Shown: positions 1-64,000 of the stretch, one piece after another
Layout: every line of letters begins with the position of its first letter
How positions within the stretch are numbered: position 1 is the first letter of the stretch
Assembly: GCA_040389185.1 (NCBI GenBank)
Contig: JAZKAJ010000005.1
Location: 19,887-83,886, forward strand
Length of the DNA: 64,000 bases
Direction: 5' to 3'
Source of the DNA: Patescibacteria group bacterium
Lineage (GTDB): Bacteria; Patescibacteriota; Minisyncoccia; Phycocordibacterales; CAIRYW01
The notes under the pieces: model-generated
The model's input: only the letters and a program-made list of their open reading frames with translations
Told to the model about the DNA's origin: nothing
The model's database searches: none
Made by a program: the position numbers and the translations under genes

Positions 1-316
1 TTGGCCAAACCTGAATAAGCATCTCCCCTTCGATATATTCATAACAATACATTTGTGGTGAATCAGATTTGAAAATGACTTTTGGTATTGATACTCCGAG
101 ATTGTTGTCATACAAAAATTCAATGATTTTCGCCTCTTTCATCAAATCATTTTCCGGTTCGAATTCTTTTATATCTCGTTCTTGTTTTACGATATATTTT
201 CCTCCATCTGAGGTTTCAATATAGTAGGCATTATTAACAGAGCCCTTTCCTTTGAGGGTGAGTGACGTGATTTCTTTGTTGAGGAGGTGAGAGATTTGGG
301 AGTGGAGAGGATTCAT
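1..316 (-). CDS. Phosphotransferase (APH/CotS-type kinase fold) family protein, N-terminal part; the CDS runs off the window start.
   Basis: The reverse-strand translation begins MNPLHSQISHLLNKEITSLTLKGKGSVNNAYYIETSDGGKYIVKQ. This matches the G-x-x-N-x-x-Y and lysine pattern of the aminoglycoside/choline kinase-like N-lobe. The ATG is at 314-316. Confidence 0.5.
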   Translation of the reverse strand, partial: MNPLHSQISHLLNKEITSLTLKGKGSVNNAYYIETSDGGKYIVKQERDIKEFEPENDLMKEAKIIEFLYDNNLGVSIPKVIFKSDSPQMYCYEYIEGEMLIQVWP

Positions 317-338
317 TGGGATTTATAATCTTTTATAT

Positions 339-1091
339 TTACTTTAATAAGTTAAATAACTGTTCATGAATCTTGGGATTCCCCCCTATAAACATTCTAT
401 CTTCATGATTTATTTCTTGATTATTAAAATTTGTAAAAATTCCCCCTGCTTCTTGAATGATAAAGCCTCCAGCAAACTCAGGAAAACTATCTTTTGTAAA
501 AGAAATAATACCATCCACTCTTCCGCAAGCTACCCAACAATAATTAATAGCAAAAGAAAAATTCTGTCTTATAACCTCAAAATTCCTTATCAGTTCTTCC
601 ACTTTAGTTATTTTTTCGCCACCCTTCCAAGCCTGTGATTGAAGAAAAATTAATTTATTTTGATTAGTTCCAACATTAATCTTCTCACTATTCAAGAAAG
701 CACCTCTGCCTTCATAAGCGGTAAACATTTCCTTTTCTGACGGATCGTAAACAGCAGAAAACACTGTTTTACTATCAACAATGTGAGCAACAACTATTCC
801 GTAATGTTTTTGTCCATTAATAAATGTGTGTGTACCACTGATTGGATCAATCACCCAAATATGCTTACTTTTTTTAAACATATCATTTTCCTCTTCAGCA
901 TAAACACAATGATCATTACCAAAAGTTACAATAATTTCCTTTAGACCTCTCTCAATCAACAGATCCTCCTCGGTTAAATCTTTTTTAGTTATACCAATAT
1001 CAGCTATATTTCCAGCTCGTTTTACGAGTCTTTCACCAGAAACTGTCATAAAGTCGAGTATTTTTTGATAATCAGGTTCTTTTGAATTCAT
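339..1091 (-). CDS. Inositol monophosphatase family protein (SuhB/IMPase-like).
   Basis: The 250-aa ORF carries the WVIDPISGT motif, comparable to the WxIDPIDGT motif characteristic of the IMPase family. Confidence 0.8.
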   Translation of the reverse strand: MNSKEPDYQKILDFMTVSGERLVKRAGNIADIGITKKDLTEEDLLIERGLKEIIVTFGNDHCVYAEEENDMFKKSKHIWVIDPISGTHTFINGQKHYGIVVAHIVDSKTVFSAVYDPSEKEMFTAYEGRGAFLNSEKINVGTNQNKLIFLQSQAWKGGEKITKVEELIRNFEVIRQNFSFAINYCWVACGRVDGIISFTKDSFPEFAGGFIIQEAGGIFTNFNNQEINHEDRMFIGGNPKIHEQLFNLLK

Positions 1092-1211
1092 ATATTAAAT
1101 GATATCACAAATACAGAGGTTCAAATATTTTTTATAAATGAAGAAGCTCGAAACTTATAGTTTCAGTATTCGATTCTCCGGCACAAGTCCCCCCAGACTT
1201 GCTTGGGGTCA

Positions 1212-1259
1212 CAATATGAAAAAACAGCCCGAATATTCTGGCTGTTTTTTCATATTGTG
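1212..1259. terminator. Perfect 20-bp-arm palindrome with flanking A/T runs, acting as a bidirectional intrinsic terminator.
   Basis: The sequence cacaatatgaaaaaacagcc-cgaatattct-ggctgttttttcatattgtg lies between two minus-strand genes. Confidence 0.6.
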
Positions 1260-1358
1260 AGCCTTCTCGTAATAGAGCCTTTCAGTTCATTGCCCAGTAA
1301 GACTTATTCGATTGTTTTTATACTATCATAATGGACCTTCTCATGCGTTATTTTTCAA

Positions 1359-1745
1359 TTATTCAATTTGATATGTAGAATATCCATCTTCTGAGAGTTT
1401 GTGTCTTTCGTCTCCATTCAATGCTGGAAAAAATACACACATCAAAACCAAATCTTCTTCATCACTTGCCGATAATTCATGTTCATCGTTTTCGGGTATA
1501 TAAAGTGTATCAGGTACGATTTCATAAGACTCGCCTTTTGATCTCACCGACCCTTTTCCCGATATACAATAACAAGCTTCTACATGATTCAAATACTGAA
1601 GTTTTGAAGTAGTTCCTTTATTCACAATTGTCTTAGTAACACTAAAAGGTAAGTTATCAGACTTTGTTAAAAATCTAGATGACTTTCCATTACCCCAATT
1701 AACAACCTTATCTTCAGGTAAATTTTTTAAATGTTTGATTATCAT
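1359..1745 (-). CDS. Ectoine synthase-like cupin (EctC family), orphan; no ectA or ectB is present in the window.
   Basis: The 128-aa ORF has HVEACYCISGKG, DEHELSAS and LVLMCVFFPALNGDERH segments that parallel conserved EctC blocks (HFEAVYCIEGEG, DEHLLRA, ACVFxPxLxGxExH). Confidence 0.6.
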   Translation of the reverse strand: MIIKHLKNLPEDKVVNWGNGKSSRFLTKSDNLPFSVTKTIVNKGTTSKLQYLNHVEACYCISGKGSVRSKGESYEIVPDTLYIPENDEHELSASDEEDLVLMCVFFPALNGDERHKLSEDGYSTYQIE

Positions 1746-1748
1746 AAA

Positions 1749-1886
1749 TTATTGAATTAATTCTTTAATATCCATATGAGTTATTTTTAACTCTTTTAGG
1801 ATACCACAAAAACCTTTTCCTTTTAGGGTGAAGTTAGTTATTTGTTTGTTGAGGAGGTGAGAGATTTGGGAGTGGAGAGGGTTCAT
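1749..1886 (-). pseudogene. Truncated 46-codon duplicate of the 5' end of the phosphotransferase gene at 1-316.
   Basis: The first ~42 nt are near-identical to the start of the gene at 316 (atgaaYcctctccactcccaaatctctcacctcctcaacaaa). The reading frame stops after 46 codons, 4 nt before the ATG of the EctC-like gene. Confidence 0.45.
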
Positions 1887-1927
1887 AGATTTAATATCAC
1901 AACGACCCTTCTCGTGTGTAAGTAAAT

Positions 1928-2590
1928 TTAATATCTACAAGCTTTAATAAAATCAATACCCATTGGTGTAAGCTCTATAAAATCATAGGTTCTTAACACT
2001 AAAGGATAATTTCCAATTGTAGTGCCACCTTTAGAGGAGGGTGTTTGACACAATCCCAATCTAAATAAATTACCCACCAGAATATCATATTCATCACCAG
2101 AAACGCCAGCAAACTTAATAACTTTTTCTTTAATTATCCCAGTTTTATCTTGTTCATCCTTTGGTTTATCTTTAACTTGGTCATAAAAGGTGTCCAATAT
2201 TTTAATTTCAAGTGGTGATAATTGCTTGAGTATATCTGGATAACCGGGCCTAATAATCGAGTTTGAATTCGGATCTGCTGCGTTTGCTAGCATTGCAGAC
2301 CAACGGTCTTTCATACCCTCATCTTCTTCAAGGGAACCGTTTTCAATTATAGGTAGTAATGTTTTCGGTAAAACCTTATTAGGAGTAATTCCTTTATTTT
2401 CTAAAAAGGATTTTGCTTTTAAAACTAGATTTATTTGATTTTTGAATCTCCAAAATTTTACTGTATCAGAAAGCATTCCACCACCTTCTTCAAGCGCAGG
2501 ATTAACCAACTGTCCTAAAAACTTCTCAGCAATTTTTGCTGATTCTTTTATTGCTGTAGTGATTGGATCTTGTGGTGTTAAATCAGACAT
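1928..2590 (-). CDS. Hypothetical protein, 220 aa, adjacent to tRNA-Glu.
   Basis: Long ORF with a coherent hydrophilic composition and no motif I can assign. A vague resemblance to Abi-alpha/DUF4393-type proteins is speculative only. Confidence 0.55.
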   Translation of the reverse strand: MSDLTPQDPITTAIKESAKIAEKFLGQLVNPALEEGGGMLSDTVKFWRFKNQINLVLKAKSFLENKGITPNKVLPKTLLPIIENGSLEEDEGMKDRWSAMLANAADPNSNSIIRPGYPDILKQLSPLEIKILDTFYDQVKDKPKDEQDKTGIIKEKVIKFAGVSGDEYDILVGNLFRLGLCQTPSSKGGTTIGNYPLVLRTYDFIELTPMGIDFIKACRY

Positions 2591-2761
2591 AAGTTACTCG
2601 CACTAGTTCTAAATCATGGTCACGAGTTACTAAGTATAATTTTTCGCTTCGCTCAAATTCTACTAAGTACTCTCGACCCCGTCTCGTTTGTCGCAAAGCG
2701 ACAAAACTGCGACCGTCATCCTCGCTCGCTCACAAAGCAGTTTGTGTGCTTTTTGCTCGTA

Positions 2762-2833
2762 TGACCCCACGGAGAATCGAACTCCGATTTAAGCATTGAG
2801 AACGCTTCGTCCTAACCGTTAGACGATGGGGCC
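2762..2833 (-). tRNA. tRNA-Glu (anticodon CUC).
   Basis: Manual cloverleaf fold: acceptor GGCCCCA/TGGGGTC, D-stem GTCT/GGAC, anticodon stem AAGCG/TGCTT, loop TTCTCAA (CTC), T-arm CGGAG-TTCGATT-CTCCG and discriminator A. No encoded CCA. Confidence 0.8.
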
Positions 2834-2884
2834 GCCAATTAACTCAAATACAATAACATTTTTTTACACGAAATCAAAGATTTA

Positions 2885-2914
2885 TTGACAATATATAATA
2901 CAAATAGTATAAAT
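2885..2914 (+). promoter_or_regulatory. Sigma70-like promoter (TTGACA, 17-nt spacer, TATAAAT).
   Basis: Consensus -35 and -10 hexamers with 17-nt spacing lie ~20 nt upstream of the ATG at 2934. Confidence 0.4.
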
Positions 2915-2933
2915 TAATTCTTATTGTACACCC

Positions 2934-3167
2934 ATGAAAATCTTCACATCCGAGGCGCGAGCCCAAATCGTCAAGTTCTACGCTGAGCACCAAAAGGGAT
3001 GGATTGTCCTCAATCATCATGACGAATTCGTCACAAAAGAGTCCCCCCATCAACCTCTGAGTGACATAGAGGTGCTCCACGCAGCCCTCGAAGCCACAGG
3101 CAAAGTTAATTATACTGAATGCAGTCCTGACGCTGCCTTGGCAATGATTTTTGGCCCCGCGGTCTAG
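2934..3167 (+). CDS. Hypothetical small protein (77 aa) in a locally higher-GC segment.
   Basis: The ORF lies downstream of a consensus promoter. The opposite-strand ORF 2874-3308 translates to Cys/Trp-rich junk. Confidence 0.35.
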   Translation: MKIFTSEARAQIVKFYAEHQKGWIVLNHHDEFVTKESPHQPLSDIEVLHAALEATGKVNYTECSPDAALAMIFGPAV

Positions 3168-3298
3168 GAGTAAAATCCTGATTTCACTTAACCCCCGAAT
3201 TGCTTTGCAATGTGGGGATTTTTTATTAAAAATCAAAAGTAAATTGGGCATTGATTTTGATTGCCATAAAGAGAGAAATAGGTATAATTCCTCCAGCC

Positions 3299-3658
3299 AT
3301 GGAAACACAATTATCAGAAGCTCTTTCGCAATGTCCGGGCGTCACAAACACCCGAATTCTCAAGACACCACCAACACCAGCACCAAACTTGGAGAGCGTG
3401 TTGAATGAAACAATTGCATTCAACTATGTTTATCCGGCATGTGAGATTCCTGCCGTTATCCACGGATGCATGCGTGCTTTAGGGTTTTGTCCACGTCAAC
3501 AACAACCAGTCTCTTTTCAGACCAGCGGCCCTGGGATTGAGGCACTTTATGCAGGAATCTTCGAAAACGATCATTTTGCATACAGGATTGCCATCTCATG
3601 GCTCGAGAAAGATGACAGACTTGCTGTCCTCCATTTGACTCAGTTGATTGAGGAATGA
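3299..3658 (+). CDS. Hypothetical protein (119 aa), higher GC, possibly leaderless.
   Basis: ATG at 3299 in the 3251-3658 frame. A TTGCCA-16nt-TATAAT promoter at 3261-3288 puts the start site ~3 nt before the ATG. A terminator follows at 3660. Confidence 0.45.
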   Translation: METQLSEALSQCPGVTNTRILKTPPTPAPNLESVLNETIAFNYVYPACEIPAVIHGCMRALGFCPRQQQPVSFQTSGPGIEALYAGIFENDHFAYRIAISWLEKDDRLAVLHLTQLIEE

Positions 3659-3659
3659 A

Positions 3660-3686
3660 ATACCGTTTAACAACGGTATTTTTTAT
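3660..3686 (+). terminator. Intrinsic terminator (ataccgtt-taac-aacggtat followed by a T-run).
   Basis: Hairpin plus T6 immediately after the stop codon at 3658. Confidence 0.6.
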
Positions 3687-3755
3687 TTGGAAAAAAAACA
3701 TATTTCATTAAATTAATTCTACAAGTAGCATTAAATCTGATATCCTTATATCCCC

Positions 3756-4034
3756 ATGAGACTTAAGCAACTACAAAAAATCATAAAAGAAATTCTTAGA
3801 AATTTGAAGACTGAACTCTTTACTCGAAAATTATTTACCGATGGAATAAAAAAATTCTTTAAAAAGATAGCTGGGGTAATTCTGATATTTTTTGGTCTTT
3901 TTGGCGCACTAATTCCTATTCCACTCGTGCCTTTTTTCTTACTTTCAATTGCAGGATTAAAACTAGTCGGGATCAAAAAAGACGAGCTCGACAAAATTAA
4001 AGGTGATATTCAAATACTTGTAAAGAAAAAATAA
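3756..4034 (+). CDS. Small membrane protein (92 aa), hypothetical.
   Basis: Basic N-terminal region followed by a hydrophobic segment GVILIFFGLFGALIPIPLVPFFLLSIAGL. Confidence 0.45.
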   Translation: MRLKQLQKIIKEILRNLKTELFTRKLFTDGIKKFFKKIAGVILIFFGLFGALIPIPLVPFFLLSIAGLKLVGIKKDELDKIKGDIQILVKKK

Positions 4035-4096
4035 AAAAACTGCTAACACCTGGGGCATTAGCAGCGACAAAGGAAAGAGCGAAATCTCAACTCAAA

Positions 4097-4474
4097 TTAA
4101 GGAGCATCCTCAATGACGGCGAATCCGTGCTGGCGAAGATGATCTACCAAATATAAGACACTCCATCCCAAGATCCGAATCTCCGAAAAATACAGACCAG
4201 GGAATGTATCATCCCGCATTTCCAGCTCTGGAGCCTCCATCAGTCCCCCGTCCTTAAACCGGTCCCAACGCTTGAGAGATTGATAGATGAGGCAGTGAAG
4301 AGCAGGTGCGGCCGCTGCTGGCTGAATATAAAGCTGAAGGATACTGCCTTTCCCTTCATAAGGGAGATACCGTGCCAACACTGGACTACCGTTTACTTGA
4401 AGTTTGTTCATAAGAGAGAGTTTTGTTTGTGCAATCCAAAAAATTATACATTTAAATCTATGACTGTCAATCAT
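4097..4474 (-). CDS. Hypothetical protein (125 aa) in a higher-GC patch.
   Basis: ORF only. GC is elevated relative to the flanks and no motif is recognised. Confidence 0.3.
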   Translation of the reverse strand: MIDSHRFKCIIFWIAQTKLSLMNKLQVNGSPVLARYLPYEGKGSILQLYIQPAAAAPALHCLIYQSLKRWDRFKDGGLMEAPELEMRDDTFPGLYFSEIRILGWSVLYLVDHLRQHGFAVIEDAP

Positions 4475-4534
4475 AAACCCGTATGGAGAAGCTAATTAAT
4501 TAGCCTCTCCATACGGGTGACAATCCATCGTCAT

Positions 4535-4690
4535 TTATTCTTCTGGTTCTCCAGGATTCTCCTCAATCCCCCTCACTTCATCGACAGACATCTCTCGTCC
4601 GCATCTGTTACATTTCAAAAATTCGGGATCATCTAATATCATTATTGATCCACACTCATCACAAATGACATCTTGAAGTATATTGTTCAT
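4535..4690 (-). CDS. Small zinc-ribbon protein (51 aa; CxxC...CxxC), downstream of murF.
   Basis: The translation is MNNILQDVICDECGSIMILDDPEFLKCNRCGREMSVDEVRGIEENPGEPEE. Not in the ORF track because it is shorter than 60 aa. Confidence 0.4.
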   Translation of the reverse strand: MNNILQDVICDECGSIMILDDPEFLKCNRCGREMSVDEVRGIEENPGEPEE

Positions 4691-4707
4691 ATTTTTAACT
4701 CCTACGA

Positions 4708-6018
4708 TTATAAGGACGAAGGGAAATATAAGTTATGACAAAAGCGTCGCACCTGTCTCACAAGTAGTTTCTCCTTTTGTTTTGGATCGAGCATTATTCT
4801 CTCTACCACTTTCTCAAGTCTCATTCCTTGAGATCCTTTTACATACACAATGTCACCTGCAGATATTTTATCTTTCATTGCCTCCCCTGTATCGATTGAA
4901 TTTTCAAATACAAAAATATTTTCTTCTTTGAATTTATTTTCAAGAAGGGCACCTTTCATTTCTTTGGCTCTGATTCCAACAAGTCCCACGATATCAAATA
5001 TCTCCGCTGCGAGAAGTCCTAGCCTATGATGTTCATCCTGAGAAAGCTTGCCGAGCTCAAGCATATCGCCTACAATCGCGATCTTCTTGCTAGTACAATT
5101 CAATCCTTTTATTGCATTAAATCCTTCTTCCATCGCTACGGGAGATGCGTTATAGGTATCATCGATAATGACTGAATCATTAATTCCAGAAATTATATTC
5201 ATTCGCCCTCGAGGAAATTCATATGAATCGAAAGACTCAACAGCTTTGAGAGGGCTGAGACCCAATGCATTTATAACTGCAAATGATGCGAGTACTGGAT
5301 AGACAAACTGATTACCATAAATATCTTCAAGTGAGACCGGGATACTTGATCCCAGAATATCAACTTTGAAGGCAATGCCTTTCACCTTTTCATTTTTGTA
5401 AATCGGTTGAATGAAGCTTGCTTTAACATCTGCCTTATCTTTGATGCTAAATGTGAGCACTTTTGCGCTTGTGAATTCTTTGAATCCCATTACATCGCTA
5501 TCATCTGCATTCAAGATGAGAGTCCCCTCGGGCTTTAGACCTCGAGCGAGATATGACTTTTCTTTGATGACTTCGGCTACTGATCGATAGTATTCAACGT
5601 GTACCGGTACACTTCCAATACGAGTAATAACTGAAATATCGGGATGAATCCATTTCATTACTTCCTCTATCTCTCCTGGATGATCTGCTCCAATCTCAAG
5701 CACAAGCCATTCTGGGTACTTTGATTTTGATACAACAAGCCAAAACGCATCGTACATATTTTTAAACCAAAGCTTATGATCACTCCAGGCATTTGGGAGT
5801 CCAAGAATTGTAAGAGGGATTCCGATATCACTATTGAAACTTTTGGCACTTTTTCGAACAAAGAAAAAAGGAGAGAGTGCGGTATATATTGCATCCTTTG
5901 TCGAAGTTTTACCTACACTTCCTGTCACCGCCACAATCTTTGGCTTGTACTTTTTGAGAACAAGTTTTGCCTCGATGGTAAGAATCTTAATGACGATTTT
6001 CTTTAATATGTTTTTCAT
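4708..6018 (-). CDS. murF: UDP-N-acetylmuramoyl-tripeptide--D-alanyl-D-alanine ligase.
   Basis: 436-aa ORF with the Mur ligase P-loop GSVGKTSTK and Mur ligase middle/C-terminal signatures, in a dcw context. Confidence 0.88.
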   Translation of the reverse strand: MKNILKKIVIKILTIEAKLVLKKYKPKIVAVTGSVGKTSTKDAIYTALSPFFFVRKSAKSFNSDIGIPLTILGLPNAWSDHKLWFKNMYDAFWLVVSKSKYPEWLVLEIGADHPGEIEEVMKWIHPDISVITRIGSVPVHVEYYRSVAEVIKEKSYLARGLKPEGTLILNADDSDVMGFKEFTSAKVLTFSIKDKADVKASFIQPIYKNEKVKGIAFKVDILGSSIPVSLEDIYGNQFVYPVLASFAVINALGLSPLKAVESFDSYEFPRGRMNIISGINDSVIIDDTYNASPVAMEEGFNAIKGLNCTSKKIAIVGDMLELGKLSQDEHHRLGLLAAEIFDIVGLVGIRAKEMKGALLENKFKEENIFVFENSIDTGEAMKDKISAGDIVYVKGSQGMRLEKVVERIMLDPKQKEKLLVRQVRRFCHNLYFPSSL

Positions 6019-6092
6019 TTGGTTTTGTATTTACTTGACTACTTGGAACTTGTTACTTGAATACTTCCAGACAGATAATTTTGTCCTCAAAA

Positions 6093-7802
6093 TTATCTGT
6101 CTGGTGATAATTCATAATAGCTTATAAGAAATTTCGAGAGATCAAAGAATGGTAACGCGAGTGTATCTGCCGCAAAAAGATTGTCAGTTCTTGGATTATA
6201 AGTGTAAAGAAAGACAATAAACTTCGGATCATAAGCTGGGAAATATCCAAAGAATGAGTGAAGGTATTTGTCACTGTAGTACCCTCCATTTGGACTTGGT
6301 ACCTGAGCTGTTCCTGTCTTTGCTGCGATTGTGTAGTGATCGTTCTTGCCCTTACCTTGAATGAGAGCTGTGTCTACCACCTCTACAAGCATCTTTGTAA
6401 CCGCCTTGCTTGTCTCCTCTTTGATTGCTCGAGGGCCTGTTGTAATATCGGTGTTTTTAAAGAATCCTCCTTTGTAATTCACCTTCTTGATAATATGAGG
6501 AGTTACTAGAGTACCACCATTGGCTATTACTGACAACGCACGGATAGTTGAGATTGCCGTGAGGGCAATTCCTTGGCCGAATGATGCTGTATAGTACTCA
6601 ACATCTCGCGGACTATCGAGGTTGCTTACAATATTTGCAGCTTCGTTTGGAAGATCAATCCCCGTCTTTTCTTTGAGACCAAACTTGCCCATATAGTCTG
6701 AAAATTGTTTATTACCGAGCTTGCTTACGACATACGACACACCCACATTCAAAGAGTCATTCAAGACCTGTTGCATTGATGTAATACCATGGGCTTTTTT
6801 GTCGTGATTCCAGATCGTCATTGTGTTTGCTTTGACATATCCAATGTCGTTGTAGGTTGATGTGGGAGTGATCACACCGGCATCAATCCCGGCAGCAATC
6901 GTAAGTGGTTTTATGATCGATCCCATTTCTCGCACATTATCAACAAGCGGATTACCAAATACCGATACATCCTTTTCTCCGCTAAAATCATTTGGATCAA
7001 ATGTTGGAACATCTGCCATCGCATAGATCTCACCTGTCTTTGGGTTCATAATGATACCACCAGTTTCTACCGAACTATACTGCGTCTGCACTTTAGCCAA
7101 AGTGTCTTCAAGTGTTGCCTGAACAGATGGCTCGATCGTCGCCACAATATCTCCTTCGAATGAATCATCCTTTGAAACAGTCTTTTGCCAGTTACGAAAT
7201 ATTTCTACGAAAAAGTTGGCATATACATCGTCTTTGTTTCGCTCGAGAACCTTGTCGTAGAACTTTTCGAGTCCATAACGTCCCGCATATTCATCACCTT
7301 TGAAGCCCAAAAATCCTAGTACGTTTGCTGCAGTTTTGCCTCCCGGGTAAAATCTCCACTGTTCTTTGTAGAGATAAACTCCTGGAATTTTCAAATTTTG
7401 GATCGCTATCGCTTTGTCTTCTGGAATTTTTTTTGTAATCTCTTCGTATGGGTCAGTTGATTTTGAAGCCTTTGCCAAAAAATCTTCAGAATCGATATCG
7501 GTGATACTTGAGATCTTTTCCAAAACCTGTTCCTTGTCTTTGAGAATTGTTGGATTGATTGCGAGAATATATCCAATTTTCAAAGTTCCTGCAGACACAA
7601 GTCCACCATCTTTATCTTCAAAGAAAATGGTGCCACGAGAAAATATTCCACCACTTTTTTTGACATATTGGTTGTCAGCAATCTCCACAAAGTCATCATG
7701 GTGTAAGACCTGGAGAAAATAGAGCTTTATAAAAAAAATAAATGCTACCAACACTATACATATTGATAGCACTCTTAGTCTTTTTATACTGTCTTTGTTC
7801 AT
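6093..7802 (-). CDS. ftsI: Penicillin-binding protein transpeptidase (FtsI/PBP3-like).
   Basis: 569-aa ORF with an N-terminal membrane anchor and transpeptidase motifs (SIIKP, SxN region, KTGTA). Positioned between ftsL and murF. Confidence 0.88.
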   Translation of the reverse strand: MNKDSIKRLRVLSICIVLVAFIFFIKLYFLQVLHHDDFVEIADNQYVKKSGGIFSRGTIFFEDKDGGLVSAGTLKIGYILAINPTILKDKEQVLEKISSITDIDSEDFLAKASKSTDPYEEITKKIPEDKAIAIQNLKIPGVYLYKEQWRFYPGGKTAANVLGFLGFKGDEYAGRYGLEKFYDKVLERNKDDVYANFFVEIFRNWQKTVSKDDSFEGDIVATIEPSVQATLEDTLAKVQTQYSSVETGGIIMNPKTGEIYAMADVPTFDPNDFSGEKDVSVFGNPLVDNVREMGSIIKPLTIAAGIDAGVITPTSTYNDIGYVKANTMTIWNHDKKAHGITSMQQVLNDSLNVGVSYVVSKLGNKQFSDYMGKFGLKEKTGIDLPNEAANIVSNLDSPRDVEYYTASFGQGIALTAISTIRALSVIANGGTLVTPHIIKKVNYKGGFFKNTDITTGPRAIKEETSKAVTKMLVEVVDTALIQGKGKNDHYTIAAKTGTAQVPSPNGGYYSDKYLHSFFGYFPAYDPKFIVFLYTYNPRTDNLFAADTLALPFFDLSKFLISYYELSPDR

Positions 7803-7912
7803 CCTGTTCGAAATAGGAAGCGCTTATCGCCTCCCAGTATATTATTTAATAATTATAAATCGTTACTTTCTAGCTTATCTTGTGCTGAAACTAAGCACTT
7901 CCGTAGTATATG
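7803..7912 (-). promoter_or_regulatory. Conserved 5' leader (ftsI copy): CATATACTACGGAAGTGCTTAG ... AAGCGCTTCCTATTTCGAACAGG-ATG.
   Basis: Matches the leader described under the 18471-18584 feature. It lies in the 190-nt gap between ftsL and ftsI. Confidence 0.4.
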
Positions 7913-7990
7913 TGAATGTAAACAGTTTATCATTGTTTTTGCTTTATTTTAATATGTTAGCTTCGAATAACTGTGGGATTTCGAACGGGA

Positions 7991-8305
7991 TTAAATTCTG
8001 TCTTTGCTTACGAATGCAGTCTGGCTGAGCCCTGCCTTTGCAACGATCACATTGTCTGCATCGACGAATCCGAGTGATCGAGCAAGTTCTGGATTAATTT
8101 TGGCTTTAATATTTAGGTATGAAAATTCCATTTCACTAAGCTTGCTTGTGACCTCACTAATTTCCTTTTCTCCTCTCTGTCTTTCGAGTGTGTTGTAGAC
8201 AGTGCTTCCAACAAGTCCAATATATGTAAATACAAGTACGCCAAGAATTCCGCCGAGGGCCCAGATCTGCTTTTGATATTTGAATTGTGTTGGCATCTTT
8301 GTCAT
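7991..8305 (-). CDS. ftsL: Cell division protein FtsL-like (single-pass membrane, coiled-coil).
   Basis: 104-aa ORF with one transmembrane helix plus a coiled coil, located between rsmH and ftsI. Confidence 0.55.
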   Translation of the reverse strand: MTKMPTQFKYQKQIWALGGILGVLVFTYIGLVGSTVYNTLERQRGEKEISEVTSKLSEMEFSYLNIKAKINPELARSLGFVDADNVIVAKAGLSQTAFVSKDRI

Positions 8306-8327
8306 ATGAAATGTACTTTTTTAATTA

Positions 8328-9227
8328 TTAATTACTTGTTTTTTGAATGATTCTAAGTTTTGCACTTCGTGCTCGTGGATTTTCTTTAAGCTCTTCTTCT
8401 CCTGCAATTATTGGCTTCTTGTTTATGAGAATTGCTTTTTCTTCACTTACCAATCCCTTTGCCCAATGTTTTACTATTCTGTCTTCAAGGCTATGGAATG
8501 ATATGACTGCGATTCTTCTTCCTACCTTTACCCTTTCGAATGCTTTCTTCAGCCCTTCTTGGAGTGCCCCAAATTCATCATTGACCGCTATTCGGATTGA
8601 CTGGAATGTTTTGGTTGCTGGATGAATCTTTTTGTTTCGAGTGAATCCTGGAACTGCGTTCCAAACAATCTCTCGAAGCTGCACTGTAGTTTTAATTGGT
8701 TCTACCTCTCTCGCTTCGACTATTGCTCGTGCGATTCGTCCCGAGAATTGTTCTTCTCCAAAACCTTTGAGAATGTCTCGCAGCGTTTCTTCTGACCATT
8801 CATTGACCACTGTCTCTGCTGTAACTTCTTTTTCATCAGAATCGTAAGCCATTTGGAGCGGTTCATCCTTTTGGAATGTAAACCCTCTTCCTGACACTTC
8901 GATCTGATCAGAACTCCAGCCAAGGTCGAACATAAAGCCATCCACTTCCTTCATTTTTGCTTTATCCAAGACCTTATCTAGATTCCTAAAGTTTGATTTG
9001 AATATCTGCACTCTGTCTCCAAATTTCGCAAGTCTCACTTTAGCTTTCTTGATTGCATCACTATCCGCATCAATACCGATTACATTAGCTTTCTTATGGT
9101 GTTCCAAAATATATTCACTGTGTCCTCCACTATTTAGTGTGCAATCAACAACAGTGTCACCGCTTTGGATTTCCAAACTTTCTACCATTTCTTTTAAAAG
9201 AACACTTTTGTGAATGTAATCTGCCAT
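8328..9227 (-). CDS. rsmH: 16S rRNA (cytosine1402-N4)-methyltransferase RsmH/MraW.
   Basis: 299-aa ORF with the N-terminal MADYIHKSVLLKE and the GGHSE motif. Lies adjacent to mraZ. Confidence 0.9.
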   Translation of the reverse strand: MADYIHKSVLLKEMVESLEIQSGDTVVDCTLNSGGHSEYILEHHKKANVIGIDADSDAIKKAKVRLAKFGDRVQIFKSNFRNLDKVLDKAKMKEVDGFMFDLGWSSDQIEVSGRGFTFQKDEPLQMAYDSDEKEVTAETVVNEWSEETLRDILKGFGEEQFSGRIARAIVEAREVEPIKTTVQLREIVWNAVPGFTRNKKIHPATKTFQSIRIAVNDEFGALQEGLKKAFERVKVGRRIAVISFHSLEDRIVKHWAKGLVSEEKAILINKKPIIAGEEELKENPRARSAKLRIIQKTSN

Positions 9228-9231
9228 AAAG

Positions 9232-9666
9232 TTAAAACGCCCCTGTCTGACTTAACTTTTCAGCCAATACATCAGCTTCTACAACCACCTTCTCTTTGTA
9301 CTCTGCCCACTTCTTGTCATTCCACATTTCAATTCTCTTGTGAACTCCAATGAATACCCCCTTGTCTTTGATCTTTGCGAATTCTCGAAGATACTCTGGG
9401 ATAAGAACTCGTCCAAGTGAATCTACCTCAAGTTCTACCGCTCCACCAAACATAAATCTGTTGAAGCCTCGAGTATCTGCTCGCAAAGAATCCATCTTCC
9501 CCATCTCGTCTGAAATCTTTTCCCATTCAGTTGTTGGATATAGGAAAAGACATCCTTCGAGACCGTATGTTGCGATAAGCTTCTTACCCACTTCTTTACG
9601 GAATTTTGAAGGAAGAGAAATTCTGTTCTTGTCGTCTATCGTGTGTGTGTATTCGCCTATTAGCAT
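9232..9666 (-). CDS. mraZ: Transcriptional regulator MraZ.
   Basis: 144-aa ORF with duplicated DUF321 halves (MLIGEYTHTIDDKNRISLP... and ...GVHKRIEMWNDKKW). First gene of the dcw cluster. Confidence 0.9.
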   Translation of the reverse strand: MLIGEYTHTIDDKNRISLPSKFRKEVGKKLIATYGLEGCLFLYPTTEWEKISDEMGKMDSLRADTRGFNRFMFGGAVELEVDSLGRVLIPEYLREFAKIKDKGVFIGVHKRIEMWNDKKWAEYKEKVVVEADVLAEKLSQTGAF

Positions 9667-9785
9667 TTGTATTTTTAAGTTTTATGAATTAGTTTTTTTT
9701 CAATTGATGAGTTTCAAAAGACAGGTCGATTTTAAAACATACAAAATTTTAAAAATATCCTTTGAAACTCACACAATTTACTCTA

Positions 9786-9890
9786 TACCACTTCATCCCA
9801 CTTATGTACTACAGTATACCACTTCATAGCAGAATCAATACAAAGTTTTCCACAATTTTCTCCTGAAATATATTCGGATATTGAAGTGGG
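9786..9890. promoter_or_regulatory. Candidate MraZ operator: direct repeats of GTGG(T/G)-containing boxes upstream of mraZ.
   Basis: The forward strand carries taccacttcat twice (9786-9796 and 9817-9827), cccactt in between, and an inverted gaagtggg at 9883-9890. MraZ is known to bind spaced TGGGN direct repeats upstream of its own gene. Confidence 0.35.
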
Positions 9891-9907
9891 TAACTGTCAA
9901 GGAAACA

Positions 9908-9940
9908 AAAAAGCACCGCGGCTACGCCGCAGTGCTTTTC
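9908..9940 (-). terminator. GC-rich hairpin terminator (agcaccgcggc-tac-gccgcagtgct plus T-run on the minus strand).
   Basis: Lies downstream of the 9967-10353 CDS. It is the sister copy of the hairpin at 55390-55422. Confidence 0.55.
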
Positions 9941-9966
9941 ACTTAACAAAACCTACTAGATTTAGA

Positions 9967-10353
9967 TCATTTTTTAAGTCTCTTTAACTCATTTTCTACA
10001 TTTGAACAAAACTCAGCATATGTCATAGCATATATGGATTTTCTTGCACCGTTTGGTTCAGCTACTTCAAGCAGTGAAGTATTATCCCCGGCAGGCAAAA
10101 TTCTACCTATAGTTTTCCCACTTCTTTGTAATGCACCTTTTAAATCTGCATCTCTGACACAGCCTCGAAGTTCTACAGGATCAGTATTCATCAGTAACTG
10201 ATTAAAAACTTGTGATTGAATTCGTTCAAGCTCACTAATCCTATCCGATGATTCGGACAGCACTTCTGTGCCCGCCACTTGAGGTTTCTCATTTCTAATT
10301 GCAATAAACTCTTTATTTGGATCTCCTCCTTGAAAAAAAATGTTTTGTTCCAT
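9967..10353 (-). CDS. Hypothetical protein (128 aa) cotranscribed downstream of lysS.
   Basis: ORF with a plausible composition and no recognisable motif. Confidence 0.5.
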   Translation of the reverse strand: MEQNIFFQGGDPNKEFIAIRNEKPQVAGTEVLSESSDRISELERIQSQVFNQLLMNTDPVELRGCVRDADLKGALQRSGKTIGRILPAGDNTSLLEVAEPNGARKSIYAMTYAEFCSNVENELKRLKK

Positions 10354-10390
10354 TTAATTATATTAAATATTAATAAATAAAATAAGGCAC

Positions 10391-11863
10391 CTAATCTGTA
10401 TTTTTTGGCTTCATAAGAGGGAAAAGCTGCGCTTCTCGAATCGGTACATCAAGCAAGAAACTAAAAAGTCGTTCTGAAAGTCCAAATCCAAATGTTGGCG
10501 GCATTCCATGCTCCATTGCTTCCACATACTCAAAGTCAGCCATCTGAGCCTCGTCGTCTCCAGCATCACGAAGCCCTTGCTGTTCCATAAATCTCGCTCG
10601 TTGATCTTGCGGATCATTAAGTTCACTGAATCCTTTGCCCATTTCACTTCCTGCGAGGATCACCTGGAATCTTTCTACTACACGCGAATCTTTTTCAGAT
10701 CTCTTGGCGAGAGGTTCAAGGTATGTTGGTACTCCAACAAGAAATCCGGGTCCCGAAAGAGTCTTTCGAATTGATTTCCAAAGAAGATCAACTCCTCGAG
10801 AAATATTAATCTCTTTTGGATCGAATGCAACTTTAGCCTCTTTGAGTTTTGCAATCAGAGTTTCATTTGTAAGACTCTCATCAAGTGCGTCAATATCAAA
10901 ATGCTTTTTCAAAATCTCACAAAAATCATACATCTCCCATTCTTTCATAAAATCAATTTCATGTCCTCGAATTGAAAACGTTGTTTTCTCAAATACTTCC
11001 GATGCAATTTTTCTATACAATTCCTTAGTCATTTCCATACCAACAGTATAGTCAGCATATGCCATATAGTACTCAAGCTGAGTATAGTCTTGTGCATGTT
11101 CTGGCGATATACCTTCGTTTCTAAAAATTCTTCCAATCTCAAATGTTCGAGGAAGTCCCGCGACCATCAGTCTCTTTTGCCAGAGCTCACCGCAAGAAAT
11201 TCGAAGATACACATCGATGTCGAGTGCATTATGATGTGTAGCAAAAGGTCGAGCATCAGCACCACCTGTGGTATTTTCAAGTACTGGAGTTTCTACCTCT
11301 ATAAAATTTTTCTCCAAAAGATATTCTCGAATGACGTTCCAAAATTTTGATCTTTTTCTGAATCTGTCTGCCAATTCTTCATTCATCAAAATATCCAAAT
11401 ATCTTTTTCGAAGTTTATCTTCTTCATCTGTAAGTCCATGCCATTTTTCTGGAAGTGGAAGGAGTGATTTCGAAAGCATTGTCCAAGAAGATACTTGAAC
11501 TGTCTTCTGTCCTGTTCGAGTAAGAAATACTGGACCTGTAACCTCTACAAAGTCTCCAATGTCCACTGTGTCTCCAAAGAGTGTAAACGCATCGAGATTA
11601 GCATCATCTTTTTTGAAAAGTCCCTGGAATCGTCCTGTACCATCAAAGAGATCAAAGAAAATAAGCGCTCCCTGTCCCCGAAGTGACATTACTCGTCCAG
11701 AAATTGTGATTGGAGTTGCATCAGCCACCAATGTGTCAAAGGCATTTTGAGCCTCAATATTTGTATGAGTTCGCTTTGACTGCGCAGGGTATGGATTAAT
11801 CCCCTTTTCTTTGAGTTTATTTAGTTTGTCTAATCGGACCTGTCGGATTTCGTCTAATGCCAT
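10391..11863 (-). CDS. lysS: Lysyl-tRNA synthetase, class II.
   Basis: 490-aa ORF with an N-terminal OB anticodon-binding domain and class II motifs 1-3 (e.g. FRNEG, GGADARPF-like, GLGxDR-like). Confidence 0.92.
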   Translation of the reverse strand: MALDEIRQVRLDKLNKLKEKGINPYPAQSKRTHTNIEAQNAFDTLVADATPITISGRVMSLRGQGALIFFDLFDGTGRFQGLFKKDDANLDAFTLFGDTVDIGDFVEVTGPVFLTRTGQKTVQVSSWTMLSKSLLPLPEKWHGLTDEEDKLRKRYLDILMNEELADRFRKRSKFWNVIREYLLEKNFIEVETPVLENTTGGADARPFATHHNALDIDVYLRISCGELWQKRLMVAGLPRTFEIGRIFRNEGISPEHAQDYTQLEYYMAYADYTVGMEMTKELYRKIASEVFEKTTFSIRGHEIDFMKEWEMYDFCEILKKHFDIDALDESLTNETLIAKLKEAKVAFDPKEINISRGVDLLWKSIRKTLSGPGFLVGVPTYLEPLAKRSEKDSRVVERFQVILAGSEMGKGFSELNDPQDQRARFMEQQGLRDAGDDEAQMADFEYVEAMEHGMPPTFGFGLSERLFSFLLDVPIREAQLFPLMKPKNTD

Positions 11864-11999
11864 AAGTCTATATAAATATTGATATTATAGTATGTAGTAT
11901 ATAGTATTGAGGATTAAATACAAAATGGACTATTGACTTAATCGTTTATACACGTAGGCTTTAAATCAGCGCACATTCAATTTACCCCCCCACACACAC

Positions 12000-12467
12000 A
12001 TGACGACTCTCAACCCGAATGATGATAAGGCAACTTTGTGTACACAATGGTCTCCAAGTGTTCGCTTCGAGATCCCGCATGAAGGAATTGGCCACGAATA
12101 CAGAGGAAGGCTAACTGAGCTTTTCAAAAGATTCCTCGGACAACTATCGCCCAAAGGATCAAACGTGCATGCGTTAAGGAATCAGAATCCTTCGCCACCT
12201 CATGAATCAGAAGCTCTTGAATGTTTCCACATCGATGAGACATATCATCGTGATGGCTTCATGATTACATGGTACGACGGAAAGCACTCACTAACCGAGC
12301 AAGGCCTCCGCATGCACGACCATCTGCACAAAGGCCAAACAGTTGAACTCATCTACATGGTCGCAGAGAGATTCGAACGATTCCTTCAAGATCAAGAGAT
12401 CAATTATAAAAGGTTTGGTCTTCAAAATGGCTCTGAACAAGAAACGGAGCAAAAGACTCTGTGGTAA
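12000..12467 (+). CDS. Hypothetical His-rich protein (155 aa), locally higher GC.
   Basis: ORF bounded by a terminator. A C7(AC)5 simple repeat directly precedes the ATG. Confidence 0.45.
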   Translation: MTTLNPNDDKATLCTQWSPSVRFEIPHEGIGHEYRGRLTELFKRFLGQLSPKGSNVHALRNQNPSPPHESEALECFHIDETYHRDGFMITWYDGKHSLTEQGLRMHDHLHKGQTVELIYMVAERFERFLQDQEINYKRFGLQNGSEQETEQKTLW

Positions 12468-12475
12468 AAATTACA

Positions 12476-12509
12476 AAACGAATTACAGAAATATGTAATT
12501 CGTTTTTTT
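12476..12509 (+). terminator. Intrinsic terminator (aaacgaattaca-gaaatat-tgtaattcgttt plus T7).
   Basis: Perfect hairpin followed by a T-run, placed after the 12000-12467 CDS and after greA on the other strand. Confidence 0.6.
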
Positions 12510-12545
12510 ATTACATTACAAAACAACAGCCGCTTTTGTTTATTT

Positions 12546-13013
12546 TTATTTTACGTCAACTATCTCATAGCTCGCTTTTCCTTTTGGAGTGACGATATCA
12601 AATTTGTCCCCTTTTTTCTTGCCCATTATAGCAATACCGATTGGTGAGTGATTTGAAATCTTACCTTTAAGAATATCTGCTTCTTCAGATCCTACCACCT
12701 GATATGTTTTAGATTCTTTGTCTCCAGATTTTTTTACTACAACAGTAGATCCAATTGTGACCGCTCCTCCATGATGAGCTTGCATAACAACCGCATTCTT
12801 CAAAATATTTTCAAGTTTACTTACTCGCTCTTCTACTTCTGCCTGCATTTCTCGTGCTTCCTGATATTCAGCATTTTCTGCGAGGTCTCCCATAGATTTG
12901 GCATACTCCAAACTATCAGCAACTTCTCGTCGCTTTACTCTTTTAAGATTGTCCAACTCTGCCTCAAGTTCGGCAAGTTTTTCTTTTGTTAAATACTCTT
13001 TTTCGTCTGACAT
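12546..13013 (-). CDS. greA: Transcription elongation factor GreA.
   Basis: 155-aa ORF with an N-terminal coiled coil (LTKEKLAELEAELDNLK) and a C-terminal FKBP-like domain. Confidence 0.9.
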   Translation of the reverse strand: MSDEKEYLTKEKLAELEAELDNLKRVKRREVADSLEYAKSMGDLAENAEYQEAREMQAEVEERVSKLENILKNAVVMQAHHGGAVTIGSTVVVKKSGDKESKTYQVVGSEEADILKGKISNHSPIGIAIMGKKKGDKFDIVTPKGKASYEIVDVK

Positions 13014-13136
13014 AAGGTTTTATGTATTATTGACAATGTTTAAAATGCGTAGCAATTTTAGCATTTTAAAGATAAGAAGTAAAGAAATAAAAAGGACTCC
13101 AACAAATGATTTGCTGAAGATCCTATTGATTCAAGC

Positions 13137-13358
13137 CTACGGGCTATTTTTGGGATTCGATCCCGTGGTGATCGTAATTTTGTGTTTATCGCTGAAGAAC
13201 GGGGGCTTCTTTGCACGAGAATCGCGCAGTGCAGGCAGAGCCTTCTGTGGCCCGACGTAGCCGTCGGAATTACAGATTTGGTTCACAGACGATGAGGAGG
13301 AACGACAGCTCGTGAATGAGAAACTCATGAGCGACAGTAGGACAAGCAGTGTTTTCAT
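13137..13358 (-). CDS. Small putative secreted peptide or lipoprotein-like protein (73 aa).
   Basis: Begins MKTLLVLLSLMSFSFTSC..., signal-peptide-like. Higher GC. Lies directly downstream of mrdA. Confidence 0.3.
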   Translation of the reverse strand: MKTLLVLLSLMSFSFTSCRSSSSSVNQICNSDGYVGPQKALPALRDSRAKKPPFFSDKHKITITTGSNPKNSP

Positions 13359-13418
13359 AATGCGGGGACGCCCTGTGGCTAAACCGAATACTACAGTGAA
13401 GATAAAGAATGTCAACAA

Positions 13419-15113
13419 CTACTTCACATACTCCGACTGATTATCTCGGACCGCACTTAAAGTGTCTGACATAGCACGCATGGCACTTACTTTGTATGTT
13501 GTTGGTCCATTTTCAAGCACGAGAGCAAACACATATTTTGGATCTTTGTATGGAAAGAATCCTTCAACCCAAGAATTGACTTTTGCTTTTGCACTTCCTA
13601 GTTCTGCCGTTCCCGTCTTTGCAGCAATTTCAACTCCCGGAATATTGAGTGCAATCGCAGTTTGCTCTGTAACCGCCATCCTCATTCCCTCTTTTACAAT
13701 TTTATAATTCTTGGCATCAATATCTGTCACAGGAGTAGTTTTGCCCTGCTCACCTTTTATAATTGTAGGTTCAACGATTGTTCCCTCTGTTGCGATTCCT
13801 GACATTGCTCGCACCACCTGAAGCGGAGTCACCTGCCAGCCATACTGACCGATCGTGGTGTGATATGTATCTCCTACTCGCCAATCTTCTCCATCAAATG
13901 TATCCTTTTTCCACTGCGGTGTTGGTATTGTCCCTGCCGACGCATCAAAAAATCCATCTGTCGAAACTCCAAATAAGAATTTGGAAATGTATTCATCCAT
14001 CTTTGTAATTCCGAGTCCTTTCTGTCCTTCAAATCCACCTCCAGTAATATAAAAATAAACATCAGATGAGACCGCGATCGCTTTTCGAAGATCCACAGAT
14101 CCTTGATTCTTCCAGTCTTTAAATACCGACGGGTGAGCTGGATCATATGGATTTGGAAGAGAAATAAATCCATGTGTAAGGATTTGCTTCAATGGATCAA
14201 TAATATTTTCCTGCAATATTCCAAGCGCAATAAACGGCTTTACGATAGATCCTGGCGCATAAAGCCCAGAGGTCACTCGATCCAAAAACGGCTGTTTTTT
14301 GCTATTTAAATATTCATTTATTTTTGCCTTATCGCTTCCATCTGTCATGATATTGCTGTCGTAATCAGGATATGACGCAGTCGCCAATATTTCGCCTGTG
14401 TGAGCATCCATGATGACACCAGCACCCCCAGAGAATCCCGAATTCTCAACCGCAGAGGCGATCTGCTTGTACAATTCCGCATTAACATCAGCATCGATCG
14501 ATAGATTTATTTTTTCTCCATTTTGAGGCGGTTCGAGAGTGCTTTGACTTTCCACTGCCCCTTTTACACTCACCTCTGTGAGCTTGGCACCATTAACTCC
14601 CGCAAGTTTATCGTCAAAATATTTTTCAACTCCGTCTTGCCCCAAAATACTAAAACTATAAAAATTACCCTTTGAATCCTGTCCTGGGTATTTTACATAA
14701 CCTAGTAGATGCGAGAGTCCGCTTCCAGTGAGGTATGAACGCTTATCAAATTCATCGCCATCTTTTTCTTCATTCCATGCAATATTTTTATCGTTCCTAT
14801 CTGCAACGATTCCACGGTGTGCAAAGATCACTTCTTTTTGAAGATTGTTATTTGTTGCTTTTGAGACGTAAAAATCACTATTTACCACCTGCAAATTTAA
14901 AGCGCGATAAATAAAAAAAATCGCGATGAGTACAAATAGATACTTAAGACTTCCAAGAGAAAATTTTGAGATCGGCGTTTCAATGCGTCCTTCAAACTGA
15001 TCTCGGTTGAATGATGGGAGATTGGATGAATCAAGAAAAATCTCATCAGGGTTTACTGATTTCTTTGATCTCTTCTGCCTTTTTTTGAATTTGCGAAATA
15101 ATTGATGAAACAT
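13419..15113 (-). CDS. mrdA: Penicillin-binding protein 2 (elongasome transpeptidase).
   Basis: 564-aa ORF with SIVKP and KTGTAE transpeptidase motifs, immediately downstream of mreBCD. Confidence 0.85.
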   Translation of the reverse strand: MFHQLFRKFKKRQKRSKKSVNPDEIFLDSSNLPSFNRDQFEGRIETPISKFSLGSLKYLFVLIAIFFIYRALNLQVVNSDFYVSKATNNNLQKEVIFAHRGIVADRNDKNIAWNEEKDGDEFDKRSYLTGSGLSHLLGYVKYPGQDSKGNFYSFSILGQDGVEKYFDDKLAGVNGAKLTEVSVKGAVESQSTLEPPQNGEKINLSIDADVNAELYKQIASAVENSGFSGGAGVIMDAHTGEILATASYPDYDSNIMTDGSDKAKINEYLNSKKQPFLDRVTSGLYAPGSIVKPFIALGILQENIIDPLKQILTHGFISLPNPYDPAHPSVFKDWKNQGSVDLRKAIAVSSDVYFYITGGGFEGQKGLGITKMDEYISKFLFGVSTDGFFDASAGTIPTPQWKKDTFDGEDWRVGDTYHTTIGQYGWQVTPLQVVRAMSGIATEGTIVEPTIIKGEQGKTTPVTDIDAKNYKIVKEGMRMAVTEQTAIALNIPGVEIAAKTGTAELGSAKAKVNSWVEGFFPYKDPKYVFALVLENGPTTYKVSAMRAMSDTLSAVRDNQSEYVK

Positions 15114-15133
15114 TCAGTAGAAATAAGTGGTGA

Positions 15134-15379
15134 TTAGAGTTTAATATACGGCTTAATGAGGAGAATAATACCATACAAAGTTACTGCAGAAATAGTAAAC
15201 AGATTTGTCTCTACAAATGACCCTGGAATACCGTACAAAAGATCAAATAAAAACCCATAAAAAACTATCTCTATGAAGTCAAAGAATAACGACACCACTA
15301 TGGCAACAATAATAGTGCACCAAAATGGAAGAAGGAAAAAACTAAGAAGTACAAGTATATTGGCGAAGATTCTGTACAT
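15134..15379 (-). CDS. mreD: Rod shape-determining protein MreD-like (small polytopic membrane protein).
   Basis: 81-aa very hydrophobic ORF positioned between mreC and mrdA. Confidence 0.5.
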   Translation of the reverse strand: MYRIFANILVLLSFFLLPFWCTIIVAIVVSLFFDFIEIVFYGFLFDLLYGIPGSFVETNLFTISAVTLYGIILLIKPYIKL

Positions 15380-15380
15380 T

Positions 15381-16169
15381 TTATTTTGAGATAGTTACTT
15401 CAGTAATCTGATTTGGATTAACGGGCAATGTAAAAAGCAACCTCTTGAATCCTTCAGCTTGTTTGTCCTCTATAACTGAAACAACTCCAAACACTTTGCT
15501 TTTGATGGATGGCAAGATGAGCGCATCGCCAACCTTAACCTCAACACCTTGAGGAACCAAGGATTCAAAAAATCCACCACCCAACCCTTTTGTATCTATT
15601 TTTATTTTTGCTCCTGAAAGAGTGCCTCCGAATTCATTTCCTGGAGAAGAAAATAACTCTGCTTTAGAAAAATCAGAACCCGTCTCGACGATCTTACCTA
15701 TAACAAGATTACCGTAATAGACCCTATCTTCTACAATTACACCCTGATCTAATCCCGCATCAAGTATAAAGGTATCAAATGGTGTTTCCCCTGGTTTTGA
15801 TTTTACGATCGCAAGGATTCCTTTGTTGCTTGATTTGGTAGTTGATGCATTATCTTTTCGACCAAGCTCAAATTTAAGACTTTGATTTTCATTATAGAGA
15901 ACTTCTCTGTCAGCATTTAAAGCGGTGAGTTTAAGTAACTCCGCCTGTAGATTCGTATTTTCTGAAAGAAGTTCTGCATCTGTCCGGAAACTACTTGGCA
16001 CCACTACATCAAAAACACTTTTAAACCACGACCCCATTGCAAGAACGGTTTTGGCAATAAATCCACGAGCAAAAAAACCAAGTATGAGACAACAGACCAA
16101 AGCAACAAAAAATTTCCTAAAGGGATGTCTATTTCTTTTTTTAGCGTGTAAAAGGTAACTCATCTTCAT
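15381..16169 (-). CDS. mreC: Rod shape-determining protein MreC.
   Basis: 262-aa ORF with an N-terminal transmembrane segment, a coiled coil and a C-terminal beta-rich domain (GDxLxTSG-like segment GDALILPS). Located after mreB. Confidence 0.8.
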   Translation of the reverse strand: MKMSYLLHAKKRNRHPFRKFFVALVCCLILGFFARGFIAKTVLAMGSWFKSVFDVVVPSSFRTDAELLSENTNLQAELLKLTALNADREVLYNENQSLKFELGRKDNASTTKSSNKGILAIVKSKPGETPFDTFILDAGLDQGVIVEDRVYYGNLVIGKIVETGSDFSKAELFSSPGNEFGGTLSGAKIKIDTKGLGGGFFESLVPQGVEVKVGDALILPSIKSKVFGVVSVIEDKQAEGFKRLLFTLPVNPNQITEVTISK

Positions 16170-17205
16170 TTTTAATTAGTGCATCTTGATATGCATCGAT
16201 ATCATTTAGAATTATTCCCGTTCCTCGCACAACAGCCGTGAGAGGATCCTCAGCAACGTGAACCGGGATCTTCAACACCTCTTCAAGAAGCTCTTTCATT
16301 CCGCGAATAAGTGCACCACCGCCGGCGAGATGTAGGCCTCGATGCATAATGTCAGAAATGACTTCTGGCGGCGTAATCTCGATCACTTCCTTGATAGCTT
16401 CAATAAGAGCATTGATAGATCCTGCAATTGCATCTCGTACATCTGATTCAGTAATTACCACCTCTCTTGGCAAGCCCGTAATAAGATCTCGTCCGCGGAC
16501 CGCCATCTCTCCACCAGAATCAGTTTCAAGTACACTTCCAATATTTATTTTGATATCTTCCGCAGTTTTTTCTCCGATAAGAATCTTTAATTCATTTTTT
16601 AAAAACTGTGTGATATCGTTGTTGAGTTTATCACCCGCGATTTTGATATTTCGAGAGTGCACAATTCCACCGAGAGAAATGATTGCGATGTCAGTAGTCC
16701 CTCCACCGATATCCACTATCATATTGCCCACTGGATCATTAATAGGAATTCCGATTCCGATCGCTGCCGCCATTGGCTCTTCTACGATGTGAACTTCTCG
16801 TGCACCAGCATTAACTGTCGCATCTCGAACGGCACGTCTTTCGACATTTGTAATACCTGACGGAACACCAACGACTACTCGAGGACCGAGCATTCTTTTG
16901 TTATCCCCTTCTGCACGATTGATGAGATATGACATCATTTCTTCTGTCACTTCAAAATCAGAGATCACACCATCAACAATTGGTCGAATAGCCACAATGT
17001 GTCCCGGAGTCTTGCCGAGCATGTCCTTCGCCTGACTTCCTACTGCAACGACCTGACCAGTTTTTTGGTTAACTGCCACAACAGATGGTTCACGCACCAC
17101 GATTCCCTTACCCTCTACATAGACGAGCGTGTTTGCAGTACCGAGATCAATCCCGATATCGTTTGAAAACATTGCGTAGAATTTTTGTAGAAATTTAAGT
17201 GCCAT
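16141..17205 (-). CDS. mreB: Rod shape-determining protein MreB (actin homologue).
   Basis: Carries DLGTANTLVYV and the actin-fold phosphate-1/2 motifs. The likely start is the internal Met at 17172 (MFSNDIGIDLGT). Confidence 0.92.
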   Translation of the reverse strand: MALKFLQKFYAMFSNDIGIDLGTANTLVYVEGKGIVVREPSVVAVNQKTGQVVAVGSQAKDMLGKTPGHIVAIRPIVDGVISDFEVTEEMMSYLINRAEGDNKRMLGPRVVVGVPSGITNVERRAVRDATVNAGAREVHIVEEPMAAAIGIGIPINDPVGNMIVDIGGGTTDIAIISLGGIVHSRNIKIAGDKLNNDITQFLKNELKILIGEKTAEDIKINIGSVLETDSGGEMAVRGRDLITGLPREVVITESDVRDAIAGSINALIEAIKEVIEITPPEVISDIMHRGLHLAGGGALIRGMKELLEEVLKIPVHVAEDPLTAVVRGTGIILNDIDAYQDALIKNEDELPFTR

Positions 17206-17213
17206 TTATGTAT

Positions 17214-18470
17214 TTATTTTAAGATATTTAATATTTCCTCCTTGCTTCTACCTGTCGTTTCGCTCGTAATTCTGTTTGAATATTCGAGCTGACCTTTTTC
17301 TTCTGTTTTCTTACTTATTACAATCCGATGTGGAATACCGATAAGGTCTGCATCTGCAAACTTTTCTCCCGCTCGAGCATCTCTATCGTCAAACAAGACT
17401 TCAATACCTTTTGAAATTAATTCTTCATAAAGGTCTATTGCTTTTTGCTTTAACATTTCATCTCCTTGAGAAAGTTCTACGAGATGCACCTTAAATGGTG
17501 ATACAGATTCCGGCCAGATCATTCCTTTTTCAGTTGCAAGGACCTCAACAATTGTTCCCATAAGGCGACCGATTCCGATTCCATAGCTTCCCATAAATAC
17601 TGGTTTTGATTCTCCATTCTCGTCAACATATGTGAGACCGAGTGGTTCAGAAAAACGAGTTCCAAGTGTAAAGATATTTCCGACTTCCACAGTTTTCTTT
17701 TCAATCACATTGTCACCCACTTTCAAATCTTTTTTAACCTCATCTGTATACACCTCTTTGTTTATTGCCTCCTTCTTTTCACCACTATCAATATTGTGAT
17801 AAATAACGTCTTCACCAGCATCGGTTTCAGTCTGAAATTCGTGCGAAAACTTGGCAAATACACCCCCAGAAGCAAATGTATAATACGTTTTTTCTCCAAG
17901 ACCCACTTTATTAAATATATTCCAGTATGCTTCTTTTACTTTTTCATAAAACTTCAAATGTTGTTCTTCGTTTCTAGAAAAAGAATAAAGATCTTTCATT
18001 AAAAACTCTCTCCCACGCAAGATTCCAGACTTTGCCCGTGTTTCATTTCTAAATTTTGTTTGAAATTGGTATGCAGACCTTGGGAGATCTTTGTACGATC
18101 GAATGTGGTCTTTCATTATTTCCGTGATTGGTTCTTCATGCGTGAAGCCGAGACCAAGCTCTGTATCATTTTTGAGTTTTGTTTTAAACCAGTTGTCCAC
18201 TACAGCATCATCCCATCGATTAGTTTTTTCCCAAAGTTCTTTTGACTGGAGAGATGCGAGAGAGATTTCCTGACCCCCAATCATATTCATTTCATATCGG
18301 ACAACTTGCTCTATTTTTTTCATTACACGAAGTCCCAATGGTAATACAGAATAAACTCCGGCCATATCTTTATGGACGAATCCGGCACGAATAAGGAGTT
18401 GAGCGTTCTTTGCAACCTCGTCTTTTGGCGCTTCAAAACGCGTTTTGGTGAAAAGATGTGTTTGTTTCAT
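17214..18470 (-). CDS. proS: Prolyl-tRNA synthetase (short, about 418 aa).
   Basis: Class II aaRS motifs and a C-terminal anticodon-binding domain. The ORF track starts at GTG 18500, but the ATG at 18468-18470 (MKQTHLFTKTRF) sits behind the conserved leader and is the more likely start. Confidence 0.88.
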   Translation of the reverse strand: MKQTHLFTKTRFEAPKDEVAKNAQLLIRAGFVHKDMAGVYSVLPLGLRVMKKIEQVVRYEMNMIGGQEISLASLQSKELWEKTNRWDDAVVDNWFKTKLKNDTELGLGFTHEEPITEIMKDHIRSYKDLPRSAYQFQTKFRNETRAKSGILRGREFLMKDLYSFSRNEEQHLKFYEKVKEAYWNIFNKVGLGEKTYYTFASGGVFAKFSHEFQTETDAGEDVIYHNIDSGEKKEAINKEVYTDEVKKDLKVGDNVIEKKTVEVGNIFTLGTRFSEPLGLTYVDENGESKPVFMGSYGIGIGRLMGTIVEVLATEKGMIWPESVSPFKVHLVELSQGDEMLKQKAIDLYEELISKGIEVLFDDRDARAGEKFADADLIGIPHRIVISKKTEEKGQLEYSNRITSETTGRSKEEILNILK

Positions 18471-18584
18471 CCCGTTCGAGATAGGAGGCGCTTTTGACAC
18501 GCTTGATATCAGTATTAATTAGTAAAATCGTAATTGCGTATATAAATATTATATTTTCTTTCCTAAGCGCTTCCGTAGTTTATG
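18471..18584 (-). promoter_or_regulatory. Conserved 5' leader (proS copy): upstream box CATAAACTACGGAAGCGCTTAGG and start-proximal box AAGCGCCTCCTATCTCGAACGGG-ATG.
   Basis: Near-identical boxes with the same ~110-nt spacing occur upstream of ftsI at 7803-7912. The two boxes are mutually complementary (GGAAGCGCTT / AAGCGCYTCC). Confidence 0.4.
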
Positions 18585-18882
18585 TATATACAACATGAAT
18601 CATTCCGCGTTTCGAGATAATCACCTTAAGTATGATTACCTAACTAAGCAATCTCGAACGGGATTCATTCGAGTATTCTACCATATTATTAAAATATTTT
18701 TTAGCGACGTAAAACGAGCAAAGAGAAAGTGTACCCACTTCCTCTTTCGAGTCGAGGAGCTAATATGGATCCTTATCTCGATTAAAGTCAATCAGGTATG
18801 AAGGATAACTAGAGCCGATTCCGCGAGAATATCTAAAGCAAGCTCAAGATCCTCTTTTCTTTCTTTACAAATCCTATATTTT

Positions 18883-19215
18883 GTGACATTGTGTAATAAA
18901 CGAACGGAGGCAAGTATCATGACTAAGAAAATGATAAGGGAGCTCGTTAAGTACCTTGACGGCGAAGCTAGAAAAGAGAGCAAGGAGTTTGGATATCCAC
19001 CTTCAAAAAAGGAACTGAAGCGTCTAATTCAAAATGATGCTGAACTCGCCGAAAACACTCTGGCATTGCACCTTAAAGATATTTTGACTGAAATTAATTT
19101 GATCGGCTTATTCTGGTCCTTAGATGGACACGACTATGCCAATCAAGCGAGAGTTCTGCTCAAACATCTTTGCGAGAAATGGAGGGTAACCCCTCAGCGA
19201 AGAAAAATTCGCTAA
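18883..19215 (+). CDS. Hypothetical protein (about 98-110 aa).
   Basis: ORF only. An alternative start is MTKKMIREL at 18919. Confidence 0.4.
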   Translation: MTLCNKRTEASIMTKKMIRELVKYLDGEARKESKEFGYPPSKKELKRLIQNDAELAENTLALHLKDILTEINLIGLFWSLDGHDYANQARVLLKHLCEKWRVTPQRRKIR

Positions 19216-19340
19216 CATCAACAATGACTCCAGCACATGAAGTGTGGGGGTCATTTTTTACTCAGTACCATAATTTCTCCGAAATTTTGGTGCTGGATTC
19301 ATTGACAAAATCTGCTTAAAATTGTATAGTATAAGGAATC

Positions 19341-19601
19341 ATGAATACCGCCCTAACTACCCTGATTGCATGGCTTCCGTTCTTTTTCAAACTATGGTTT
19401 GTTTCTGGAATAATCACTTTCTTCTTGCGAATCTCACAGAGTGGCAAAAAGCGTGAAGAAATGATCGAAAGATCAAGACTTCTTCGCGAGACTGAGTGGG
19501 TCCATACTTTCGAATTTATCTTTTTTTTCTTCTATGGGTTAGCGGGTTTGATTCACACAATCAAAAACCTCTTGTCCAAGTCAGACGAAGACGGGGTTTA
19601 A
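19341..19601 (+). CDS. Small membrane protein (86 aa), hypothetical.
   Basis: Two hydrophobic helices. Followed by a terminator at 19620-19653. Confidence 0.45.
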   Translation: MNTALTTLIAWLPFFFKLWFVSGIITFFLRISQSGKKREEMIERSRLLRETEWVHTFEFIFFFFYGLAGLIHTIKNLLSKSDEDGV

Positions 19602-19619
19602 ATTTCTAACAAAAACCAA

Positions 19620-19653
19620 GTTCCCAATCGCACAAGTGATGGGAACTTTTTTA
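19620..19653 (+). terminator. Intrinsic terminator (gttcccaatcgcacaagtgatgggaac plus T6).
   Basis: Hairpin plus T-run lying after the 19341-19601 CDS. Confidence 0.6.
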
Positions 19654-19704
19654 TTTAATAAAAAAGCTATTTGTAATTTTCTGCACGACCGTGTGGAAAA
19701 TTAC

Positions 19705-19744
19705 ACATACAACATTTGTCACGGCCGTGACAAATGTTGTATGT
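19705..19744. repeat. Perfect 19-bp-arm palindrome (acatacaacatttgtcacg-gc-cgtgacaaatgttgtatgt) followed by T5.
   Basis: Read directly from the sequence. Lies between convergent genes. Confidence 0.6.
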
Positions 19745-19761
19745 TTTTGGCATCAAATCTA

Positions 19762-19792
19762 AATGCGTCGCACCCTTTGGGTGCGACGCATT
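19762..19792. repeat. GC-rich palindromic hairpin aatgcgtcgcaccc-ttt-gggtgcgacgcatt; an identical copy lies at 47641-47671.
   Basis: The 31-32 nt exact repeat occurs at two distant loci, both at convergent gene ends. Confidence 0.6.
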
Positions 19793-19836
19793 CTTTTGGA
19801 TCTCCCAACAATCTCACCAACTTTCACAATCTCCTA

Positions 19837-20925
19837 CTAAAAAAGTTTCACCACATCCGAAATAGTCACAGTGAGCATAAGGATCATGAGAAGTCCGAAA
19901 CCAACGAGATTGAGAGTATTGGCTATGACAGGTTTGATTTGTCGTCTTATGATTGCTTCTATAGCAACAAAAAGTAGTCGTCCTCCATCGAGCGCTGGAA
20001 ATGGTAAAAGATTGATCACTGCCAGATTCAAAGAAATGATCGCAATAAATGAAAAGAGTGTCGACGCGCCAAATTCTCTTGCTTGATTCAAATATCCTGC
20101 GATTCCTATTGGCCCTGAAACATCTTGGAGATTTGCATGAAGTACAAATGCGCTTCCAAAGAATTTCAAAGTTCCAACCATTGTCGCATTAAACATATGA
20201 TAAGTAGATTTTGCACCCTCAAGAAGCGCCGCAAAGAACCCGAGTTTTGTATTTTCAATATCTGCCATCTGTACTCCGATAACATAAGCTCCGTTCGGAG
20301 CTGCTTTTGCCATAACGCTTGTTGTCGCTTTCTCAGTTCCTCGGATATATGAAAGTACAACAGGTAGTCCTTTTGATTCCGTGACAACTTCTTTTATTTT
20401 TTCTGCACTGATTTTCGCATCCGTAGTTGTTGATACAGTTTTTTGTGAAGAGGTAATATCTGTAATAAGGTCTCCTGATTTTAGTCCAACCGCTTCTGCA
20501 GGAGAACCCTTGATGACATCAGTCACAAATACATAATTGCCAGATGACACATTTGAAGCCTGTGGAGCACCAATCATAAAACTTGCTGAAAGCAGTATCC
20601 AAGCAAAAAAAATATTCATGACAATTCCCGCAACTAAAATCGCAGCCTGAATATGTCGAGGTTTGTTGATAAAGCTTCTTGCTTTGTCCGGTCCATCCAT
20701 TGAGTCTTCATCAGGATTCTCTCCAAAGATCTTCACGTACCCCCCAAATGGAATGAGATTGATTGCGTATGTTGTCTCGCCATATTTTTTGGCGTAGATT
20801 CTTGGGGGAAATCCAATTGCGAATTCATCAACTCGGACTCCAGATTTCTTGGCAACCAAAAAATGCCCAAGTTCGTGGACGAAAACCAATATTGAAATAA
20901 CAAGAATGAGTGTAATGAACGACAT
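19837..20925 (-). CDS. rseP: Regulated intramembrane protease RseP (site-2 protease, M50 with PDZ).
   Basis: 362-aa ORF with the HELGHF zinc motif near the N-terminus, a PDZ region and the C-terminal LLPxxxLDGG motif. Confidence 0.88.
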   Translation of the reverse strand: MSFITLILVISILVFVHELGHFLVAKKSGVRVDEFAIGFPPRIYAKKYGETTYAINLIPFGGYVKIFGENPDEDSMDGPDKARSFINKPRHIQAAILVAGIVMNIFFAWILLSASFMIGAPQASNVSSGNYVFVTDVIKGSPAEAVGLKSGDLITDITSSQKTVSTTTDAKISAEKIKEVVTESKGLPVVLSYIRGTEKATTSVMAKAAPNGAYVIGVQMADIENTKLGFFAALLEGAKSTYHMFNATMVGTLKFFGSAFVLHANLQDVSGPIGIAGYLNQAREFGASTLFSFIAIISLNLAVINLLPFPALDGGRLLFVAIEAIIRRQIKPVIANTLNLVGFGLLMILMLTVTISDVVKLF

Positions 20926-20928
20926 GTA

Positions 20929-21477
20929 TTAGTTCATTATTTCTTCTTCTTTTTTAACTGTGAGCATTTCGAGTTTATCTGTTCCCTCCTTGATGAGTTT
21001 GTCTACTTCTGCCTTTGCTCGCATAACTTCGTCTTCACTCATCTCACTTTCTTTTTTCTTGTTGCTTAGATCATCATTCACACTGTTTCGCTCTTGTCTT
21101 AGAGTTACTTTTGCATCTTCAAGTTTACTCTTTGCAATCTTTACGAAGTTTCCTCTTGATTCTGTTGTAAGTGGTGGGAATGATACCCGGATACCCTTGT
21201 CATCCACAGAAACAGAAAGACCAGTGTTTGAAATGAGAATTGCCTTTTCGATTCCTTTGATATTTGAAGAATCCCAAGGTAATACTCGAAGTGTTCGAGG
21301 ATCTTCGATAGAGACGTTTGCTACCTGATTGACTGGCATCTGTGATCCGTACACCTCAACAAACACACCATCAAGCATTGCCGGTGTTGCTCGTCCTGTA
21401 CGAATCTGACTAAACTCTTTTACGAGCCATTCTTCCGTGTCTTTTATTTTGTTTTTGAAATCTGAAAAGTTATACAT
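20929..21477 (-). CDS. frr: Ribosome recycling factor.
   Basis: 182-aa ORF with the typical RRF length and conserved segments (VRTGRA-like IRTGRATPAMLD and a C-terminal coiled coil). Confidence 0.92.
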   Translation of the reverse strand: MYNFSDFKNKIKDTEEWLVKEFSQIRTGRATPAMLDGVFVEVYGSQMPVNQVANVSIEDPRTLRVLPWDSSNIKGIEKAILISNTGLSVSVDDKGIRVSFPPLTTESRGNFVKIAKSKLEDAKVTLRQERNSVNDDLSNKKKESEMSEDEVMRAKAEVDKLIKEGTDKLEMLTVKKEEEIMN

Positions 21478-21569
21478 GGTGGAATTTGGATTATAGATTA
21501 TAGATTATAGATTTTTGAATAATTACGTATACAATTATAGCTTAAAATGAAGGTAAATACAAAAAAAAT

Positions 21570-21599
21570 AGCGCCGTCTCGATAAATCGAGACGGCGCT
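21570..21599 (-). terminator. Perfect palindrome agcgccgtctcgat-aa-atcgagacggcgct preceded by A8 (so T8 on the minus strand).
   Basis: Lies downstream of the minus-strand CDS 21608-22219. Confidence 0.6.
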
Positions 21600-21607
21600 G
21601 AGGAGTC

Positions 21608-22219
21608 TTAAGCAACTGCCGCCACATAAGTGTCATCAATCACATCACCTACCCAACAATGAAATTGATTCCATCCATGCCGAGTACGCTCAAGAACATG
21701 AACACGCCACTCATTATGGCCAATGCGAAATTTTGAGTCACCAAAGACCACAAAACGAACACTTGGATCATCAGGCATGAGATGAGAGTTTTCTGGCTGG
21801 TGGTAAAAAAGCATAGCCTCTTCTCCAAGATTTTTCACACCATCTTCCTGTGCAGCAGAGATTAACTGATCATAAATCCAACTGCCCACAGCTGGAACAG
21901 GTCTAGCGATTTTAAGGGGTCCATAGATCTTGGATAGCCCTACTTTAAGAAGTAAACTTTTCATCGCTTCCTTCATTTCAGTACGTCTTTTTTCATTACC
22001 AAATCTGATCACTTCTGCAGCTTGACCCATGAACTCCAAAAGTAGATTGAGTTGTTGAGGAGTTTCGAGTGGTAATTGCCCTATCATCCTAAATGCATGC
22101 TGAGCATGCTCCCATCCGAGTGTTTTCGTTGACATAGTGTTTGCTATGGTTGCGCTGACCGTAAGGGCAGCCTTGTTGTTTTGTAGACCGTAGCGACGTA
22201 GTGTCACCACAGATTTCAA
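21608..22219 (-). CDS. Hypothetical protein (203 aa), higher GC than the flanks.
   Basis: ORF bounded by strong hairpins on both sides. No motif recognised. Confidence 0.45.
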   Translation of the reverse strand: MKSVVTLRRYGLQNNKAALTVSATIANTMSTKTLGWEHAQHAFRMIGQLPLETPQQLNLLLEFMGQAAEVIRFGNEKRRTEMKEAMKSLLLKVGLSKIYGPLKIARPVPAVGSWIYDQLISAAQEDGVKNLGEEAMLFYHQPENSHLMPDDPSVRFVVFGDSKFRIGHNEWRVHVLERTRHGWNQFHCWVGDVIDDTYVAAVA

Positions 22220-22307
22220 TCTTCAAAAAAGACTCAAATCTGCGGTGAACTTTCTCATATATTCAAGGAACGTGATTCTGAGAATTAAAACACAAATTTT
22301 AATATTT

Positions 22308-22342
22308 AACAAGCATCGTCGCCTTTGGCGACGATGCTTGTT
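22308..22342. repeat. Palindromic hairpin aacaagcatcgtcgcc-tttg-gcgacgatgcttgtt (16-bp arms).
   Basis: It shares the gtcgc-tttg-gcgac core with hairpins at 2696-2717 and 19762-19792, and the aagcatcg...cgatgctt arms with the hairpin at 29600-29626. Confidence 0.55.
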
Positions 22343-22360
22343 AAATTTGTATTTTGTTAT

Positions 22361-23023
22361 TTACAAAGCTAGGACCACACTCTCCAAAAGAATCTTTACT
22401 GATGATGATTTGTCTTCAAGATAGTCGAGCGCTTTCGCGGTAGCTTTGAGAGCAACGAGATTATTACCCTTTTCCCCTTTCTTCACCTTCTCTTCAAGAA
22501 AATAATGAATACCTAAAAGAAATTGTTTTATTGTTTGTTTGTTACCCCCATCTTTATAATCCTTAACCATCTTTTCAATCTCTTTTAGTTTCTCCCCGAC
22601 TGACATTTTCATAAAACCATCCACATTTACCACCTCCACTTCTTTTTTGTTTTTATATATTGAAAGTCTTGAGCGTAGTGTCGGCAGAAGTCCATCTGCA
22701 GTATAGGTGTTTAAAACAAATTTGAGCTGCGGACTCGGGTCTTCAAAAATTTTGAGGAATGCATTCTGCGCATCATTCGTAATCGAATCAAAACTAAAGA
22801 CGATTATTTTCTTCTCATTTTGAACTGGTGCACCAAGTGACATTTCAATAACATTTCGTGCATCCTCAATTCCAAACTTTTGATATGCAAGGAAAAATAT
22901 ATCAGGATTACCATCCACAAGAAGTCCTACATCCGTAAGACCTGATTTGATCAAGTCTAAAGAAGCTATAGGCTCCCCTTCAACAAGAATCGCATGATGA
23001 GAATTTAAAATTTTACTGAGCAT
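22361..23023 (-). CDS. holB: DNA polymerase III delta-prime-like clamp-loader subunit, short form.
   Basis: 220-aa ORF with an LPTLRSRL sensor-2-like (T-x-x-SRC type) motif. No Walker A is present. Confidence 0.45.
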   Translation of the reverse strand: MLSKILNSHHAILVEGEPIASLDLIKSGLTDVGLLVDGNPDIFFLAYQKFGIEDARNVIEMSLGAPVQNEKKIIVFSFDSITNDAQNAFLKIFEDPSPQLKFVLNTYTADGLLPTLRSRLSIYKNKKEVEVVNVDGFMKMSVGEKLKEIEKMVKDYKDGGNKQTIKQFLLGIHYFLEEKVKKGEKGNNLVALKATAKALDYLEDKSSSVKILLESVVLAL

Positions 23024-23099
23024 CGATTTTAAATTTTATAAAAATGAATTCAACTGTCTGATTTTGAAATTAAAAATTACAAAATTAAAAATTTGATTT

Positions 23100-24113
23100 C
23101 TAACGCTTAGAAATCACAGTCTTCTTATAAGTCTCGAGGTGTTCGAGCGCAATTCCTGTTCCCATCGCCACACAAAAAAGTGCATTCTCTGCAAGTTTCG
23201 CCTTCACGCCCGTTCGTCTAAATACGAGTTCTGGAAGATTTCGAAGTTGGGACGACCCGCCAGTCATAGTGATTCCCTGATCGATAATATCTGATGCGAG
23301 TTCTGGTGGAGTTTCTTGGAGTACATCCTTGATCGCCTGAATCATTTCTCGAAGTTCTTTGGCTATTGCTCGCACAATTTCATTAGTCTTCACCTCAACA
23401 GATCGCGGGAGTCCTGAAAGGCAGTCTCGTCCTTTGACAGACATCACAAGCTCTTCGTCCATTGGTATCGCGGAGCCAACACCGATCTTGATATCTTCTG
23501 CAGTCTTGTCTCCAACCATAAGGTTGTAGTGTTTTTTCATGTAGTCGATGATACCAGCATCAATTCTGTTACCAGCACATTTGACCGATGTAGAAGCCAC
23601 AATTCCTCCAAGCGAGATCACTGCGACATCTGTCGTTCCTCCTCCTACATCAACAATCATGTGTCCAAGTGGTTCTTGAATAGAAATACCTGCACCGATC
23701 GCGGCCAAGATTGGCTCCTTCACCACGAATGCATTTTTGGCACCTGCTTTGACCGCAGCTTCGATTACTGCTCGTCTTTCTGTTGAAGTCACTCCAGCTG
23801 GAACCGAGATCATCACCTCAGGACGGATAAAATTCCATTTGCCCAAAGCTTTTGAAATATAGTACCGAAGCATCGCTTCAGTCACACGATAGTCAGCGAT
23901 AACCCCATCTTTCATCGGGCGATATGCGATAATATTGTCTGGAGTTTTTCCAATCATCTCTTTCGCTTCATTACCTACTGCCAAAATCTTGTTCTCTGAT
24001 TCAGAAACTGCAACAACAGAGGGTTCATTCAAAACAATTCCACGGCCAGGTACAAATACGAGCGTATTTGCTGTTCCAAGATCGATCCCTAATTTTCGAG
24101 TAAAAAATGACAT
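23100..24113 (-). CDS. Second MreB/Mbl-like actin homologue.
   Basis: 337-aa ORF with LGIDLGTANTLVFV and DVGGGTTD motifs. It is a paralog of the mreB at 16141-17205. Confidence 0.88.
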   Translation of the reverse strand: MSFFTRKLGIDLGTANTLVFVPGRGIVLNEPSVVAVSESENKILAVGNEAKEMIGKTPDNIIAYRPMKDGVIADYRVTEAMLRYYISKALGKWNFIRPEVMISVPAGVTSTERRAVIEAAVKAGAKNAFVVKEPILAAIGAGISIQEPLGHMIVDVGGGTTDVAVISLGGIVASTSVKCAGNRIDAGIIDYMKKHYNLMVGDKTAEDIKIGVGSAIPMDEELVMSVKGRDCLSGLPRSVEVKTNEIVRAIAKELREMIQAIKDVLQETPPELASDIIDQGITMTGGSSQLRNLPELVFRRTGVKAKLAENALFCVAMGTGIALEHLETYKKTVISKR

Positions 24114-24159
24114 AGATAGAGTATATATTGGAAAAACAAATTATGCTATACTTTTCCAA

Positions 24160-25491
24160 ATGCAGAAAAAAGCACTAAAAACCGAAGAGTCTCCAAAAAC
24201 TCTAGACTTCACCATCGAAGGTGGACACAAACTCAAGGGTGAAATCGAGATCAAAAAGTCCAAAAATGCGAGTGTTGCTGTCCTTTGTGCTTCTCTTTTG
24301 AACGCAGGCACAACAACTCTAAAAAAAATTCCCAAAATCGAAGAGGTTTTCCGGATACTTGAAGTCTTTGAAAGTATTGGAGTAAAAACAGAATGGCAAG
24401 GTGACGATCTCGTCATAAATGTCGGCAAAATAAATCTCAAAAACATAAACAGGGATTCTGCAGAGAAAACTCGAACAGTCATTATGATGATTGGACCTCT
24501 CATTCATTTATTCAAAAAATTTGAGATCCCAAATGCTGGAGGGTGTAAACTCGGAAGTCGAATCGTCTCTCCACATTTTTATGCACTTGAGAATTTTGGT
24601 GTAACAATTAAAACAGAATCTGAAAAATACATAATCAAAAACAAAAAGCTAATCCCTAGTGAGTTCATATTATACGAAATGGGAGATACAGTGACAGAAA
24701 ATGCACTTATGGCAGCGTCAAAAATCGATGGGATTTCAAGCATAAAATTTGCATCTTCAAACTATATGGTGCAGGACCTGTGTCATTTCCTTGAGGCACT
24801 AGGTGTTCGAATAGATGGTATAGGCACATCAACACTTGTGATCCACGGAGTCAAAGAGATTAATAAAGATATCACTTTTGAAATCAGTGAAGACCCTATT
24901 GAGGCAATGTTCTTCCTCACATCAGCTATTGTTACAAAATCAACAATTACAATCAAAAAGTGTCCCATAGACTTTCTGCTTCTTGAACTTTTGAAACTCA
25001 AAAAAATGGGATTTAAATATTCTACATCAGAAATTTACAAGGGCGAGAATGGTTTTGTAAATCTTATCGATATCAAGACTTTCCCATCAACACTCACAGC
25101 CCTTCCAGAAAAAATACACTCAATTCCATATCCAGGTATCAATATGGATAACCTTCCCTTCTTTGCAGTCATTGCAACCCAAGCCAAAGGTGAGACTTTT
25201 ATTCATGACTGGGTATACGAGAATCGTGCAATCTATTACACAGAACTTCAAAAGCTTGGAGCGGACGTACTCCTTGCCGATCCACATCGTGTATACATCA
25301 AAGGCGAGACTCCACTTAAAGCCGCAGATATCGTCACTCCTCCTGCACTTCGACCGGCTGCAATCATTCTTATTGGAATGCTCGGTGCAAAAGGCACATC
25401 AATACTTCGAAATGTCTATTCAATCAGCCGAGGATATGAAGACCTTGCTGAAAGACTCAATAAACTAGGAGCGAAGATTTCAGTGAATTAA
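24160..25491 (+). CDS. murA: UDP-N-acetylglucosamine 1-carboxyvinyltransferase.
   Basis: EPSP-synthase-like fold with the active-site loop PNAGGCKLGSRI and an N-terminal LKGEIEIKKSKNASVA segment. The upstream ORF extension 23935-24159 overlaps mreB2 and is rejected, leaving the ATG at 24160. Confidence 0.88.
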   Translation: MQKKALKTEESPKTLDFTIEGGHKLKGEIEIKKSKNASVAVLCASLLNAGTTTLKKIPKIEEVFRILEVFESIGVKTEWQGDDLVINVGKINLKNINRDSAEKTRTVIMMIGPLIHLFKKFEIPNAGGCKLGSRIVSPHFYALENFGVTIKTESEKYIIKNKKLIPSEFILYEMGDTVTENALMAASKIDGISSIKFASSNYMVQDLCHFLEALGVRIDGIGTSTLVIHGVKEINKDITFEISEDPIEAMFFLTSAIVTKSTITIKKCPIDFLLLELLKLKKMGFKYSTSEIYKGENGFVNLIDIKTFPSTLTALPEKIHSIPYPGINMDNLPFFAVIATQAKGETFIHDWVYENRAIYYTELQKLGADVLLADPHRVYIKGETPLKAADIVTPPALRPAAIILIGMLGAKGTSILRNVYSISRGYEDLAERLNKLGAKISVN

Positions 25492-25552
25492 GCCTACTCA
25501 ATTGAATATAGGCAAGATTCGTCACAACAGGTAATCTGCTATAATTCTCAAC

Positions 25553-27448
25553 ATGAGACTCCTATCCATAGTCCCCATAGCTCGAGGCATCCGTAAGGAG
25601 ACGCTTACCTATTTTTCAACCAAAGATATCGCCGCGGGCTCTTTGGTGACCATTCCCCTTCGTAAAAAGGAGGTACCTGGGATTGTACTCGAATCACTCG
25701 ATGCAATGCAGAACAAATCCGCGATCAAGGATATGAAATTCACCATCAAAAAGATTGTTGATTTTGATAACAAGGTGTCACTCCCAGAATTTCTCATGAA
25801 TGCAGCAGAGAAGATATCCACACTCTCTGCCACAAGTATTGGAAGCACACTCGCATCCCTCGTGCCAAAGATCTGTTTTGAAAATCCAAAAATATTCTTT
25901 AAAAGAGAAGCTGACGGAGCCAAACACAGAATCGGAAGAGAGGTCTCAAGCGAAGTGCTCGCAATACAGCTTCACAACGAAGCTCGAATGGATACTTACC
26001 GAAGCCTTATCAGAGAATCATTTGCGAAGAAAAAATCAATTGCAATCATCTGTCCTACTATCGAGAGAATTAGTGAGATGAAAGAACTGCTCTCAAAAGG
26101 AATCACCGAATACACAGTCACACTTCATAATCCAAACTCAAAGAAAAATCTGGAAGAATTTTCTAAATCCATAAATACTGAAAAGCATGCGGAACTTTTT
26201 ATTGGAACCTCTTATATACTTTCGCTCCTTAATCATTCTGTAGGCACAATTATTCTTGAAGAAGAATCTTCGCTTTTTTACAAAAACAAAAAAAGACCTT
26301 TTCTTGATACAAGGACAAGCGCTAAGGAAATCTCAAAAGAACTGGGCACGCGTCTCATATTCGGCGACAAGCTCTTGAGTGTTCAAACACTTGCAGAAAT
26401 ACGAGAAGGTAGAATCGTTGAATATGCCAGAATTGAAAAGAGGACCGCTCGCAAGATCCAAACACTTCTTGTGGACACTAAACCAAAAGAAGGTGAGAAA
26501 AAGAAGTTTTCAACCTTGAGCTCTGATCTCCGCGAAATGATCGAATACGGAATAAAGAGCAACAAAAAGATTCTCATTTATGCAACACGAAGAGGAGTAG
26601 CATCTCAAACGGTTTGCAATGATTGTGGCACGAGTGTGCTTTGTAATATATGCGAAAGTCCATTTGTCCTCCATACCATACGAGATAAAAGAATATTTAT
26701 TTGTCACCATTGCGGCAAAACCAAAGATGCTGATGAGAATTGTAAGATATGCCATAGCTGGAACTTTGTCCCACTTGGTATCGGTATCGAAAAGATAGAA
26801 GAAGAAATTAAAGGAATCGAAGGCGCGAATGTTATCCGGATAGACAGCGATAATTCAAAGACAACAAAAGAAATCAAAAATAAAATGGAGACATTTTATA
26901 AAACTGGAAATGTCCTTGTGACAACAGATCTTGGAATTCGATATCTTGAGGATTATTCTGTCGATTTCTCTGCTATCACTTCGCTCGACAGTCTCTTGTC
27001 ACTTCCTGATTTTCGAACAAGCGAGCGAATAATGCACATTATTCTCGATCTCAAATCGAAAACCAAAGACATGATACTTATCCAAGCTCGAAATCTTAAA
27101 AATAAGGTCATCGAACAAGCGCTTTCGGGGGACTTGGAAGGTTTTGCAAACGAAGAGATTAAAGCCCGAGAAACATTTGGATATGCACCATTTAAGCATA
27201 TTATTAAACTTTCAATTGAAGGCAAAAAAGATCAGATCAAACTCGATGCGGAGCAAATAATCACAAAGATTAAAAAATATAATCCTGTTATTTTCCCTGC
27301 GTTCATCAAATCAAGAAACAAGAATATTATTCTAAATATTATTATGAAACTTGGAAAGGAAGAATGGCCGAACAAAGAGCTTTTGGATACCCTACTTACG
27401 TTCCCGCCAAACGTGAAGATTGATGCGAGCCCTGCGAGTCTATTGTAA
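25553..27448 (+). CDS. priA: Primosomal protein N' (PriA)-like.
   Basis: 631-aa ORF with a PriA-type N-terminal 3'-DNA-binding domain and a CxxC...CxxC...CxxC...C zinc module. A canonical Walker A is not evident. Confidence 0.65.
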   Translation: MRLLSIVPIARGIRKETLTYFSTKDIAAGSLVTIPLRKKEVPGIVLESLDAMQNKSAIKDMKFTIKKIVDFDNKVSLPEFLMNAAEKISTLSATSIGSTLASLVPKICFENPKIFFKREADGAKHRIGREVSSEVLAIQLHNEARMDTYRSLIRESFAKKKSIAIICPTIERISEMKELLSKGITEYTVTLHNPNSKKNLEEFSKSINTEKHAELFIGTSYILSLLNHSVGTIILEEESSLFYKNKKRPFLDTRTSAKEISKELGTRLIFGDKLLSVQTLAEIREGRIVEYARIEKRTARKIQTLLVDTKPKEGEKKKFSTLSSDLREMIEYGIKSNKKILIYATRRGVASQTVCNDCGTSVLCNICESPFVLHTIRDKRIFICHHCGKTKDADENCKICHSWNFVPLGIGIEKIEEEIKGIEGANVIRIDSDNSKTTKEIKNKMETFYKTGNVLVTTDLGIRYLEDYSVDFSAITSLDSLLSLPDFRTSERIMHIILDLKSKTKDMILIQARNLKNKVIEQALSGDLEGFANEEIKARETFGYAPFKHIIKLSIEGKKDQIKLDAEQIITKIKKYNPVIFPAFIKSRNKNIILNIIMKLGKEEWPNKELLDTLLTFPPNVKIDASPASLL

Positions 27449-27494
27449 TAAATAAAATACACAACACCCGAAGGTGTTATGTATTTTATTTTGA

Positions 27495-28406
27495 TTAATG
27501 ACTATCAATTGTGCCTCCATGCCCCCTCAAGAAATCCACATAACTCATTTCTTTCTTTCCTTCTGGGATCACTTTTTTTATCTCAAGCTTTCCTTCTAGA
27601 AGATCCGCATCAGTAATCTTAACTCGAATATCCTTGTCGTGATGTTTTACAAAAAAATATGTTCCAGGCCAATCTTCATATGCTCTAATTTTCAAAAGGT
27701 TTTTGTAAGGATCGTCACTTAGATCCAAAAGTCCATGCTTTTTTTCGATCATTGAAGAATATGTCGCATCTTTATGATCCTGGACTTTTGGAGTAATAGT
27801 TCCATCCACCCACTTCGGTAGAGCTTCTGCAAGAAGCTTCCCACCCTCAGCTGAAAGAATTTCATAGAGTTCACTTTTCTTCGGCACCCATTTCTCTATT
27901 GCCACCTCTCTTTGGGCAATGATTGGCCCATGATCCATCTCATCGTCAAGAAGCATCACAGTCACCCCGATCCTGTTTTTCATATCGTTTAGGATTGCAG
28001 TCTCGATTGGAGAAGGTCCACGCAGAGCTGGTAAAAGCGAAGGGTGCAAGTTCAAGATTCCTTTTGGAAAAACATCAAGGAGAGAATGTGGGATCATTTC
28101 ACCATAAGACACAAGAATTCCAACATTTGCTCCAACTTTTTTTATTTCACCAAATAATTCTGAACTTTTTATATCTTCGGGTGTCAGATATTCTACTTTG
28201 TTTTCTATTGCCCAAACTTTGACCGGAGATGGCACGAGCTTCAGATGTCTCCCCTGTGGCTTATCGGGTTGAGTGATAATGAGGTTCGGCATATATCCTG
28301 CATCTCGAAGAGAATTCAAAGACGCCACAGAGATTGGCGAGCTGCCAAAGAATACAAAAGAATTTTGAGGATTTATAGGCTCGCTTTGTTGTGAGTTTTC
28401 GTTCAT
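27495..28406 (-). CDS. fmt: Methionyl-tRNA formyltransferase.
   Basis: 303-aa ORF with an N-terminal formyltransferase domain (FFGS..., HPSLLP) and a C-terminal beta-barrel. Located next to def. Confidence 0.9.
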   Translation of the reverse strand: MNENSQQSEPINPQNSFVFFGSSPISVASLNSLRDAGYMPNLIITQPDKPQGRHLKLVPSPVKVWAIENKVEYLTPEDIKSSELFGEIKKVGANVGILVSYGEMIPHSLLDVFPKGILNLHPSLLPALRGPSPIETAILNDMKNRIGVTVMLLDDEMDHGPIIAQREVAIEKWVPKKSELYEILSAEGGKLLAEALPKWVDGTITPKVQDHKDATYSSMIEKKHGLLDLSDDPYKNLLKIRAYEDWPGTYFFVKHHDKDIRVKITDADLLEGKLEIKKVIPEGKKEMSYVDFLRGHGGTIDSH

Positions 28407-28435
28407 TTATTTTATTTAAATTTTGAGAAAGAATA

Positions 28436-28963
28436 CTAATCGTTCTTCGGTGGCAAGTTTACAATATCTTTTGCTTTGTCTATAAACAGCACTGCGTCGA
28501 GATGGTCCGTCTCATGTTGAAATATCTGCGCTAATAATCCTGACGCTCCACGCTTGAATTTCTTACCGTTTTCATCATATGCTTCGATCGAGGCTTTCTT
28601 TGATCGCTTCACTTTTCCATAGAGATATCGGACAGAAAGACAGCCTTCATCCATTTCTTCTTTATTGCGAGAAAGTTTTGTAATGATTGGATTTATGAAT
28701 ACAATATCATCTGCAATTGGCGTTGATTTATTCTCTTCATAATCCCCTGTTCCAATATCAAATGCGCGTCCAGACACGACAAAGATTCGAAGAGACTCAC
28801 CAATTTGAGGCGCAGCAATAGCCACTCCATCATCTTGTGAAAGGAGTGCTTTTTTCATATCCAAAATTACTTTCTGGATCTTTTTACTTCCAATCTCCTG
28901 AATTGGCACTTCTTTTGCCTTTTCACGGAGCACTTTGTGACCATTTTGAACGATTGCTACCAT
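28436..28963 (-). CDS. def: Peptide deformylase.
   Basis: 175-aa ORF with the three PDF motifs GVAIAAPQIG, EGCLS and HETDHL. Confidence 0.92.
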   Translation of the reverse strand: MVAIVQNGHKVLREKAKEVPIQEIGSKKIQKVILDMKKALLSQDDGVAIAAPQIGESLRIFVVSGRAFDIGTGDYEENKSTPIADDIVFINPIITKLSRNKEEMDEGCLSVRYLYGKVKRSKKASIEAYDENGKKFKRGASGLLAQIFQHETDHLDAVLFIDKAKDIVNLPPKND

Positions 28964-29122
28964 GTTCCACAGTATAAAGTAAAAAGTTAAAAGTATAAAG
29001 TGAGTCAGAATTTCAAATTTTGATTCACTTTACAAAATCAATATTATATATTTATATTACATTGAACAAAAAGCTCTTTTACACTCATACAGATGAGGAG
29101 AGTTTTCCATCCCATATAAATT

Positions 29123-29542
29123 ATGTTACACATTGCAGACCATCTTCCATATACACATTCAGCACTCAAAGCAGAGCTGGAACAAGCTGAAGCCCACCTA
29201 AAACTTGTTAAGGAAGCCTTAGAAAAATTTGAGGCAGCCGAATGCACCTTCACAGGTGAACTGACCCCTAAAGGTCAGAAAGTGGAATTCGAGGTCGTGT
29301 GCCCCCAAGAAAATCCTGCCCACTCACAAGGTAAAGCTTGGGGAAATAACCTGGCGAGGTGTGTGAATCAAGCTTCTGAAATGTCAGGTCGCAACGGACC
29401 GTTCTGTGCATTCCTGAATGTTGATGACGCATCAATCGCAATCAGCAAGTACGATTTCTCTAATCTGGAATTCCAGGATCACGAAAAAAACGGGCGGGTT
29501 TGTTGGACCAAAACGGTCCGGAAAAATATCTGGCTCACCTGA
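29123..29542 (+). CDS. Hypothetical protein (139 aa), higher GC.
   Basis: ORF followed by two hairpin terminators. No motif recognised. Confidence 0.45.
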   Translation: MLHIADHLPYTHSALKAELEQAEAHLKLVKEALEKFEAAECTFTGELTPKGQKVEFEVVCPQENPAHSQGKAWGNNLARCVNQASEMSGRNGPFCAFLNVDDASIAISKYDFSNLEFQDHEKNGRVCWTKTVRKNIWLT

Positions 29543-29557
29543 GTGCAAAATCAACAT

Positions 29558-29626
29558 CGCCGAATCCAGATTGGATTCGGCGGTTTTTTATTTATAAATA
29601 AGCATCGCAGCGAAGCTGCGATGCTT
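29558..29626. terminator. Two tandem hairpins: cgccgaatccagattggattcggcg plus T-run, then aagcatcgcagc-gaa-gctgcgatgctt.
   Basis: They sit between convergent genes. The second hairpin belongs to the aagcatcg...cgatgctt family. Confidence 0.6.
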
Positions 29627-29665
29627 ATTATCTTTCTCTTTTCACTAATCACTTTTAACTCCTTC

Positions 29666-30031
29666 TTACTTCGTATTCTTCTTTATTATCGCCTTAATCT
29701 TCTGCTTCCCCTTCTTTAACATATCTCTTCCCTTTTTATTTGCCTTTGTTACTTCCGTCACAATTTCATCTTTTACCGCATCAATAGATTTGTAGAGATC
29801 ATCAGTTGTCGCTTCTGCTCGGAATTTATGATCACCATATTCAAGATTGATTTCAGCACGAAAAATGTCTCCTTTTTTATGATGTTTTGTCGTTTGTCCG
29901 AGCTCCACCCTTGCTATAGCATCTTCTGTCTTTTTCACGAATTTCTCGATTCCAAGAATTTTCTTTTCCAAATAATCCTTTACCGCATCTGTCATTTCCA
30001 AACCGTTTGATTTGATGTGTCTTTTTATCAT
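29666..30031 (-). CDS. hpf: Ribosome hibernation promoting factor (S30EA/RaiA family).
   Basis: 121-aa ORF starting MIKRHIKSNGLEMTDAVKDYLEKK..., matching the conserved N-terminus of the family. Confidence 0.85.
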   Translation of the reverse strand: MIKRHIKSNGLEMTDAVKDYLEKKILGIEKFVKKTEDAIARVELGQTTKHHKKGDIFRAEINLEYGDHKFRAEATTDDLYKSIDAVKDEIVTEVTKANKKGRDMLKKGKQKIKAIIKKNTK

Positions 30032-30107
30032 ATATAATTTTCAATTAAACTGATAATAATCCGACAGATATATTATACCATTATTTTAGTTTTGAAACTT
30101 TGACTTT

Positions 30108-30500
30108 TTGTGTAATCTGGTAGTATGCAATCAAATGTTCACCCTGCACCTTTCAGAAACTGACCTTAAGTGGTCCATCGTGTTCTGCTCAAAGAACATA
30201 GCTATCCAATCGGCTCCCGGACTGATTATTGTCCCTGAGAATCAATACACAAACAAACTTGCAAAACTCCTCAAAACCTACCCGGACGATTGCTCGCCTA
30301 TCTTTGAGGTATACAGCTCGCTCCTTAACCAAAAAATTGAACAATATGGGACCATACCAAAACTGATTGAGTCAATGGATACAAAAAGTTCGAGCAGAGT
30401 CATGAGTCTCATTGGATTTGAGGATTTAAATCATAAAGAGACGATACTTGGATCGCTCGAGACAATGCTTAAGGCAAAAAACGAACATAAATCTTCGTAA
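30108..30500 (+). CDS. Hypothetical protein (130 aa).
   Basis: ORF followed by the terminator ccgcccctcaaaaggcgg plus T-run at 30524-30548. Confidence 0.4.
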   Translation: MCNLVVCNQMFTLHLSETDLKWSIVFCSKNIAIQSAPGLIIVPENQYTNKLAKLLKTYPDDCSPIFEVYSSLLNQKIEQYGTIPKLIESMDTKSSSRVMSLIGFEDLNHKETILGSLETMLKAKNEHKSS

Positions 30501-30545
30501 ATCAGCATTCCTCAACCTTTACACCGCCCCTCAAAAGGCGGTTTT

Positions 30546-30791
30546 TTATATATTTAATGTATCCTGAATCCCGATTATCTCGATATGCTTATTTGGGGTT
30601 GTTTGTCCTTTGATTATTCTTATACTTTTTGCCTGGGGGAATTTTTCTTTCATGATTTCAATCACTCTCAGATTAGCTTCACCTCTTTTTGCTTCTGCAC
30701 GAATATAAAGTTCAAACTTGCCAGATTTTGTTTCTACCAACTCTTCTTTACGACTTTTGGGAAATACCTTCAAACGAATCATCATATCCAT
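30546..30791 (-). CDS. DUF167/YggU family protein.
   Basis: The translation MDMMIRLKVFPKSRKEELVE...ELYIRAEAKRGEANLRVIEIMKEKF... parallels the YggU pattern (L.V.V.P.A....AxPxxGxANxxL). Start chosen at the internal Met. Confidence 0.55.
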   Translation of the reverse strand: MDMMIRLKVFPKSRKEELVETKSGKFELYIRAEAKRGEANLRVIEIMKEKFPQAKSIRIIKGQTTPNKHIEIIGIQDTLNI

Positions 30792-30857
30792 TATTATAAC
30801 ATGGCAAGTTTTGACAAAGTGCACCAGAATAATAAATGATGTTATAATCATTCCAAT

Positions 30858-31295
30858 ATGATTTCAAAAGTTAAAAGAAAAATTGGTTTTACCTGCGGAG
30901 CAATGGATCTCTTTCATGCGGGACACTATTTGATGCTCGCAGAGATCAGACCTCAATGTGAATATCTCATTGTTGGTCTTCATACTGACCCAAGTATAGA
31001 TAGACCAGAAAAACACAAACCAATCCAAACAGTCGAAGAGCGTCTCATACAACTTAAAGGCTGTAAATATATTGACGAAATAATTATCTACGATACCGAA
31101 GAGGATTTATACCAACTTCTCAAAGAATTGAATCCGGATGTTCGATTTATGGGCGAAGACTGGAAGGACAAACCAAACTATTCGAGAGACTTGTTGCCAG
31201 ACATCGAAGTTATATACAACAGTCGCTGCCACGATTTCTCAAGCTCTAATCTCCGAGCAAGAATTGTTGAAAGAGAATCTAAGGAAAATAAATAA
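30858..31295 (+). CDS. Cytidylyltransferase-like nucleotidyltransferase (TagD/HldE domain II-like).
   Basis: 145-aa ORF with GAMDLFHAGH (HxGH) and Rossmann-like nucleotidyltransferase architecture. Confidence 0.75.
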   Translation: MISKVKRKIGFTCGAMDLFHAGHYLMLAEIRPQCEYLIVGLHTDPSIDRPEKHKPIQTVEERLIQLKGCKYIDEIIIYDTEEDLYQLLKELNPDVRFMGEDWKDKPNYSRDLLPDIEVIYNSRCHDFSSSNLRARIVERESKENK

Positions 31296-31444
31296 GTGTC
31301 TACAATTTGAGGTTTAGAATTTTTAAAGACATAGACAGTTTCTATATATTGACATTTCTACATTTTGATGTAATATCTGAGGCCGTGATGCGGCGCAATT
31401 TTTGCCGTATCGAAACTATAACGCTCATTCCACTCACCACCCAT

Positions 31445-31918
31445 ATGGCCACCAACATCGAAGAAATCAACGGAAAATTGGCAGAGGTCTTGGAGACCAT
31501 TGTATCCCAGATGAATGACGGGAAAAACCAACTCGCCTCATCCACACTCCAACGTGTTCTCGACGTCTCACGTAAGAACTCGATGCGGGTCGTGGGCATG
31601 GGTAGTCAACTCGGGATCCATATCATCCTGGCAATCAAGCCGGCGGGAGGCAAATACCTGAAATGGTCAGAGGTTCCCCTGAAGGATCAGGCGCTTCTGC
31701 TTGCAGAGCTCCAGATGTACAGCCCAATCATCAAAGAAGCACTGGGTCTGCCGGACGATTGGGGGATCTCAATCATGAAGGCTGATCAGAATTCCGCACG
31801 CCGTGAAGACTTCCACATCCACCTTACGTTCTCGCCATCACGGCCTGAGCTCGAAGAGATGGGTCTGCAACTGAACCCATTCGTCGATCCACGTATCGGC
31901 CCCCTCGACAAAGAGTGA
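31445..31918 (+). CDS. Hypothetical protein (about 157 aa), higher GC.
   Basis: Internal ATG at 31445. Contains an FHIHLTF histidine-rich segment of uncertain meaning. A terminator lies at 31939-31973. Confidence 0.4.
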   Translation: MATNIEEINGKLAEVLETIVSQMNDGKNQLASSTLQRVLDVSRKNSMRVVGMGSQLGIHIILAIKPAGGKYLKWSEVPLKDQALLLAELQMYSPIIKEALGLPDDWGISIMKADQNSARREDFHIHLTFSPSRPELEEMGLQLNPFVDPRIGPLDKE

Positions 31919-32015
31919 TCAACCAGTTCATCTGGTCCAAAGCGCACAGCAGTTCCCTGCTATGCGCTTTTTTATTTTATTTTTTTGCAAAACTGACTTT
32001 TTGAGCTTTTATATT

Positions 32016-32498
32016 TCACTTATCCAACTTCCCCATCACCTTCAAAATTCTACCCACCGTTTTCCAGGTACGAGTTGTGATTTGTTTGCCGTACTTTTTC
32101 TCAGCACCTCGCATAAAGTCGGGAGTCTTCCCTTCTGTTAATTTAATCACTGTACATAATTCCTTTTTTCTATCTTTAAAAAAAGTAACAACAAGATAAT
32201 TTGGTTTCTTGTCTTCAATATTTATGAACGGATCTTTTTTTACTATTTTCTTCAACTCTCCTTCACTTCGAATGATTACATCTCGCTTAAAACCAAGTTC
32301 TTTCTCCATGATTTTCTCTAGACTTGTTTCAAGTTTCGTTATGTCTTTTGTATCACTTTGAAATACAATATTTCCACTTGCAATCACTGGTGTTACATTT
32401 TGAAGCTTCAACATCTCAAACACAGCCTTAAGACTTGTTCCTTTCATATTAGGATTTGTAGGCATAATGCCACGAATCAGTGCAACGTAGGTGGTCAT
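32016..32498 (-). CDS. DUF1697 family protein.
   Basis: N-terminal MTTYVALIRGI... matches the characteristic YVALLRGIN start of the family. Confidence 0.65.
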   Translation of the reverse strand: MTTYVALIRGIMPTNPNMKGTSLKAVFEMLKLQNVTPVIASGNIVFQSDTKDITKLETSLEKIMEKELGFKRDVIIRSEGELKKIVKKDPFINIEDKKPNYLVVTFFKDRKKELCTVIKLTEGKTPDFMRGAEKKYGKQITTRTWKTVGRILKVMGKLDK

Positions 32499-32502
32499 AA
32501 CA

Positions 32503-32874
32503 TTATTTTTTAGCTTTACTTTTCATTACTTTAAGACTCGCCTTCGTAAGCTTCTTTACTAGAGTTATTGGAATTTTTTTATTCAAAGGAAAAATCACGA
32601 TTGCTTTTGTAGTAGCATATTGAGCAAGCTCCACTTTGTGATCTTGTATCACCGGAGGACGGACATGCAGCCTCACACAATCTTTTTTAAAACTAAACCA
32701 AACAAACATTCCATCATAATCATATCCTTCATAAGAATATCCAGGCATCTGGAAGTAATCGGTCCGTTCTGTTGCGCCGGGTGTAGCCGCTTTTATTGCG
32801 GTCCGAATTTTAATTAAAATTTCCCGGATTTCTTTTGGCGCACTTTTTATATATTTGTCAGTATTATTTTCCAT
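32503..32874 (-). CDS. DUF1801 (YdhG-like) family protein.
   Basis: 123-aa ORF. The DKYIKSAPKEIREILIKIRTAIKAATPGATE pattern is typical of DUF1801. Confidence 0.6.
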   Translation of the reverse strand: MENNTDKYIKSAPKEIREILIKIRTAIKAATPGATERTDYFQMPGYSYEGYDYDGMFVWFSFKKDCVRLHVRPPVIQDHKVELAQYATTKAIVIFPLNKKIPITLVKKLTKASLKVMKSKAKK

Positions 32875-32885
32875 TTTTTCTAAAT

Positions 32886-33314
32886 TTATTTAAGAGTAGA
32901 AAATTGAATTATCCATTCAATACCATACACATCTCTAAACATCCCAGCATATGTACCCCAAGGACTCTCACCTATCGGACCTTCGACTTCCCCTCCGTCT
33001 GATAAACTGTTAAATAATTTATCAGCTTCTTCTTTGCTGTCTGCGTTCACTAAAATTTTACTTCTATTTTCTCTCTCATTTACTTTCCCCATAAATTCTG
33101 GAACATCATTACCTATCAAAAGATTATTCGCACCAATAGGCAAAGCAATATATATAATTTTATTTTCTTCATTTGCTGCAACTTTGAATTCAGCGCTTGC
33201 CAAATCTTTAAAACGTATCACTTTTGTAAATTCTGTCCCGAACACTGATTTATAAAATGTAAATGCATCAAAGGCATTGCCGTTGAAGTTAATCCAAGGA
33301 TTTATTGTTGTCAT
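32886..33314 (-). CDS. VOC-superfamily protein, PhnB/3-demethylubiquinone methyltransferase-like.
   Basis: 142-aa ORF, with N-terminal TINPWINFNGNAFDAFTFYKSVFG and a C-terminal GWTYAGMFRDVYGIEW segment. Confidence 0.7.
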   Translation of the reverse strand: MTTINPWINFNGNAFDAFTFYKSVFGTEFTKVIRFKDLASAEFKVAANEENKIIYIALPIGANNLLIGNDVPEFMGKVNERENRSKILVNADSKEEADKLFNSLSDGGEVEGPIGESPWGTYAGMFRDVYGIEWIIQFSTLK

Positions 33315-33605
33315 TATGTAATTATATATATCATAGTAAATTTCTTCAAATTTTCGACTCTTGCAATAATATTTACTTATTGCAGATTTCGTGTTTTAAT
33401 TATATAAATTGTTAGGAATGGCATGTCGCCATTCCCCATATAAACACACACCATGAAAGGAGGGGCAGATGTCCTCGACAAAAAATTGGGATAATAAGGT
33501 TTTGATTCTGAGCACAGGAGGATATATCCCTCTTGCAATCGGCGGATGGAGTCATCCTGAAGAAGTCAATAGGCTTCATACACTGCATGGCTCATCCTCG
33601 CGGTA

Positions 33606-34094
33606 ATGCTCCTGATCTCATCACGGGCACAAGGTCATGCTGGATGGAAGCTGTTGACAGGTTTTGCTATTGGAAATTTCTCAATGCTTATCTTCGGTTT
33701 CTGCCTTACTGGCACAACCTTCAACTTGGGAGATGCGGAAAAGGTTGTGCTCTACGGTCTCACCACAACAATCGTGACATGGGTTGCGTGGAGCGGGTTC
33801 AAGAAGAAGGGCAATCCTCGCATCCTTTTCCTTGGAGGTATTGCGACAGATGTACTGTCTTATTATCCGCAAGTGAAGCAATACCTATTGCCTCACGATC
33901 CACCAAGCCTCTGGCTCATCACCGGATGGTCTATGTGGATTGCAGCTGCAGCGATTACACTCTTCAATGTTGAAAAGCTTTTCCTGAAGATTAAGCTAGC
34001 TCCAAAAGATCGGCTGAAGTTTATCGAGGAGTCGGCGTATACCCTCGAAAACATCTTCTTCATGGTTGTGACTGTTATTATCATGACCCATTAG
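33606..34094 (+). CDS. Hypothetical membrane protein (at most 162 aa), higher GC.
   Basis: Hydrophobic multi-helix frame, preferred over the overlapping Cys/Trp-rich frame 33533-33973. Terminator at 34110-34147. Confidence 0.35.
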   Translation: MLLISSRAQGHAGWKLLTGFAIGNFSMLIFGFCLTGTTFNLGDAEKVVLYGLTTTIVTWVAWSGFKKKGNPRILFLGGIATDVLSYYPQVKQYLLPHDPPSLWLITGWSMWIAAAAITLFNVEKLFLKIKLAPKDRLKFIEESAYTLENIFFMVVTVIIMTH

Positions 34095-34161
34095 ACCCAT
34101 CACCACGAGGAAGACCCGTCCTCATTCAAGGTGACGGGTCTTCTTTTATATTTTATCTAAA

Positions 34162-34593
34162 CTATAAGTTTTTATTCGCTACCTCTTTCTGATAATTCAT
34201 CATCCATTCTACCCCATATTTATCAGTCACCACTCCAAACACCCCACCCCAAAACTGCATTTCTGGTGCCATAAAAACTTCACCGCCCTCTGAAATTTTT
34301 GAGAAAAAATCTTGAAGTTGTTCTTCACTCTCGCAGTTTAAGGACATTCCAACATTGTCTCCAATAATTGCTTTGTCCTGCATCATATCCATACCCACAA
34401 AAGTTACATGTTCACTTTTGAGTATTGAATGCATCAGATTATTTTGCTTATCTTCCGGCATATCTTTTGACATTGGACTATCTTTTACCGTCATTGTTTC
34501 AAGTTCGCCACCAAAAATTCCTTTATAAAAATTCATTCCTTCTGTTCCTTTGTTGTCATTAAAACGTATAAATGGTGTAAGCATAATATTCAC
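34162..34593 (-). CDS. VOC-superfamily protein, PhnB-like paralog.
   Basis: 143-aa ORF with the same architecture as 32886-33314 (NFYKGIFGG...WGGVFGVVTDKYGVEW). Confidence 0.7.
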   Translation of the reverse strand: MNIMLTPFIRFNDNKGTEGMNFYKGIFGGELETMTVKDSPMSKDMPEDKQNNLMHSILKSEHVTFVGMDMMQDKAIIGDNVGMSLNCESEEQLQDFFSKISEGGEVFMAPEMQFWGGVFGVVTDKYGVEWMMNYQKEVANKNL

Positions 34594-34797
34594 GTAATTT
34601 ATAATACATATATTCTATATGATGTTACCTATTGTAGCCAGTTGAAAATGGTATCGTGCTCCGACTCGTGGATAAAGTTCGCACCTATTTTAGGAATACG
34701 AGTGAGTATATTTATATACCAAAATTGAAATAATTTATATAAAAAAGAAACCGCCCGCAAGAAGCGAACGGCTTCAGGCGGGCGTAGAGGCAGAAGA

Positions 34798-35085
34798 TCA
34801 CCGATAATCATAGTTTACCCACAGCAAATTGTTATCGCTGTCACGAATAGCTTTGATGGATCCATAGCGCCAATAAAAAGGCGCGTCTCCCGAAAAAAGT
34901 TGGATGGCGCCCATTGATTGCCGGATCCTGCCATTTGCAACGTGAGCAAAGTCACCATCCAGAACGACACCAGTCGGCAATCCTTCTCTTACCGCGTTGG
35001 GTGTTAATTCGACAGAGAATCCTCCGTCGTGACCCCAATTTCCATCAGGATTTTGAAAAGTTTTGACATCATTATCAGCTTGCAT
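34798..35085 (-). CDS. Hypothetical small protein (95 aa), higher GC.
   Basis: ORF with a downstream hairpin terminator (ccgcccgc...gcgggcgg plus T-run). Confidence 0.4.
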   Translation of the reverse strand: MQADNDVKTFQNPDGNWGHDGGFSVELTPNAVREGLPTGVVLDGDFAHVANGRIRQSMGAIQLFSGDAPFYWRYGSIKAIRDSDNNLLWVNYDYR

Positions 35086-35431
35086 GTTTGTGGTCTCCTT
35101 TTGTTAGAACTGTTCAAAGTGAACTTATCACGTTTTTGTGATATGTCAATAATATTGTTATGGTTTAATGCTCGGAATCACAAATAAATTAGTGCGGGTT
35201 CTAATTCCAACCAAGGTAACAAAAAATCACCTTGATAAACAAAGTGATTTTTAGTTGCTCCCCGGTAGGGAATCTTTCGTTACACGAACAGTACACCTTT
35301 TGGATAATTTGCTTCTTAAAATCGCAAATTATGCTCAAAAGGTTTTCGATCCCTACACGCAAGTGCCCCGCACTTGCTCGGCTGGAGCACAAAAAGAAAA
35401 AACACCTATTATAGGTGTTTTTTCTTTTTGT

Positions 35432-35775
35432 GCTCCCCCGGTAGGGATCGAACCTACGACCAATCGATTACATTTATCCTAAAATTACTTAAAGGGATGG
35501 ACTATATCATATCCGTATTCTAAATTTCTTTAGAGTTTAGGACCGAGGCGCTTCGTTCCAAATATTATTTAGAACTACTCCGTTAAGGATAGTCTCTGAA
35601 CCTTCTCCGATTTACACCAGAGCTTGGCTGCTGATTGCCCTTTGTATTGCTACAAATAAGGTTTCCAGCAATTCACCTCGTTTTTCAAACTATCATTTCG
35701 ATAGAAAGCTGCAAACAGTATCATTTTTAATGATGACGCTGACAGTCGATTGCTCTACCGCTGAGCTACAGGGGA
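35432..35775 (-). tRNA. Intron-containing tRNA. Exons are 35742-35775 (5') and 35432-35469 (3'). The anticodon is most consistent with GUU (Asn).
   Basis: The exons fold as acceptor TCCCCTG/CGGGGGA, D-arm GCTC-AGCGGTA-GAGC, anticodon stem ATCGA/TCGAT, variable loop TGGTC, T-arm GTAGG-TTCGATC-CCTAC and discriminator G. The loop is CUGU|UAA when spliced at the U.G pair. Confidence 0.75.
35470..35741 (-). ncRNA. Group I self-splicing intron (272 nt) in the tRNA anticodon loop.
   Basis: Canonical core elements are present: P AAUUGCUGGAAAC, Q GCAAUCAGCAGCC, R GGUUCAGAGACUAUCC and S GAUAUGAUAUAGUCCAUCC. The 5' exon ends in U, with a GCAG internal guide that can form P1, and the intron ends in G. 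Confidence 0.8.
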
Positions 35776-36144
35776 ATATTACTCTATCTTTTTGATCATT
35801 ATTTTCATACTGATCAAAATAAATCTGGCAAATAAATTGTCGATTAACAGTCTCGTCACAGATAATTTTCCGCTGAAAATTTCTGCGACCCCACCTCACG
35901 CCATCGCGTTCCGGTCTTGCGGTTGGGTCCCTATCCCAACCTCACTCCACCGCTCTTCTACAGGGGAATACTATGTTTTATCAAACATATCTGATTACTA
36001 ATTATAATAACCAGAATTTGTCTTATAACAACAATTTTTGCTCTACCGCTCCGCTACAGGGGAATACTCGGAACATAGTATCAAAAAAGTAGCTTTTTGC
36101 AAAGGATTAGATAGAACCATATTGCCCTAAGAAAGAAGCCGGGG

Positions 36145-37353
36145 TTATTTTTCGAGAAGTGTTAGCAATGCGTCTAAAGCATCTTCACAACCTTTCGAAT
36201 CCGGATTCACTGCCCTGACCTGGCGAAGCATCTTATCAATCGCATTATCTATCTCAGTCCATTTTGCTTGATTCATTGGCCTTAATTTTGCCTCTGCATT
36301 GTCCCATTCATACTCAAGATCAGAAACACGGGTCTTCGCACCAGAGAGATCACCTGCCGCCACAAACGCGCGCGTATCCTCAGTGATTTTTTTAAAGGTT
36401 GAAAGATCTCCTAATGGCAAAATTGTCGTGGCTGCAGTTGAAGATTCAACCGAAGAATTAATACTAGGGTGATTTGATATTTTGAGTGAATCCTGTCTCC
36501 AAACATATGCAGATATTCCCACAATAAGAAAGATAAGAACAGTTGCAATCGTTTGCTTAATCACCTTTCCCTCTTCCATCCCATCTTCTTTAGTATTTGC
36601 AATTTCAATGACATCTCGTTTAGTAAATGAAAGGAAGATAACAAGTCCAATAATACCAAAGATAAATAAAATACTTGTCATTGTTGCCCCGAGACCTAAT
36701 CCACCATATCTTGAAGGTTGAGAGAGATAATCCCCTATTGATGCCCCGAGTGGACGAGTCATTATATAGATAATCCAAAATGACAATACAGAATTCAGCC
36801 CAGCTCTACGACTGAGGGATGCCAAAAGAATTATAACTGCAACAATAATACCTGTTGTTAAGTAACCAAGACCTAAACTTTCTGCCATCAGATCCCCAGT
36901 AGCTGTACCAAGCGCAAATGTAAAAAGAATAGTAAGCCAGTAAAAAGACTCTCTTCGTTTTGTAAAGATTGAATGTATAGAAAGAGTCTTTTCAGATCGA
37001 TACCACAAAATAAATGTGAGGGCAAGAAGAATGCTAAATAATATGGTACTTGTCTCAAGCGGTACACCTATACTGTCTGTAAGATTATCTGTCACAAGTG
37101 TTCCAAACACACTAATGAATGCGGCAGTGAGCCAATAAACTCCTGGAATATATTTTGAGGCTTTGAACTGAAAGAAAAGTGCCGCCACAAGCAAAATTCC
37201 CATAATAATTGAAGTACCCGTGAGACCAATATTCAAATTAATATTCAAGAAATCAGCAAAAGTTTCCCCAACAGTAGTACACAGTACTTTAATGATCCAA
37301 AAATAAAGAGTGATCTCAGGAACCTTATTTAGTATTTTTTTTATTTCATTCAT
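36145..37353 (-). CDS. DUF347-repeat membrane protein (COG4705-like).
   Basis: 402-aa ORF with four tandem repeats of an aromatic-W...G-x-x-x-D motif in transmembrane pairs (LYFWIIKVLCTTVGETFADFL, VYWLTAAFISVFGTLVTDNL, FYWLTILFTFALGTATGDLM, SFWIIYIMTRPLGASIGDYL), plus a C-terminal soluble domain. Confidence 0.6.
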   Translation of the reverse strand: MNEIKKILNKVPEITLYFWIIKVLCTTVGETFADFLNINLNIGLTGTSIIMGILLVAALFFQFKASKYIPGVYWLTAAFISVFGTLVTDNLTDSIGVPLETSTILFSILLALTFILWYRSEKTLSIHSIFTKRRESFYWLTILFTFALGTATGDLMAESLGLGYLTTGIIVAVIILLASLSRRAGLNSVLSFWIIYIMTRPLGASIGDYLSQPSRYGGLGLGATMTSILFIFGIIGLVIFLSFTKRDVIEIANTKEDGMEEGKVIKQTIATVLIFLIVGISAYVWRQDSLKISNHPSINSSVESSTAATTILPLGDLSTFKKITEDTRAFVAAGDLSGAKTRVSDLEYEWDNAEAKLRPMNQAKWTEIDNAIDKMLRQVRAVNPDSKGCEDALDALLTLLEK

Positions 37354-37418
37354 AAACAGTAGTGTAACATTATATTATTATTGATGCAGAGTTACATGCC
37401 CATCTCTAATGGTAAGTT

Positions 37419-38192
37419 TTATTTAATACTTTCAATTGCGGCACGTACTGCAGCACACATCGCCTTCACTCGGCATTCAAGAGGAAAATCAGAAGAAGTC
37501 TCCAGGGTATAATTAACCGCTTTTTTCTTTTCAAAAAGATAGAGCGCCTCTGGCCAATGTTTTAGTGCATGGAGATCGGTCGGTACGCCAATAATTCCAT
37601 TTACCGCAGGGTACCCATCAATTTCTGAAGAATCATCAATTGGAAAAATTGATCTCACGCTTTCTAATATGTGATTTGCAACTGATTGGTTTCCCTGGTG
37701 TAATGCCTCGTACAAATAGAATCCTTTTGCACCCCAATCTTCATGAAGACATAAAGTGAGATCGTAATTCGGAGAAAGATCTAGCCATTCTACATGGGCA
37801 CAAATGAGAGATGTCTTGCAGTGATAATAATCTCTATTCAGATCAACACAGTCCTCATTCTCTCTTGTATTATTTTTAAATCCAGAAACATTAAGACAAG
37901 GAAAAATGTGAAATTCAATATTTTCTGGCCATGTATTTTTCTTTAATAGTTCTAAAATAGCCAAAGGCCCCGCAGGTTCATCACCATGAATACCGGCTGA
38001 AATGTATACTCTTTTCAGAGGCTCCTGAAATTGTTTTTTGAAAACAATTAATTCTTTTTCATTTGGGACAGGTATTTTTTCAACTATCCAACCAAACTGT
38101 ATCGCAGCCTCAGTACAGTTATCCAAAACACAATCAATATCTATTGTCTCACCGCAATAGCGGTCTTGATTGATATTTAGCTTTTTTGTCAT
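37419..38192 (-). CDS. Succinylglutamate desuccinylase / aspartoacylase family (M14-like zinc hydrolase).
   Basis: 257-aa ORF with the GIHGDEPAG motif typical of the AstE/AspA family. Confidence 0.7.
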   Translation of the reverse strand: MTKKLNINQDRYCGETIDIDCVLDNCTEAAIQFGWIVEKIPVPNEKELIVFKKQFQEPLKRVYISAGIHGDEPAGPLAILELLKKNTWPENIEFHIFPCLNVSGFKNNTRENEDCVDLNRDYYHCKTSLICAHVEWLDLSPNYDLTLCLHEDWGAKGFYLYEALHQGNQSVANHILESVRSIFPIDDSSEIDGYPAVNGIIGVPTDLHALKHWPEALYLFEKKKAVNYTLETSSDFPLECRVKAMCAAVRAAIESIK

Positions 38193-38286
38193 GATTTGTA
38201 TTATAATCTTGATTTATAGAAGGGCAATAGCATATAACAAGAAACAATCTTGGTAATTCTTAGCCACTTCATCCGTCTACTTATTC

Positions 38287-38730
38287 ATGTATTTAGTCAA
38301 AAACAAAGGCTCCCAAAATCCGATACTCCGATATCTTGTTGCAGGGCCGCTCATCTGGCTTATGATCGTTCCCATTATAGCTGCAGATATTCTTGTCGAA
38401 ATTTATCATCGCATCTGTTTCCCTATTTATGGCATACGATTGGTCAAACGCTCACAGTATATTCGCATCGTAGACAGAGCCAAACTCCCCTACCTCACAT
38501 GGTCAGAAAAAATAGGATGTGCTTATTGTGGGTACATGAATGGATGGCTTCACTATGCATCAGTTATTGCAGGCAGAACGGAAAATTATTTTTGTGCAAT
38601 AAGTCATCTTGAAGCTCGAGGTTATGTTCCATCCGAGCATGAAAAATCATTTATCAAATATGGTGATGGTAGCGCACTCAAAAAAAGATATGCAAATCAT
38701 GAATTAAAATATGGTAAAGAGATAGAGTAA
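38287..38730 (+). CDS. Hypothetical protein (147 aa) with an N-terminal membrane segment and a Cys cluster.
   Basis: ORF only. Contains CAYCGYMNGW and a further Cys. Confidence 0.45.
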   Translation: MYLVKNKGSQNPILRYLVAGPLIWLMIVPIIAADILVEIYHRICFPIYGIRLVKRSQYIRIVDRAKLPYLTWSEKIGCAYCGYMNGWLHYASVIAGRTENYFCAISHLEARGYVPSEHEKSFIKYGDGSALKKRYANHELKYGKEIE

Positions 38731-38788
38731 ACACATTTAATATGTAATTTGTTCCACCTCTCTCCGTCATCTATATTGTAACTCTTTA

Positions 38789-38852
38789 ATTCCAACGAGC
38801 GAGGAGCGCGTGAACGAGTACTCTCGTACACAGCGTCCGAGTCGAAGTTGGA
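38789..38852. repeat. 64-nt structured repeat element L (ttccaacgagcgagg...gaacgagtactctcgtac...gttggaa), a short version.
   Basis: It has terminal inverted repeats ttccaac/gttggaa and an internal palindrome. A longer related copy in inverted orientation lies at 39881-40098. Confidence 0.5.
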
Positions 38853-38891
38853 ACAAAGGGTATTTACCCTTTATTAAATAATCAATCTATT

Positions 38892-39047
38892 ATGTTATTA
38901 CAACTTCTCGTGGTTATTGTCGTCCTCTGGGTCATTTATGCGTATCTACTTCCCCTTTTGCCAGAAAAAATAAGGACTCCTGTTCAAATCGTGTTGGTAG
39001 TGATCGTAATTGTCTGGCTACTTCGACTTGCGGGACTTGGATTTTAA
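38892..39047 (+). CDS. Small hydrophobic membrane peptide (51 aa).
   Basis: The translation is MLLQLLVVIVVLWVIYAYLLPLLPEKIRTPVQIVLVVIVIVWLLRLAGLGF. Too short for the ORF track. A terminator lies at 39068-39100. Confidence 0.35.
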   Translation: MLLQLLVVIVVLWVIYAYLLPLLPEKIRTPVQIVLVVIVIVWLLRLAGLGF

Positions 39048-39179
39048 TTCCTTTATACAAGTCAACAAAGAAATGTCCGCTCGCGGGCATTTTCTTTTGC
39101 AAATTTTCTGTAATCTTTCTAGCGATTTCCCGTCGTATATTATATATTAATTGAGTTTTTATTAATTAATTTTTATATC

Positions 39180-39575
39180 ATGAACAAAAATAAAGTTGTG
39201 CATTTTGAGATCGTCGCTATAGACCCACAAAGGGCCATCGAATTTTATACAAAAGTCTTTGGGTGGGAATTCAAGAAATGGGAAGGAGGAGAAATGGATT
39301 ATTGGATGGTTTTAACTGTACCCCAAAACACCCCAGGTGCCATTAATGGAGGACTTCGAAAGGAAATGGAAACAGATATTAAAGAACGTACAAAAAGTGT
39401 GAATGCTTTTGTGAGTATCATAGCCGTCGAATCCATTGATGATATTTTGAAGGGTATAGAAGAAAATGGTGGAGAGATAATGCAGCCAAAAATGAAAATT
39501 GAAAAAATGGGATGGCTCGCGTATTGCTATGATACAGAAGGCAATATGATAGGAATAATGGAACCCGATATGTAA
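39180..39575 (+). CDS. VOC family protein (glyoxalase/bleomycin-resistance fold).
   Basis: 131-aa ORF with VHFEIVAIDPQRAIEFYTKVFGWEF... and a C-terminal GWLAYCYDTEGNMIGIME segment. Confidence 0.7.
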   Translation: MNKNKVVHFEIVAIDPQRAIEFYTKVFGWEFKKWEGGEMDYWMVLTVPQNTPGAINGGLRKEMETDIKERTKSVNAFVSIIAVESIDDILKGIEENGGEIMQPKMKIEKMGWLAYCYDTEGNMIGIMEPDM

Positions 39576-39615
39576 TTTCTATATAATATATTTATTATTA
39601 AATAATCTATTCTCT

Positions 39616-39807
39616 ATGACAAAGACAACTTATCTCACTATTGTATCTATAATATTCTTTATAGTAGGTGTCGTTCATATTATAAGAATAATAAATGGAG
39701 CAGCAATAAACATTGAAGGTTTTGAGGTGCCAATGATTGCAAGCTGGATCGGCGCAATAGTAGCTCTCTTTCTCTCCTATCAAGGAACTCAATTAAGAAA
39801 TAAATAA
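39616..39807 (+). CDS. Small membrane protein (63 aa).
   Basis: Two hydrophobic helices. Terminator hairpin at 39805-39835. Confidence 0.4.
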   Translation: MTKTTYLTIVSIIFFIVGVVHIIRIINGAAINIEGFEVPMIASWIGAIVALFLSYQGTQLRNK

Positions 39808-39880
39808 AGGGCCGCAGAGCGGGGCCCTTTATTCCAACTCGACATTGTTTTCTTATGAGCAAAGCGAATTAGAAAACAAG

Positions 39881-40098
39881 AAGTACTCTTGTGGCGTAAG
39901 AGTACTCGTTCCACGCTTTCCTTACAGGAACTGTGTCGTAGATATTTTTCTTATGAAAAATTCTACCACCCTGACTCGCACCGTCGTGCTCCGTCTCTAA
40001 ATTCTTCCAAGTATTCAGAATTCAGCCTTTTGGATTGAGTACAATCTCAAAAGTCTTCTAAAGCTCCATGCATTCGCTTTTCACCTCGCTCGTTGGAA
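39881..40098. repeat. 218-nt structured repeat element R, the long inverted copy related to the element at 38789-38852.
   Basis: Its reverse complement starts ttccaacgagcgagg and ends ...tggaacgagtactcttacgccacaagagtactt. It contains a 9-bp palindrome agtactctt/aagagtact. Confidence 0.5.
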
Positions 40099-40168
40099 AT
40101 AACATAGTAAAAAAACAAATCACTACCTCTTGAGGTAGTGATTTGTTTTTATTATGTTATAAACTATC

Positions 40169-40399
40169 TTACTTTGTTGTTGCTTGTCCAGAGGTTCCAT
40201 CTCCCCCTCCACTTGGAAGCTTCACATTTACATCGAGACTGCCTGCATTGTTCTGTGGTGCTGCAGGTGCTTGTGCTCTCATTCGCGGAAACCCATACAT
40301 AAAGAAGAGTGCTCCAAGAACAATAACTACTATTAATACCACTACTGCTCCCATACCGCCGCCATCTCCGTTCCCTGGATTATTAACTATTGTTGTCAT
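40169..40399 (-). CDS. Small Gly/Pro-rich membrane protein (76 aa), higher GC.
   Basis: ORF with one transmembrane helix. A strong palindromic terminator at 40109-40150 lies downstream. Confidence 0.4.
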   Translation of the reverse strand: MTTIVNNPGNGDGGGMGAVVVLIVVIVLGALFFMYGFPRMRAQAPAAPQNNAGSLDVNVKLPSGGGDGTSGQATTK

Positions 40400-40607
40400 A
40401 AAAAATTAGAATTAGCTTATTAATTTCTCCCATACTATAAGACGAAGTGTAAACTTAATTATTACCATAAATTATTAATTTAAAGCTTTTTAAGTAATCA
40501 AAATTTAGAATGATGATAAGTAAATTAGAAAATTATACTCCCGCATGAGCACGGGCAGGGAATTATTTTTTTGACAAAAGGCTCTCAAAATGAGATTGTG
40601 TGTCTAG

Positions 40608-41084
40608 ATGAAAACACACCAAGCAAGCAAAACCAGCTTTTTTCAAAGATATGAGCAGGCTTATATCTCAAGGCAGATTAAGAATCCTGATAAAGGAAGT
40701 AATTTTGAAATAGCATCACGCTACTTCAGATGGCTTCCAGAGTATTTGCTAATCCAGCTTCTCAAAATTGCAAAATACGACGGTATTCTGTTTTATGAGA
40801 ATGATCAAATTATCGGCCACATCTTCTACCAAAAACATCCGGAAGGATGGAAAGTGTTCTCGGTGCATGTTTCAGACAACCTTCGCGGAAAAGGATACGG
40901 CCAAAAAATGATCTCAACATTCCTCATCACTGCTCACAATCAAGGTTTGAAGAGAGTCAGGATTGGCGCCGGAGGGAGTGTTACCCTAGAGCACATCTGC
41001 ACAAAAGTCATTTCTGGCGGACTTACACTCCCCTTCAAAGTAAGGAGAGGTGATACTACTGGGTGGCTCAATTTTGTTCAATAA
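40608..41084 (+). CDS. GNAT family N-acetyltransferase.
   Basis: 158-aa ORF with the acetyl-CoA binding motif VHVSDNLRGKGYGQKMI (R/Q-x-x-G-x-G/A). Confidence 0.78.
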   Translation: MKTHQASKTSFFQRYEQAYISRQIKNPDKGSNFEIASRYFRWLPEYLLIQLLKIAKYDGILFYENDQIIGHIFYQKHPEGWKVFSVHVSDNLRGKGYGQKMISTFLITAHNQGLKRVRIGAGGSVTLEHICTKVISGGLTLPFKVRRGDTTGWLNFVQ

Positions 41085-41150
41085 CGGAGTTAAGGACAAC
41101 ATCACAAAGGCTTCATCATATGCGACAGCATGTAATGAAGTTTTTTTTAT

Positions 41151-41669
41151 TTACATTACAATCTCACTTTGAAAGATACTTTTAAGAGCGTCTTTGATCT
41201 CTTTGTCTTCTCCCATATAAAACACAATCACTTTTTCATTGCTGTAGAGGTGAACATCTTTCTTCCAAGAACCATATTCTGTTTTTGAGCTTTTCTTGAA
41301 TGCTTCCTCGTCAGTTATCAAAGCGTCAATGTTGTCATATTCATATACCTTTATATTGCTATGAGCGAGCGTAATCATCTTTCCTTCAACCGTAAAGAAT
41401 GCTCTTGTGTTGTTCGCTACCACTTCAGGATTTAAACGGAGCTGCTTTAAACTATCAACAAGATCATTTGTGCCTGGACCAATATTTTTAACTGGATTTT
41501 GTCCTAAGATATTACTCCCCAATGTATCAGCAAGCGCAGTGGTGTTTGAGAATAAACCAGATTGAAAGAAGTGAAAAAATGAAGTAATTACCCAAAGAAG
41601 ACTGAGACCTAAGATGAGGAGGTGTTTAGTGTGACTTTTCATATATCTCTGCATTGTGACGGTTTCCAT
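41151..41669 (-). CDS. Hypothetical secreted or membrane-anchored protein (172 aa).
   Basis: N-terminal signal anchor (HLLILGLSLLWVITSFF). No motif recognised. Confidence 0.5.
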   Translation of the reverse strand: METVTMQRYMKSHTKHLLILGLSLLWVITSFFHFFQSGLFSNTTALADTLGSNILGQNPVKNIGPGTNDLVDSLKQLRLNPEVVANNTRAFFTVEGKMITLAHSNIKVYEYDNIDALITDEEAFKKSSKTEYGSWKKDVHLYSNEKVIVFYMGEDKEIKDALKSIFQSEIVM

Positions 41670-41790
41670 ACTAATGATGTCGTTTCAAAATGAAAAATAT
41701 TACACAATACCCATAGTAAAGATGGTGAGAAACTGGAATTATAATTAAAATTAAGGTACAATGTCCTTATAATCGTTAAATTAAATTTTT

Positions 41791-41931
41791 ATGGCAAAAA
41801 GAACAGGATCAATAAGCAGACTCACAACTTTGAGTCTCAAAGGGCCTCGAAAGACAAAAAAGAGACTCGCAATCAAGAAAGCAAAGATTGCAAAGAAGAC
41901 TGCAAACAAGAGATACAATAAAGGTAAATAA
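41791..41931 (+). CDS. Small highly basic protein (46 aa), possibly ribosomal-protein-like.
   Basis: The translation is MAKRTGSISRLTTLSLKGPRKTKKRLAIKKAKIAKKTANKRYNKGK. It is followed immediately by a 23-bp-arm palindromic terminator. Confidence 0.35.
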   Translation: MAKRTGSISRLTTLSLKGPRKTKKRLAIKKAKIAKKTANKRYNKGK

Positions 41932-41980
41932 TCTCAAAATAAAAAACCCCTCGAAAGAGGGGGTTTTTTATTTTGAGATT
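41930..41980. terminator. Very long perfect palindrome (aatctcaaaataaaaaacccctc-gaaa-gagggggttttttattttgagatt) acting as a bidirectional terminator.
   Basis: Read directly from the sequence. Lies between convergent small genes. Confidence 0.65.
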
Positions 41981-41985
41981 ATGTC

Positions 41986-42165
41986 TTATTTTGTCTTCGC
42001 CTTTACTTCTCCTTCTGTCTTTGCCTTTCCTAGAATACAGTACATTCCTGTTCCGCAAACAGGACACTTTCCTTTCATAGCCTTTCGTCCATTCTTCATT
42101 TCTACCTCTTTTGCCTCTGACATTTCCTGTTTTGCCTTACATTTAACACAATATGCTGTTGCCAT
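41986..42165 (-). CDS. Small C4 zinc-ribbon protein (59 aa).
   Basis: The translation is MATAYCVKCKAKQEMSEAKEVEMKNGRKAMKGKCPVCGTGMYCILGKAKTEGEVKAKTK. Start taken at the internal Met of the 41986-42225 ORF. Confidence 0.45.
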   Translation of the reverse strand: MATAYCVKCKAKQEMSEAKEVEMKNGRKAMKGKCPVCGTGMYCILGKAKTEGEVKAKTK

Positions 42166-42564
42166 AGTTATAAATTTAATTTCTAATGTATTTACTATAG
42201 CATATAATGCAATTTTAATACACAACTGTCCACAGAGGAGACTAAATGCCTGTCATAACATTGTTCAAGCATCGTCTTAATAATTAAGTCGAGTCGACGA
42301 ATTTAGTATTTATTAATATTAATAACTTACATAATTTTATGTCACAAAAAAGAAATGACGGTGATGACCAAGATCCATCAACAGAGCCAAAAAAACCAGA
42401 ACAGGATAACGAGACTCCTCACCCAACTCCTTGGGGTGCAGGACCAGATACTGAATAAGTAAACAATCTTTAGGTTCAGAAAAATACCCGATGCCGTAGG
42501 CATCGGGTATTTTGACATATTTTGCATACACGGTATTCTGTATGTATATAAATAATTTAAATAT

Positions 42565-44223
42565 ATGACCAAGCGAAATGCTCTTATCTCAGTTTCAGAC
42601 AAAGAAAACATTGTAGAATTTGCCAAAAGATTAATCGCACTCGATTTCAATGTCATAGCCTCAGGAGGAACAGCAAAACTCCTTGAATCAAGCGGAGTCA
42701 GAGTCACAAGCACCGCAGAAGTCATTAATATCTATGCGCGAGACATTCTGAAGAAAAATAATATAAAAATAACTCCAGAAATTGAGCATTCACTAGGTGG
42801 TGCAATCCTTGATCATCGTGTAGTTACCCTTTCACGCGAGATCCATGGCGGAATTCTTGCTCGAAAAGATCACATGGAAGAACTCTCAAAACTAATGATT
42901 CCGTGGATCGACCTTGTTTGCGTTGATTTCTACCCTTTTGAAAAGACAATCGCAAAACCAGGCATCACTATGTATGAAGCGATCGAACAAGATGATGTGG
43001 GGGGACCAACAATGATCCATTCAGCTGCCAAGGGAGCTCAAGAAGGTCGTATAGTTATAAGTGATCCAAAAGATCGTGACATAGTATTAGCACTTCTCGA
43101 ACAAAGTTCAGATCACGATCTCACACAAGAAAAGAAAAACGAACTCGCATCCAAAGCGGATTATATTGTCAGCCGTTATTGTATGATGGTCTCCACATAC
43201 AGAAGCGACAGAAATTTTGTGGGAATGTTCGGAGAAAAAGTCGCAGCATGTAAATACGGCGAGAATGCACACCAGACTCCAGCAGCACTGTATTCAAATG
43301 GAAGTAATGACCCACTTGCTCTCGATCAATTCGTCGTTGTTGAAGGAATGCTTCCAAGTTACAACAATTATTGTGATATTTATCGAATGACTCAGATCGC
43401 AACACATATTGCAGGAGCATTCGATAAAAACACAAAGAAAGTTCCATTTATGGCAATTGGAGTAAAGCACGGCAATCCTTGTGGCACAGCGATTGGCACA
43501 AATCCAAAACAAGTCTTGAAAAAAATGATGTCGGGAGATCCACTTTCAATATTCGGTGGACTCGTCATGACCAACTTCCCCATTGATGAAAAACTTGTGA
43601 GTGAACTTTCTGGCCGCATGCTTGATGGAATCATTGCCCCAGCATTTTCAAATGATGCGATCGAAAAATTGAAAAGAAAGGGTAACAAATGCCGATTTGT
43701 AGTGAACAAAGAACTATCAAAACTCTCAATTAAAAGTATCGACACTGCACCGTACTTTAGATATGTTCGTGGAGGATTCCTTGAACAGCCAAACTATACT
43801 TTTGTTATAGATCTCAAAGCACCTGAAATAAAACAATATGGAAAGATCTCACAGAGCCAAAAGAATGATCTCCTTCTTGCGTGGGCAATTGGATCTACCT
43901 CAAACAGCAACACAATTTCAATTGTTAAAAATGGTCAGCTGATTGGAAACGGTGTAGGTCAGCAGGACCGAGTAGGTGCAGCTAAACTCGCGCTCGAAAG
44001 AGCAAAGAGATCAAAGCACACACTCGCAGGCGCAAGTGCATTTAGCGACTCATTCTTCCCTTTCCCAGATGCACCAGAAGTACTCATAAAAGCCGGTATC
44101 AAAACGATCCTCAGTACAAGCGGTTCAGTGAAAGATGACCTCACGATCACTTTATGCCAGAAAAAAGGAACAGGTCTTATAATGATCCCCGACTCACTTG
44201 GACGAGGTTTTTTTGGGCACTAG
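42565..44223 (+). CDS. purH: Bifunctional AICAR transformylase / IMP cyclohydrolase.
   Basis: 552-aa ORF with an N-terminal MGS-like IMPCH domain (ALISVSDKENIVEFAKRL...ASGGTAK) and a C-terminal AICARFT domain. Confidence 0.88.
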   Translation: MTKRNALISVSDKENIVEFAKRLIALDFNVIASGGTAKLLESSGVRVTSTAEVINIYARDILKKNNIKITPEIEHSLGGAILDHRVVTLSREIHGGILARKDHMEELSKLMIPWIDLVCVDFYPFEKTIAKPGITMYEAIEQDDVGGPTMIHSAAKGAQEGRIVISDPKDRDIVLALLEQSSDHDLTQEKKNELASKADYIVSRYCMMVSTYRSDRNFVGMFGEKVAACKYGENAHQTPAALYSNGSNDPLALDQFVVVEGMLPSYNNYCDIYRMTQIATHIAGAFDKNTKKVPFMAIGVKHGNPCGTAIGTNPKQVLKKMMSGDPLSIFGGLVMTNFPIDEKLVSELSGRMLDGIIAPAFSNDAIEKLKRKGNKCRFVVNKELSKLSIKSIDTAPYFRYVRGGFLEQPNYTFVIDLKAPEIKQYGKISQSQKNDLLLAWAIGSTSNSNTISIVKNGQLIGNGVGQQDRVGAAKLALERAKRSKHTLAGASAFSDSFFPFPDAPEVLIKAGIKTILSTSGSVKDDLTITLCQKKGTGLIMIPDSLGRGFFGH

Positions 44224-44272
44224 AAGTGAAGTAGCGAATCTACCAAAATAATTCAGAAGTTAGACTTCTGAA

Positions 44273-45841
44273 TTATTTTGATATTGGTAATGTAATAGTG
44301 AAGACGCTTCCAAGATCTTTACCTTCTGATTCAGCAATTATATTTCCGCCGTGCTTCTTGAAGATATTTTTTGCAATAAATAGTCCAATACCCATTCCTT
44401 CTGTATCTGTATTTTGAGCATCATGGCTTCTAAAAAATTTTGTAAAAATTAAAGGCAGATCTTCCTTTTGGATACCGATACCTCTGTCTCTGAAAATTAT
44501 TTTTGCTTCGTGTCCCTGTACTTTTAGGCTAATACTGATTTTCCCTAGATTAGGAGTATACAAAACTGCGTTGTCGAGAATAATCTGAAGAGCAAATTCT
44601 AAACGCTCTTTGTCCACCATAGAAAACACAGGATTATCAGGATACGAAGTAGAGAGATCAATATGCTTATCTTCAAATTGCTTCATATTATTGAGAACAA
44701 TATGCCGAAGAAGCTCAGAAATATCCTGTTCTTTGAATTGATATGCGTATTTATTTGATTCTGATTTCTCAAGATCAACAAGAAGATCAGTGAGTGAGTT
44801 CAGTCTTTCACAAGCAATCTGCACTTCACCAATAATCTTTTTTCTTTGTTCGTCGGTATTTTTTTCGACGAGAAGATTTTCCATAGACCACTTTATATAA
44901 GTAAGTGGCGTACGGAATTTATGAGTGATGACAGTAACAAATTCATATTTGAGCATGTCCACTTCCCTGATCTTTCTCCAAACAAGAATCCCAAGCACAA
45001 CAACAACACCACCACTTAAAAAAGGTATCAAAAGTGGAGGAAAATCCTTGATGTGGGCTACCAAAAAATTGTTTACACTATTAACAAAGATAAGTGCAAT
45101 CCCCACACCCACGACACCTACAGAATACAAAAAAGCCTTTTTCGCCACCACCCTGACATCCAAAAGTTCAAAACTTAAAAAAGAATACGCAAAAGGAATC
45201 GTGTAGAGCCCACAAAATATCGCATAAACAGGATCAATTGGAATATCAAAGACAAGAAGAAAGGCTGTTGAGCCGAGCGTATATCCATAGAGAAATCCAA
45301 TAAACATATATTTAGCACGATTCTTCTCAATATTATTTGAGCCCACATAGCAGCGCCATAAATCATATACATTATAAAGTGAACAAAGAAGGAAAAAAAT
45401 ATTAAAGATAATAAACCCTGGCCCAGGCACATAATAATATGGGAGATAAAGTTTGGAATGAGGTATACCCAAAAACATTTCTGGGTTTATGAGAAAATAG
45501 ACAAACAAAAGCATTCCAATTAAGTATGTCGCATAGAGCACAACCTTTCTCTCGATTGTTTTTTGTCCAAATACCTCGTAAACAAAATGGATACTGAAAA
45601 TTACAATAAATATATCAGAGAGGAGAAACATAAAATCATTTCGAGCACTTATTGCATTCGAAGCATTGATCCCCAAGAGATGACCTATATAGTAAGCAAC
45701 GACAGAAATAGTAAGAAGAAAAAATAAAATATGCGAGACTTTTCGATGTGCCTTAAAAAGAACAAAGATTCCCAAAAGAAGAATTATTGAGGTGCAAAAT
45801 ATTCCAGCTATATTTATAGTAAGCAGCTCCGGGTGTAACAT
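44273..45841 (-). CDS. Sensor histidine kinase (polytopic membrane sensor, HisKA plus HATPase_c).
   Basis: 522-aa ORF with about 7 N-terminal transmembrane helices, an H-box ITHKFRTPLT and N/G1/G2 boxes (DRGIGI, GMGIGL). No cognate response regulator is nearby. Confidence 0.82.
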   Translation of the reverse strand: MLHPELLTINIAGIFCTSIILLLGIFVLFKAHRKVSHILFFLLTISVVAYYIGHLLGINASNAISARNDFMFLLSDIFIVIFSIHFVYEVFGQKTIERKVVLYATYLIGMLLFVYFLINPEMFLGIPHSKLYLPYYYVPGPGFIIFNIFFLLCSLYNVYDLWRCYVGSNNIEKNRAKYMFIGFLYGYTLGSTAFLLVFDIPIDPVYAIFCGLYTIPFAYSFLSFELLDVRVVAKKAFLYSVGVVGVGIALIFVNSVNNFLVAHIKDFPPLLIPFLSGGVVVVLGILVWRKIREVDMLKYEFVTVITHKFRTPLTYIKWSMENLLVEKNTDEQRKKIIGEVQIACERLNSLTDLLVDLEKSESNKYAYQFKEQDISELLRHIVLNNMKQFEDKHIDLSTSYPDNPVFSMVDKERLEFALQIILDNAVLYTPNLGKISISLKVQGHEAKIIFRDRGIGIQKEDLPLIFTKFFRSHDAQNTDTEGMGIGLFIAKNIFKKHGGNIIAESEGKDLGSVFTITLPISK

Positions 45842-45955
45842 AGTTCGTTCTAATTATAGCAACTAGGATAACGCTCGTCGAGAATGGGTTTCCTACAATA
45901 CTCTAGCTCCTCATGACACAAACTTCTCTATACAAATATATGATACAATATAGCA

Positions 45956-46816
45956 ATGGAAGATTTTCTTTCTCTACATATAGCACGGCCCTATGTCTAC
46001 ACGATCCTTATTGTGGGACTCTGTGCTATTACATATGGATACACTACAATCTTGGATGAAAAAAGTAATATTGAAGTGAAACTTTTCAATACTAATATTG
46101 AACTCTCTCAAGCCCAAACCCAAAGCGCGTATTTTCAATCCCTCCTCGATGCAAAAGAAAATGAAAAATTAGCTCTCCAGGATACTGTCGAAGATTTCTC
46201 AAATCAGGTTGCAACACTCGAAAAGATCAGAGACACAGACAAGGAGCTTCTTCAAAAATACTCAAAAGTATATTTCTTGAATGAAAACTATACTCCGAAA
46301 GACATAGAGGAAATTTCTTCGATCTATCTTACTCCAAATTCTAAACCACTTGAGCTCGATGCCAATGTTCTCCCATTTTTGAAAAGAATGATCAGGGCAT
46401 CAATCAAAGCTAACAATCCCATCCAAGTTGTCTCGGCTTACAGATCATTTGGAACACAGGAAAATTTGAAGACCGCATACAAAGCAACCTTCGGTTCTGG
46501 CGCAAATGCGTTTTCTGCAGACCAAGGATATTCCGAACACCAACTCGGTACAACAGTTGATCTTACAACACCTATTCTTCAAAATACTTTCGTGTCTTTT
46601 GAGGACACACCTGCGTTCAAATGGTTAGAAGACCATGCGCAAGAATATGGATTTACACTCTCCTACCCAAAGGGTAATAAATATTATGTCTATGAACCAT
46701 GGCATTGGAGATTTGTTGGAGTAGAGCTTGCAACAAAACTTCACGATGAGAATATACACTTTTATGATATGGATCAAAGAGAGATTGATACATATCTTCT
46801 GAAAATATTTGATTAA
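45956..46816 (+). CDS. D-alanyl-D-alanine carboxypeptidase family (VanY / peptidase M15B).
   Basis: 286-aa ORF with SAYRSFGTQ, SEHQLGTTVDL and EPWHWRFVG motifs, plus an N-terminal transmembrane anchor. Confidence 0.75.
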   Translation: MEDFLSLHIARPYVYTILIVGLCAITYGYTTILDEKSNIEVKLFNTNIELSQAQTQSAYFQSLLDAKENEKLALQDTVEDFSNQVATLEKIRDTDKELLQKYSKVYFLNENYTPKDIEEISSIYLTPNSKPLELDANVLPFLKRMIRASIKANNPIQVVSAYRSFGTQENLKTAYKATFGSGANAFSADQGYSEHQLGTTVDLTTPILQNTFVSFEDTPAFKWLEDHAQEYGFTLSYPKGNKYYVYEPWHWRFVGVELATKLHDENIHFYDMDQREIDTYLLKIFD

Positions 46817-46875
46817 AGCCTATTGAGTTCTCTCAATAAGTTGAGTATTTTACGCATATAATCTATAATCCAAAC

Positions 46876-47592
46876 ATGATACTACTTATTAGTTTGGGAG
46901 CAAGTGCCGCCACCTATTTAGGAGGGCTGATTGCTTTACGATTCAAAGACCGACTCCATCTCATTTTAGGGTTTTCTGCAGGAGCAGTTATTGGCGTTGC
47001 ATTCTTTGACCTTATGCCTGAGGCACTTGGGTTGACATCACAATATTTCACCACTCCAACTACCCTCTCAATTGTTGCGCTCGGATTTATTTCGTACATG
47101 ATTCTTGATCGATCAATAGCTCTGCATAGTCATACCGATGAAGACAGTTGCAACAAGCATCGAAGTAATATCGGTGCAGGCAGTCTTTCAATACATAGCT
47201 TTCTTGATGGAGTGGCTATTGGAGTCGCATTTCAGGTTGGGACCGCAGTTGGAACTATTGTTGCAGTTGCAGTGCTTGTGCATGATTTTTCTGATGGAAT
47301 GAATACAGTCAACATGATCCTAAAAAATAACGGCGACAGAATGAGAGCACTCAAATGGCTAAGTATTGATGCGATAGCTCCAATACTTGGCGTTATCTCC
47401 ACTCTTTTTTTTACTCTCGAAGAAAGTGTACTTGGAATCATTCTCGCCCTATTCTCTGGATTCTTTCTCTATATTGGAGCAAGCGATCTATTACCAGAAA
47501 GCCACCACGGACACAGTACAATGTGGACTACGGTAGCAACAGTAGTTGGAACATCAATACTTTTTGTTGCTATAAAATTGGCAGGAATATAG
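46876..47592 (+). CDS. zupT: ZIP family metal transporter (ZupT-like).
   Basis: 238-aa ORF with about 8 transmembrane helices, HDFSDG and HHGH motifs. Confidence 0.85.
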   Translation: MILLISLGASAATYLGGLIALRFKDRLHLILGFSAGAVIGVAFFDLMPEALGLTSQYFTTPTTLSIVALGFISYMILDRSIALHSHTDEDSCNKHRSNIGAGSLSIHSFLDGVAIGVAFQVGTAVGTIVAVAVLVHDFSDGMNTVNMILKNNGDRMRALKWLSIDAIAPILGVISTLFFTLEESVLGIILALFSGFFLYIGASDLLPESHHGHSTMWTTVATVVGTSILFVAIKLAGI

Positions 47593-47640
47593 AGAAACAG
47601 TATTTGGTATGTAGTATATTGTATATAGTATAAATTAAAA

Positions 47641-47671
47641 TGCGTCGCACCCTTTGGGTGCGACGCATTTT
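47641..47671. repeat. Second exact copy of the hairpin aatgcgtcgcaccc-ttt-gggtgcgacgcatt, flanked by imperfect AT-rich inverted repeats.
   Basis: Identical to the copy at 19762-19792. It sits between convergent genes. Confidence 0.6.
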
Positions 47672-47711
47672 ATACTACATACAATATACCAAATACTATA
47701 TACAATTTGTA

Positions 47712-47912
47712 CTACTTCGTATCACAACACTTGCAATTTGCTTTGTGTGTGAAAATCTCATAGATCGCTGAAAGCCCTACGAGGACGTAAATCACTCGAG
47801 AAACGACAGCATCCATACCGCCAAAAAGCTGTCCAACATCCCAACCTGCAAGTCCTACAAGAAGCCAGTTAAGGCCTCCAATGACAAGAAGGATAAAAGT
47901 TAATTTGTGCAT
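47712..47912 (-). CDS. DUF378 family small membrane protein.
   Basis: 66-aa ORF whose sequence FILLVIGGLNWLLVGLAGWDVGQLFGG matches the DUF378 pattern. Confidence 0.65.
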   Translation of the reverse strand: MHKLTFILLVIGGLNWLLVGLAGWDVGQLFGGMDAVVSRVIYVLVGLSAIYEIFTHKANCKCCDTK

Positions 47913-48027
47913 AAATAAAAAAATAATTGTTTCTAAATCGACCCTACCTTGTACTACATTATACCCTCAATTTAAAAATCATTTTCTACTTATCAACATA
48001 CACAAACACTGATACAATGTAGTACAC

Positions 48028-48195
48028 ATGGGATCAAAACCACTTATTTGGATAGGAATGTTTATTGGTGGCACCGTCGGGGGATTCGTCCCGATGCTCT
48101 GGGGTGATAGTAGCTTTTCTTTCTCTGGGATCTTTTTTAATGCAGTGGGCGCAATAATTGGAATATATGTTGCTTATAGAATATCAGACAATTAG
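48028..48195 (+). CDS. Small membrane protein (55 aa).
   Basis: The translation is MGSKPLIWIGMFIGGTVGGFVPMLWGDSSFSFSGIFFNAVGAIIGIYVAYRISDN. Too short for the ORF track. Confidence 0.35.
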   Translation: MGSKPLIWIGMFIGGTVGGFVPMLWGDSSFSFSGIFFNAVGAIIGIYVAYRISDN

Positions 48196-48210
48196 TGATT
48201 AAATTAATAT

Positions 48211-48573
48211 ATGCACAAAATAAACAAATTCTTTTTTAGTCTAAAATGCGCAACAAAGGGAATTAAAACAGTTCTAAAAGAAGAACAGAATTTTCAAATA
48301 GAGATTATTATTGCGCTATTCACAATATTACTTGGTATCTTTTTGAATATAAGCAACATAGAAATGGCAATCATTATTATTTCTATAATCATTGTTCTAA
48401 CGGCAGAAATAGTAAATACCGCAATTGAAGATCTTTGTGACAAAATAGAACCTCATCATGACAGTATTATAGGAAAGATCAAAGATATTATGGCAGGCTT
48501 TGTACTTATTACATCAATTGGAACTGTGGTTGTAGGACTCATAATATTCCTTCCAAAGATATCAGTATTTTAA
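48211..48573 (+). CDS. dgkA: Diacylglycerol kinase family protein (DgkA / undecaprenol kinase-like).
   Basis: 120-aa three-helix ORF with an EIVNTAIE motif (compare ELxNSAIE in DgkA). Confidence 0.75.
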   Translation: MHKINKFFFSLKCATKGIKTVLKEEQNFQIEIIIALFTILLGIFLNISNIEMAIIIISIIIVLTAEIVNTAIEDLCDKIEPHHDSIIGKIKDIMAGFVLITSIGTVVVGLIIFLPKISVF

Positions 48574-48592
48574 TTCTGAATATAAAAGTTAT

Positions 48593-49540
48593 ATGAAATT
48601 ATTGGGCCATATTCTGAGGATAATAATCATGACAACAATTGTCGGCGCAATTCTCTATCATTTCAATACCCAATTTCAAACCGCCATTGATCAAAAGTAC
48701 GAGTGGCTCTTCCCTTGCAAAACAGCTATTACCTATTCAGTTGGCATTGTCGATCCAAAATTTGGTATTTCAACAGATCAATTTTTGAGTGCAATCAAGA
48801 TTGGAGAAAAAACGTGGGAAGATGCCTTAAATGGCAAGAAGCTCTTTGAATACGTACCCGAAGGCGGCAAAGTAAGCGTTAACTTAATTTACGACACTCG
48901 ACAATCTGCAACGGACAAATTAAAAAAACTTGGCTATGTCATAAATGACGACAAGGCAAGTTTCAATGACCTCAAAACAAAATATGATGCACTAAGCAAA
49001 TCATTCAATCAAACAAAAGCACAAATAACGAGCGATATTAATGACCTAAAACGAGATCAAGCTGCTTATGAAAAGGAAGTGGCTTATTGGAATAGCAAAG
49101 GTGGTGCGCCGAAAGAAGATTATGCAAAACTGCAGAAAGAAAAAAATGATTTAAACAACAGAGCAGACAGTATAAACCAAAGACAAGAGACGCTTAATCA
49201 ATCTGTTGACACTATCAATTCATTAGGTACGGTTTTAAATGAGCAGATCAGTACGCTTAATCTCGATGTAGACAAATATAATAATAACCAAGAGACTCTA
49301 GGTGATGAATTTGATCAGGGTGAGTACGTGCTTGACCAGAGTGGTCGAACTATCAATATCTATCAATTTGATAATATGGCAAAACTCGAACGAGTACTTA
49401 CCCATGAATTAGGCCACGCATTAGGACTTGAGCACAATGATGACCCAAAATCAGTGATGTACAAACTAAACCAAGGAACCACACTCACACTTTCAGCAGA
49501 AGATATTTCATCACTCAAAGCTGTTTGTCGCACCCTCTAA
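48593..49540 (+). CDS. Membrane-anchored zinc metalloprotease with a matrixin-like (M10, metzincin) HExxHxxGxxH motif.
   Basis: 315-aa ORF with an N-terminal transmembrane helix, a central coiled coil and C-terminal VLTHELGHALGLEHNDDPKSVMY. Confidence 0.7.
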   Translation: MKLLGHILRIIIMTTIVGAILYHFNTQFQTAIDQKYEWLFPCKTAITYSVGIVDPKFGISTDQFLSAIKIGEKTWEDALNGKKLFEYVPEGGKVSVNLIYDTRQSATDKLKKLGYVINDDKASFNDLKTKYDALSKSFNQTKAQITSDINDLKRDQAAYEKEVAYWNSKGGAPKEDYAKLQKEKNDLNNRADSINQRQETLNQSVDTINSLGTVLNEQISTLNLDVDKYNNNQETLGDEFDQGEYVLDQSGRTINIYQFDNMAKLERVLTHELGHALGLEHNDDPKSVMYKLNQGTTLTLSAEDISSLKAVCRTL

Positions 49541-49705
49541 AGTTTTATCTATTGAAAAGTTTGTCGAACAAACTTTTCTTGCTCTGCAATATAACCAATC
49601 TTAGAACATTGTTTTTATGCTCTATATACACAACAACTTAAATCTTACTTTGAAAAACAAGGTTATATTGCAGAGCGATAGATAAAATTTTCTAGGGTAA
49701 AAAAT

Positions 49706-50488
49706 CTAAACAATAAAAAAGTAGAACAACACAGCAATCAATATTCGATATACTCCGAATACAATAAAATCATGCTTCTTTACAAATGAGAGGAATCCTT
49801 TGATCGCAATTATTGCGACAATATAAGAAACAATAAATCCAACAAAGAGTGCCCCGAGATTGCCGCCATGAATAAGCGCGTCTTTGTTCTTTAGAATATC
49901 CAACCCTGTTGCTGCGCACATCGTAGGTACCGCAAGAAGAAATGAGAATTCTGCAATCGCCGTACGACTAATCCCCTGCATCATACCTCCCACAATTGTC
50001 GCTGCAGAACGAGATACACCAGGAACGAATGCAACACACTGACAGAGACCAATAATAAAAGATTGTTTTATAGAAATTGAATCACTTCCCTTCTCTACTT
50101 TCTTTTTATTATAAAGTTCAAAAATAATGAGAAGTATTCCCCCAATAAAAAGTGCCCAGAGTACAATTGATATGTCTCCTAGATATTCCTTTACTCGCTT
50201 GTATACCAAAAGTCCAATGACCGCGGTCGGCAGGAATCCAACAAAAAGTTTTTTTAAAATTTCAATATTAAAGAATGATTTAAAATAAAGAGTCACCACA
50301 GCCAGAATTGCTCCAAGCTGAATGATAATCTCAAAACTTTTTACAAAATCAGTTTGTTCAAGATGAAGAATTTTTGCACCCAAGATAAGATGTGCTGTAG
50401 AAGACACGGGCAGAAATTCTGTAATTCCTTCAATAATTCCCAAGATTGTTGCATCAAATATATTCATAGAATAGTAGTATAAAGTCAA
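49706..50488 (-). CDS. uppP: Undecaprenyl-diphosphate phosphatase (BacA/UppP).
   Basis: 260-aa ORF with the conserved N-terminal ILGIIEGITEFLPVSSTAHL and a polytopic membrane topology. Confidence 0.9.
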   Translation of the reverse strand: MTLYYYSMNIFDATILGIIEGITEFLPVSSTAHLILGAKILHLEQTDFVKSFEIIIQLGAILAVVTLYFKSFFNIEILKKLFVGFLPTAVIGLLVYKRVKEYLGDISIVLWALFIGGILLIIFELYNKKKVEKGSDSISIKQSFIIGLCQCVAFVPGVSRSAATIVGGMMQGISRTAIAEFSFLLAVPTMCAATGLDILKNKDALIHGGNLGALFVGFIVSYIVAIIAIKGFLSFVKKHDFIVFGVYRILIAVLFYFFIV

Positions 50489-50600
50489 AAGTCAAAAGTG
50501 ACAACAGCTGTTGATACCGAGAGGGAGAAAGCGAAAAGCTAAATGCACCGTAACACATGGACTTTATACTCCCTACTATGTACGATATACTAGAACCACA

Positions 50601-51875
50601 ATGGAACATTTATTTGTATCTCTTTTTCAAACCCATCTCGACACATTCAAGCATTTTGGATACTGGATAATATTACTCGTTACCTATATAGAATCAGTAC
50701 CACTTTTGGGAATGCTTATTCCAGGACAAACAATTATCATTCTCGCTGGGTTTATGGTGAAGCTTCATTTCTTTGGTTTTTGGATCACAATCGCAGTCAC
50801 AACGTTAGGTGCTGTGCTCGGTGATCTCACGGGCTTTTATCTTGGACATACATATGGTCACCATTTCACCGCTGCAGAAAAAAAATTTTATATCAAAAGA
50901 GAACAGTTCGAAAAGACCAAACATCTTATCGCTACACACCCATTCAAAGCAATCTTCTTTGGAAGACTTCATTCATTAACACGGACTCTCACACCGTTTG
51001 CTGGGGGTGCAAGCAACATAAGCCTCAGTAAATTTCTTTCTATAGATATTCTCTCATCTTTTGTTTGGGCCTTCCTTTCAATACTTATCGGATTTATATT
51101 TGGCAAAAGTTTTGAAAAGGCATCAGCATTTCTGGGCAGCTTTATTCTTGTTGCCACATTTATCACCGTTTGTATCATCTTAGCCGTAAATTATGCAAAA
51201 AAGAAAAACATAAAGCTCGCAAAGATTGATGTTTTTATGTTCATTACTTCAACCGTAACGATCTATTTATTTGGACTTATTGCTCGAGACCTGGTAACAG
51301 GACATCTATTTACTATTTTTGATCAACATATATACATGCTTCGACACATAATTGAAACTCCTCTTATGACAACAATCATGCTTATGTTCAGCACACTTGG
51401 TAACGCTCTCTTTATGACATCCCTCGCTCTGCTCTTCATACTCTTTCTTGTAAGCAAAAAACAATACAGACACGCACTGCTTTCTTCATCAATCTTGATT
51501 GCAGGACTCGGAGCTGTTGAATTCTTAAAGATACATTATGCACGAATCAGACCCCTTGGAATCATAAATGTGGATGGTAATAGCTTCCCGAGCGGACACA
51601 TGGCAATGTCAATGATGCTTGCAATTCTCGTCTCTTATATAAGTCTCCGGCACTTGAAACCAATTATAAAGAGAAGAGCTCTTTTGACCCTTGTTTACAC
51701 AACATCGCTTGTAATTGGCTTTTCGAGGATATATCTTGGGGTTCACTGGGCATCGGATGTCTTGGCAGGACTTCTCTTTGGGATATTCTTCGCAACATTT
51801 GGTATAGTGGTATTTAATGGAATTTCGTTTATTATAAGTGTAGGCAAAAAGAAGCATGAGATACCATTACCTTAA
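50601..51875 (+). CDS. Fusion protein: DedA (SNARE-associated/TVP38) membrane domain plus a PAP2-superfamily phosphatase domain.
   Basis: The N-terminal half is DedA-like (GMLIPGQTIIILAGF...). The C-terminal half carries PAP2 motifs KIHYARIRP, PSGH and SRIYLGVHWASD. Start taken at ATG 50601 within ORF 50511-51875. Confidence 0.78.
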   Translation: MEHLFVSLFQTHLDTFKHFGYWIILLVTYIESVPLLGMLIPGQTIIILAGFMVKLHFFGFWITIAVTTLGAVLGDLTGFYLGHTYGHHFTAAEKKFYIKREQFEKTKHLIATHPFKAIFFGRLHSLTRTLTPFAGGASNISLSKFLSIDILSSFVWAFLSILIGFIFGKSFEKASAFLGSFILVATFITVCIILAVNYAKKKNIKLAKIDVFMFITSTVTIYLFGLIARDLVTGHLFTIFDQHIYMLRHIIETPLMTTIMLMFSTLGNALFMTSLALLFILFLVSKKQYRHALLSSSILIAGLGAVEFLKIHYARIRPLGIINVDGNSFPSGHMAMSMMLAILVSYISLRHLKPIIKRRALLTLVYTTSLVIGFSRIYLGVHWASDVLAGLLFGIFFATFGIVVFNGISFIISVGKKKHEIPLP

Positions 51876-51929
51876 AAAGGTAAATCTCAATAAACAAACA
51901 CCAAATTACAAACAAAATACAATAACAAT

Positions 51930-53174
51930 ATGAAAAAAGATTATATTCCATCAAAGAAAATATTAGAAAACTACGCAAAGGTTCTTGTAAACTTTGCACT
52001 TAATAGTGGAAAAGGAGTTCAGAAAGGAGAAACGGTATATCTCACAGTAAACGAATATGCACGACCAATGTATGTCGAGCTCTACAAAGCGATCATCAAG
52101 CGAGGTGGTAATGTTATCACAAACTACATTCCAGATGACAAAGAAACATATGACAAAGCAAATTCGAATGTCTCTCGGCTCTTCTATGAACTCGCAAGCG
52201 ACACACAGCTCTCCTACTTCCCTTCTAAATATATGAAAGGCCTTATCGATGAGATCGATCACTCGATCTACATCATTTCTGATACCAACAAACATATCTT
52301 GAAAGGTATTGATCCAAAGAAAATTATGGCGCGAGGCAAGGCATTTAAACCATATATGGATTGGAGAAACCACAAGGAGAATCAAGGCAAGTTCACCTGG
52401 ACTCTTGCTCTTTATGGAACACCTGCAATGGCCAAGGAAGCAAAAATGAGTCTCAAAGAATATTGGGCACAAATCATCAAGGCATGTTTTCTTGATAAAA
52501 AAGATCCAATTGCAGAATGGAAAAAAACATACAAATACATCGACAAAGCTGAGAACAAATTAAATTCAATGCCGATTGAAAAACTTCACGTCAAAGGGCC
52601 TGATGCGGATCTCTGGGTACATCTCGGCGAAAAGAAAAAATGGAAAAGTGGAAGCGGACGAAACATTCCATCATTTGAGATCTTTACTTCTCCAGACTGG
52701 AGAGGAACTAACGGATGGATTAGATTCTCAGAACCTCTCTACCGATATGGCAATCTCATCACAGGCATCGAACTTTGGTTTAAAGACGGAAAGGTTATAA
52801 AGAGTAAAGCAACACAAAACGAAAAGGTTTTGAAACAAATGATTGCAACAGAGAATGCAGACAAGATCGGCGAATACTCACTCACAGATACGAGGTTCTC
52901 TCGGATCACAAAGTTCATGGCAGAAACCCTCTTTGATGAAAACGTAGGTGGCAAATACGGCAACACTCACCTTGCACTCGGTAACGCATACCATGACTGC
53001 TATACAGGTGATGCATCACAAATGACTACAGAAGATTGGGAGGAGCTAGGATTTAATTCTTCATCAGTTCACACAGACATCGTCTCCACAACACCTCGAA
53101 CAGTAACTGCATATATGAAAGATGGAACAAGTGAAGTGATCTATAAGGATGGATATTTTACTTTCTTGAAATAA
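51930..53174 (+). CDS. ampS: Aminopeptidase, M29 family (AmpS/PepS/aminopeptidase T-like).
   Basis: 414-aa ORF with an N-terminal YAKVLVNFALNSGKGVQKGETVYLT segment and overall M29 length. Confidence 0.82.
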   Translation: MKKDYIPSKKILENYAKVLVNFALNSGKGVQKGETVYLTVNEYARPMYVELYKAIIKRGGNVITNYIPDDKETYDKANSNVSRLFYELASDTQLSYFPSKYMKGLIDEIDHSIYIISDTNKHILKGIDPKKIMARGKAFKPYMDWRNHKENQGKFTWTLALYGTPAMAKEAKMSLKEYWAQIIKACFLDKKDPIAEWKKTYKYIDKAENKLNSMPIEKLHVKGPDADLWVHLGEKKKWKSGSGRNIPSFEIFTSPDWRGTNGWIRFSEPLYRYGNLITGIELWFKDGKVIKSKATQNEKVLKQMIATENADKIGEYSLTDTRFSRITKFMAETLFDENVGGKYGNTHLALGNAYHDCYTGDASQMTTEDWEELGFNSSSVHTDIVSTTPRTVTAYMKDGTSEVIYKDGYFTFLK

Positions 53175-53181
53175 ATTAAAA

Positions 53182-53898
53182 GTGAAATCTTGGAACTCAA
53201 AACAAATTAAACAACATGAGCTTGCGGGAGAAAAACTTGGACTCATCAAAGATGAATTCAGAGACTTTGTTGTAGAGAAAATAAAGTCAAAGAAAGATAT
53301 CTTTGAAAAAGACTGTGTTGAATTCATCAAAAAATCCTATAAAAAACACGGACTTATTTGTGAGGACAAAAAGGAATTCGCGATTGTTGCGTTTGGAGTC
53401 AATACAAAGGAAGTTCACTATTTCTTTAAAGGTGAAGGATTAAAATTGGTTTCTGAGACTTTAATTCTCCTTGATATCTGGGTACGACTCGACCAAAAAA
53501 CAGCTCCTTACGCAGACACAACATTTATGTTTTACTTCGGTAAAAGAATACCAAAAGAAATTCAAAAGACTTGGGAAGTACTCGTAAAATCTCGAGATAA
53601 TGCAATCAGTTATATAAAAAAGGAAATCAAAAAAGGACGAACGCCGCGAGGACTGGATATAGACCGTGAAGCACATGACCACATAGGAAGCAATGGATAT
53701 TCACATGCGATCAAGCACACAATTGGCCATTCTCTCGGATTTGATTCCCCTCACGGCAAACTTCCTGGAATTAATTGGAGAGAATATTCGCAGATCTTAC
53801 AGAATGTTGGATATACCATTGAACCTGGAATGTATCTCAAAGATTTTGGAATGCGGACAGAATTGGATTTTTATATAAATGAGAAAATGAGATGGTGA
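53182..53898 (+). CDS. M24-like pita-bread fold metallopeptidase domain protein.
   Basis: 238-aa ORF with HTIGHSLG...EPGMY segments resembling the M24 metal-ligand motifs. Confidence 0.5.
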   Translation: MKSWNSKQIKQHELAGEKLGLIKDEFRDFVVEKIKSKKDIFEKDCVEFIKKSYKKHGLICEDKKEFAIVAFGVNTKEVHYFFKGEGLKLVSETLILLDIWVRLDQKTAPYADTTFMFYFGKRIPKEIQKTWEVLVKSRDNAISYIKKEIKKGRTPRGLDIDREAHDHIGSNGYSHAIKHTIGHSLGFDSPHGKLPGINWREYSQILQNVGYTIEPGMYLKDFGMRTELDFYINEKMRW

Positions 53899-53970
53899 TT
53901 ACAACACCGATACAGAAGGAAATAGAAATTATCCAATAAAAATAGTGAGCAGGATTAGTGCTCACCGAGG

Positions 53971-54492
53971 CTATGAGTGAAGAATCGAGCAAAGAACTGA
54001 AGTCGGAATTTTTCCTCCACAACGATTTGCGATTACGAGCATTAGTTCCAAATCTTTGGCGGATATTTCCTTAGGCAGTGCTCCCACTAAAGCACCATTA
54101 ACAACATATCTTACCAAACTTACCATCGCTTTATCAGCAAGTGTCTGTAATGCTGTTCGCTCAGAATTAGTAACCGTAACTGAGAATCGGCTAACTCCCT
54201 CACCCAGTTTTGGACGCCCTCTTTTAGCCCCCTCCTGAACAGGGTTAGCCTCCAGAGGTGTCACAATCCGTTGCATTTTCCTAAAAATAAGAGCTCGTAT
54301 TTTGTGCTTACGAACATATTCTTCACTCCAAAAACATGTAGCAGTCCTTTCCGAAATCCCGACTTTTTTTGCCAAAGCAATTTGGGTAATGCCAGACTCC
54401 TTCAGCAATCTCATCACTCGCACCTGCTCTTCAGCTAATTCAGGTTTAATTTTCATTTCAATAATTGTTGTTGATTCAAAATCCTTATCCAA
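53971..54492 (-). CDS. HTH DNA-binding protein (173 aa), higher GC; possibly a transposase OrfA-like remnant.
   Basis: Helix-turn-helix LLKESGITQIALAKKVGISERTA near the N-terminus. No catalytic transposase domain is present. GC is elevated relative to the flanks. Confidence 0.45.
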   Translation of the reverse strand: MDKDFESTTIIEMKIKPELAEEQVRVMRLLKESGITQIALAKKVGISERTATCFWSEEYVRKHKIRALIFRKMQRIVTPLEANPVQEGAKRGRPKLGEGVSRFSVTVTNSERTALQTLADKAMVSLVRYVVNGALVGALPKEISAKDLELMLVIANRCGGKIPTSVLCSILHS

Positions 54493-54643
54493 GCTTCATA
54501 CTAATCACAAACCCACAGAACTCTATTTCCCAACACCTTATCTCCAAAAACCCAATAAAATTAATCCATATTATTATAAACTGACGAATATTTTAGTCGT
54601 CAATATTTGTAAATGGGAAGCAGATGTGTTAATATCGAAATAT

Positions 54644-55390
54644 ATGAAATTAACAAAAATACTATCAACATTTAATCTAACCAAAAAGGAACTCTCTATT
54701 TTTGAGACCATTCTCATGCTCAAAGAAGTTAGAGTTGGACGGCTTGCCAAAGAATGCTCTATTCCCCGCCAGACCCTATACTACATTTTAGATAAATTTC
54801 AGAATCTTGAACTTGTAACAGAGACAAGGATTGGCAGGGTCAAATTGTATCGAACATCAATCGAAATTATAGAGAAGGCGTTGAAGCTTCGACAGGAATC
54901 AATAATCAATGCGATTGAAGATTTTAAAATTGAAAAGAAAAAAATAAAATCAAAAGAAGTTGAAAATATTAATCCAAAGATTGCAATCTATAGAGGAAAG
55001 CCAGGTATCTCATACATCCTAAACGAGATGACCAAAACATATGAGAGAAGCAAATACAAAACTTTTCGAGCATATACAATGAGTCAGTTTAAAGAAGGTT
55101 TTGAAGAGGAGTTTAAAAAGTTTATCATTGCAAGAAACAAAGCAGGTGTGGAGTCTAAAATTTTTGTGCCGAAGCAAACGAACTTTGAGAATATTATGGG
55201 GTACAACAAGTTGGGGCGTGAGTTTAAAGTTTTGGACATGGAAGACTACGGCTGTGCTTTATATATTGTTGGTAACAAAACATACCTGGTGTCATACAGA
55301 GACAACGAAGGATTTATAATCGAGAATCAGAATCTTGCACTCTTTCTTAAAGAAATATTTGAGATACATTGGAAGAATATCAAAAATTAA
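54644..55390 (+). CDS. TrmB-like HTH transcriptional regulator (248 aa).
   Basis: The internal ATG at 54644 avoids overlap with 53971-54492. The N-terminal LSIFETILMLKEVRVGRLAKECSIPRQTLYYILDKF is a winged-helix of TrmB type. Confidence 0.5.
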   Translation: MKLTKILSTFNLTKKELSIFETILMLKEVRVGRLAKECSIPRQTLYYILDKFQNLELVTETRIGRVKLYRTSIEIIEKALKLRQESIINAIEDFKIEKKKIKSKEVENINPKIAIYRGKPGISYILNEMTKTYERSKYKTFRAYTMSQFKEGFEEEFKKFIIARNKAGVESKIFVPKQTNFENIMGYNKLGREFKVLDMEDYGCALYIVGNKTYLVSYRDNEGFIIENQNLALFLKEIFEIHWKNIKN

Positions 55391-55422
55391 ACAGCACCGC
55401 GCCTACGGCGCGATGCTGTTTG
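55390..55422 (+). terminator. GC-rich hairpin terminator (agcaccgcgcc-tac-ggcgcgatgct).
   Basis: Sister copy of the hairpin at 9908-9940. Confidence 0.55.
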
Positions 55423-55560
55423 TATTCCCTCACTACTCCACCCCTTACAACGCATCACTATTACTTATCCCAACTAAATCCATCCCGGTAGCAAAACCTT
55501 CACATCGCTTATATTGTGAAAAAATTTCCTTAGCTGGGTTTGCTACGGGACAGGTTTCAA

Positions 55561-56544
55561 CTACTTATCCCAGGTGAAACCGTTCCCAAAATGTCCGTAC
55601 TTTGCAGTCTCTCGGAATTGTGGTTTTCGAAGCCCGAGTAATTCGATAATTGCTTTTGGTTTCAAATCATATCCTTTTATCTCTTCTTGCATTCCATCAA
55701 TATCCACTACTGCCATAAGCGGCTCTGCAACACCAATTGCATACGCGATGTGTACGAACACCTCTTTTGCATCTCGCGCTTTCAAATAGTCACACGCAAT
55801 TCTTCGTGCCATATATGCTGCACTTCGATCAACTTTAGTTGCATCTTTTCCAGAAAAACATCCACCTCCAACAGGAATATTTGGTCCGTAGTTATCTACA
55901 GCAAGCTTTCGCCCTGTAAGTCCCGTGTCCGCAGTGAATCCTCCAATAGTCCATTCTCCGTTCGGATTTTGCATCCAAACCTTTTGTAACTCTTCCCAAG
56001 TTCCATTGAAATGCGGAAGGATTTCTTCTTTCATACACTTCTCAAGAGTCACATCAGACTGATCTCCTGATGTACAAAGTGAAGTGAGAACTTTGACCAC
56101 CTTCCCGTCATTTACCGTCACCTGACTTTTTCCATCGTGTCGTCCCATAGCCTTTGCAAGCTTTCGCGCGAGCACAACTTCAAGAGGAAGCATTTCTGGA
56201 GTCTCATTACATGCATAGCCCACCATAATCCCCTGATCTCCTGCCCCATCTTGATCAACTCCGTGACCGATTTCTGGACTTTGTTCTACCACGTTCACAT
56301 TCACCCCTATTGAGTCATTGTTGCCACAATCTCGGTATACATCCTGGGCGATCTGTCGCATATTTACATATGTCTTTGTAGTGAGTTCTCCTGTGATTGA
56401 TATGATCCCATGTCCACCCATAGTTTCGATAGCTACTCGGCTTGCAGGATCGTCCTTGAGACATGCATCTAAGATTGCATCTGATATCTGGTCACAGATC
56501 TTGTCTGGATGACCTACTGCTACGGCTTCTGCTGTTCTTAACAT
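55561..56544 (-). CDS. metK: S-adenosylmethionine synthetase.
   Basis: 327-aa ORF with GHPDKICDQISD, GAGDQG and GGGCFSGKD signatures. It is shorter than typical MetK. Confidence 0.9.
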   Translation of the reverse strand: MLRTAEAVAVGHPDKICDQISDAILDACLKDDPASRVAIETMGGHGIISITGELTTKTYVNMRQIAQDVYRDCGNNDSIGVNVNVVEQSPEIGHGVDQDGAGDQGIMVGYACNETPEMLPLEVVLARKLAKAMGRHDGKSQVTVNDGKVVKVLTSLCTSGDQSDVTLEKCMKEEILPHFNGTWEELQKVWMQNPNGEWTIGGFTADTGLTGRKLAVDNYGPNIPVGGGCFSGKDATKVDRSAAYMARRIACDYLKARDAKEVFVHIAYAIGVAEPLMAVVDIDGMQEEIKGYDLKPKAIIELLGLRKPQFRETAKYGHFGNGFTWDK

Positions 56545-56586
56545 AAATTTATTAAATGATTAATAATGAATAATTAAATACAGATA

Positions 56587-56765
56587 GTAAAAATCTTTCC
56601 CAAAGAGGAAAGATTTTTACTGAAATTATCTTTCCCTGCCCTTGTGAGATTCTTTTGAATCGCAACTAGGGCCGTGAGGGTTGGGAGCACTTTATAAGCC
56701 AAAGGGCGAACAAGTTGCTGTGCGGATCAATGGGCCAATTCCCTCCCCGCTCTCTTGATACTATT
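56587..56765 (-). ncRNA. SAM-I (S-box) riboswitch with a terminator/antiterminator expression platform in the metK leader.
   Basis: The minus-strand RNA AUCAAGAGAGCGGGGAGGGAAUUGGCCCAUUGAUCCGCACAGCAAC matches the SAM-I core (AUCAAGAGAGGUGGAGGGACUGGCCCGAUGAAACCCGGCAACC in B. subtilis yitJ). It is followed by a GUAAAAAUCUUUCC...GGAAAGAUUUUUAC terminator with an alternative GGGAAAGAU antiterminator strand. Confidence 0.78.
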
Positions 56766-56791
56766 CGATTGTGATACTATTATACTCACAT

Positions 56792-57175
56792 ATGGACAAA
56801 ATTCAAACTACAAAAAAAGTGCTTGTTTTTGGTACTTTTGATCTTCTTCATCCGGGGCACTTTTATTTCTTAAACGAAGCTAAAAAGCTAGGAGAGCTTT
56901 ACGTATCAGTTTCCTCAGATGAAAGTGCAATACAGAGAAAAGGTAAAAATCCAATTCACAACATGACAGAGAGAGTAGGAGCGATCAAAAAATTAAATAT
57001 TGCGGTGGATGTTTTGGAAGGAGACAAGACCCTTAACGAATGGTCTGTACTCAAAATAGTTAATCCGGATATTATTGTACTAGGACATGATCAATATGGA
57101 CTGAAGACTGCTTTGCTAGACATTCAAAGTAAATACAGATTCGATATCAAAGTAATGAATAAATATGAAAAATAA
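56792..57175 (+). CDS. Cytidylyltransferase-like nucleotidyltransferase (RibL/FAD synthetase-like).
   Basis: ORF of about 127 aa with a GTFDLLHPGH (HxGH) motif. Confidence 0.65.
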   Translation: MDKIQTTKKVLVFGTFDLLHPGHFYFLNEAKKLGELYVSVSSDESAIQRKGKNPIHNMTERVGAIKKLNIAVDVLEGDKTLNEWSVLKIVNPDIIVLGHDQYGLKTALLDIQSKYRFDIKVMNKYEK

Positions 57176-57635
57176 ATCAAAAATAATAAATCAAAAATCA
57201 AGAATTTGTGTTTATTGTACTATCCCTGAAATAAAGGCTCGTACTATCGTAGAAAATAAACTCGCTTGGGCTTTCCCTACTAATATCCCGATTGTCCCAG
57301 GACACATTCTTATTTCACCTAAACGATGTGTGGCCAAGTTTGAAGATATGACAAAGAAGGAAGTTGAAGCTGTTTTTAATTTGCTTTACAAATTAAAAAC
57401 AACTTTGAAGGTCTCGTTCAAAGCGACCGGCTTTAACTATGCTTGGAATGAAGGAGAGCTCGCTGGTCAATCTGTCCCCCACTTTCACCTCCACGTTTTA
57501 CCACGTAAGGCAGGAGATACTGGAATCACAAAATATGAACCTCGGGAATTTTTATACAGGCCAGGCAGTCGTGAAGCATCCCCAGAAAAGGAACTTTTAA
57601 AAGTGACAAAGCTTATTAAAAATAATTTGAAATAA
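57165..57635 (+). CDS. HIT family hydrolase.
   Basis: 156-aa ORF with the histidine triad HFHLHVLPR. Confidence 0.85.
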   Translation: MKNKSKIINQKSRICVYCTIPEIKARTIVENKLAWAFPTNIPIVPGHILISPKRCVAKFEDMTKKEVEAVFNLLYKLKTTLKVSFKATGFNYAWNEGELAGQSVPHFHLHVLPRKAGDTGITKYEPREFLYRPGSREASPEKELLKVTKLIKNNLK

Positions 57636-57636
57636 T

Positions 57637-58182
57637 ATGGCTCAGGAAATAGAAACAAAAGTATTAGATATTCACAAAGATCATATCATTTCAAAGTTAA
57701 AAGATCTGGGAGCAAAAGAAAAAGGAGCAAGGACCAAACTTACTGTCGATTGGTTTAGAAAAATAGGTATTACTGAAGGCCAAGATCCGTGGTATCTCAG
57801 AATTCGATCTTACGACGACAATAAACACGAGGTGACATGGAAAGCAAAATCAGTTATAGAGGGCAATATCAGAAAGCATAAAGAAATTAATTTTATGATC
57901 GAAGAGCCAAAACAACTCAAGGATTTATTTGAAGAGATCGAACTTGAAAATTATGCCCACCAAGAAAAATATCGCACGTCTTTTACTCTTAAAGACTGGC
58001 AATTTGATATAGACGAATATCCAGGCATGCCTGCATTTATTGAGATTGAAGGTCAAAGTGAAGAACACATAAACGAGGCGATGGAACTACTTGATATTAA
58101 AGATAACAAAACTTGGACAGACGGTGAAAGAACTTTGGTTCAGGATGTTTATGGTCTTGATTGGTACAAAATGAAATTCTAA
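57637..58182 (+). CDS. CYTH domain protein (triphosphate tunnel metalloenzyme; CyaB/ThTPase-like).
   Basis: 181-aa ORF with an N-terminal EIETKVL (ExExK) motif and length typical of CYTH. Confidence 0.7.
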   Translation: MAQEIETKVLDIHKDHIISKLKDLGAKEKGARTKLTVDWFRKIGITEGQDPWYLRIRSYDDNKHEVTWKAKSVIEGNIRKHKEINFMIEEPKQLKDLFEEIELENYAHQEKYRTSFTLKDWQFDIDEYPGMPAFIEIEGQSEEHINEAMELLDIKDNKTWTDGERTLVQDVYGLDWYKMKF

Positions 58183-58772
58183 TGAATTACCTCGATCCAA
58201 AATTTATCATTGAAGCATTGGGACTTGTGGGAATATTTTCTCTTATATTTGCTGAGTCAGGGCTTTTCTTTGGATTCTTTCTTCCTGGGGACACACTTCT
58301 CTTTACCGCGGGACTGCTCGCCTCACAAAATCTCTTATCTCTCCCTCCTCTCCTTGTTGGAGGAATCTTGTTTGCAATTCTCGGAGATAATGTGGGATAT
58401 TTGTTTGGCAAAAAGATAGGACCGAAACTATTTACTAGAGAACACTCTTTTTTTTGGAACAAAGATCACATAGAAAAGTCACATAAATTCTTTGAAAAAT
58501 ACGGTAAAAAGGCGATCATTCTCGCACGATTTATGCCTATCGTGCGAACATTTACCCCAATCCTTGCCGGAGTTGGAACTATGGAATATAAGACATTTCT
58601 TCGATACAATATTGTAGGAGGAATATTATGGGTTTCTGGACTTACTTTGTGTGGATATTTCTTTGGCAAAATAATACCGGATCCAGATAAATACTTACTC
58701 CCTATCATATTACTCATCACAATAGTTTCTCTACTTCCTGCATTAAAAGAATTTATAAATAGAAAGAAATAA
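58182..58772 (+). CDS. DedA family membrane protein.
   Basis: The ATG at 58182 overlaps the upstream stop (TAATG). FAESGLFFGFFLPGDTLLFTAGLLA is the DedA core. Confidence 0.82.
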   Translation: MNYLDPKFIIEALGLVGIFSLIFAESGLFFGFFLPGDTLLFTAGLLASQNLLSLPPLLVGGILFAILGDNVGYLFGKKIGPKLFTREHSFFWNKDHIEKSHKFFEKYGKKAIILARFMPIVRTFTPILAGVGTMEYKTFLRYNIVGGILWVSGLTLCGYFFGKIIPDPDKYLLPIILLITIVSLLPALKEFINRKK

Positions 58773-58773
58773 T

Positions 58774-59274
58774 ATGGATACATTAAAAAATATAGTCGGT
58801 GAATTCAAGGCATTTGCAATGCGAGGAAATGTGATCGACCTTGCTGTGGGTGTTATTGTCGGGGGGGCATTCGGCAAGATCACCACTTCACTCGTAACCG
58901 ATATCTTCAATCCGATCCTTGGTATCATTGTTGGTAAAATAGATTTTGCCAACCTTTTCTTTGCACTCGATTTCAAAAGTTATCCTACAGTAGAAGCGGC
59001 AAAAGCAGCAGGAGTAACGACAATAAACTATGGACTATTCATAAACGCTGTCATCGATTTCCTTCTCGTTTCCTTTGCGGTATTTATTATGATCCGCGAG
59101 ATCAACAAATTAAAGCGACGAGAAGATCAGAAAGGAACAACAGAAGATCCAGACACAAAGAAATGTCCTTATTGTGTATCGACCGTCTCAGTATGCGCTA
59201 CTAAGTGCCCGTTCTGTACAAGTGAGTTACCTCAAGATCCAAAGGAAGAAAAACAAGACAAATTAAACAAATAA
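58774..59274 (+). CDS. mscL: Large-conductance mechanosensitive channel MscL with a C-terminal Cys4 zinc-ribbon extension.
   Basis: The N-terminus EFKAFAMRGNVIDLAVGVIVGGAFGKI is MscL. The C-terminal 35 aa read CPYCVSTVSVCATKCPFCTSEL. Confidence 0.85.
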   Translation: MDTLKNIVGEFKAFAMRGNVIDLAVGVIVGGAFGKITTSLVTDIFNPILGIIVGKIDFANLFFALDFKSYPTVEAAKAAGVTTINYGLFINAVIDFLLVSFAVFIMIREINKLKRREDQKGTTEDPDTKKCPYCVSTVSVCATKCPFCTSELPQDPKEEKQDKLNK

Positions 59275-59312
59275 AAAAACGGCTCACCTTTGGGTGTGCC
59301 GTTTTTTTATTT
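59275..59312 (+). terminator. Intrinsic terminator (acggctcacc-tttg-ggtgtgccgt plus T7).
   Basis: Hairpin plus T-run after mscL. It has the loop flavour of the cacc-ttt-ggtg family. Confidence 0.55.
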
Positions 59313-59976
59313 ATTTTTGAACAATTCTTCCATCATCAAGCCTTACGATTCTCTCAGCCATTCTACCGTATTCTTCTTCGTGAGTAACCATAATAATAGT
59401 TTGTCCTGCTTTGTGAAGTTCTTTGAATATTTCCATTACCTTGTTTGAAGATTCGTGATCAAGGTTTGCAGTTGGTTCATCGGCAAACAGGATTTTTGGC
59501 TTATGTGCTACCGCTCGAGAAATGGAAACCCGCTGCTGTTCACCTCCCGAAAGCTGACTCGGAAGACTATTTATTTTTTTACCAAGTCCAATTCGCTCGA
59601 GCGAAGCTGTCGCCATCTCATAAGCTTTCGCTTTTGAAAGTTTCTGCATAAGAAGAGGTAGAGCGACGTTCTCAAGAGCGGTCAAATCTGGAAGAAGAGC
59701 GTAATCTTGGAAAACATATCCGAGCTCATTCAAACGGAACTGTCCCTTCTCGTCTTGAGTCATTCCTTTCGTATTTACATCATTCAATATTATTTCTCCA
59801 GCCGTAGGCTCATCCAATAGAGACATCTGATACATAAACGTCGACTTTCCTGCTCCACTTCTACCCATGATCGCAATAAACTCCCCACTCTCAGCCCGAA
59901 AATCAATACCCTTCAACACCGTAGTCTGTTTATCTCCGTCTATAAATGTTTTTACCAATCCTTTAGTTTGTATCAT
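59311..59976 (-). CDS. ABC transporter ATP-binding protein (MacB/LolD-type).
   Basis: 221-aa ORF with Walker [10 protein letters not shown], signature LSGGEQQR and Walker B ILFADEPT. Confidence 0.9.
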
Positions 59977-59986
59977 ATAGTTTAAA

Positions 59987-61228
59987 TTATCTTCCTAAGA
60001 TAGCATCGAGTGTATTCTTACGAACGATCATTCTCGCTGGAATGTATCCTGCAATGAGTGTTGCAAAAATAAGAAGTCCTATTCGAATACTTGTCCCCGA
60101 TACTGTCGCCACGAGTATTCCATCACTAAATGGGAAATCAATAGGGTGCGCATCAATAAATGGAACCAAGAATCCATAGAGGATCAAAAGCCCAATGAAT
60201 GATCCGCAGATTGCATAGAACATCGACTGGAATACGTATGATATTTCGATAACATTTCCATGAATTCCAATCCCCTTCATAATACCGATGAATTTTCTAC
60301 GAGTGATCGCATTGATAAAGATCACAATAAATATTGTGATTGATGCCACAACAAGTCCAATGGAACTTATCATATTACCCAAAAGTGCGAATGTATCTTT
60401 GATGTCTTTGAGGAATTTTGGCTGAGCATCTTCGTATGTTTGAATCTTTGCATATTTATTTGCCCCCGCTTTTATCAAAGCCTCTTTTACAACGATCGGA
60501 TCTGCCCCATCCTTGAGCTTGATCGCAATATCATCAACATTATAGTCATCTCGCCCGATAAGCTCTCGAAGTTGTTTTTCAGGTAAATAGACGCGAGTAC
60601 TCACTTCGTTAACCTTACTCTTCACAATCCCCTTCACAGTCATTTCTCTTGTAATACCATTTACTGTAATACGAATTTTGTCTCCCGCCTTTACATTAAG
60701 TGCGGTAAATCCCGCCGCTTCAACCGGACTGTATTTTTTTACAAATAATGAACCAATCATCACCTGATCAAAGTCATCAGCATTCAAATAACTTCCTTCA
60801 ACAACAAATTTAGATATTCCAGTTAGTTTATTTTCTGTATCCGGATCAATACCTGTAAAGACAACACCGGACACCTCTTTGTCTGTGACTTTTGTATTTT
60901 CTTTGAAATTCGCTTCAATTGTCCCTGCTTCAGAGTATCGTGGAGAATACATCTCCATCTCTGGCAATGATTTGATCATTTCTATAATATTACTCGTATT
61001 TTCGATATACTCTTTTTTGTCCGGAGTACTGAGGAGTACATCGCTCGTATAGTACTGCCTCTCAGCTTTAATAGATGATTCAATAAGTCCCACAAGCACA
61101 CCTGACACAACAGTAAGATTCAGAAATGTAAGCACCATCACAAAAATAATAAGACCCGTAGTCCACTTGCTTGCACGTCTGACTTGCCTATTGGCCAAGA
61201 AAAATCCAATTTTGATATGGTCCATCAT
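59987..61228 (-). CDS. ABC transporter permease, FtsX/MacB-type (four-TM helix plus periplasmic domain).
   Basis: 413-aa ORF with an N-terminal transmembrane helix, a large extracytoplasmic domain and three C-terminal transmembrane helices. Confidence 0.82.
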   Translation of the reverse strand: MMDHIKIGFFLANRQVRRASKWTTGLIIFVMVLTFLNLTVVSGVLVGLIESSIKAERQYYTSDVLLSTPDKKEYIENTSNIIEMIKSLPEMEMYSPRYSEAGTIEANFKENTKVTDKEVSGVVFTGIDPDTENKLTGISKFVVEGSYLNADDFDQVMIGSLFVKKYSPVEAAGFTALNVKAGDKIRITVNGITREMTVKGIVKSKVNEVSTRVYLPEKQLRELIGRDDYNVDDIAIKLKDGADPIVVKEALIKAGANKYAKIQTYEDAQPKFLKDIKDTFALLGNMISSIGLVVASITIFIVIFINAITRRKFIGIMKGIGIHGNVIEISYVFQSMFYAICGSFIGLLILYGFLVPFIDAHPIDFPFSDGILVATVSGTSIRIGLLIFATLIAGYIPARMIVRKNTLDAILGR

Positions 61229-61249
61229 AATAATTAATTTGATTAGAAC

Positions 61250-61402
61250 TTACGCATTCGCAAAATTTCTAAATATTTTTGAAACAGGATTCGCAGGCGT
61301 ATGAAATATACGACGGAGAATCATGTTGAAAAAAGATGACGAAATTTTGCGAACCTGCAAGGCGAATGAAAATGCCTGATAATATTTGTTGTTCATTTTC
61401 AT
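61250..61402 (-). CDS. Candidate 50-aa basic small ORF between the adaptor and permease genes.
   Basis: The translation is MKMNNKYYQAFSFALQVRKISSSFFNMILRRIFHTPANPVSKIFRNFANA. It begins 12 nt after the adaptor stop. The DNA contains inverted repeats (attcgcaaaattt / aaattttgcgaa), so a regulatory RNA is an alternative. Confidence 0.25.
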   Translation of the reverse strand: MKMNNKYYQAFSFALQVRKISSSFFNMILRRIFHTPANPVSKIFRNFANA

Positions 61403-61414
61403 GAGTGAGTAGTT

Positions 61415-62866
61415 CTAATTTGTTGGAGGGTTAAGAAGAATAATATCTCCCTCATTAAGACCACTTAATACTTCCACATTTCCTTTTCCATCTTTAATTC
61501 CTAAATTCACTTCTGTTTTGACTGGATTGTCTTTTGTTTTGAGATAAACATAATATTTGTCTGCATCTGTCACAATTGATCTCTCACCAACAGAAATAAT
61601 TCCACTTTTCTTTTGTGTTTCGATAGTTACATCTCCTGTAAGGCCTGAAATAATTCGAGGGTCAGCTGTTACAAAATTTAATTCTAATTTGTAATTTGAC
61701 ACCCCATCTTTGAGAGTCTCTGCTGGATCAATATGTGTTACCACCGCATCGAAAGATGCATCAGGATACGCATCGAGAGTCACCTTTGCTTTGTTTCCCA
61801 GATTAACACCAGGGATACTTATCTCTGGAATATACACTTCTACTTGAAGTCCACTACTTATGAGAGCAGATACTTTTGTATGCGCAGCAACAGACTCACC
61901 CACCTTTGCATCTTGGAGAGAAAGCGTCCCATCAAATGGCGCATAGATGATCGTCTTTGCGATCTGTGCATCATAAGTTCTTACATTGGCTTCCTTGGAC
62001 GATACCTTGGCTTGCTGTATTGATATATCTGAAACAGATCCGCGAAGCTTATCCTCGTAAGTTGTGAGATCAGAAAGAGTCGTATTAATATTTGATCTCG
62101 CGAGTGCCACATCAGCTCTGTATTCTGAGATCATTGAGTTTGTTAAAACATTTGATTCCTCAAATGAATTCACTGCAGGCGCAACAATATCAAGAAACAT
62201 CTTTACTTTCTGAATATATTTCTTCGCATCTGTAAGTTTTTGATTGGAGTAATTATTTACATTGAGAGAGTTGGCCAATATGCCAAAATTTTGAAGATCT
62301 GTCTCGATCTGCTCTCTGCTATCATTTATTTTTGTCTTAGTACTGAAATAATCGTAAAAAGTATATTTTATTTCGGGACCGGTACGCGGATTCTCAAAGA
62401 ATTGATCAACTTTGTTATGAACAGCATCATCCGCTGTCGTATAGGCATCAGCTATCGCGTTTATCGCCTGTTCTTTGTTTATGGATACATCTGAACTTGA
62501 CTCATTGTTTGTGATTCTCGAGAGTTCTGCTTTTGCACCCTCCAAGTCCGCTTCTGCGACATCTCGTTGTGCTATGAGGTCAGATGAGTTGAGGGCCGCT
62601 ATCATTTCACCACTTCTTACCTTGTCACCTACATTTTTGTAAACAGCGGCAACAGTACCGCCTGTTTCAAATGACAGATCAACATTATTCACCGCAATCA
62701 CCTTACCTGATACGCTCACAACCTTTGTAAAGTCACCCTTTGAAATACTCACCGTCTCACTTGCTCCTGATTTACCCTTAAATACCAATACAGAAATGAT
62801 AATAACAAGGGCGACAATCACTAAAATACCCACTTTGCTTTTGAGGAATGTTTTTATTTTTTGCAT
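61415..62866 (-). CDS. Periplasmic adaptor (HlyD/MacA-type membrane fusion protein) with an extended coiled coil.
   Basis: 483-aa ORF with an N-terminal transmembrane anchor, a biotinyl/lipoyl-like half-domain, a long alpha-hairpin and a C-terminal beta-barrel. Confidence 0.78.
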   Translation of the reverse strand: MQKIKTFLKSKVGILVIVALVIIISVLVFKGKSGASETVSISKGDFTKVVSVSGKVIAVNNVDLSFETGGTVAAVYKNVGDKVRSGEMIAALNSSDLIAQRDVAEADLEGAKAELSRITNNESSSDVSINKEQAINAIADAYTTADDAVHNKVDQFFENPRTGPEIKYTFYDYFSTKTKINDSREQIETDLQNFGILANSLNVNNYSNQKLTDAKKYIQKVKMFLDIVAPAVNSFEESNVLTNSMISEYRADVALARSNINTTLSDLTTYEDKLRGSVSDISIQQAKVSSKEANVRTYDAQIAKTIIYAPFDGTLSLQDAKVGESVAAHTKVSALISSGLQVEVYIPEISIPGVNLGNKAKVTLDAYPDASFDAVVTHIDPAETLKDGVSNYKLELNFVTADPRIISGLTGDVTIETQKKSGIISVGERSIVTDADKYYVYLKTKDNPVKTEVNLGIKDGKGNVEVLSGLNEGDIILLNPPTN

Positions 62867-63040
62867 AGCCGTAATTATACCAAAAAACTTTGCTTTTTGC
62901 TATCTTTTATGCTTTAATGTTCCTTGTCCGCAGAGGCGGATTTTTTGTTTATCTCGTAGTATGTTTGGTCAAGAATACCGAACATAGTGCAAGGTAAATT
63001 TAAAAAACACTTATTATTCAACAGTTAATTGATTAAGTTT

Positions 63041-64000
63041 ATGAACAACACAGAAATTCGAAATATTGCGATTATTGCTCACGTGGACCACGGAAAGACG
63101 ACTCTTACCGATGCCCTGATGAAGCAAACTGGTGCAAACGCCGGTGATGTATCAATGGACTCAAACGCCCTCGAACAGGAACGAGGTATTACTATCTACG
63201 CCAAAAACACTTCTATCCGATACAAGGATACAAAGATCAACATCGTGGATACACCAGGACACGCTGACTTCGGTTCAGAAGTAGAGCGAGTGCTCCGATC
63301 TATTGACTGTGTGCTTCTTGTTGTTGATGCTCAGGAAGGACCAATGCCACAGACACGATTCGTACTCAAGAAATCTCTCGAGCTCGGTCTTAAACCTATT
63401 GTTGTCATCAACAAGATCGACAAGCCAGCTGCAAACCCGGCCAAAGCTCACGATGAAGTTTTGGAACTTTTCCTCGACCTCGGAGCAAACGACGAACAGT
63501 GCAACTTTCCTACTGTATATGCTATCGGACGAGAAGGAGTTGCAATGAAGCATCTTGAAGACGCGCGAGTAGATCTCTCACCACTTTTGGATGTTGTACT
63601 CGAACATGTTCCAGTTGCAAACACAAAAGATGATGTACCACTTCGAGCACAAGCTTTCAACCTTGCATACGATAACTTCCTAGGACGTATGGCGATCTGC
63701 CGAATGTACGAAGGTACAATCAAAGATGGTCAGACAGTAACAGTGAAGAAACAATCAGGTGAAGTAAAAACTGGACGACTTACAAAACTCTACACATTCG
63801 AAGGTATTGCAAAGAAAGAAGTTGCAGAAGCTCACTCAGGTGACATCATGATGATCGCTGGTATTCCTGATATTTATATTGGAGATACTATTTGTTTCGA
63901 TGCATCTCAAGAATCTCTTCCATCAATTAATGTTGATGAGCCAACTATCGCTCTCGACTTCATTGTTAACGATTCACCATTCGCAGGTAAAGAAGGAAAG
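63041..64000 (+). CDS. typA: Translational GTPase TypA/BipA, N-terminal 320 aa; the CDS continues beyond the window.
   Basis: N-terminus [29 protein letters not shown] with G1-G4 motifs and BipA-like domain II. Confidence 0.9.

Follow-up and report, generated by a model that had tools for sequence, protein, structure and literature searches.

Small, strongly folding intergenic repeats in a Patescibacteria genome: a candidate lineage-specific family with one copy apparently inserted ahead of a VOC gene

In repeat families of the Correia and ERIC type, the terminal inverted repeats are long (about 26 bp in Correia elements), the duplications are defined, e.g., TA, and near-identical copies number from tens to hundreds; recently active MITE families are likewise usually represented by many near-identical copies. 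REPs measure 20–40 nt and are usually clustered. The genomes of Patescibacteria are tiny, and to our knowledge, little has been described of the mobile DNA and regulatory RNA of this group. The locus analyzed here lies on a stretch of 64,000 nucleotides from the Parcubacteria-like genome of a Patescibacteria group bacterium (the window, to which all positions refer) and comprises at least four family members, named A, B, C, and D, which are highly diverged from one another. We consider it somewhat more probable than its negation that they represent small intergenic repeats which are non-coding, fold strongly, and form a family specific to this lineage, the copies of which insert singly, MITE- or REP-like with atypical ends.

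Two of these members, A and B, face each other across about 1 kb of small genes and were delimited as follows:

38790–38853, plus strand: core of element A, 64 nt, defined by sequence read and RNA fold
38855–38875, plus strand: 3' hairpin of A, AAAGGGT-ATTT-ACCCTTT, with a T-rich tail; terminator-like, and located within the segment missing from empty-site strains
39832–40098, minus strand: element B, 267 nt, defined by sequence read and RNA fold
39806–39830, either strand: GC-rich hairpin AAAGGGCCGCAGAGCGGGGCCCTTT, representing the 3' hairpin of B (minus) and a terminator-like structure for the 63-aa ORF (plus)

Both are real, diverged, related copies, structured and non-coding. In the first-pass annotation, the shorter element had been placed at 38789–38852 and the longer one described as a 218-nt relative at 39881–40098; the length of the former and the opposite orientation of the latter were retained, A being shifted by one base and B extended by about 50 nt to 39832. 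Since B reaches this position and ends with GTCGAGTTGGAA, matching the GTCGAAGTTGGAA of A, it shares the 7-bp closing stem TTCCAAC/GTTGGAA of the short element. Apart from this stem, the two copies have three collinear blocks in common, and an AAAGGG-loop-CCCTTTATT (AAAGGG...CCCTTT) hairpin follows each of them (38855–38872 for A and 39830–39806 for B). The relatedness previously proposed from shared sequences was borne out, as TTCCAACGAGCGAGG (15 nt; 38790–38804, plus, and 40084–40098, minus) and GAACGAGTACTCT (13 nt; 38812–38824, plus, and 39899–39911, minus) each occur exactly twice in the window; the third block contains one indel. In a comparison of A with 1,276 windows of 291 nt, scores comparable to or higher than the A–B chain of collinear exact blocks (28 nt) were obtained only where A or B was overlapped, the remaining ones reaching 11 nt at most. 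An internal deletion of the long copy as the origin of the short one is plausible at the level of the family; however, the sequences that separate the shared blocks are unrelated, and A is therefore no direct derivative of B.

Element A is composed of the 5' box CGAGCGAGG, the closing stem, and the inner hairpin ACGAG-TACT-CTCGT, so that the palindrome and the inverted ends described earlier are indeed present, and its predicted RNA fold (−36.6 kcal/mol) yields a z-score of −5.3 against shuffled sequence. B carries the 5' box and closing stem of A together with a second stem, GAGCGAGGUGAA/UUCGCUUUGCUC, including three G–U pairs, and several internal hairpins (−105.7 kcal/mol; z = −6.8 against shuffled sequence). 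Block 2, common to both, folds differently in each element and is therefore conserved at the sequence level. B is flanked by GTTATT and TTTATT, i.e., short, imperfect, AT-rich repeats, and a TACTAT just upstream of it resembles the extended −10-like TGATACTAT preceding element C. The GC content showed no anomaly. A tRNA-like fold for A was rejected (ARAGORN negative; D and T arms absent), as were small peptides encoded within A, B, or D, which are short, unconserved, and poorly spaced to a start codon.

The surroundings of A and B contain the following host genes and signals:

38749–38777, plus strand: promoter-like TTGTTC-17 nt-TATATT upstream of the 51-aa and VOC genes, read from sequence; it belongs to the host and not to the element
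38892–39047, plus strand: 51-aa hydrophobic ORF with its own hairpin (39069–39100), conserved in L234
39180–39575, plus strand: VOC protein (Glyoxalase/bleomycin-resistance fold; Pfam PF00903, E = 1.4e-10)
39616–39807, plus strand: 63-aa membrane ORF, an orphan absent from L236
40111–40150, either strand: terminator hairpin of the 76-aa gene (40399–40169, minus), which on the minus strand directly precedes B

The three enclosed ORFs correspond to those listed in the first-pass annotation. The putative promoter was inferred by eye, because a consensus scan did not flag it; its sequence is conserved in the A-less strains L275 and L274 and, more loosely, in L234. The 63-aa ORF may or may not be a real gene, since its sole match among 5.8 billion proteins was itself. 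VOC homologues are common in Parcubacteria and reside in varied neighbourhoods. In L234, the 51-aa ORF and the VOC gene follow the 147-aa gene, separated from it by an additional OmdA gene, and A is absent; in L236, the VOC gene adjoins the 76-aa gene, and the 63-aa ORF and B are both absent; and in L150 and L151, the VOC gene is found in a different neighbourhood, with no element and beside a 79-aa gene unrelated to the 76-aa gene of the window. The genes between A and B are best read as ordinary, locally variable chromosomal genes rather than transposon cargo. A role of A as riboswitch or leader for the 51-aa ORF was discarded, A being missing in near-identical strains.

The empty-site junction was determined by BLAST of L275, L274, and L273 against the window and by alignment, which defined one further feature:

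38792–38869, plus strand: inserted unit of A, 78–79 nt, missing from sister strains; break at 38791/38870 with a 6-nt junction overlap

An NCBI metagenome contig (L275/L273) and an independent Logan assembly (L274), 97–99% identical to the window, lack exactly A. They carry the 147-aa, 51-aa, VOC, and 63-aa genes, B, and the 76-aa gene in the same order and orientation, B being identical in the A-less strain. The filled state is represented by two assemblies, namely the window and L001. Since the site is empty also in the outgroup L234, a relative with 84% identity, the insertion is the derived state, and the comparison of these sequences identifies A as a recent insertion that separates the promoter-like site from the 51-aa ORF. 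The inserted unit, which holds no credible ORF, extends beyond GTTGGAA through the second hairpin, and its 5' end is unrelated to the reverse complement of its 3' end. The 7-bp inverted repeat hence does not lie at the right-hand end of the unit, and the ends are asymmetric. The insert is flanked by an imperfect direct repeat, TTTAAT (38786–38791) and TTTATT (38870–38875), the empty site reading TTTATT; this repeat is short, imperfect, and AT-rich, and microhomology could explain it instead of a target-site duplication.

Further members of the family were recognized elsewhere in the window:

39926–40000, minus strand: conserved core of B, consisting of hairpins H2 and H3 joined by conserved unpaired bases
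35780–35972, minus strand: element C, upstream of an intron-containing tRNA; core at 35846–35920; conserved in the relative L235
2610–2730, minus strand: element D, between tRNA-Glu (2833–2762; D lies downstream) and an Abi_alpha gene (2590–1928)
35312–35377, minus strand: weak possible fifth member just past the tRNA terminator (16.3 bits with the covariance model R2, E = 0.028, several positions unpaired), on which we do not rely

In B, the core is laid out as CGGA-stem-GAYG-stem-GAG-NN-RGGGU-long hairpin. It matches C and, with a BLAST E value of about 1e-6, the orthologue of C in L235 (positions 1–205), which is 78% identical to C and is kept behind the conserved extended −10-like TGATACTAT. 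D holds the third exact CGAGCGAGG, a sequence with only three occurrences in the window, one each in A, B, and D, along with CGAGACGGGGTCG and CGAGAGTACT; neither C nor D has the closing-stem boxes TTCCAAC/GTTGGAA. The covariance model R1 scored 92 bits for B, 89 for C, 88 for L235, and 19.7 for D (E = 0.015 for D), with no further match in 598 kb; R2 gave 47 bits for D, but D went into building this model. Tried as a source of such sequences, homing debris of the nearby group I intron was dropped for want of sequence similarity. tRNA genes adjoin both C and D, and C appears to have originated within a duplicated tRNA 5' half.

Across the cores of B, C, and the C orthologue, 97% of the cells are paired and compensatory changes affect 9 of the 22 pairs, a result reached in 0 of 500 shuffles, slid controls being 29–50% paired. 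With D added, the number of compensatory pairs rises to 13 of 22 at 96–97% pairing, the covariation resting on three to four sequences and the D row having been fitted to the model. Element C compared with its L235 orthologue features 12 compensatory pairs, and G–U pairs indicate a strand asymmetry of the core. Compensatory pairs combined with strand-specific G–U pairs, the generic signature of a structured RNA, are therefore both found in the core, over three to four sequences, and point to selection acting on the structure. The fold z-score of D is −3.0, and those of the family span −3 to −6.8. Because at least four members reside within 64 kb, the proximity of A and B, approximately 1 kb apart, is no striking coincidence.

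Database searches recovered no described relatives. Rfam, which had been suggested as a check, returned no family for A, B, C, or D at gathering or permissive thresholds, only chance-level matches far below the gathering score appearing even at E up to 10, and B had no BLAST match in phage and plasmid collections. In the genome collection, TTCCAACGAGCGAGG was found in at least 119 stretches with one match each, the other blocks occurring in none among the matches listed, which look like chance occurrences. Among viral contigs, the 15-mer recovered 29 stretches and the core pattern CGGANNNNGAYGNNNNGAGNNRGGGT 36, none with a second block and none above 22.3 bits with R1, which is consistent with chance. 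No A or B blocks were detected by BLAST and motif search in 80 metagenome loci surrounding 147-aa gene homologues plus L150 and L151 (526 kb); R1 detected no core in these 526 kb and in L232–L234 and L236, its sole match outside the window being the C orthologue in L235. A donor copy of A was not found in the sequences searched, the 47 ORFs of the window that were scanned include no transposase, integrase, invertase, or recombinase, and a literature search returned nothing relevant to the element.

Under the favoured reading of singly inserting repeats, a copy would combine a 5' box rich in purines (CGAGCGAGG) with at least one hairpin, the linkers being conserved unpaired GGA/GAG/GGGU nucleotides, supplemented in A and B by the 7-bp closing stem and the GC-rich, terminator-like hairpin with its T-rich tail. 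T-rich intergenic DNA would receive such copies one at a time, A presumably having entered downstream of the promoter-like site and ahead of the first gene of the 51-aa/VOC pair. Transcription of a copy, jointly with its neighbours or beside them, may proceed along the sense strand of that copy. The leader, short before the insertion, would gain from A one stable hairpin and one resembling a terminator, and for this reason, A probably dampens or insulates the 51-aa/VOC transcript, as judged from its sequence and position. B, lying between two convergent terminators, may provide extra 3'-end structure or constitute a short independent RNA. The spread is most likely to occur by mobilisation in trans, as for MITE, REP, and PATE, by an enzyme that would be encoded outside the window; we know of no mobilising enzyme for the A–D family. 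Compared with MITEs, the small, non-coding insert shows the expected presence/absence polymorphism, being absent from two 97–99% identical strains and from L234, and the terminal inverted repeats at both ends (usually at least 10 bp) are replaced by the 7-bp TTCCAAC/GTTGGAA only. Against mobility, it has to be noted that only four to five copies are known, all from one window and highly diverged, and that the compensatory changes suit a functional RNA at least as well as selfish DNA.

The main rival explanation, which we regard as possible though rather unlikely, is that the elements are paralogous sRNA genes or cis-acting RNA modules whose new copies arise by ordinary duplication, A being a new sRNA or leader; exemplary roles would be protein sequestration via the unpaired GGA/GAG or base-pairing via the 5' box. 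The proposal of related regulatory RNAs, already raised as an alternative in the first-pass annotation, stays viable owing to the strong compensatory variation and G–U strand asymmetry of the core, and conserved unpaired nucleotides, the retention of C at 78% identity behind TGATACTAT in another genome, the terminator-like hairpins that end A and B, and the similar TACTAT just upstream of B agree with it. However, A sits in an existing leader and brings no promoter of its own, it is dispensable in the 97–99% identical strains, block 2 is conserved by sequence despite its different folding in A and B, and neither an Rfam family nor a homologue beyond this lineage was found in the sequences searched. 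B could furthermore act as the antisense RNA of a type I toxin–antitoxin-like pair with the 63-aa ORF, a small hydrophobic orphan that converges on B, has a terminator hairpin in common with it, and is missing jointly with it from L236. This is very unlikely, because the overlap would be confined to the terminator (about 25 nt), 63 aa with two predicted hydrophobic segments are atypical of type I toxins, a comparable partner is missing for A, C, and D, and the ORF itself may not be a real gene.

Three readings in which A and B act as paired or recombining sites have hardly any probability left. The inverted geometry around approximately 1 kb of small accessory-type genes, and the varied neighbourhoods of VOC genes among relatives, had prompted the earlier proposal of a composite MITE-flanked cassette moving the 51-aa, VOC, and 63-aa genes as a unit. 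This reading fails, because strains without A carry the module and B at the same place, with order and orientation unchanged, and no transposase or other recombinase was detected among the window ORFs scanned; the 51-aa/VOC pair of L234 lies behind the 147-aa and OmdA genes without A, and the VOC gene of L236 adjoins the 76-aa gene without B. When the 38.8–40.1 kb segment was compared with relatives, as had been proposed, only A was missing from the sister strains, so that of the suspected mobility, the precise absence of A from two near-identical strains and a distant relative was upheld, but not a movement together with the genes. It is equally improbable that the exact 15-bp inverted repeats (38790–38804/40084–40098), with a promoter-like site just outside the left one, are crossover sites of an invertible switch that flips the 1.3-kb segment and swaps A and B behind the promoter: one orientation was seen in 4 of 4 independent assemblies, inversion is impossible in A-less strains, and no invertase was found in the window. 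Integron-type attC sites of an integrase-less cluster, with TTCCAAC/GTTGGAA as R''/R' boxes, are just as doubtful, although TTCCAAC fits RYYYAAC and GTTGGAA fits GTTRRRY at 6 of 7 positions each, and A (64 nt, within the attC range of 57–141 nt) folds so that its closing stem leads through an internal loop into a second stem carrying a single extrahelical G. The two sites occupy opposite strands, cassette arrays being co-oriented, and do not form the two or more same-strand sites, each closing an ORF cassette and with or without a nearby intI gene, by which CALINs are defined; B with its 267 nt is far above the length range; the polymorphic unit is a hairpin plus a second hairpin with no ORF and with junctions not at G|TT; the boxes are missing from C and D; and the window ORFs scanned include no integrase.

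A more far-reaching version of individual insertion, which appears improbable, is that the family is an undescribed mobile structured RNA element of candidate-phyla-radiation bacteria, copied as a transcript-shaped unit, or the substrate of a new hairpin-recognising single-strand enzyme. The insert of A spans the start position expected for a promoter of the B/C type (TACTAT plus 5–7 nt) to the end of an intrinsic-terminator hairpin with its U-tract, and its landing site is T-rich; this would be the shape expected from a reverse-transcribed insertion of a terminated small RNA. If either version were true, the tRNA genes next to C and D and the apparent tRNA-half origin of C would mark preferred landing sites. 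With the locus, a structured element of about 79 nt is available as a clean filled/empty pair, along with a covariation-supported core common to paralogues and one orthologue; this suffices to build a model and to address the distribution of the elements, the means by which they move, and a possible rewiring of the expression of small accessory genes, e.g., the VOC pair. If they are functional RNAs, they would represent a new RNA family for the phylum; if selfish, a new type of non-autonomous element with atypical ends.

In comparison with known systems, the resemblance to sRNA families of the CsrB/RsmZ type is one of likeness only: several diverged paralogues per genome, unpaired GGA motifs between covarying stems, and terminator ends are common to both, whereas here, there is no sequence or Rfam match, and one copy, A, is located inside the leader of another gene. 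With integron attC sites, the elements have in common a short, conserved inverted core, a structure more conserved than the sequence, and a variable length, but differ from them in their opposed copies, the ORF-less insert, the excessive length of B, the missing core boxes of C and D, and the lack of an integrase in the window. Unlike REP/BIME elements with their RAYT, no RAYT/TnpA gene was seen among the window ORFs scanned, and two junctions do not define a conserved target tetranucleotide; like these and IS200/IS605-derived elements, however, the family has asymmetric ends without terminal inverted repeats, conserved hairpins, an intergenic location near gene 3' ends or terminators, and a strand-specific fold with G–T/G–U pairs. 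From the Correia elements of Neisseria and the enterobacterial ERIC/IRU, the family is set apart by an inverted repeat of 7 bp that is not terminal on the right, by short shared blocks plus a structural core, and by its four to five copies. Nevertheless, like A–D, they are small (about 60–270 nt), non-coding, hairpin-forming, and intergenic, feature strain-level presence/absence, short flanking repeats, and long and short variants, and can add hairpins or terminators to neighbouring transcripts.

Two exact sequence blocks, TTCCAACGAGCGAGG and GAACGAGTACTCT, occurred exactly twice each in the window, inverted to each other, with one occurrence in element A and one in element B. Furthermore, A and B were connected by an exact-match chain of 28 nt, and chains to A longer than 11 nt were found only in windows overlapping A or B. 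The paired inverted elements described in the first-pass annotation are thus real, with corrected borders: A was shifted to 38790-38853 (plus strand), and B (minus strand, from 40098), previously taken to end at 39881, reaches 39832. There, B ends in GTCGAGTTGGAA, the counterpart of GTCGAAGTTGGAA in A, indicating a 7-bp closing stem common to both elements, and a hairpin of the form AAAGGG-loop-CCCTTTATT follows A as well as B. The single-strand folds reached -36.6 kcal/mol for A (z = -5.3 compared to shuffles) and -105.7 kcal/mol for B (z = -6.8). The second stem of B contains three G-U pairs (GAGCGAGGUGAA/UUCGCUUUGCUC), which identifies the minus strand as the folding strand of this element.

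The window consists of ordinary chromosomal DNA from a Patescibacteria (Parcubacteria-like) bacterium. The gene next to A (38287-38730, plus strand) encodes a 147-aa protein with 100% identity to the NCBI MAG protein V4469_00980 of a Patescibacteria group bacterium, located on an 88-kb contig; homologues of the VOC protein carry Parcubacteria names, and the window features housekeeping genes (cell-wall, aminoacyl-tRNA synthetase, MreB, PriA, PurH, and similar). GC content is unremarkable around the A/B locus, L001, a Logan contig, matches window positions 35748-47669 at every base, and none of the 47 window ORFs scanned encodes a transposase, integrase, or invertase. The 147-aa protein contains cysteines and is without a Pfam domain; showing 65-80% identity across more than 100 Patescibacteria proteins, it represents a well-conserved uncharacterised family.

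The A copy represents a recent insertion into T-rich DNA. Exact-protein look-ups with the 76-aa and 51-aa products led to two more assemblies, namely L273/L275, a 30-kb metagenome contig from NCBI, and L274, a contig of a sister run in Logan, both with 97-99% identity to the window and the same gene order (147-aa gene, 51-aa ORF, VOC, 63-aa ORF, B, and 76-aa gene). Window positions 38792-38869 are absent from both, and the flanking alignments overlap by 6 nt. Comparison of the empty site (...TATATTGTAAACTTTTATTAAATAATC...) with the filled one (...TATATTGTAACTCTTTAAT/TCCAAC...GGGTATTTACCC/TTTATTAAATAATC..., slashes marking the junctions) defined the inserted unit as A plus its 3' hairpin. Regarding possible target duplication, an imperfect TTTAAT/TTTATT repeat flanks this unit, and the flanks of B are analogous (GTTATT and TTTATT). 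A more distant relative (84% nucleotide identity) has retained the 51-aa ORF, VOC, and the stretch resembling a promoter, and its A site is also empty, so that the insertion represents the derived state. The insertion point lies 12 nt 3' of a -10-like hexamer and approximately 100 nt 5' of a start codon. B is identical at every base between the window strain and the sister strain.

These comparisons exclude the composite MITE-flanked cassette proposed in the first-pass annotation, since that model needs ends and cargo to move together, and the sister strains carry the cargo and B without A. In L236, a 987-nt Logan contig of another relative, unrelated sequence separates VOC from the downstream 76-aa gene, and both the 63-aa ORF and B are absent; among 5.8 billion proteins, the 63-aa ORF had no homologue except itself. 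Because TTCCAAC and GTTGGAA of A and B resemble attC core boxes, an integron-like reading was worth testing. It was ruled out, as the two copies lie on opposite strands, the mobile unit is without an ORF and does not break at G/TT, B is far too long, and an integrase is absent from the window ORFs scanned. An invertible switch was likewise rejected, given the lack of an invertase among the 47 ORFs and the single orientation in four assemblies.

Beyond A and B, the following regions were detected in the window:
35766-35972, minus strand: region C, matching L235, between repeated tRNA 5' fragments and the intact intron-containing tRNA
2610-2718, minus strand: region D, match to the covariance model R1, directly after tRNA-Glu and before the Abi_alpha gene
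35312-35377: weak fifth candidate

A, B, C, and D form a family of structured elements, the core of which is under selection for pairing. One stretch of L235, a 1.1-kb contig of a relative, matches the interior of B (39943-39993), and the same stretch with neighbouring sequence matches C. The core alignment of B, C, and the L235 orthologue is ungapped over 62 of 75 nt and comprises, in order, CGGA, a 4-bp stem with a GAYG cap, GAG, two bases, RGGGU, and a 15-bp hairpin. In these three sequences, 97% of the cells fall in base pairs, and both sides have changed in 9 of 22 pairs; none of 500 shuffles was as good, and sliding the partners left 29-50% paired. Between the two C orthologues by themselves, 12 pairs spread over five hairpins are compensatory. 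With R1, which was built on the core, B scored 92 bits, C 89, and L235 88, and one further match was obtained in the window, namely D (19.7 bits, E = 0.015). D also holds the third and only other exact occurrence of CGAGCGAGG in the window, as well as CGAGACGGGGTCG and CGAGAGTACT. Including D, whose row was fitted to the model, 13 of the 22 core pairs are compensatory, all covariation deriving from three or four sequences. Given four or five members in 64 kb, two copies 1.3 kb apart are not improbable (roughly estimated, a chance of a few tenths). An Rfam scan of the A/B, C, and D regions, as envisaged for A and B at first pass, returned no family matches even at E values up to 10, BLAST of B against phage and plasmid collections gave no matches, and a 15-mer scan of the genome collection yielded chance matches alone among the matches listed.

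Immediately downstream of D and tRNA-Glu lies an Abi_alpha (abortive infection) gene (1928-2590, minus strand). Next to C, a tRNA gene (35440-35778, minus strand), unreported by ARAGORN, is interrupted by a group I intron (Rfam Intron_gpI, 35478-35738, 69.5 bits). By our reading, its exons would form tRNA-Asn (anticodon GUU), the 5' exon ending in ...CUGU and the 3' exon starting with UAAUCGAU. The first ~29 nt of this gene, including 4 nt 5' of the tRNA, are present in three copies (36041-36073, 35942-35972, and 35750-35778, minus strand); in L235, the first copy and the next 67 nt are missing, a 96-nt indel. Since the second copy is the start of C, and ACTGTTAATCGA in C (35840-35851) equals the spliced anticodon loop and 3' stem of the split tRNA, C has the appearance of an intron-less tRNA copy that was remodelled.

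Further repeats and strain differences were also observed. L236 carries the same 30-mer, ACCCGAAAAAATTTGAACTGACGCATTAGG, inverted at both ends (1-30 and 958-987), one copy preceding VOC by ~70 nt and the other preceding the convergent 76-aa gene by ~50 nt. These 30-mers, unrelated in sequence to A/B, could represent a genuine inverted repeat or a common promoter element bracketing the VOC pair, or could reflect assembly graphs breaking at repeats. Between the AstE-like gene and DUF347, the sister strain (L273:8902-9627) encodes a 213-aa HAD-family hydrolase that is missing from the window (37354-37418); the start of DUF347 shows 86% identity between the strains, versus 97-99% elsewhere. Upstream of purH, the window features a short hairpin, CCCGATGCC-GTA-GGCATCGGG (42458-42499), versus an additional ~70 nt containing a nested terminator-like hairpin in the sister strain (L275:5781-5891). 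In this population, hairpins between genes seem to be hotspots for indels. A 38-nt palindromic hairpin, AAATGCGTCGCACCCTTTGGGTGCGACGCATT, has two copies with 95% identity 28 kb apart (19755-19792 and 47632-47669), with more inverted similarity nearby (19957-19987 and 47547-47577), and may represent a second small repeated hairpin family. Moreover, a 74-nt direct repeat (243-316 and 1813-1886, 86% identity) starts with ATG in both copies on the minus strand and reads MNPLHSQISHLLNK..., so that the copies resemble the beginnings of two small paralogous genes or leaders.

As judged from sequence context, every copy sits at a position expected to be transcribed on its sense strand: A behind the host promoter-like site, B and C behind presumed TACTAT-type -10 boxes, and D behind tRNA-Glu. 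This placement suggests that the elements exist as RNA. A would lengthen the leader from ~30 to ~110 nt, adding a predicted structure of -36 kcal/mol that ends in a terminator-like hairpin, and should lower or insulate expression of the 51-aa/VOC pair, whereas B would add structure between two convergent terminators. The main rival explanation, a family of bona fide small RNAs, is favoured by the covariation in the core, seen in three or four sequences, and by the GGA/GAG/GGGU nucleotides being conserved and unpaired. However, A is dispensable, and the second block shared by A and B folds differently in the two elements, which argues against a single conserved RNA function. Compared to MITEs, long terminal repeats are absent here, near-identical siblings were not seen within the 64-kb window, and the A-D elements have no known transposase. 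Nevertheless, a trans-mobilised element of the MITE/REP/PATE kind is most likely the better fit than anything else, considering the small size, the absence of coding capacity, the asymmetric ends, the hairpins, and the T-rich targets.

Follow-up and report, generated by a model that had tools for sequence, protein, structure and literature searches.

Organization of the locus

The region of interest lies within a 64,000-nucleotide stretch of patescibacterial DNA (the window) and starts with dgkA (48211–48573, plus strand), which encodes a 120-aa membrane lipid kinase of the DgkA family (PF01219, E 6e-32). It is followed on the same strand by a gene for a 315-aa M10/matrixin-like zinc metalloprotease (48593–49540; PF00413, E 1.8e-11) and, on the minus strand, by uppP/bacA (49706–50467), coding for an undecaprenyl-diphosphate phosphatase of 253 aa (PF02673, E 2.5e-72). 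An intergenic region of 133 bp (50468–50600) separates uppP from the divergently transcribed gene of a 424-aa DedA-PAP2 fusion protein (50601–51875, plus strand; PF09335 followed by PF01569), downstream of which genes for M29 and M24 aminopeptidases are located. A second, stand-alone DedA gene (58182–58772, plus strand, 196 aa), recognized by its open reading frame and the residues E, PGD, R and R, is found 6 kb downstream of the fusion gene. The earlier note on this DNA had described dgkA, uppP and the fusion gene as a cluster of lipid-carrier genes. All three are present, but they are distributed over two strands and are not contiguous, since the M10-type protease gene sits between dgkA and uppP. 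The protease itself is a membrane-anchored protein with a coiled-coil middle part and the motif HELGHALGLEH. No connection between it and the lipid carrier cycle is known, and its gene is kept beside uppP in four related loci (L001, L004, L005, and L006).

The uppP reading frame (49706–50488, minus strand) is open up to a TTG at 50488, with the likely ATG start leading to the 253-aa protein that is also called in public records. This protein matches PF02673 with 244 bits and passes the NCBIfam equivalog NF001390 (271.4 bits, cut-off 260) as well as TIGR00753 (223.7 bits, cut-off 217.5). DgkA matches the full PF01219 profile (109.9 bits), with no match among the NCBIfam models, and among solved structures it comes closest to diacylglycerol kinases of the E. 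coli type (E 5e-12). As DgkA of B. subtilis is treated as an undecaprenol kinase (PMC5723303), the substrate of the homolog in the window may, by analogy, be undecaprenol.

A consensus scan of the region between uppP and the fusion gene revealed a promoter-like TTTATA-N17-TATACT sequence upstream of the fusion gene (50563–50591) and two promoter-like sites on the minus strand (50504–50476 and 50495–50468) pointing toward uppP, all of which might be candidate promoters. Two related loci (L004 and L005) have a comparable TTTATAC...TATACTA stretch upstream of the fusion gene, this short, semi-conserved stretch being the only conservation in the intergenic alignment. Promoter-like sites are overall no more numerous than in shuffled sequence and no intrinsic terminators were found in 47900–52000.

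The fusion is encoded as a single polypeptide

The earlier note had read DedA and PAP2 domains in one polypeptide and had suggested to check for a merging of two frames. The open reading frame 50601–51875 turned out to be uninterrupted, with neither a stop nor a frame change between the two halves and each domain scoring above its Pfam gathering threshold. Upstream, the frame is open from a TTG at 50511 (50511–51875, plus strand); the resulting 454-aa reading was rejected in favor of the ATG at 50601 (MEHLF...) as the real start, given that the public record and the relatives comprise 422–428 aa and begin with MEHLF. An identical 424-aa protein from a metagenome-assembled genome is on record at NCBI under the name [quoted passage not shown].

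That two adjacent genes were artefactually joined, whether through a missed stop codon or through a frameshift introduced during sequencing or assembly, appears vanishingly improbable. Besides the intact frame, the identical protein is encoded by three independently assembled contigs, and homologs with identities between 86% and about 25% occur as single open reading frames with both domains in many assemblies and phyla. The one-piece form was encountered in dozens of independent assemblies: both Pfam domains are present in about 95 of the 120 best hit clusters, and the fetched loci yielded 52 full-length fusion open reading frames from Patescibacteria, Actinomycetota, Proteobacteria, Gemmatimonadales, and others. 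Moreover, the two halves are connected by a short, Lys-rich linker (residues 196–208), predicted to be cytoplasmic, which fits the topology of both. With no point found in its favor, the artefact explanation was considered refuted.

The PAP2 half

The C-terminal half (residues 206–424; 51216–51875, plus strand) contains six TM helices and belongs to the PAP2 family (PF01569, 60.7 bits, cut-off 27.2). The catalytic motifs named in the earlier note are intact, namely C1 (K310-x6-R317-P318; 51528–51554), C2 (P330-S331-G332-H333; 51588–51599), and C3 (S375-R376-x5-H382-x3-D386; 51723–51758), all on the plus strand, so that a defective PAP2 half is excluded. Their residues are invariant or at least 90% conserved among 51 aligned homologs. 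A phmmer search matched residues 218–397 to PgpB/YodM of B. subtilis (5jki; E 5e-11, 22% identity), with the PAP2 half being colinear with this protein from its first helix, and Foldseek confirmed the six-helix PAP2 fold (5jki: E 3.4e-5, target TM-score 0.79 over 204 columns), LpxE (6ebu) being the second-ranking structure with a target TM-score of 0.72.

The AlphaFold2 model of the fusion (mean pLDDT 86.7) shows helices that suit a DedA domain followed by a six-helix PAP2 domain. Lys and Arg residues in the predicted loops were counted by hand from the fusion sequence and the AlphaFold2 helices, giving 23 inside and 9 outside, with 4 of the latter 9 being residues of the catalytic motifs. [quoted passage not shown] Accordingly, the active site of the PAP2 half is predicted to face the cell exterior and the linker between the two domains to be cytoplasmic.

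The fusion finds its best NCBIfam matches, all below threshold, in the models of two undecaprenyl-diphosphatases, SepP and YbjG, and of the flippase UptA. The cut-offs of the PAP2-type undecaprenyl-diphosphatase equivalogs were clearly missed, with 48 bits for SepP (cut-off 250), 32 for YbjG (cut-off 229), and 30 for PgpB (cut-off 261). The closest solved relative, B. subtilis PgpB, is primarily a phosphatidylglycerol phosphate (PGP) phosphatase. Undecaprenyl pyrophosphate (UPP) phosphatase activity was also described for this enzyme (PMC5723303). The fusion shares the six-helix PAP2 fold, C1 to C3, and a predicted extracytoplasmic site with B. subtilis PgpB/YodM and with other membrane PAP2 phosphatases of C55-PP (BcrC, E. 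coli PgpB, YbjG, and SepP), and differs from such free-standing phosphatases in being tethered to a DedA domain.

The DedA half and the stand-alone DedA

The N-terminal half (residues 1–205; 50601–51215, plus strand) is a member of the DedA/VTT family (PF09335, 66.8 bits over residues 40–164, cut-off 33.9) and was aligned to E. coli YqjA by BLASTP with an E-value of 2e-15 and 23% identity. No DedA structure was matched by this half in sequence or fold searches of the PDB; the AlphaFold2 helices (13–32/42–54, 60–89, 100–112, 114–123/131–137, 142–177, and 180–201; pLDDT mostly 75–96) are, at the level of secondary structure, compatible with the two hairpins and three TM helices published for YqjA. 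In YqjA and YghB, the residues E39, D51, R130, and R136 are essential, with D51A abolishing the function of YqjA and the equivalents of R130 and R136 being thought to bind the phosphate of undecaprenyl phosphate. Three of these are retained in the fusion, namely E31 (50691–50693) for E39, R122 (50964–50966) for R130, and R128 (50982–50984) for R136, whereas the position of D51 is occupied by Q43 (50727–50729), so the DedA half lacks one of the four residues that characterize COG0586 flippases.

The 23 fetched fusion open reading frames of the Patescibacteria type have Q, H or M here. An acidic residue was counted at this position in only 4 of the 69 fusions and 5 of the 51 stand-alone proteins that are among the 150 nearest representatives. 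The loss of the Asp is not peculiar to fused DedA domains, since stand-alone relatives of about 200 aa, two of them confirmed as complete genes, share the Gln or His. Furthermore, the fusion fails to reach the equivalog cut-offs of UptA (NF052604/NF052605; 46 and 34 bits, cut-offs 250 and 300) and of the YghB type (NF008102; 53.5 bits, cut-off 236). Compared to YqjA/YghB and UptA of B. subtilis, it has the VTT/DedA domain, the Glu, and both Arg residues in common, with predicted helices compatible with two re-entrant hairpins plus three TM helices, but carries Gln43 and an attached phosphatase.

The closer counterpart of these flippases is the stand-alone DedA of the window, which has all four canonical residues and scores 160 bits with NF008102, compared to 53 bits for the DedA half, to which it is 27% identical. 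In L001, L005, L006, and L010, the gene occupies the corresponding position. Judged by these features, the stand-alone protein is more likely than the fusion to be the housekeeping flippase of the UptA/YghB type in this genome.

One quite speculative reading of these data, which we consider rather improbable, is that the DedA half belongs to a distinct subgroup, PAP2-fused or free, in which the essential proton-binding Asp (D51 of YqjA) has given way to Gln or His, with the Glu and both Arg residues retained, and which would act as a proton-uncoupled conduit for polyprenyl phosphates. Instead of being a flippase driven by the proton motive force, such a conduit would be fed with undecaprenyl phosphate (C55-P) directly by the attached or a partner phosphatase. 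This would explain both why a second, canonical DedA is kept in these genomes and why fusions like PA4011 of P. aeruginosa (see below) do not replace canonical flippases.

Conservation of the neighborhood

In relatives, the locus is part of a syntenic block of the order Zip-(dgkA)-M10-uppP-fusion-M29-M24-metK. Relatives down to 57% identity retain uppP and the fusion gene as a divergent pair; at 45% identity, they lie two genes apart. The three-gene neighborhood is confined to this clade of Patescibacteria: in 44 species-representative fusion loci outside the first set of relatives, uppP was found within 8 kb of the fusion gene in only two and dgkA in only one, and the cluster was consequently dismissed as a general trait of DedA-PAP2 fusions.

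These counts raise the possibility that the neighborhood is not a functional unit, but reflects the gene order of a lineage with a small, compact genome, in which DgkA might be a diacylglycerol kinase like its nearest solved structures. In line with this, the genes lie on two strands, are interrupted by the M10 gene, and are followed by M29 and M24 genes; the whole block from Zip to metK is syntenic in relatives despite the unrelated functions of Zip, M10, M29, M24, and MetK; and dgkA is absent from the block in L006 and L010. On the other hand, the uppP-fusion pairing outlasts changes in the neighboring genes (L005 has an inserted NUDIX gene, L006 two inserted open reading frames) and has arisen independently in L026, a MAG of the Pseudonocardiaceae. 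Synteny of dedA and uppP is also reported elsewhere, and it is unlikely that three of the few carrier-cycle genes of a small genome would occur among five genes by chance. Taken together, we regard a mere lineage-specific gene order as a serious contender that is nevertheless on the doubtful side.

Proposed role and relation to known fusions

The interpretation we lean towards, with moderate confidence, is that the fusion is a bifunctional inner-membrane protein coupling dephosphorylation of undecaprenyl pyrophosphate (C55-PP) to the re-import of C55-P in carrier recycling. It has an N-terminal DedA domain of the COG0586-like lipid-transporter type and, at its C-terminus, a six-helix domain of the PAP2 lipid phosphate phosphatases. 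In a first step, the PAP2 half would dephosphorylate undecaprenyl pyrophosphate released outside the cell, and in a second step the attached DedA half would return undecaprenyl phosphate to the inner leaflet. The protein would act in this Taylorbacteria-like member of the Patescibacteria beside the divergently encoded UppP and the nearby DgkA-family kinase. With a canonical UppP and a canonical stand-alone DedA also encoded in the genome, it would probably constitute an accessory or parallel route.

The fusion might instead serve a lipid other than the peptidoglycan carrier, such as PGP, phosphatidic acid (PA) or another polyprenyl or lipid phosphate, with the DedA half, devoid of the proton-binding Asp, being an uncoupled scramblase-like or lipid-binding module for the remodeling of membrane lipids and UppP together with the stand-alone DedA performing the actual recycling of C55-P. 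The structural proximity of the PAP2 half to a PGP phosphatase, followed by LpxE, would fit such a role, as would the replacement of the essential D51 by Q43 and the remoteness of the DedA half from the YghB/YqjA/UptA models (53 bits, compared to 160 bits for the stand-alone paralog). Also, some DedA proteins, for example PetA, are reported to move phospholipids. The only DedA-PAP2 fusion tested genetically, PA4011 of P. aeruginosa (437 aa), could not replace the C55-P flippase PA4029 and did not act as a C55-P flippase in this organism, for which the authors suggest "phosphoregulation or membrane lipid remodeling" (mBio 2026, PMC12893004). PA4011 resembles the fusion described here in its two-domain architecture and length and is distant in sequence, the fetched proteobacterial fusions being about 24–27% identical to the fusion of the window. 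Several observations speak against a different lipid, however: R122 and R128, the presumed ligands of the undecaprenyl phosphate, and E31 are conserved, the top NCBIfam matches of the PAP2 half are undecaprenyl-diphosphatases, albeit sub-threshold, and UPP phosphatase activity was described for B. subtilis PgpB/YodM itself. In addition, the clade has preserved the divergent arrangement with uppP, which is also seen in an actinobacterium, and some relatives (e.g., P0091) are fused to a GtrA domain. The GtrA family is implicated in polyprenyl-linked sugar transport. Overall, a role with another lipid appears rather unlikely. Still, Gln43, the canonical second DedA, and the PA4011 result temper the coupling of C55-PP dephosphorylation and C55-P re-import as a reading of the fusion in the window.

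The earlier note had seen in the fusion direct genetic support for undecaprenyl-phosphate flipping by DedA proteins. While the coupling of the two steps is plausible, the support is not new: DedA-PAP2 fusions were used as genomic support for this activity by Roney and Rudner (bioRxiv 10.1101/2022.02.03.479048; Nature 2023), Sit et al. (bioRxiv 10.1101/2022.02.04.479082), and Todor et al. (mBio 2023), and dedA-uppP synteny was used likewise. The fusion of the window is an ordinary member of this described and annotated class, for which the argument was published in 2022–2023. It agrees with the published fusions in domain order (N-terminal PF09335, C-terminal PF01569) and in the proposed logic of C55-PP dephosphorylation followed by C55-P flipping, with no difference in kind. 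It is short (424 aa) and does not contain the extra LssY_C domain of many proteobacterial versions, and its clade is set apart by the Gln, His or Met at the position of YqjA-D51, of which no mention was found in the accessible parts of those papers.

As a discovery the fusion carries little weight, since the fusion class, how frequent it is among dedA genes, the uppP synteny, and the flipping argument are all contained in the founding papers of the field. A small, well-behaved fusion from Patescibacteria could be suitable as a test protein for the coupling of both steps. Of possible use to the specialist are the observations that fusion-bearing Patescibacteria keep a canonical DedA too and that the DedA domains nearest to the fusion, whether fused or free, are mostly devoid of an equivalent of Asp51 of YqjA.

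Results and Discussion

On the forward strand an ORF (50511-51875) is open from a TTG codon; the ATG at 50601 was taken as its start, since a 424-aa protein of identical sequence has been recorded and relatives of 422-428 aa begin with MEHLF or MEHFF. The N-terminal half of this 424-aa protein matches the VTT/DedA family (PF09335, 66.8 bits) and the C-terminal half the PAP2 family (PF01569, 60.7 bits), with neither a stop codon nor a frame change in the DNA of the junction. Three contigs assembled independently of one another encode the identical protein, and both Pfam domains were found in one protein in about 95 of the 120 best hit clusters, reaching about 25% identity. A scan of species-representative genomes combined with six-frame ORF analysis yielded 52 single ORFs with both halves, from sources including Patescibacteria, Woesearchaeota-labelled MAGs, Actinomycetota, Beta- and Gammaproteobacteria, Gemmatimonadales and Peregrinibacteria. 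The intact frame, the three contigs and the 52 one-piece ORFs elsewhere rule out that the fusion is a frame-merging artefact. The single DedA-PAP2 polypeptide described in the earlier note is thus borne out, and the database search revealed its wide phyletic spread.

Some DedA-PAP2 proteins, about 600-704 aa long, carry extra domains, namely GtrA (PF04138, P0091), methyltransferase domains (P0048) or LssY_C (PF14067), as seen in P0091, P0048, P0055, P0071-P0078 and loci L028-L047; LssY_C is frequent in the long fusions of Proteobacteria. In L012 and L049, from MAGs with the label Candidatus Woesearchaeota (DPANN archaea), the fusion is full-length and shares 35-36% identity with the window protein; these could be mis-binned Patescibacteria contigs or the outcome of transfer between episymbiont lineages.

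The catalytic motifs of the PAP2 half (K310-x6-R317-P318, P330-S-G-H333 and S375-R376-x5-H382-x3-D386) are intact, as had been read from the sequence, each residue being invariant or at least 90% conserved in an alignment of 51 fusion proteins. Among solved proteins, B. subtilis PgpB/YodM (bsPgpB; 5jki) is nearest in sequence, aligning colinearly with residues 218-397 at E 5e-11. An AlphaFold2 model of the fusion (mean pLDDT 86.7, pTM 0.61) gave target TM-scores of 0.79 against 5jki and 0.72 against LpxE (6ebu). This likeness in sequence and fold does not tell the substrate of the PAP2 half: bsPgpB is chiefly a PGP phosphatase, with YodM also having UPP phosphatase activity (PMC5723303), and the matches of the fusion to the NCBIfam equivalogs SepP, YbjG and PgpB all lie far under their cut-offs.

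For E. coli YqjA, SCAM placed the C-terminus in the cytoplasm and V180, equivalent to about residue 172 of the fusion, in the periplasm. From these data the linker between the halves (residues 196-208, with five Lys) is predicted to be cytoplasmic, and the PAP2 half is predicted to start inside, like bsPgpB; no additional helix is required to join the two topologies. Based on the AlphaFold2 helices and the sequence, the predicted inside loops (90-116, 200-208, 286-290, 350-359 and 416-418) hold 23 K/R and the predicted outside loops nine, four of which belong to the catalytic motifs. The three PAP2 motifs all lie in predicted outside loops. At the level of prediction, the YqjA SCAM data, the modelled helices and the K/R counts thus support the outward-facing active site about which the earlier note had asked.

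The DedA half shares 23% identity with YqjA (E 2e-15). Its E31, R122 and R128 are the equivalents of E39, R130 and R136, three residues essential in YqjA, to which Todor et al. (mBio 2023) ascribe proton and phosphate binding in COG0586 DedA proteins. The fourth essential residue of YqjA, D51, whose replacement in D51A abolishes function, is in contrast Gln43 in the fusion. The 23 fetched fusion ORFs of the Patescibacteria type have Q, H or M at this position, most fetched proteobacterial fusions have S, A, V or T, and 12 fetched ORFs, mostly from Actinomycetota and Gemmatimonadales, have E. When the DedA half alone served as query, an exhaustive phmmer search returned 6547 relatives. Of the 150 nearest representatives, only 4 of 69 fusions and 5 of 51 stand-alone proteins (about 200 aa) have an acidic residue at the D51 position, and each class has Gln there more often than any other residue; two stand-alone genes of the Gln/His type were confirmed as complete. 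That the replacement is a consequence of fusion is ruled out, as stand-alone DedA proteins share it. The counts in fused and free proteins indicate that Gln/His at this position marks a DedA subgroup comprising both.

The fusion had been noted as part of a lipid-carrier gene cluster. ORFs, domain matches and the uninterrupted reading frame confirm its members: dgkA (48211-48573, +; 120 aa) matches the prokaryotic diacylglycerol kinase family over its full length (PF01219, E 6e-32), and the UppP/BacA ORF (49706-50488, -; PF02673, E 2.5e-72), with an ATG start in public gene calls giving 253 aa, scores above the cut-off of the undecaprenyl-diphosphate phosphatase equivalog in NCBIfam (NF001390: 271 vs 260 bits). 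However, the three genes lie on two strands and are not contiguous, being interrupted by an unrelated gene, absent from the earlier note, for a membrane-anchored M10/matrixin-like zinc protease (48593-49540, +; 315 aa).

The middle of this protease is a long coiled-coil segment with weak HmpF/SMC-like matches, and in every close relative its gene stays with uppP, lying between that gene and dgkA or Zip. Immediately upstream of dgkA lies a gene for a small DUF378 membrane protein (47712-47912, -; 66 aa), also found in L001 and L002 and absent from the called genes of L004. The window DNA is 97-98% identical to contig JAWVHB010003726.1 (L001), and at 46813-46921 lacks a 1.7-kb segment (L001 4577-6320) that lies between the VanY and Zip genes and bears yibE_F- and fur-like genes. 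In the more distant relatives L004 and L005, fur also occupies this position. The difference resembles a deletion, at strain level, of a metal regulator beside a zinc transporter.

uppP and the fusion gene are divergent, with 133 bp between them, and a promoter-like TTTATA-N17-TATACT, partly conserved in L004 and L005, precedes the fusion gene. The divergent pair is kept in relatives at 86%, 63% and 57% identity, and at 45% its members are two genes apart. Among the close-relative loci, dgkA is near the fusion only in L001, L002, L004 and L005; Zip, the M10 protease, M29 and M24 peptidases and metK are also kept around the locus in the same relatives, and the locus is a block of general synteny in a compact genome. 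No such gene link was seen at the fusion loci L007 (34% identity) and L008 (26%). In 44 further loci (fetched flanks of up to 8 kb), uppP was near the fusion twice (L010, L026) and dgkA once (L016). In L026 (861-3887), a Pseudonocardiaceae MAG, uppP adjoins the fusion, again divergently. This fusion has a canonical PGE motif, and its arrangement with uppP is that of the window, in an unrelated phylum. Given the close relatives and the two further loci, the uppP–fusion pairing is probably meaningful but lineage-restricted; the three-gene cluster is no general property of the fusions.

The class of DedA-PAP2 fusions is already known. NCBI names the identical sequence 'bifunctional DedA family/phosphatase PAP2 family protein', Todor et al. 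(mBio 2023) list PAP2 fusions within COG0586, and Sit et al. (bioRxiv 10.1101/2022.02.04.479082) report occasional PAP2 fusions of both DedA and DUF368 proteins. Roney and Rudner (bioRxiv 10.1101/2022.02.03.479048) describe dedA adjoining uppP elsewhere, and present this adjacency together with DedA-PAP2 fusions as support for B. subtilis UptA as transporter of undecaprenyl phosphate (UndP, C55-P). The suggestion that the fusion lends the flippase hypothesis new genetic support does not hold, as the same argument has been in the literature since 2022. P. aeruginosa PA4011, which has the same architecture, neither rescued nor aggravated the loss of the flippase PA4029 (2026, PMC12893004); a biochemical test of a DedA-PAP2 fusion was not found in the literature searched. 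With moderate confidence, we infer that coupled C55-PP dephosphorylation and C55-P re-import, as proposed in the earlier note, is the most likely mechanism.

The window contains a second, stand-alone DedA of 196 aa (58182-58772, +), in which E, PGD, R and R are all canonical. It shares 27% identity with the fused DedA half and is by far the nearer of the two to the E. coli YghB/YqjA type, scoring 160 bits with the model of that type vs 53 bits for the fused half. Its gene, flanked by a CYTH-domain gene and mscL, has kept this relative position in L001, L005, L006 and L010. Judged by these features, it is a better candidate than the fusion for the housekeeping UndP flippase. What is mildly new here is solely that this DedA subgroup has Gln/His in place of the essential Asp and that a canonical DedA paralogue is retained beside it; in view of both, the fused DedA half may differ from a standard proton-driven flippase.
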